Assembly: GCF_004010195.1 (NCBI RefSeq)
Contig: NC_057755.1
Span: 2,727,510-2,747,509, forward strand
Direction of reading: 5' to 3'
Origin: Chiloscyllium plagiosum
Lineage: Eukaryota
DNA: 20,000 nt
Numbering within the stretch: the first letter of the stretch is position 1; the number at the start of each line of letters is the position of its first letter. The notes below the pieces were generated by a model. It did no database searches. It was given only the letters and a program-made list of their open reading frames with translations, and was not told the origin of the DNA. Below, one piece after another: positions 1 to 20,000 of this stretch. The translations under genes and the position numbers were made by a program.

Positions 1-276
1 TCCCCCTCCCACTATGCCGAGGACGTGCAGGCCTCCTCCACCGCCGCTTCCTCACCACCCGACTCATGGAGGAAGAACGCCTCATCTTCCATCTTGGAAC
101 ACTTCAACCCGAGGGCATCAATGTGGATTTCACCAGTTTCCTCATTTGCACTTCCCACACCTCACCCCAGCCCCAGCCTTCCCGCTCAGCACCGCCCTCA
201 TCCCCTGTCTTACATGCCTATCTTTCTTTCCACCTATCCAGTCCAGCATCCTCTCTGACCTATCACCTCTATCCCC
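1..276 (+). mobile_element. Penelope-like element fragment (C-terminus of GIY-YIG endonuclease plus 3' region)
   Basis: ORF 66..404 begins MEEERLIFHLGTLQPEGINVDF, matching the EQxLIFxLGTLQPxGIN motif that ends PLE GIY-YIG domains; pyrimidine-rich sequence follows. Confidence 0.8.
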
Positions 277-320
277 ACCGAAGAGTCTGCTTTCGTGCTG
301 TATATCTCTATGCCTCTATG
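277..320 (+). mobile_element. Tiny 3' tail of a CR1-type LINE (or of a SINE sharing that tail)
   Basis: accgaagagtctgctttcgtgctgtatatctctatgcctctatg closely matches the CR1 3' end at 9612-9653 (accgaagggactgtttccatgctgtacatctctatgactcta). Confidence 0.7.
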
Positions 321-2415
321 CATTTTAAACATTGTAACTGTATCTGCATTCATCACTTTCTGTCAGTTCATTCCAACACGCAATCCAATCTCTGTCCTTT
401 TTAAATCTTTCTCCTGCCACCTTTAAATATGAGCCCCTGTTTTGATATTCCCCCACCTGAGGGAAAAGACCTTGTGATTTACCTTCTCTATGCACGTCAT
501 GGTTGTATAAACCTCAATGAGGTCATCCCTCCATCTCCAATGTTCCAGTGAGAAATGTCCCCGCCTTTCCAGTCTATTTTTACATCTCAAACCCTCCATT
601 CCTGGCAACAACTTGGAAAATCTTCACTGAGCCCTCTCCAGTTTAATCCTTCCAGTAACAGGGCAACCAGAATTGCACACATTAATCCAGAAGAGGCTTC
701 CCCAACACGCTGTAAAACCTCAGTATAACATCCCAAATGCTGTATTCAATGGTCTGAGCAATGAAGGCAAGCATGCTAAATGCCTTCTTAACCAACCTGT
801 CTACCTAGAACACACATTTCAAAGAATGATGTACCTGAACCCCAAGGCCTCTCTGTTCTACAGCACTGCCTGGGGCCCTGCCATTAGTCCTATCCTTGTT
901 TGTTTTACCAAAATGCAATCCCTCACACGTTTCCAAATCAAACTCCACCTGCTACTCTTCAGTCCATTGACTCAATTGATCAAGATCTCTGCAATCCAGG
1001 TAACATTCTTTACTGACCACTTCACTACCAATTTGGGTATCATCCACAAACTTACTCACAATGCCTTCCATATTCTCATCCAAACCATTTCCATAAATGA
1101 CAAACAAAAGTGGATCCAGTACCGATCCCTGGGATACCGCTGGTCACAGGTATCCCATCAAAAACATATACCTCCACCATCGCTATCTGTTTCCTGCTAT
1201 GAAGCCAATGTTGTATCCAATTGGCAAGGTCACCCTGAATCCCATGTGCTCTAATTTTACTTATTTGATTACTATGCAGAGGCTTGTCAAAGGTTTTGCT
1301 GAAGTCCAAGTAAACAATATTTATTGCTCTGCCCACATCGATCTTTTTGGTCACTTCTTAAAAAAAATCGACCAAATTTGTGAGACATGAGTTTCCTCAC
1401 ACAAATGCTGACTATCCCTACTCAATCCTTGCCCCTCAAAATACATATAATCCCATCTTTCAGAATCATTTCCAATAACTTATCCACTACCAAAGTCAGA
1501 CTCACATGGTTATAGTTCCCTGGCTTCTCCGTCCATCTCTTCTTGAACAATGGCACAACATGACCCACCCTCCAGTCCTCTGGTATTTCACCCCTGTTTA
1601 TAGATGATACAAATATTACTGCTGGGGGTCCTGCAATTTCCTCCCGAACGTCCTACCTTGTCCTGGGATACACTTGCTCAGGTCCTAGAGATTTATCGAC
1701 CTTCATGTTTTCGAAGACCTCCAGCACTTTCTGTTCTGTTATGTCATCCCTGTTTTCAAAGCATCAATATTTATTTCCCTGAGTTCTCTAGCCTCCATTT
1801 CTTTCTCAACATTAAAAACTGATGCTAAATAGCCATCTCCTGAGGTTCAATACAAAGATAACCTTGTTAATCTTTAAGGGGTCTTGCTCTGAGTGGAGTT
1901 GCTGTCTGGCTCTTAATGTCTTTGTAGAACCTTTTTGGATTATCCTTAACCTTATCTGCCATGACTATCTCATATCACTCTTTGCCTTCCTGATTTCTTT
2001 GTTAAGAATGCTCCAGTACTCTTTATACCCTTCAAGAGATTCAGTTTGATCCTAATTGTTTGTATCTAACATATGATTCTTTTTTATTCCTGCCTGGAAT
2101 TTCAATACCTTTATTCACGCATTGTTCTCTAATCTTACCAGACTTGCCTTTCCCTCTGTCAGGAGCAACATGCTCGGAACTCTCCTTACCACACTTTTCT
2201 AAATGGCGCCAGATTAGGAAAATTAAAATCCCTTGCTATTACAACACTATTATTCTTGCATACATTTGAGATCTCAACATATTTTCTTCTCAATTTCCCT
2301 CTGACTACTGGGGGGCCTGTAGTCCAATCTTATCAAGTTGATCATCCCTTTCTTATTTCTCATTTCAAACCATAGATTTTCACTAAGTAGTCCCTCAGTA
2401 ATAGCTGCACTAAGG

Positions 2416-3270
2416 ACAGTAGTAATTGAATATCCGTGATTTCATGTGTAAACACCCTAAACTCCTCAGTTAGATTCCAGTCTGTAGTTCACTCCGCAGT
2501 ACTGGTTAATCAATTGTGAACCACACTGTACCCCTCAACTATACTGCAATCTGTAACTCACTCCCTGGTACCTGTTACTCTATATATTAATTCCCCATCA
2601 CTCTTCCTCAATCAAAACTGCTCCTCTCCCTCCTCTCTTACCTCTCTTTCTGTCCTTCCTATAGCATCTAAAACTCAGAACAGTGATCAGCCTGTCCTGT
2701 CGTTGCCTCAGCCACATTTCTGTAATCGCTCTAACAGGCGGGTTCTATGATGCCATACACACCCTGAGTCCATCAGCTTTATCTATGCAGAAATAAATGC
2801 AGATTAATTCTTCAGAGTTACTTTGGGGTCTGAATTGCTGTTGTCTAACAGTAGTAATTGAATATCCGTGATTTCATGTGTAAACACCATAAACTCCTCA
2901 GTTAGATTCCAGTCTGTAGTTCACTCCCCAGTACTGGTTAATCAATTGTGAACCACACTGTACCCCTCAACTATACTGCAATCTGTAACTCACTCCCTGG
3001 TACCTGTTACTCTATATATTAATTCCCCATCACTCTTCCTCAATCAAAACTGCTCCTCTCCCTCCTCTCTTGCCTCTCTTTCTGTCCTTCCTATAGCATC
3101 TAAAACTCAGAACATTGAGCAGCCTGTCCTGTCCTTGCCTCAGTCACGTTTCTGTCATCGCTTTAACAGGCGATGCCATACACACCCTGAGTCCATCAGC
3201 CTTATCTGTACAGAAATAAATGCAGTTTAATCCTTCAGAGTTAGTTTGGGGTCTGAATTGCTGTTGTCTA
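2416..3270. repeat. Tandem duplication, 2 copies (2416-2847, 432 bp; 2848-3270, 423 bp)
   Basis: Both copies start acagtagtaattgaatatccgtg and end ggggtctgaattgctgttgtcta; copy 2 lacks 9 bp; otherwise only scattered substitutions. Confidence 0.95.
2428..2598 (+). repeat. ~2.5 units of 70-bp satellite A inserted in the CR1 endonuclease (duplicated at ~2860-3030)
   Basis: Contains ttagattccagtctgtagttcactcc; the flanking CR1 peptides rejoin across it (..GAVLIEEE | ITTVLS..). Confidence 0.85.
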
Positions 3271-3949
3271 CCTTTTCTAAATAACTTGGGTTTTTTTCGA
3301 TTCAAAATCATCCTCATCTTTCTGTCCATTTGCACTGTTACATAGGGAAGCCCCACCCTTCCCCCAAAACAAAGTGTTTACAGCCTCTCGAAATAGAACC
3401 CAACAGGATATATGTCCCTTCCCAGTTCAGGTGAAACTCTCTCTTTTTGAACAGGCCTTTTCTGTCCCAGAAGAGATCCCGATGATCCTAGGAACGGAAT
3501 CCCTGCACATTGCACCACCTTTTCAGCCATTGATTTATCTGTCCTGTTCTTCCCTCATTTGAAATTGAGACCGGAAGTAAACCAGAAATTACTACACGTG
3601 ATGTTCTGTTTCGTTAACCTTCTATCCAAGCTCTTAGACTCACTCTGCAAAGCCCTAACCCCATTCCCTGACGATGTCATTCCTCCCGATGTTTTCAACA
3701 ACTTCCGGCTTCTCACTCTCCCCTTTGAAAATCTGCTTCAAATCTTTTGAGATGTCGTTCACCTTGGCACCAAGAAAGCAACAGACCACACTAGGGTTCA
3801 CGTCTACTGCTGCTAAATCCCTTTTCTGTGCCGCTGACAGGACACTCTCCTGTAACACTTGTTCTTTTTAATTTAGACAAACCTGTTTAACATGATTCAT
3901 TCTTGGTGCCCAAGATCTGACTCCTACTTCTGCTTGCCTCTGAGAGACT

Positions 3950-4445
3950 TGAATACCCTTGCCAACTTTATACGTGCACCATTGAGAGCTTTCTGTCTGG
4001 ATGTATCCAACTGTTCCATTCAGGATCGGAGACGGTTATTGAGAGTTGTGAATTTGGCCCAGACAATCACAAAGGCCAATCTCCTATGTATAGAATCCAT
4101 CTACCAGGTCCGCTGTCAAGGAAAGGCTGCTAGACTTCTCAAAGATTCATCCCACCCTGGAAATGTTTTTCACCATCTCTACTTTCAGGGAGAAGGTACA
4201 CATGCATCAGCTGGTTTCGAAGCAGTTTCTACTCTAATGTTTTTAGAATACTGAATGGACTCACAAACTCTGAACATGCGCCTGTCCCTGTGTTTTTGTT
4301 TTTTTGCCGCTGTTTACCTATTATTTACTTATCTATGCTACTTAACTCTGTGATCTACCTGTATAACTCACAAGGCAAAGCTTTTTCACTATACCTCAGT
4401 ACATGTGACAATAAACAAATTCAATTCAAATTCAATTCAATTCAA
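3950..4445 (+). mobile_element. 5'-truncated Rex1/Babar-clade LINE 3' end, nested in CR1 ORF1
   Basis: NTLANF..NCSIQDRRRLLRVVNLAQTITKANLLCIESIYQVRCQGKAARLLKDSSHPG is typical of the Rex1/Babar post-RT region; ends with AATAAA (~4410) and an (ATTCA)n tail. Confidence 0.8.
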
Positions 4446-4569
4446 AATGGAATGTCAGTTTGAGAGAGAAATAGCCACACGAGAACTCTGAACGACCTAT
4501 TATCTTTCCAGACAGACGATTATTTATCTGACTCATCCTGCTGCGTAATCCCTTCTCTAAATCGACTCT

Positions 4570-4870
4570 GATGTCGGGGAGCTGGTGTTGGACTGGGTGG
4601 ACAAGGTTAAAAATTACACAACCCCAGGTTATAGTACAACAGGTTTATTTGGAAGCATTAGCTTTCAGAACGCTGCTCCTTCATCAGGTAGCTGTGGAGC
4701 AGGATGTTTTGCAAAATATTACAATGTAATGCAACCGAAATGATACATTGAACAAACGGAATTGGCTGTTAAATCTTTCATCTTTTAAAGTTATTTCAAG
4801 AATGTGACTTAGAAGAAGCTCTGGGAGTTACATATTAATGAACCAATACCTGCAATCCATTCTAAAAGAT
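4570..4870 (-). mobile_element. Penelope-like element terminal (pLTR) fragment
   Basis: Carries a minimal hammerhead core followed by AATAAA on the minus strand (cctgatgaaggagcagcgttctgaaagcta..ccaaataaacc), the usual layout of PLE ends. Confidence 0.7.
4656..4690 (-). ncRNA. Minimal type I hammerhead ribozyme (Penelope-associated), degenerate
   Basis: Minus strand: uac-CUGAUGA-a-GGAGC(agc)GUUCU-GAAA-gc-UA-aug. Core boxes intact, stem II has 2 G-U pairs, palindromic AGCU at stem III, stem I mismatched. Confidence 0.72.
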
Positions 4871-4874
4871 ACTC

Positions 4875-5282
4875 ATTTCAGTCAGTATCTCACTTCTGGG
4901 CATCTGTTATTCAATATATAAACTTCCTAGATACCTTCGATAAGATTGCAGCCTGGATCTCACTCCTGGGTCGGTTATTCTATAATTTTTGCTCCATATA
5001 CCTGTTATTTTATACATAAAACCAATCTCCCAAACTCTCTATTAAATTCCAGCCCATATCTCTCTCCTGAGCATCTGTGATTCCATATGTAAACACCCTA
5101 AACTGCTGACTTAGATTCAAGTCTGCCTCTCACTCCCCATATTTGGTTAATCAATTGTGAACAACACTGTCCCCCTTGACTATACTCCTGTCTGTAACTT
5201 AATCCCTGGTACCTGTTACTCTGTATATTAATCCCCAATCCCTCAAATAGATTACAGACTGAAACTCACTCTGCGGTTTGTT
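4875..5282 (+). repeat. Degenerate array of 70-bp satellite A (~6 units); resumes at 7470-7520 after a CR1 insertion
   Basis: Recurring (t/a)agattcca-gtctg..ctcactcc at ~70-bp spacing; the unit phase continues after the CR1 tail (ataagc..catcgatgagattccagtccctaactca). Confidence 0.8.
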
Positions 5283-7469
5283 AAAGGGAACTATGGAGCT
5301 ATGAGGGAGGAGCTGGCCAAAGTTCAATGGTGCAATACCTTAGCAGGGATGACAGTGGAGGAACAATGGCGGATATTTCTGTGTACAATGCAGTAGTTGC
5401 AGGATCAGTTCATTCCAAAAAGGAAGAAAGATCCTAGGAGGAGGCATGGGTGGCCGTGGCTGACGAGGGAAGTTAAGAAACATATAAAGTCAAAAGAGAA
5501 AAAGTATAACGTAGGAAAGATAAGTGGGAAAACAGAGGACTGGGAAGCCTTTAAAGAACAACAGAGGAGTACTAAGAAGGAAATACGCAAAGAAAAAATG
5601 AGGTATGAAGGTAAACTGGCCAATAATATAAAGGAGGATAGTAAAAGCTTTTTCAGGTATGTGAAAGGCAAAAAAAATTGGTTAAGACTAAAATTGGGCC
5701 CTTGAAGACAGAAAGAGGGGAATATATTACGGGGAACAAAGAAATGGCAGAAGAATTGATTTGGTACTTTAGATATGTGTTCACTGGGGAAGACACAAGC
5801 AATGTCCCTGAGGTAACAGTGGCTGAAGGACCTGAACTGAAGGGAATTTATATTTGCCAGGAATTGATGTTGAAGAGACTGTTAGGTCTGAAGACTGCTA
5901 AGTCCCTGGGGCCTGATGGTCTACATCACAGGTTACTGAAGGAGGTGGCTCTAGAAATCGTGGAATGCTTTGGTGATTATTTTCCAGAGTTCGACAGATT
6001 CAGGATTGGAGGGTGGCTAACGTTATACCACTTTTTACGAAAGATGAGAAAGGAGAGAGGAAACAAGAAATTATAGACCAGTTAGTCTGACCTCAGTGGT
6101 GGGAAAGATGCTGGAGTATATTAAAAAGGATGAAATTACGACACATCTGGATAGTAATAACAGGATAGGTCAGAGTCAGCATGGATTTATGAAGGGGAAA
6201 TCATGCTTGACTAATCTTCTGGAATTTTTTGAGGATGTAACTCTGAAGATGGACGAGGGAGATCCAGTAGATGTAGTGTACCTGGACTTTCAGAAAGCTT
6301 TTGATAAAGTCCCACATAGGAGGTTAGTCAGCAAAATGAGGGCGCATGGTATTGGGGACAAAGTACTAACTTGGATTGAAAGTTGGTTGGCTGATAGGAA
6401 ACAAAGAGTAGTGATAAACGGCTCCACTTCAGAATGGCAGGCAGTGACCAGTGGGGTACCGCAGGGATCAGAACTGGGACTGCAGCTTTGTACAATATAT
6501 GTTCATGATATAGAAGATGGTATTAGCAATAACATTAGCAAATTTGCTGATGATACTCAGCTGGGTGGCAGGGTGAAATGTGAGGAGCATGTTAGGAGAT
6601 TACAGGGTGACCTGGACAAGTTAGGTGAGTGGTCAGATGCATGGCAGATGCAGTTTAATGTGGATAAATGTATGGTTATCCACTTTGGTGGCAAGAAAAG
6701 GAAGGCAGATTACTGTCGAAATGGAATCAATTTAGGAAAGGGGCAATACAAAGAGATCTGCGTGTTCATGTACACCAGTCAATGAAGGTAAGCATGCAGG
6801 TACAGCAGGTAGTGAAGAAGGCTAATAGCATGCTGGCCTTCATAACAAGAGGGATTGAGTATAGAAGCAAAGAGGTTCTTCTCAGCTGTACAGGGCGCTG
6901 GTGAGACAACACCTGGAATACTGTGTGCAGTTCTGGTCTCCAAATTTGAGGAAAGACATTCTGGCTATTGAGGGAGTGCAGCGGAAGTTCATGAGGTCAA
7001 TTCCTGAAATGGCGGGATTACCTTACCCTGAAAGACTGGAGCGACTGGGCTTGTATATCCTTGAGTTTAGAACACTGAGAGGGGATTTGATTGAGACATA
7101 TAAGATTATTAAAGGATTGGACGCTCTGGCGGCAGAAAACATGTTTCCGCTGATGGGTGAGTGCTGAACCAGAAGACACAGCTTCAAAATACGGGGGAGA
7201 CCATTTAGGACAGAAATGAGGAGAAACTTCTTCACCCAGAGAGTGGTGGCTGTGTGGAATGCTCTGCCCCTGACGGCAGTGGAGGCCCAGTCTCTGGATT
7301 CATTTAAGAAAGAGTTGGATAGAGCTCTCAAGGATAGGGGAATCAAGGGTTTTGGAGATAAGATAGGAACAGCATACTGATTAAGGATGATCAGCCATGA
7401 TCATTTTGAATGATGGTGCAGGCTCGAAGGGCAGAATGGCCTACTCCTGCACCTATTGTCTATTGTCTA
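5283..7469 (+). mobile_element. 5'-truncated CR1 LINE (ORF2 RT with frameshifts), intact 3' end
   Basis: Consecutive ORF2 pieces 5397..5705, 5678..6076, 6096..6785 (QHGF..KSCLTNL, YLDFQKAFDKVPH, GVPQGS, KFADD), 6668..6904, 6901..7167; 3' tail gaatggcctactcctgcacctattgtctattgtcta. Confidence 0.95.
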
Positions 7470-7619
7470 CAATGCATAAGCTCACTGAGACCATCGATGA
7501 GATTCCAGTCCCTAACTCAGTATAAACTAAACAGTTGAATATTACATTGGGAGCAGAAACAAAGAAAGCTCAAATTTAATTTTTACCAGATTCTGATTCT
7601 CCAAAAATATTTGATAAAG

Positions 7620-7714
7620 TGCAGTGGTTCAAAAAGGCAGCTCCCTGCCACCTTGTCAAGGGCTAATGGGAATGGACCCAGCCAGTGATGCCCACATCCC
7701 ATGAACCAATGAAA
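7620..7714 (+). mobile_element. Short 3' end of an L2/CR1-superfamily element
   Basis: ggttcaaaaaggcagctc..ccaccttgtcaagggc..cccagccagtgatgcccacatcccatgaa resembles a common shark LINE/SINE tail; recognised from memory only. Confidence 0.55.
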
Positions 7715-7749
7715 TTGATCAATCCTTTTGCTTTGTTAATCACTCGCTG

Positions 7750-10700
7750 ATGGACGCCGCCGCCATTTTCTGCTCGGATCCGCTGATCCTGCACAGAAAC
7801 ATGTGCATCTGTGACCAGTTCAAACAGGTCTCCGGGGCCAGGGTAAACCGAAGCATGAGTGAGGCCATGCTCTTCGAGAAAAAAAGAAGGAACATATGTC
7901 AGGTATAGACAGGGTAAATCGAGTGAATTCTTAGAAGAGTAAAAAGAAAGTAGGAGTATGCTTAAGAGGGAAATCAGGAGGGCAAAACAGGGACATGAGA
8001 TAGCTTTGGCAAATAGAATTAAATAGAATCCAAAAGGGTTTTACAAATATATGAAGGACAAAAGGGTAACTAGGGAGAGAATAGGGCCCCCTCAAAGATC
8101 AGCAAGGAGGCCTTTGTGTGGAGCGACAGAAAATGCAGGAGATACTAAATGAATATTTTGCATCAGTATTTACTGTGGAAAAGGATATGGAAGATATAGA
8201 CTGTAGGGAAATAGATGGTGACATCTTGCAAAATGTCCAGATTACAGAGGAGGAAGTGCTCGGTATCTTGAAATGGTTAAAAGTGGATAAATCCCAGGAC
8301 CTGATCAGGTGTACCCGAGAAGTCTGTGGGAATCTAGAGAAGTGATTGTTGGGTCTCTTGCTGAGATATTTGAATCATTGATAGTCACAGGTGAGGTGCT
8401 GGAAGACTGGAGGTTGGCAAACGTGATGCCACTGTTTAAGAAGGGCGGTAAAGACAAACTGGGGAATGATAGACCAATGAGCCTGACCTCGGTGGTGGGC
8501 AAGTTGTTGGAGGGAATCCTGAGGGACAGGATGTACATGTATTTGGAAAGGCAAGGACTGATTTGGGATAGTCAACATGGCTTTGTGCGTGGAAAATCAT
8601 GTCTCACAAACTTGATTGAGTTTTTTGAAAAAGTAACAAAGAAGATTGATGAGGGCAGAGCAGTAGATGTGATCTATATGTCCCTTGATGTAAAGATCCC
8701 CCATTTAATATTTTATTCCTCAAGAGAGCATTGGTAGCTGAATTGCTTCCAGATCTCCAATAGAATGCAAGGAAAACAGAACAATAGCATGAATGGTTCT
8801 CTCATTTTCTTCCTCTTAAGGACTTTTCTTAATGGCAGATGGAGTTTAATTCAGATAAATGCGAGGTGCTGTATTTTGGGAAAGCAAATCTTAGCAGGAC
8901 TTATACACTTAATGGAAAGGTCCTAGGGATGGTTGCTGAACAAAGAGACCTTGGAGTGCAGGTTCATAGCTTCTTGGAAGTGGAATCGCAGGTAGATAGG
9001 ATAGTGAAGAAGGCGTTTGGTATGCTTTCCTTTATTGGTCAGAGTATTGAGTACAGGAGTTGGAAGGTCATGTTGCAGCTGTACAGGACAGTGGTTAAGC
9101 CACTGTTGGAATATTGCGTGCAATTCTGGTCTCCTTCCTATCGGAAAGATGTTGTGAAACTTGAAAGATTTCAGAAAAGATTTACAAGGGTGTTGCCACG
9201 GTTGGAGGATCTGAGCTACCGGGAAAGGCTGGATAGGCTGAGGCTGTTTTCCCTCGAGCGTCGGAGGCTGAGGGGTGACCTTACAGAGTTTTACAAAATT
9301 ATGAGGGGCATGGATAGGACAAATAGACAAAGTCTTTTTCCCTGTGGTCGGGGAGTCCAGAACGAGAGTGCATAGGTTTAGGGTGAGAGAGGAAAGCTAT
9401 AGAAGAGACCTAAGTTGCAACCTTTTCACGCAGAGGGTGGTACGTGTATGGAATGAGCTGTCAGAGGATGTGGTGGAGGCTGGTACAATTGCAACATTTA
9501 AGATGCATTTGGATTGCTATATGAATAGGAAAGGTTTGGAGGGATATTGGCCGGGTGCTGGCAGGTGGGACTAGTTTGGGTTGGGATATCTGGTTGGCGT
9601 GAACAGATTGGACCGAAGGGACTGTTTCCATGCTGTACATCTCTATGACTCTATAACAAGGCCGACCAATTCTCCATCCCCTTCACCATCAGGACTGACC
9701 ACCTGAAGGTGCTGGGTGTTTGATTTGGACGGGCTGGGGTGTGTACCAAGTCTTGGGAGGAGCGTATCAGGAAAGTGAGGCAGAAACTGGGCAGATGGGA
9801 GCAACGGTCACTCTCCAACGTGGGTGAAAACCTCGTCATCAGGTGTGAGGTACTGTCATTGTTGTTATATGTGGCACAGGCCTGGCCTAGACGTGTGCCA
9901 CTGCAGTCACCCGGGCCATCTTCCACTGCATATGGTCCGAAGGGACACCATGTATAAAGATCTGGGCAACGGGGGAAAAAACACCTCCAATGTCACCCTC
10001 ACCCTGATGGTCACCCTTGCATGTGGCTGCATCAAGCTGTGCGTGGATCCCCGGTACGCAAACACGAAGTGTCACTATGTTTTACCTGTCCCCGGTGTTG
10101 CAACGGATGGGCCTGGCCTCGATACCGCAGAACACTCCAAGTAGTTGGACCGTTCCGGATCACCTGTCCTTCGTGGAGAAATTTATGAAGAAAAGCAGAT
10201 TTGACCACAAGTCCATCCGGAAGTGGTCAGCACATAGTGTCCTTGAGACCCTTTGGGAAAAGGAGAGGGTGGATCCTATTGAGTGGTTCCCTGAGCAGAC
10301 TGTCAAAGTCATTTGGCAAAATGCCTCATCGCCAGAACTTTCCAACAAGCACGAAGACATGGCTTGGCAGGTGGTGAGAAGGGCTCTGCCTGTGATATCC
10401 TCCATGCATGCCCGGACTGTCTGCCCCACCGTATGCTGCCCTTGAAGCGGCTGCGGAGAGGTCGGGACTGTCACACACCTCCTTCTGGAATGTACCTATG
10501 CAGAAGAAGTCTGGAGAGGAATGCAGTGGTGTTTGTTGAGGTTCGTCCCGAGCAGCGGCGTGATGTGGGATGCTGTGCTCTGTGGCCTGTTCCCTGGGAC
10601 GCACACTGAGACGAACATCAACTGTGCCTGGAGGATCATCAACTCGGTGAAAGATACCTGTCTGAAACTTGTTGGTCTTCCAGCTGAAGGAGTTGACCCT

Positions 10701-11007
10701 GACTGAGTGTTGCAGACTAGCACATTCCAAGGTCCAGGATTACTTGTTGAGGAACGCGCTGAAGCTTGGGGAAAGACCACCGTGTAAGATCTGCCTGCCT
10801 AAGAAGAACAAGGGGCCCACTCAGTAATTGGGCCCCACTGACGCCTCAGCTAACCACCTGGATGGTTAACATATAGATGTGTATAGACAAATGATTAAGT
10901 CCGATCTCTGTCCATAAAGAAATACAATGTATACATATGAATGGGATCACCAATTGTATAGATATCAAAATATTTTTATGAATAAAGTCTATTTTTGAAA
11001 TGAAAAA
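7750..11007 (+). mobile_element. 5'-truncated Tx1-clade (L1 superfamily) LINE with 12-bp TSD, split by a CR1
   Basis: 7750-7875 reads MDAAAIFCSDPL..ICDQFKQVSGARVNRSMSEAMLF (decayed YMDD region) and resumes at ~9655 (ADQFSIPFTIRTDHLKVLGV); C-terminal CP*SGC..TVTHLLLEC zinc knuckle (~10436-10493); AATAAA 10981 plus A-tail; aatcactcgctg at 7738-7749 and 11008-11019. Confidence 0.9.
7877..9653 (+). mobile_element. 5'-truncated CR1 LINE nested in Tx1; RT core replaced by 150 bp of unrelated DNA
   Basis: ORF2 pieces 8118..8345, 8309..8680 (QHGFVRGKSCLTNL..DVIYM), 8839..9375 (MEFNSDKCEVLYFGK..LEYCVQFWSP), 9344..9574; tail ctctatgactcta. Confidence 0.93.
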
Positions 11008-11212
11008 AATCACTCGCTGCACTCTTCCTCACTTCCGTAGTCCCATGCCCTGGAAATAATTGGCAAACAAGCATCATACTTGGTGACACAAGCACATTAG
11101 GTTACTGTGATTAGTGAAGAAGGATGCGGAAAATAATGTTGAATACCTAAGTCGTGGGGTGAAGGAGGACTTGACTCAATATTACAGGGCCCTGGTAACA
11201 GGCAGATAGACT

Positions 11213-11440
11213 GACAGACACACACACATACACACACACAAACACGCACATACAGACACACAGATGCACTCTCTCTCACACACACACACAGATGCACACA
11301 CTCTCTCTCACACACACGCACACTCTCACTCTCTCACACACACATATAGTTACGTGAACGCACACACAATCTCTCTCTCTCTCACACACACACAAACACT
11401 CACACACACAAACACTCACTCACACGGGCACACACACAGT
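11213..11440. repeat. Imperfect (CA)n/(CT)n microsatellite
   Basis: Direct inspection. Confidence 0.95.
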
Positions 11441-11630
11441 TGGTCACACAGTTACACAGGGACATGAAATGGCAAAATAACGTTGGAATTGTCAAATATT
11501 AAAGCTCCACTAAACAATTCCTGGGTGTTAAATGAACACAGGATATTCACCGACATGTCAAGTCTGAGAGGCTCCTGTCTCACACTCCGGATTGGAATCA
11601 GATGCTGTGTTTGGGAGCAGGATATGGCAC

Positions 11631-11763
11631 ATGGGATTAGAACGACTGTCCATGGGGATGTTCACAACCAGCAATCTAACGGAATCAGAACAGAACAGAG
11701 AGAATCAAACAAAGACCTTGGTGTTGAATTTGTGCAATAGTTCCATTCTTGTTGGGTCTGTGT
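11631..11763 (+). pseudogene. Candidate decayed exon 1 of the GPR139/142-like GPCR
   Basis: Open frame ..MFTTSNLTESEQNRENQTKTLVLNLCNSSILVGSV with three N-x-S/T sequons and a hydrophobic end, followed by a phase-1 GTAAG donor at 11764-11768. Similarity is weak. Confidence 0.3.
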
Positions 11764-11867
11764 GTAAGATGGGAGGGGGTGGGGGGGGGGGGGTAGATAT
11801 TTAGTTTAAATTAGTATCTCTTGTCTGATTATATCTGCCTCTTTAAATTTTTGATTTGGATATCATT

Positions 11868-13070
11868 GAGGGAGCTTCACTCTTTATCTAACCCTGTGGT
11901 GTCCCTTCCTGGGGGTGGTTGATGGGGATTCAGGAAAGGCAGCTTTATTGAGTATCTCACCCCATTCTGTCCCTTTCCTGAGAGTGTTTGATGCGGGTAG
12001 TGTAGCAGGATCTTTATTTTGTAGCATTGGAACAGGAGTAGACCATTCGGCCCCTCAGTCCTTTCCCATCATTCAATCGGATGATGGCCGATCTGTGGCC
12101 TAACCCCATCTTCCTTCCTTTGGCCCATTCCCTCAATACCTTCACTGAACAAATATTTATCCATTGCAGATGATCCAGCATTGACTGCTGTTGTGGAAGA
12201 GAGTTCCAAACCTTTCCTATCCTTTGTGTAACCAAGCGCTTCCTAACATCTCTCCTGAATGCTCTGTGCCCGAATTCTCGGACTTTGTTCCCTCTTGTTC
12301 TGAAATCTACAACCAGCAGGGATCATTCATCTTGATCTAGCCTGTCTCATCCTGTTTATATCTTGAAGATCAGATCACCCCTTTACCTTCTCCATTCTAG
12401 AGGAAACAGGCCTCCTTTGTATAATCTCTCCCCAGAATGTAACCTATGAAGTCTAGGGTCATTCTTGTAAACCTCCTTTGTGCTCCCTCTTTGTATCCAT
12501 CCACTTGCTTGCACTGACAGAGATTTTCCCCTTAACCCAGTCTATCAACATCCCTTTGCAATTCCAAGGTATTATCTGCACTGTCGAAACGCTGCCTAAC
12601 TTTGTACCTAATCCCATGCATTGCTATCCTGGGAGTGGGTGTCAGGAACGGTATTGAGGAAGTTTTACCCTGCATCCAGCCCCATGTTGTACCTGCCCTG
12701 GGAGTTTTGGATGGGAACAGTGTAGAGGGAGATTAACTTCACCTAATCCCATGCTGTCCATGTCCTGGGACTGATTGATTGGGAAAGTCTCAAGGGACCT
12801 TTACTCTGCACGCAGTCCCATTCTCCCAGACTCTGGGAGATTCAGATGGAGGAAGTGTAGAGGGACACATATTCTATATCTAACCCAATGATGGAGCTGC
12901 CCTGAGTATTTGATGGGGATAGAATGGGAAAGTGGATTACTCAATCAGTATCTAACCCTACACTGGGCTGGGAATTTGAGAAGTTACAGTATAGAGAGAG
13001 CTTTACTCTGAAACTAAGCCATTCTCTAACTGCTCTGGTGTTTTAGATGGGACTGGTTTAGATATGGGGA
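11868..13070 (+). repeat. Degenerate ~69-bp satellite B array (~9-10 units), interrupted by a CR1
   Basis: Approximate consensus gagggagctttactctgtatctaaccccatgctgtccctgtcctgggagtgtttgatggggacagtgta; units at ~11868, 11936, 12005 and ~12590-13070. Confidence 0.82.
12024..12489 (-). mobile_element. CR1 3' fragment with probable 6-bp TSD
   Basis: EGAQRRFTRM (~12460-12490), TQRIGKVWNSLPQ (ORF 12014..12235), tail ggggccgaatggtctactcctg; tttgta at 12018-12023 and 12490-12495. Confidence 0.85.
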
Positions 13071-13454
13071 GTCTGATGAATTGGCAGTCGAACTGAAACA
13101 ATGTGAGATGTGAAGTGATGCTTGTTGGAGGCAGGATAAATTAAGCTGTCACATGTTAAATTGGAAGCAGGAACACAGAAAGCTGCTGGTTAATTTTTAC
13201 ACATTTCCAAGTTTCAGTTCGGGGTGAAATACTGTCCCTGTGGGCAAACTCTCTAAAGCTGTTTCCTGTCCCACATTATTGCATTCTAAAAAATATGAAT
13301 TCTCTTTGTAGATGTAGGAATTGGAGAGAGTTCTTTGAAGGTGATTAAAATGCAGATTCCAGAAGCTGTTTGCTGTAAATGCCTGAGCCAATGTCACATT
13401 CCAGCAATATTTGCCTCACTTTGCAAACTTCTGAAAGTTTCCAATGTATAAAAA

Positions 13455-14990
13455 CTGAAACAGCTATCTGTTATTCTATATACAAACCACCTTAAAATCC
13501 TTGATTAGATTCCAGTCTGTAACTCACTCCCGGTCTCTGTTATTCTACATATCAAACCCACCTCAAATGCCTCGATAGGATTCCAGTCTGTAACTCACTC
13601 CCATACATCTGTGGCTGTTTATGTTCACCACCTGAAACCCCTTGATTAGATTCCAGACTGTACCTCACTCCTGGGTATCAATTATTCGGACATAATCCCC
13701 CAAACCCCTCAATTAGATCTCAGTTTGTAACTCACACTTGGTTTTTTTAAAATAAATTAACCCCGATCAATCAATTAGATTCTAACCTGTTGCCAACTCA
13801 CTTACATCTGTTACTCCATATATAAACCACATCGAAAGCTTGCTTAGATTTCACTCTGTAACTCACGCCTCAGTATCTGTTAATCCATGTATGCACCACA
13901 CCGAACCTGTTGATTAGATTTAGGTCTGTAAATCACTCCTGGGTATCTGTTCTTCCATTCACAAGCCATCCCAAAACCCTCAATTAGAAACCAGTCTGTA
14001 ACTTCTTCCCGGGAATCTGTTATTCTATACATAACCCACCTCAAACCCTTCAATAGGTTCCATTTTGAAACTTATGCTTGGATTTTATTTTAATGTAAAT
14101 AAACGCCTTGATACACCAATTAGATTCCAATCTGCAACTCACTCATATATATTCCATATATAATCCAACACAACATCCTTGATCAAATTCTAGTCTGTAA
14201 CTCACTCCTGAGTATCTGTTATTCCACATTGAAACAAACACAACCTCCTCGATCAGATTCCAGTCTGGAACTTACTCCTGAGTATCTGCTATTCCATATA
14301 TATAAACCAACTCAATCTCCTCGATCAGATTCCAATCTGCAACTCATTTCAGGTATCTGTTCTTCAACATATAACCCACCTCAGACATTTCAATTAGATT
14401 CCAGTTTGTAACTCGCTCCCAGGTATCTGTTATTCTGTACCAATACCATCTCCAGTCCCTCAGTTAGTTTCCAGTTTGCAACTCATACTTGGGTATTTTA
14501 CTTTTATATAAATAACCCCCCGATTCATCAATTAGATTCCAATCTGTAACTCATTCATGTATATTTGTTATTCCATATATAAACCAACCCGAACTCAAAA
14601 TTAGATTCCAGCCTGTAGCACACTCCTGGGTATCTATTATTCCATATATATAAACCACCCCAAATCCCTAAATTAGATTCTAGTCTGTAACTCACTCCTG
14701 AGGATTTGTCATTCTACAGGTAAGCCACCCCAAATCCTCTCAATTAAATTCCAGTCCGTTACTTACTCTTGGGTCTGTGCTATTCCATGTATAAAGCACC
14801 CCGAACAGCTCAATTCGATTCCAATTTGTAATTCATTCCCATATCTCTGTGACTCTGTAAATGAACCACCCCAAACTCCTGGATTAGATTCCAGTCTGCA
14901 ATTCACTCCAGGGTATCTGTTATTCTATCTATAAATCTCTCGATGAGATTTGAATCTGTAACTCACTTCCATGCATCCATCACTCTAAAT
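13455..14990 (+). repeat. Main array of 70-bp satellite A (~22 units)
   Basis: Approximate consensus ttagattccagtctgtaactcactcctgggtatctgttattccatatataaaccaccccaaacccctcaa, repeated at ~60-72-bp spacing. Confidence 0.95.
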
Positions 14991-15311
14991 AAGGGGGATA
15001 GACTCAGTCTTTTGTTGAGCACACTGAATTGTTAACATTTAGTGTGGAATGCTCTCTAATTGGGGAAATTGCACTCAGATCATGTGACTTTTTATACATT
15101 AATCAGCGCATGGTTAATACTTCTGCACACCTTTACAATTACAGTTCCTATTACACTTCTACACACATTTCAATTCTGAATGTACATTTGTCTATTGGAA
15201 ACAATATAACCTTTCAATTTGTGGATAACAATCATAGGAAAGTTTTAACTCCAAACAAAGTTTGACACGAGTCCTGTGCTATATCATTGCTTACATTTTC
15301 CTGATCTGTCT

Positions 15312-15539
15312 CTACCCTGGTGAGCGTTGTGATGCTGTCCAGGGGGAAATGCAGTCTCTTCAGAACTTTCCCTGGTCTCCATGGCAGTGACAGATCTCCT
15401 GATCAATATAACAACCATTACATTGGATGATTTCTAGCCTATACTTTCTATGAGTTTGCTGCCCACCATTCCTGCAAATACATTCACCTCTGTCTTCATT
15501 TATTTAGCAACTTGTAGTTCCAGCTGGTTGATGGTCACT
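15312..15539 (+). pseudogene. GPR139/GPR142-like class A GPCR pseudo-exon (end of TM1 to TM3)
   Basis: TLVSVVMLSRGKCSLFR / frameshift / LVSMAVTDLLINIT..* ..SVFIYLATCSSSWLMVT matches the NLVAIVILSRGKCGLS..YLVAMAxxDLLV..SVWLTV pattern of shark GPR139-like receptors; cut off just before the DRF motif. Confidence 0.78.
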
Positions 15540-15850
15540 TGTTCCATATCCCTCCATTCCTTGCACATCCATATGATTATGGTGCTAAAAGCCCCTGAGA
15601 TACCCCTGTCGTATCTGCATCCATTACCATCCCTGATATTACGTTCCAGACACCTACTACTCTCTGTGGAAAACATCCTTGCTCTCACATCTTGTTTGAA
15701 CTTTCACCTTCAATGTATGCTCCATAGTTCAAGACACTACAATTCTGTGAACGAGATTCTGACTGTCAACTCTATTTATGCATCTCATAATTTTATAGAC
15801 TTCTACAGAATTTCCCCTCAGCCTCCGTTGCTCCAAGAAAAACAACCTCA
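15536..15850 (-). mobile_element. CR1 ORF2 C-terminal fragment
   Basis: LRLFFLEQRRLRGNSVEVYKIMRCINRVDSQNL (end of ORF 15729..16100) plus decayed downstream CR1 sequence. Confidence 0.85.
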
Positions 15851-16403
15851 GGGATGCAGCATCTGAACCTAGGGTCGCCATTGGTTGTATGAAGACTGTA
15901 TGCCGTTGTTCTGCCCGTTTTCGGGTTCGAGGAGTCCCCAGTATATATCTGCCCACTGTCCTTCTGCCATTGGTGATGTGTCCGGTGATAACATCATTCG
16001 GGATCCAGAGAGAATCATTGTCATAGAACAGTTGAAGGAATGGCCATTTGGAAAGGTCACTACCAGTCCATCTGGCCCGCACAGAACCGAGACCCCACAT
16101 CTTACCAGCAAGTCACGTCCCATCAGATTCACAGGGCATGCAGGTGATGAAATATACTGGTCACAAAAGGTCTGTCCGGCCACTGATGTGATCAGTAGCG
16201 ATGTCAAAGGCAGATTTTCTGGTTTACCCGAGAACCCTACTAACTGGACGCTAGAGGATGACATGCTTGACCGAGGTATATCACAAGTAATGGTAGAAAA
16301 TCTTGCACCCGTGTCAACCAAAAAAATACAGATTCTTGTCCATGACCCTCATTTGCATATAGGGGTCTGCCAATCCCACATGCCCCTGGGTTCTCGGGCC
16401 CTG
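15851..16403 (-). pseudogene. pro: Retroviral aspartic protease and start of the PR-RT spacer
   Basis: DPYMQMRVMDKNLYF(L)VDTGARFSTI..CPVNLMGRDLL; one extra T in a T7 run (16320-16326); TAG at 15869-15871 probably from TGG (QWRP*VQMLHP). Confidence 0.9.
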
Positions 16404-18569
16404 TCAATATTCGTACCCCTGCCCTTCTGGCATAGTTTGGGGGTACTGTCCTTGCACCTGGGCTGCAGTTGCATTTGGGACTTGGTAAGGCTGAACAGCC
16501 TGTTGAACAGGAGGCTGACTTGCGCGGACATACTGTCCTCGGATCAATACCTGGCCTCCCTGGGTTCCCCACAACACGGGACAATTCCTTCTCCAATGCC
16601 CGGGTTGGCCACATTCAAAACAGGTGCTGGGTGGCTGACCTCTGAATCCTCTGCGGCCCCTTCCTCTACCACGCATTCCTCCAGAAATACCTATATGCCT
16701 GTCCCCATATTGGGGGTAGGGTGGCATCCAATCAGGTGTTGGGTCTAATCTCAGCGGGTTGTTTTGTGGCAATGGCCGCTGAACCATCTGATTAGTCGTC
16801 TTTTGGGAGGCCTTCTTTGTATCATTAGCCCTCCTCCTAGCCTCATTGAGCTGTAACTTCAGCAACTGCACTTGAGCTGACTCATTGCTCTGTTTATCCT
16901 CATCCTGTTTTGTCCTGTAACGTTTCATGTGGTGCATCAAATGTTTTTCCCACTGTTCTGCACAACAACCTGGGATATCAGGATTACTCTCCATTGCCTC
17001 TTTTACTTCCTTAGGCATCCCTGCCATAATGGCATTCCTAAATAACGTAGTCTGTAGCTGACCCGACTCTGGATGGCTCCCCGCAGTATCTGTCCACGTG
17101 ACCTTACACCTAGCCAAAAAGGCAGACATATCCTCACCCTCCTTCATTGTGAAGGTGAGTGAGTGCATCGCTCCCGGTGGAATCGGGAATCTCTCCCTCA
17201 TTTCCTTCCCACACAGGTGGCATACTGCGTAAACGGGTCCGAATCAGGTAATAAGTTGGTCCCCGCAGACACTTCAATCTGCTGTATTTCCCACATATTC
17301 AATTGCTTGCCCAACAATGCTCTCCAATTACCCATAGCTAACTTGTGCCCTAGTGTATATTGGCAAAATTTAGTCATTCAAGGCCCACCTCCCTCCATGG
17401 ATGGGGGCATTTTATCCAGGATGCAATTCATATCAGTATATGTGAAGGGCTGATAAATATCCCCCAGATAAGAGCCTCTGTAAATTAATGGCATTTGGTG
17501 GTGCTGATACTTTATCGGTTGTCGTAATGTGTCTCTTTGATGCAGGTTGTAACTTGGTTCAGGTAGGGACTTCATTGGAGGGCCATGTTCGGTATGCATT
17601 GTGAGTGAGCCTTAAAAAGTGACTGGGTAGGTGTTTGGATCATCGTCTGTCAGGGATCCTTCGTCCTCAAAGTCTGTACTACTTTTAGACTCCTCCCCAT
17701 CCAATTTCTCTCTATCCCGTTCTTCCCTCAAATCTCTCCTTCTTCTGTCTGAGAACCCATCATCCAAAAACTGACCTGAATCATGTAATCTTCACCTCTT
17801 TTTATTCTCAAAACTATACGGTGTCGAATAAGCATCTGGCTCCTGCACTGCTAAATATCTCCCCTGTTTTGGCTGTTCTTTGTTTCTACTGTACGTCATT
17901 ATCACCGTGCTTGCTTACTTCACTTCCTTAACTTTCTGTTCAGCTTCTAGTGTTAGTTTTTCTACTTTTCTGATACTTTCTTCTACAGCTTCCGCTTGTT
18001 CCTACTTCTTGCACATCTAACACCCCTTCTTGAACAGACATAAGTGGCATTTGCATTACAGGATATGGAGGCGGTGATTGTACCACAGGCAATTTAGGAT
18101 ATAATGGTGCGGATGGTCCTGCATTTTCTGTCTCCTTTGTCAGTTCTATTGTAGAGGTACCACCTACTTTCTTTTGTAATGTTTCTACCGCCATACAGGC
18201 CAACGTCATGTTATGCAAATGAATCCTCCTCTCTTCATTCTCCCCGCCTTCTTTTGTCCACTTTCTTCTAACTAATATTGACCCTTTCTTTCCCTTCATG
18301 TGTCCTTCTACTTCTAATTTAGCTTGCTCTTCTGCTTTTCCTAAAAACAGTGACAATTTCTTCCTCTCCTCATCTTTAGGGACTTTGCCCTGTTTCTGTA
18401 ATTCCTCCCAAATCTTATCATATTTCTCCATCATTGTTTTTTGTTTGTTCTTTGCAAGCCCACTGACTAATTGACTTCTGGCTTTACCCCACTGCTGTTT
18501 TACGGGCAACATTAAATCGGAATAACATCCTCCGTATTCTTCACACTCTTTATCAAACTCCCCTTCCAT
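16404..18569 (-). pseudogene. gag: Retroviral gag (~720 codons) with 2 frameshifts (~18000, ~17203) and 4 in-frame stops
   Basis: PSAPLYPKL..PPPY (18063-18116); capsid MPLIYRG..YQPF..DM..ILDKMPP..EGGGP; MHR-like KEGEDMSAFLARC; RG-rich tract; CFECGQPGHWRRNC (16581-16622); TGA at 16404-16406. Confidence 0.9.
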
Positions 18570-18874
18570 TTTATGTATTTTTATTTTTATTCAGTCAGTT
18601 GGTTTGGATATAAATATAACCGAGCAACCAACCCAATCAGAGACAAATCCGGTGGGTAGTCAGTTTGGATGGAGTACACCCGAACAACGGACTATTTCAG
18701 CGAGGTTTATCAGCAGTTTCGTTGTCACCGTTAGGTTTCCACTACCGACTCTCTCTCACTGAAACACCACCGTCTCTGTCTTCAAAACGCTACTGGCTTT
18801 TCTGACACCCTCCGTACAGTCCCCAATGTAAGTTTTAAAACATACAACACAATCATACACCACAATTTGTGAGC

Positions 18875-19092
18875 GTTGCTTTTATGAGATCCTGCTCAAT
18901 GGACTTTAAACCTCCTCACACTTACGTACCATGTTGCTTTTATGGGGACTCTAACCCCAAGGGACTTTAAACCTGTACGTATTAAACTTTGTTGCTTTTC
19001 TGGGGACTCTAACCCCATGGGACTTTAAACCCGCACGTACCTTGTTGCTTTTGTGGGGACTCTAACCCCACGGGACTTTAAACCTGTACGTA
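18875..19092 (-). repeat. Leader tandem repeat: three ~52-58-bp units plus one degenerate unit
   Basis: gttgctttt-N-tggggactctaacccca-N-gggactttaaacc at ~18933, 18991, 19043; degenerate copy at ~18875. Confidence 0.9.
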
Positions 19093-19198
19093 CTATATCA
19101 ATACTTTATCCACTTACTATTACAAGGACACTTGCAGTATAATGACAACAATCAATTTAGTATCTCCAGTTGCAGAACTTCGATATAAACAGGCGTCG

Positions 19199-19207
19199 GC
19201 TCACCTT
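19199..19207 (-). promoter_or_regulatory. Probable major splice donor of the ERV
   Basis: AAG|GTGAGC on the minus strand, ~90 nt downstream of the PBS. Confidence 0.6.
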
Positions 19208-19295
19208 TTTTTATGCGGCGCCGCTTGTTGTTGTCATCAAACGTCAGCTGTCCGTTGTTTCTATTTTTCTCTCTTTCCGTCACTTCTCTGTCTTC

Positions 19296-19313
19296 ATCAC
19301 GTCGGGGTCACCA
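19296..19313 (-). promoter_or_regulatory. Primer binding site, tRNA-Trp
   Basis: TGGTGACCCCGACGTGAT, the same 18-mer as the RSV/ALV tRNA-Trp PBS; separated from the LTR-terminal CA by a 3-nt spacer. Confidence 0.95.
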
Positions 19314-19316
19314 ATT

Positions 19317-19873
19317 TGTTGGACTTTGGCTCAATCTACAAACTTACTTTCTTCTATGTGTGAGCCAAGTCCTGCGTGTTCTTTTAAATGAAGCAATAGG
19401 AGAAGATATTCGGTCTCACACTCTTAATTTATTTTAAACAGTAAGTGGATAAAGCATTCAGAGCTCTGGGTCTAAATCTCTTTGTCCCTGACAAACTACA
19501 AAGTGTGCCAGTTCAAAATGTAAGACCCTGTTATGTCCCTGACCCAGTCTTTTTATACAATAAAAAACGTCATACAATCACTGAGGTAGAATTATCTTCT
19601 GATTGGCTGTTGATCTGACTCCATTCCCCGCCTCCTCGCATTCCCAGATGTCCGACCCCACGTGACCTTCTTTTGCCTGCGAAACGGAGGACCACGTGGT
19701 CCCCGCGCGCCTCCGCCGCGTGAAACAGAACATCACGTGACCCCGCTTTGCAACGGAGCACAGCACCACGTGACCTTGTTCTGCGCGCACGCATAACGGA
19801 GCACCCCAAAAGGCTTCCGAATGCCGAGTGTATTTATACTCGCAGCCAGCCATAAGTAAGTCATATATTTACA
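19317..19873 (-). repeat. 5' LTR (557 bp)
   Basis: Starts TGTAAAT at 19873 (Tx1 boundary) and ends CCAACA at 19317; CCAAT 19606-19602, TATAAAA 19557-19551, AATAAA 19433-19428 in the expected order. Confidence 0.9.
19551..19805 (-). promoter_or_regulatory. U3 promoter/enhancer: TATA, CCAAT, GC box, four CACGTG E-boxes
   Basis: CACGTG at 19659, 19693, 19734, 19767; ccccgcc at 19626; aacggag three times; CpG-rich. Confidence 0.75.
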
Positions 19874-20000
19874 GTACGTAGTGACACTTGGTGTTTGCGT
19901 ACCGGGGATCTACGCACAGCTTGATGCAGCCACACACAAAGGAGGCCATCAGGGTGAGGGTGCCATTGGGTGTATTTTTTCCCCCGTTGCCCAGATCTTT
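19874..20000 (-). mobile_element. Second Tx1-family copy, the ERV integration target; runs off the window
   Basis: Reverse complement aligns with ~9956-10080 (aaagatctgggcaacggggg..ggctgcatcaagctgtgcgt..gtgtcacta). Confidence 0.92.

Follow-up and report, generated by a model that had tools for sequence, protein, structure and literature searches.

A class I, epsilon-like endogenous retrovirus with a tRNA-Trp primer binding site in a bamboo-shark-like genome

Epsilon-like endogenous retroviruses (ERVs) have been described in the elephant shark, where two of the CmiERV lineages I-III are of this type (Han, 2015; PMC4422223). The CmiERVs group either with SnRV or with the walleye and amphibian epsilonretroviruses (PMC4422223). 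A UGA junction between gag and pro is reported for SSSV, ZFERV and RMEV in the accessible part of PMC13517186. ERVs of Chiloscyllium have also been reported, as judged from a portion of bioRxiv 2021.11.23.469661, and in 12 of the 14 supplementary files of Wang and Han (2023) the genus is named only in the genome list. Host switching between teleosts and elasmobranchs is treated only in general terms in the accessible sections of Xu et al. (2018; PMC6001957). As to primer usage, excerpts of PMC5016936 present HERV-W as a class I user of tRNA-Trp and the type of primer binding site (PBS) as being of low taxonomic value. The Trp 18-mer also serves as the ALV/EAV primer site (PMC5029493). A literature search for shark ERVs with a Trp PBS returned nothing relevant. 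Of three papers retrieved with the 18-mer, the two examined, in excerpts, were not on fish, and neither 'Trp' nor 'tRNA' occurs in the main text of a zebrafish ERV survey.

The element studied here lies on the minus strand of a stretch of 20,000 nucleotides (the window) and belongs to a known fish-retrovirus group. It is best explained as the 5' half of a provirus, now dead, from a multi-copy class I (epsilon-like, SSSV/ZFERV-type) family of a bamboo-shark-like genome. We assign a probability of about 0.87 to this explanation taken as a whole, including the steps ascribed below to the parent virus. A preliminary description had recognized an endogenous retrovirus with LTR, Trp PBS, single-CCHC gag and protease; this anatomy is confirmed, all of it on the minus strand (Table 1). 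Three further features were not part of that description: a 22-bp duplex joining R to the leader, a group of three late-domain motifs (PSAP, LYPKL and PPPY, which act in budding), and poly(A) ends in RNA reads of sister copies. The copy is decayed: its frame is broken three times, five stops come too early, and the element is cut off at 15851. RT, integrase, env and the 3' LTR are all missing from the 20,000 nt, and Rfam and ARAGORN searches of the window gave no match.

Table 1. Features of the element and of its immediate flanks (window coordinates)
Feature	Position	Strand	Remarks
Host-side flank, presumed L1/Tx1-type LINE fragment hosting the insertion	19874..20000	-	outside element
5' LTR, TG...CA, 557 bp	19317..19873	-	motif/boundary reading; edge from contig loose ends
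U3 array, four CACGTG (E-box-like) units	19659..19772	-	motif scan; putative function
GC box	19632	-	motif scan of LTR
CCAAT box (19606-19602), TATA box TATAAAA (19557-19551)	19551..19606	-	motif scan; putative promoter
R-region arm of 22-bp long-range duplex	19437..19458	-	predicted
R/U5 border: AATAAA (19433-19428), poly(A) sites of sister copies (19412, 19409)	19409..19433	-	
PBS, 18/18 complementary to tRNA-Trp 3' end	19296..19313	-	3 nt after LTR CA
Splice-donor consensus AGGTGAG	19199..19206	-	putative, by consensus; 107 nt after PBS start
Leader arm of 22-bp duplex	19100..19121	-	predicted
Three tandem leader repeats, 53-58 nt, each with small GGGG/CCCC hairpin	18923..19093	-	candidate packaging region
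gag, broken	16404..18569	-	frame changes near 17996, 17204; stops 17917, 17794, 17614, 17380; TGA end 16406-16404
Late-domain cluster PSAP, LYPKL, PPPY	18063..18116	-	
Single CCHC zinc knuckle (nucleocapsid)	16578..16625	-	Pfam PF00098, E 2.6e-7
pro and first ~50 residues of protease-RT spacer	15851..16403	-	DTG 16315-16307; frame change near 16320; stop 15871; truncated 15851
Presumed CR1-type LINE fragment adjoining truncation point	15546..15850	-	outside element; 63% to 9238-9547

The 5' LTR had been called intact. All its motifs are indeed present, but intactness can mean only that, because the window offers no second LTR for comparison. Its 5' edge is exact, since similarity to a second LINE copy (9956-10080, inverted, 90% identity) begins just outside the LTR and since in three runs 60, 53 and 6 contigs, respectively, depart from the window sequence at 19872 and continue in uninterrupted LINE. 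A weak zf-RVT match (E 0.052) was found on that other LINE copy, which we take to be of the L1/Tx1 type. At the truncated side, contigs show loose ends at 15851 and at 15538-15539, on either side of what we assume to be a CR1 fragment. On the best explanation, the copy was integrated into the L1/Tx1-type LINE, later lost everything 3' of 15851, and then decayed. In the parent virus, transcription probably started from the U3 TATA box. Polyadenylation would have occurred at the R/U5 border, as is seen in sister copies: among RNA reads (run X21), 14 have poly(A) tails that end at 19409 and 23 have tails that end at 19412, some 16-19 nt beyond AATAAA. An indexed search listed no RNA record carrying the element, a result without bearing on its expression.

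The suggestion of a shark-like host was borne out, the best protein matches being from Chiloscyllium punctatum. The broken gag was traced by tblastn with P0022, P0023 and P0024. The gag pieces are 71-91% identical and the protease-spacer pieces 88% identical to proteins of this species. GCC28174, XP_072422893, GCC39382 and GCC23742 (71-91%) belong to the same family, and ERV proteins of the ray Narcine bancroftii (44-62%) represent a sister family. These C. punctatum and Narcine relatives are automatic annotations, named only hypothetical or uncharacterized. To a family known in this form, the window adds an LTR, a PBS and a leader.

The PBS matches tRNA-Trp at 18 of 18 positions, with about 3e-7 such matches expected by chance, and is identical to the complement of the human tRNA-Trp 3' end as printed in the accessible part of bioRxiv 10.1101/400127. 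Minus-strand synthesis would thus have been primed with tRNA-Trp. As in both complete CmiERVs, 3 nt separate the PBS of the element from the end of its LTR; unlike them, it carries a Trp site, so that it is neither of the two. As a mark of novelty the primer has lost weight, given the low taxonomic value of PBS type. The env-bearing locus L003, of the same broad clade, has a Trp core matching at 14/14 positions behind its LTR, and L005 a degenerate Trp-type site; both lay outside the reach of a scan with the 18-mer (at most 3 mismatches, loci of at least 3.5 kb). HERV-W also uses Trp. The primer site is real yet not unusual, and among aquatic class I ERVs Trp priming is a recurrent feature, not a peculiarity of this element. 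The exact 18-mer occurs in 9 of 86 loci of the viral collection, and most of these nine apparently are avian leukosis/sarcoma records; among the 86 motif loci, the 60 searched with ARAGORN gave no tRNA-Trp.

The protease named in the preliminary description is an RVP domain (PF00077, E 1.6e-7) with 3nr6, the gammaretroviral-type protease p14, as its best PDB match. The gag-terminal TGA (16406, in the context UGACAG) shares its frame with the 28 pro codons that come next, and a UGA junction is likewise present in L001, L002, L003 and L021. RNA folding 3' of the UGA gave no significant structure (z -0.5), as in L021, L001 and L002. By analogy with these relatives, Gag-Pro-Pol would be made by readthrough. 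Two H-x-T/S motifs mark a CNPase/2H-like spacer of about 200 residues in 46 of 52 stored Pol relatives, near-identical members included. The window copy is cut before the first of them, and in the shark protein P0016 the first His is replaced by Tyr. Atlas matches of the spacer to 2H proteins score 0.79-0.81 and serve as leads only. The parent Pol, as read from relatives, would comprise protease, 2H-phosphoesterase-like spacer, RT, tether, RNase H and integrase.

The class assignment, class I, epsilon-like and SSSV/ZFERV-type, is supported by proxy, through P0016 and its relatives. An RT phylogeny had been proposed; in a quick tree of this kind the family lies inside the clade of retroviruses (98), away from the five loci that are most distant, and not with Gypsy. 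It groups with the SSSV-type genome L021 at a weak SH-aLRT of 84-85, in a tree built without a verified ZFERV sequence. WDSV (L023), 30% identical to P0016, is on a separate branch, so that Pol does not join WDSV as in the genus Epsilonretrovirus. A scan of viral contigs with a single protein gave no match, and an alignment-based scan gave 4 loci. The window itself has no RT. Its piece pairs with P0016 at 99/87, and the link to RT is made by a 49-residue overlap with P0016 together with gag and protease similarity, so that recombination could decouple gag/pro from the RT placement. L021 resembles the element in its single CCHC, in-frame gag/pro UGA and donor soon after the PBS and, as judged from relatives of the element, probably also in a long protease-RT spacer and the broad RT group. 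It is distant, with 27% identity in gag, 31% in protease and 35% in spacer plus RT N-part, and differs in its primer, which we take to be Met.

Two readings that would remove the element from this class are hardly tenable. A Gypsy/Metaviridae retrotransposon is very improbable and largely refuted: the single CCHC, the missing env in the window and one relative automatically named 'Gypsy retrotransposon integrase-like' would fit it, but the protease is retroviral, with its gammaretroviral-type best match, and the capsid piece, compared with a database of 24 loci, matches the gag of WDSV (E 3e-6) and that of the SSSV type (E 3e-5). In addition, the RT tree speaks against it, as do the RNase-H-like RT-connection domain (tether) and separate RNase H present in 28/28 aligned relatives, with MLVIN_C in 22/28. 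In the PDB, P0004 is matched best by RT-RNase H p80 chains of gammaretroviral type (E 6e-108, versus 1e-35 for Ty3). Even less credible, being contradicted by the gag and pol trees, is the idea that the Trp primer reflects kinship or recombination with avian alpharetroviruses. The 18-mer shared with the viral-collection loci and with ALV/EAV would be its basis, yet such identity follows necessarily from the conserved end of the tRNA, and L003 and L005 have Trp sites as well. Neither two CCHC knuckles nor a frameshifted pol nor a class II RT was found; instead there is one CCHC, an in-frame UGA of the kind described in the consulted part of PMC13517186, and class I Pol in relatives. HERV-W, ALV/EAV and the shark element have a Trp-type PBS in common without close protein kinship, and their primer choice is convergent. 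A third reading, that of an env-less intracellular retrotransposon within the same class I family, with splice donor and late domains as leftovers, is unlikely but deserves more weight. The window has no env, for no close relative (RT >70%) does the accompanying DNA show one, and Gag begins Met-Glu, with no Gly at position 2. However, the SSSV-type Gag ORF also lacks an N-terminal Gly, all three late-domain motifs are kept, and a Gasterosteus relative carries TLV_coat. The AGGTGAG donor, as previously claimed, is present, in an arrangement comparable to that in the env-bearing L021 (+153) and L003 (+123). Env occurs in the distant clade members L021, L003 and P0146, and none was seen for the shark family itself. 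An env-bearing ancestor of this family is plausible, and the parent virus probably spliced to env and budded via its late domains.

Outside sharks, the closest relatives are found in marine bony fish, which suggests a past jump between teleosts and sharks. Compared with 146 stored Pol proteins (median identity 57%), the RT N-part of the shark family reaches 84% with Scomber scombrus (XP-type model P0047) and 82% both with Echeneis naucrates (P0046) and with the Epinephelus lanceolatus cluster (P0004/P0033). These ERVs, compared by proteins alone, are alignable in MA and linker and differ in host class. The alignment with the Scomber element extends even into the variable MA-CA linker (49% over 61 aa, 36% over 174 aa), the Scomber row overlapping the window piece in gag only, not in protease. 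In a tree without Scomber, marine teleost ERVs and the shark and ray elements form a supported clade (95/96), and the RT of the shark family nests among those of marine teleosts. From these comparisons, the lineage probably reached elasmobranchs by host switching from a marine-teleost virus pool, with this direction as the putative one. An old elasmobranch resident, present since the shark-ray split, with teleost look-alikes derived from it or resulting from slow evolution, appears rather improbable. The relative in Narcine (gag 44-59%, protease 62%) would be expected under it; shark-ray monophyly is not rejected by the AU test (p 0.297), nor is a basal shark position on the short RT alone (p 0.113). 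With the longer alignment, however, placing shark and ray outside the teleost elements is rejected (p 2e-5), and the distance of the shark element from the ray element is similar to that from teleost ones (protease identity 62% versus 58-60%). The Narcine copies look young, since they share 93-98% identity and keep long open frames, and named chondrichthyan matches, which depend on annotation, are limited to Chiloscyllium and Narcine. Under host switching, the shark family would be a specific, testable case of exchange between teleosts and elasmobranchs. The SSSV/ZFERV-type clade would count bamboo sharks and one electric ray among its hosts, and the window supplies a concrete LTR together with its primer site and poly(A) site.

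In the leader no accessory ORF was recognized, and the fold of the tandem repeats is not significant (z -1.6). The predicted duplex, read on the sense strand from R to leader, includes two G-U pairs, which are a weak sign of selection, with a chance of about 1 in 4 by our estimate. A simple occlusion of AAUAAA by the duplex is not supported, as the hexamer stays 0.94-0.98 unpaired. No comparable duplex was found in L021 or L023 (best 12 bp), nor in L002/L003 or L004. It may be imagined, as a doubtful combination of steps, that a marine lineage passed between elasmobranchs and percomorph teleosts (mackerel, grouper, remora) so recently that the RTs are still 82-84% identical, that some shark loci are still transcribed, and that their RNA has a 22-bp R-leader clamp, formable only at the 5' end, which would switch packaging or silence the 5' poly(A) site. 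The long duplex would lend itself well to probing how the leader of a fish retrovirus is folded, and the search in L005 yielded a duplex of 17 bp, also with two G-U pairs.

The endogenous retrovirus is read on the minus strand, and the LTR, primer binding site (PBS), single-CCHC gag and protease put forward in the preliminary description are confirmed by motifs, by a junction with a LINE and by domain matches. The LTR carries four CACGTG boxes, a GC box, CCAAT, TATAAAA and AATAAA. On the outer side of its TG, at 19873, similarity to an L1/Tx1-type LINE copy found elsewhere in the window starts exactly. Contigs from three runs (60, 53 and 6 records) depart from the window at 19872 and reach an uninterrupted LINE, so that this edge is a true integration junction. 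In raw RNA reads from one coded organism (A), poly(A) tails are found at 19409 (14 reads) and 19412 (23 reads), and depth is 29-41 across 19404-19711 and 1-7 over much of the leader and gag. One of the 227 RNA reads is at least 99% alike to the window; the RNA thus comes from sister copies and not from the window locus. The LTR and the leader (18570-19295) have CpG observed/expected ratios of 0.92 and 0.86; in gag the ratio is 0.39, and over the remainder of the window 0.31.

Features of the element and of the neighboring repeats
Feature	Position	Strand	Basis or remark
LTR, TG to CA, 557 bp	19873 to 19317	minus	motifs and LINE boundary
R arm of duplex	19458-19437	minus	predicted
Leader arm of duplex	19121-19100	minus	predicted
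PSAP, LYPKL, PPPY cluster	18116-18063	minus	motif reading
TGA closing gag	16406	minus	in frame with pro start
LINE targeted by the ERV	19874-20000		L1/Tx1-type
LINE 3′ part with poly(A)	9660-11010	plus	L1/Tx1-type, same family as target
CR1-type LINE 3′ fragments, two long	5290-7470; 7890-9650	plus	RVT_1 matches
Inverted CR1-type LINE fragments	about 760-2040		
Degenerate tandem satellite, ~70 bp	13467-14990; 2416-3025; 4875-5290		
Inverted G-rich units	near 11870-13030		apparently related to satellite

Gag aligns with relatives from Chiloscyllium punctatum in three pieces (71-91% identity). The coding part shifts frame near 17996, 17204 and 16320, and is interrupted by stops at 17917, 17794, 17614, 17380 and 15871. 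The clustered PSAP, LYPKL and PPPY are presumably budding motifs. The UGA gag-pro arrangement also occurs in four comparison loci (L001, L002, L003 and the SSSV-type genome L021) and is among the features reported for SSSV, ZFERV and RMEV (PMC13517186). The element is cut at 15851, where it adjoins a CR1-type fragment itself truncated near 15540, and neither a second LTR nor any RT, integrase or env was found in the 20,000-nt window. The window copy is dead and truncated. A contig of organism C extends 391 bases past 15850, consistent with other copies continuing. In three contig runs every one of the 30 window bins has coverage, and a single variant site has as many as 39 distinct contigs; this points to a multi-copy family, with the caveat that depth does not equal copy number. 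Sampled words of the window were found in three coded organisms, at best at 30%, 20% and 6%, and the named best matches are, in order, C. punctatum, the ray Narcine bancroftii and teleosts. From the named matches we infer a bamboo-shark-like host.

The classification was approached through Pol of the relatives. The protease piece of the window pairs with P0016, a C. punctatum protein (88% over 49 residues; tree support 99/87) that runs on from protease into RT. The same window piece is 58% identical to P0004, a full-length relative from an Epinephelus lanceolatus cluster with protease, RT, connection, RNase H and integrase domains and a weak MLVIN_C match. P0004 matches gammaretroviral-type p80 chains with E 6e-108, versus 1e-35 for Ty3, and both RNase-H-type domains are present in 28/28 aligned relatives. 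In an RT tree obtained by a quick method from 38 chosen stored proteins and 24 loci, the family lies inside the retroviral clade, apart from WDSV, and groups with L021 with weak support. Domains, p80 match and tree thus indicate that the family works like SSSV/ZFERV-type class I elements, of which it is most likely a member. The suggestion of a class I lineage recalling SSSV and ZFERV is therefore supported, and the Gypsy/Metaviridae alternative fails, as do Alpharetrovirus and Epsilonretrovirus proper. In the protease-RT spacer, two H-x-T/S motifs are carried by 46/52 relatives, the window being cut before the first, and 2H matches are of lead level only; such a spacer would fit the CNPase domain that PMC4977317 credits to Basta et al. 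2009. P0016 has Tyr at residue 58, where the 2H-like motif has its first His; in the Narcine and teleost relatives both His are retained.

The preliminary interpretation stands only in part, since the primer does not have the significance first given to it. The 18-mer site is real: it starts three bases past the CA of the LTR (chance expectation about 3e-7), is the exact complement of the human tRNA-Trp end as given in bioRxiv 10.1101/400127 and is identical to the ALV/EAV primer as given in PMC5029493. As a mark of novelty, it is weakened by other class I elements. The env-bearing locus L003 (TLV_coat, E 1.5e-13), with an RT 49% identical to P0004 and, in its family, a UGACGA junction as in ZFERV, carries a Trp core (14/14) two bases beyond the point where its LTR stops; an AGGTGAG donor follows 123 nt further on. 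In HERV-W, also class I, Trp accounts for 58% of primer sites according to PMC5016936, whose authors rate PBS type a poor marker. Trp priming is not novel as a principle. A degenerate Trp-like site is present in L005; this site (10941) and that of L003 (8528) both belong to aquatic class I ERVs. ERVs are reported from six cartilaginous fish, Chiloscyllium among them (bioRxiv 2021.11.23.469661). In contrast to the present element, both complete elephant-shark CmiERVs have primer sites other than Trp, as judged from PMC4422223 and a motif search of its supplement. No description of a Trp-primed shark ERV was found in the literature searched, which took in PMC8672886 and PMC10435555 but not Repbase, Dfam or the supplements of bioRxiv 2021.11.23.469661.

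The most interesting points of the element are a probable host switch and a predicted RNA duplex. In its N-part, the shark RT shares 84% identity with an element from Scomber scombrus, and for the Echeneis and Epinephelus-cluster elements the figure is 82%; against 146 stored Pol proteins the median is 57%, and 5 reach 75%. Shark and Scomber are sisters in the RT tree (support 95) and in a separate tree (94/91). An AU test on protease, spacer and RT N-part (21 rows) rejects a tree that keeps the shark and ray elements outside those of teleosts (p 2e-5). Speaking against a switch, a basal shark position (p 0.113, AU test, 157-column RT) and shark plus ray monophyly (p 0.297) are not rejected, and outgroup branches are long. 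Contamination is unlikely because the proteins lie on scaffolds of 3-50 Mb on both the shark and teleost sides, although P0016 itself is on a 3-kb contig. As judged from these sequences, a past switch between teleosts and elasmobranchs is probable. It would be an instance of a known pattern, since Xu et al. (2018; PMC6001957) already describe cartilaginous-fish retroviruses as scattered across the tree through host switching. One close relative, P0046, comes from the sharksucker remora Echeneis naucrates, a possible ecological bridge; with mackerel and grouper elements equally close, this is a lead only.

The sense RNA is predicted to pair R with the leader over 22 uninterrupted bp, two of them G-U. 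Pair probabilities are mostly near 1 and the fold of the region has a z of -4.7. The R arm stops three bases short of AAUAAA, leaving the hexamer itself outside the duplex. The longest run reached 16 in 60 shuffles and 15 on the antisense strand, versus 22 here, and the duplex is absent from L021 and WDSV (L023). Most likely, the duplex would act over a long range to give the packaging leader its shape, an interaction of a kind described in other retroviruses mostly via U5 (PMC13736810). The pairing could also be an inverted duplication that arose by chance. An AGUAAGU donor-like motif lies inside the leader arm. Among the stored records, P0240, a 51-aa 'Enterobacter cloacae DUF2511' entry, clusters with fish ERV Gag and is probably a contaminant or a clustering artefact.

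Follow-up and report, generated by a model that had tools for sequence, protein, structure and literature searches.

A long duplex predicted between R and the leader of shark endogenous retroviruses, and its recurrence in a distant family

The unspliced RNA of an endogenous retrovirus (ERV) in Chiloscyllium plagiosum is predicted to carry a long helix in which the end of R pairs with a segment of the leader over a conserved 19 to 22 nt. We consider this shark helix to be real and probably selected; it is longer than the known retroviral long-range interactions (LRIs) and is placed in R. The position of the duplex, an inner stem, a palindrome and a splice donor are kept across two ERV families, A and B, whose arms share no sequence, and comparison of these distant families suggests that the R/leader element is conserved in position rather than in sequence. 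By analogy with other retroviruses, we give an about even chance to the reading that the duplex is a leader LRI likely to close the packaging and dimerisation domain of the unspliced RNA.

The provirus and its leader

The window, that is, the whole 20,000-nt stretch analysed here, comes from a host genome of 3.56 Gb and carries the 5' part of the ERV on the minus strand within its final 4 kb (Table 1). The LTR starts at 19873, where the corresponding ends of two other copies bear 4-bp target duplications, and its inner edge falls where LTR-only matches stop (19317 +/-4); the position of the TATA box would place the start of R at about 19527. Between gag and the PBS, which we take to be of the tRNA-Trp type (19313-19296), lies a leader of ~750 nt. 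The window copy ends after pro, and the 3' LTR is absent from the window. Its best gag matches are bamboo-shark proteins (82-85% identical) and electric-ray proteins (57-59%). Other copies of the same family, family A, contain RT, RNase H and integrase-like stretches, as well as what is presumably env, recognised from a TM-like motif; a Pfam comparison of env gave no match. In similarity searches, shark and teleost ERV proteins matched the family-A RT piece at 46-83% identity, with teleost relatives at 60-77% RT identity, and among solved structures this piece is nearest to gammaretrovirus-type RTs. These searches identify LTRs with target duplication, a PBS, the order gag-pro-pol-env and an MLV-like RT and integrase, the features of class I (gamma/epsilon-related) elements. 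LTR pairs are only 87-96% identical in the six long copies, which indicates that family A is old, and its copies are ~5-14% diverged.

Table 1. Features of the ERV and its leader in the window, and loci of two further families
Feature	Position	Strand	Basis or remark
5' LTR (U3-R-U5), class I fish/shark-type ERV	19317..19873	-	LTR-only matches and target duplications
TATA box	19550..19557	-	sequence
predicted 5' R hairpin, differs between subfamilies	19469..19527	-	alignment fold
R arm of duplex (core 19457-19439)	19437..19458	-	inverted repeat, pairing, alignment fold
AAUAAA poly(A) signal, predicted unpaired	19428..19433	-	polyA RNA reads; fold
cleavage/poly(A) site = R/U5 border	19409..19412	-	poly(T) read ends
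PBS	19296..19313	-	first 14 nt common to family B
inner stem, 5' strand	19225..19253	-	pairs with 19155-19126; p 0.93-0.97
10-nt GC palindrome, candidate dimer-initiation site	19215..19224	-	retained in commonest copy types
putative major splice donor, intron start 19204, predicted in hairpin	19199..19207	-	motif; thin read evidence
inner stem, 3' strand	19126..19155	-	0 clade-level changes in 30 sites
leader arm of duplex (core 19119-19101)	19100..19121	-	inverted repeat, pairing, alignment fold
three tandem repeats, ~55-61 nt	18924..19095	-	downstream of leader arm
broken gag (several frames, CCHC knuckle) and protease	15869..18569	-	sequence, protein matches
family C loci: L247, L251, L254
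family D loci: L248, L249, L252, L255, L256

In the alignment fold of 87 family-A copies, several elements fall inside the duplex: the unpaired AAUAAA, predicted U5-leader stems that flank the PBS (19405-19388 with 19297-19283), and the inner stem. This inner stem, which has a core of 12 contiguous pairs (19239-19228:19151-19140) and none of whose 17 scored pairs underwent a clade-level change, encloses the GC palindrome and the donor hairpin. The 5' R hairpin has an apical stem at a probability of 0.93 and basal stems at 0.4-0.6, with about one clade-level change per site. Within the tandem repeats, each of which holds a short palindrome and a 5-bp G-C hairpin, the hairpin pair 19015:19003 is G-C in 48, A-U in 23 and G-U in 13 copies (n=87); tandem repeats past the donor are also seen in the leaders of families B and D. 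Two pairings were discarded: a 13-bp helix joining both ends of R is not conserved, one of its pairs holding in 6 of 87 copies, and the extended pairing between 5' R and the tandem repeats that appears in the single-sequence fold is missing from the alignment fold. A 7-nt stretch of U5 (window 19349-19339) matches the leader arm and could thus offer the R arm a local partner in LTR-only RNA, with moderate predicted support.

Beyond the leader, gag ends in a TGA (window 16404-16340) from which an open stretch in the same frame runs on toward the protease, also in other copies; this arrangement of reading frames suggests stop-codon readthrough rather than a frameshift. Elsewhere in the window, a ~70-nt repeat unrelated to the ERV occurs in some 28 diverged copies, arrayed at 13466-14990, 2416-3270 and 4875-5290. 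A 125-nt inverted repeat (90%; 9956-10080 and 19876-20000), with arms 9.8 kb apart and one of them adjoining the LTR start, probably represents two copies of a host repeat.

Wider searches for relatives returned little: two Rfam matches, both far under threshold; a single match in a metagenome scan for DNA relatives, confined to the zinc knuckle; and no DNA relatives among the viral contigs searched. The PBS pattern with another next base recovered one family-A copy, and a shorter PBS pattern gave 15 matches, at least 14 of them at family-B places already known. A search with the ray gag identified family A alone among 19 upstream stretches, several of which are incomplete or unreadable.

Pairing and its retention in families A and B

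In the window copy the two arms, of 22 nt each and 315 nt apart, are 91% complementary at the DNA level. The first-pass annotation had read them as 22 contiguous pairs in the viral-sense RNA, and recomputation on the minus strand bears this out, with 20 Watson-Crick pairs and two G-U pairs (19455:19103 and 19439:19119) that account for both DNA mismatches; AATAAA (19433-19428) begins 3 nt past the R arm, also as described. Minus-strand folding, which the annotation had proposed as a check, recovers the duplex in the minimum free energy structure of 19530-19080 (z -5.5; 0 of 100 shuffles), and its claim that the loop encloses U5, the PBS, the palindrome and the donor agrees with the alignment fold. 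In a fold of the 961-nt leader, the duplex has pair probabilities of 0.93-1.0 (0.66 for the last pair) and an energy of -28.6 kcal/mol; the longest contiguous helix in dinucleotide shuffles of this leader is 17 bp, with 0 of 300 reaching 19. The leader arm lies ~85 nt downstream of the putative donor and ~530 nt upstream of the gag start at 18569. Complementary segments of R and of the downstream leader, a few hundred nucleotides apart, thus enclose the PBS and the candidate dimer signal. The R arm is found in both LTRs of all six long copies (6/6), and since the same arm is present at both ends, a duplex of the 3' R with the leader arm would be equally stable.

Other copies of family A were collected by means of a pattern placed outside the arms, which hit 106 places, 6 of them left out; together with the first search, these yielded 102 unique 5' copies, the window's own included. 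Both arms could be scored in 90 of the 102, the other 12 being dropped because truncations or insertions left one arm unalignable, and 3 more were dropped for gaps to give the alignment of 87. The 19-bp core is kept across the 90 scored copies, which disposes of a copy-specific inversion, the outcome that the annotation had named as fatal to the duplex. Individual copies retain 17-22 of the 22 pairs, with all 22 present in only 13 of 90 and the outer pairs 1, 21 and 22 failing in about half or more; hence the length of 22 bp first given holds for the window copy, but family-wide it is a subfamily maximum around a conserved core of 19 bp. The duplex energy lies below -18 kcal/mol in 85 of the 90 copies, and the mean core pair probability is 0.68-1.0 in all of 30 sampled copies (30/30).

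Covariation within family A is limited. Two pairs vary among A-U, G-U and G-C: 19450:19108 (44, 24 and 18 copies, respectively, with 4 mismatches; n=90) and 19455:19103 (43, 41 and 5, with 1 mismatch; n=90). On a tree made without the arm sequences, however, the G-C states belong mainly to one clade, occur on a G background and arise about once each, so that the covariation sought by the annotation is present in the form of these two variable pairs but amounts to only about one double-change event per pair. Clade-level changes (branches with at least 3 tips) kept or restored pairing 13 times and broke it 3 times, relative to a null keep rate of 0.34-0.36, whereas small changes (1-2 tips) are divided 37 to 38 between keeping or restoring and breaking; such tree-based counts are inflated by recombination. 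Collapsed to distinct clade-level site changes, 6 keep and 2 break pairing (binomial P ~0.03, calculated by hand), a bias within family A that is suggestive, not decisive. Among the departures from pairing are a C-A mismatch at 19453 in a 7-copy clade and a G-G at the terminal pair in 6 copies.

A teleost RT query uncovered three further ERV families in the same genome. Family B (e.g., L243) has an RT 46% identical to that of family A, and the 5' regions of the two families have in common only the PBS and three short motifs. A duplex of 19 out of 20 pairs (L243:3084-3065 with 2755-2736, minus strand) was nonetheless spotted by eye in family B at the position predicted from family A and then tested: its probability is 0.96-0.98 in the 20 loci, of 25, that span the region, the other 5 not covering both arms. 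The R segment ends at the first A of AAUAAA, and its partner begins 117 nt past the donor. The arms of families A and B agree at only 6 positions; cross-duplexes between them reach -3 and -6 kcal/mol versus -25 for each native pair, and 0 of 500 shuffles match the native duplex of either family. Family B also possesses a 12-bp inner stem and, in the same place before the donor as the palindrome of family A, a different palindrome of 12 nt. Within family B, no double change was found at duplex pairs. Pairing is therefore conserved despite sequence change, modestly within family A and with unrelated arms in family B. Both the wobble-mediated double changes and the occurrence of the same duplex with unrelated sequence argue for selection on pairing, and the helix is very probably a selected RNA structure.

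Losses in the R arm of family B comprise 11 nt in 2 of 20 copies and 5 nt in 1 of 20. The 11-nt loss is carried by two independent proviruses, L345/L346 (G000:C10) and L347/L348 (G000:C2), which differ in their flanks and 4-bp target duplications. In both proviruses it is confined to the 5' LTR, the 3' LTR being intact; two matching LTRs would be expected from ordinary reverse transcription. This variant did not spread, given that the intact pattern has 207 matches. Two family-B 5' LTRs, L273 and L279, share the 5-nt loss, which would leave ~15 pairs around a bulge.

The RTs of families C and D are ~39-44% identical to that of family A and 62% identical to each other, and their PBSs are presumably of the Pro type. 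The duplex is not general, as both families are without an equivalent: shuffles do as well as the best candidates in 196 of 200 and 27 of 200 cases, respectively. Each has a long predicted stem after the PBS, and their shorter U5/R-leader pairings are not above chance.

Possible roles of the duplex

As we picture it, the helix would close the 5' leader of unspliced RNA from the outside like a clasp, keeping U5, the PBS, the donor and the dimer palindrome folded in a way that permits packaging and dimerisation; a packaging role was also one of the two functions suggested by the annotation. Splicing at 19204 would remove the leader arm, leaving the spliced env RNA and the 3' R to fold otherwise, and recognition by Gag or dimerisation would depend on the clasped fold, by analogy with HIV-1, FIV, MPMV and MMTV. 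The donor motif has at least 7/9 consensus matches in 78 of 87 copies; one contig departs from the sequence at 19207, and read depth drops from 2 through 0.37 to 0 across the donor. Another donor-like site lies at 19040, beyond the leader arm. That the leader arm is restricted to unspliced RNA, as first proposed, is weakly supported. A foamy virus-like switch exposing a U5 donor-like site at 19347 was considered and set aside, as its unpaired probabilities of 0.70 and 0.63 indicate no switch.

What the folds say about the poly(A) signal bears directly on the choice of role. A polyA RNA run from a related organism, of which 150 of ~13 million reads were placed, supplied poly(T) loose ends at 19409 (14 reads) and 19412 (23 reads), 16-19 nt after AAUAAA; another RNA run (X12) placed 0 reads on the sequence. 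As the reads also cover U3, they derive from 3'- or solo-LTR-type transcripts, and AAUAAA thus works at 3' or solo LTRs and the arm is in R. In the 5' context the hexamer has an unpaired probability of 0.94-0.98 in the window copy, 0.85 on average over 25 copies and 0.82 in family B, and an HIV-1-type hairpin with a base-paired AAUAAA is accordingly not predicted. The cleavage region of family A is unpaired at 0.58-0.76 with the leader versus 0.22-0.33 without it. That the duplex itself occludes the 5' poly(A) signal, a form of the suppression suggested by the annotation, finds no support in these folds. It is this opposition of the folding to occlusion, along with the likeness to packaging-signal LRIs, that leads us to the clasp.

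A less direct suppression of 5' polyadenylation, in which a duplex particular to the 5' LTR crowds or masks the sequence immediately upstream of AAUAAA so that cleavage takes place only at the 3' LTR, appears unlikely, even though suppression of some kind would be needed where a hexamer lies in R and is used (PMC3694450, in the portion available). The arm adjoins the hexamer in both families, that of family B including its first A, and family B has a further 8-bp helix just past the hexamer; the 20 nt upstream are unpaired at only 0.14-0.15 in the 5' context versus 0.50-0.55 in LTR-only RNA. A poly(A) role and shared descent would account equally well for this fixed position relative to AAUAAA. 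Nevertheless, folds of the 5' context leave the hexamer itself single-stranded (unpaired at 0.96 for A and 0.82 for B), the leader is predicted to make the family-A cleavage region more open, not less, and the leader partner would be transcribed ~310 nt later. The hexamer-to-donor distances of 229 nt (A) and 193 nt (B) moreover fit the U1-dependent mechanism of HIV-1 (~200 nt), for which no duplex is required. Control of splicing is distinctly unlikely in our estimation. Here, the duplex would hide a donor-like site within its leader arm and act together with the inner stem to reduce splicing, sparing enough full-length RNA. A 7/9-consensus site does fall in both leader arms (at 19117 in 84 of 87 copies of A; in 19 of 20 of B), that of A being predicted paired (unpaired 0.06) along with most of the main donor (0.18). 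This is a post hoc reading, however: with 6 such sites over 961 nt in A and 3 over ~480 aligned nt in B, each overlap has a chance probability of ~12%, the sites occupy different places within the two arms, and use of either is seen in no read.

The location of the arm in R, and not U5, in both families and its presence in both LTRs bring to mind a capture of the 3' R: after reverse transcription has copied and degraded the 5' R, the leader arm would pair with the 3' R and tether the acceptor near the primer site. Pairing between 5' and 3' ends has been proposed for HIV-1 and is a requirement in Ty1 (PMC1976439, in the part available), and template proximity aids strand transfer according to the available text of PMC6088434. 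Yet part of the sequence to which strong-stop DNA must anneal would be hidden in an RNA-RNA duplex, the known cases use unique U3 sequence, and the present data are equally compatible with 5' pairing; we rate this capture as quite improbable. The same low expectation attaches to a two-step scheme for the fish/shark class I clade in which one ~20-bp leader arm would be used twice, clasping the 5' R and then catching the 3' R for strand transfer. That the duplex is a passive relic, an inverted copy made by one template switch and inherited without selection, is highly improbable. An old inverted repeat could persist in a family only ~5-14% diverged, and some clade-level breaks in pairing do occur, but a relic fails to explain either the bias of clade-level changes toward pairing or an equally strong duplex of unrelated sequence in the same place at 46% RT identity. 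A helix so long and discrete should allow packaging, poly(A) choice, splicing and strand transfer to be told apart cleanly.

Relation to known retroviral leaders

A few mammalian retroviruses have leaders whose RNA structure has been determined. As set out in the available part of PMC13736810, packaging signals are anchored by LRIs in HIV-1 (U5-AUG, 11 nt), FIV (R/U5-gag, 7 nt), MPMV (LRI-I/II) and MMTV (11 nt, ~200 nt apart). The shark duplex resembles them, as far as that account extends, in that distant complementary segments close a domain containing U5, the PBS, a palindrome and the donor and are kept between isolates, and, as in most of them, the partner is located past the donor. In contrast to the LRIs so described, it has 19-22 contiguous base pairs, about double their length, and its 5' arm belongs to R, immediately ahead of AAUAAA, instead of to U5. 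Its 3' arm, moreover, is ~530 nt upstream of the gag start instead of at the AUG or within gag, unlike the arms described for HIV, FIV and MPMV but not that of MMTV. A survey of the literature, with most subscription journals outside its coverage, found no report of such pairing between R and the leader in the retroviruses of fish or sharks. The novelty implied by the first-pass annotation holds insofar as this survey showed none for fish, but long-range pairing of R/U5 with the leader is a known class in other retroviruses.

In HIV-1, the U5-AUG and polyA-gag pairings are described as specific to unspliced RNA in the available text of PMC10250195. The pseudoknot of the HIV-1 polyA loop with gag provides a parallel in which R at the poly(A) signal pairs downstream with a partner present in unspliced RNA only, as the shark leader arm would be, although the HIV-1 hexamer resides in a local hairpin, whereas the shark hexamer is predicted to be unpaired, with a long regular stem 5' of it (PMC10250195 and PMC12789967, both in the portions available). 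The available part of PMC3694450 attributes suppression of the HIV-1 5' poly(A) site to U1 at a donor 195 nt downstream. The shark element is comparable to this U1/major-donor suppression of HIV-1 and foamy virus in having the hexamer in R and a donor at a similar distance, 193-229 nt; the HIV-1 and foamy virus mechanism, as presented there, requires no long duplex. As in the cyclisation of Ty1 and the gag-U3R pairing of HIV-1, the 3' end of the genome has its complement in an internal 5' segment (PMC1976439, in the part available). Unlike in those cases as described, the 3' partner in the shark element is R itself, and the 5' and 3' copies of R would therefore compete for one leader arm.

In its coding regions, the ERV resembles the epsilon-related class I fish ERVs with a gamma-type Env that are treated in the available part of bioRxiv 10.1101/2021.11.23.469661, sharing with them the order gag-pro-pol-env, a single CCHC knuckle, and an MLV-like RT and integrase C terminus; that part describes no leader RNA structure for them. 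Set beside the mammalian LRIs, the shark helix suggests that a distant branch of the retroviruses, too, distinguishes genomic from spliced RNA by means of a clasped leader.
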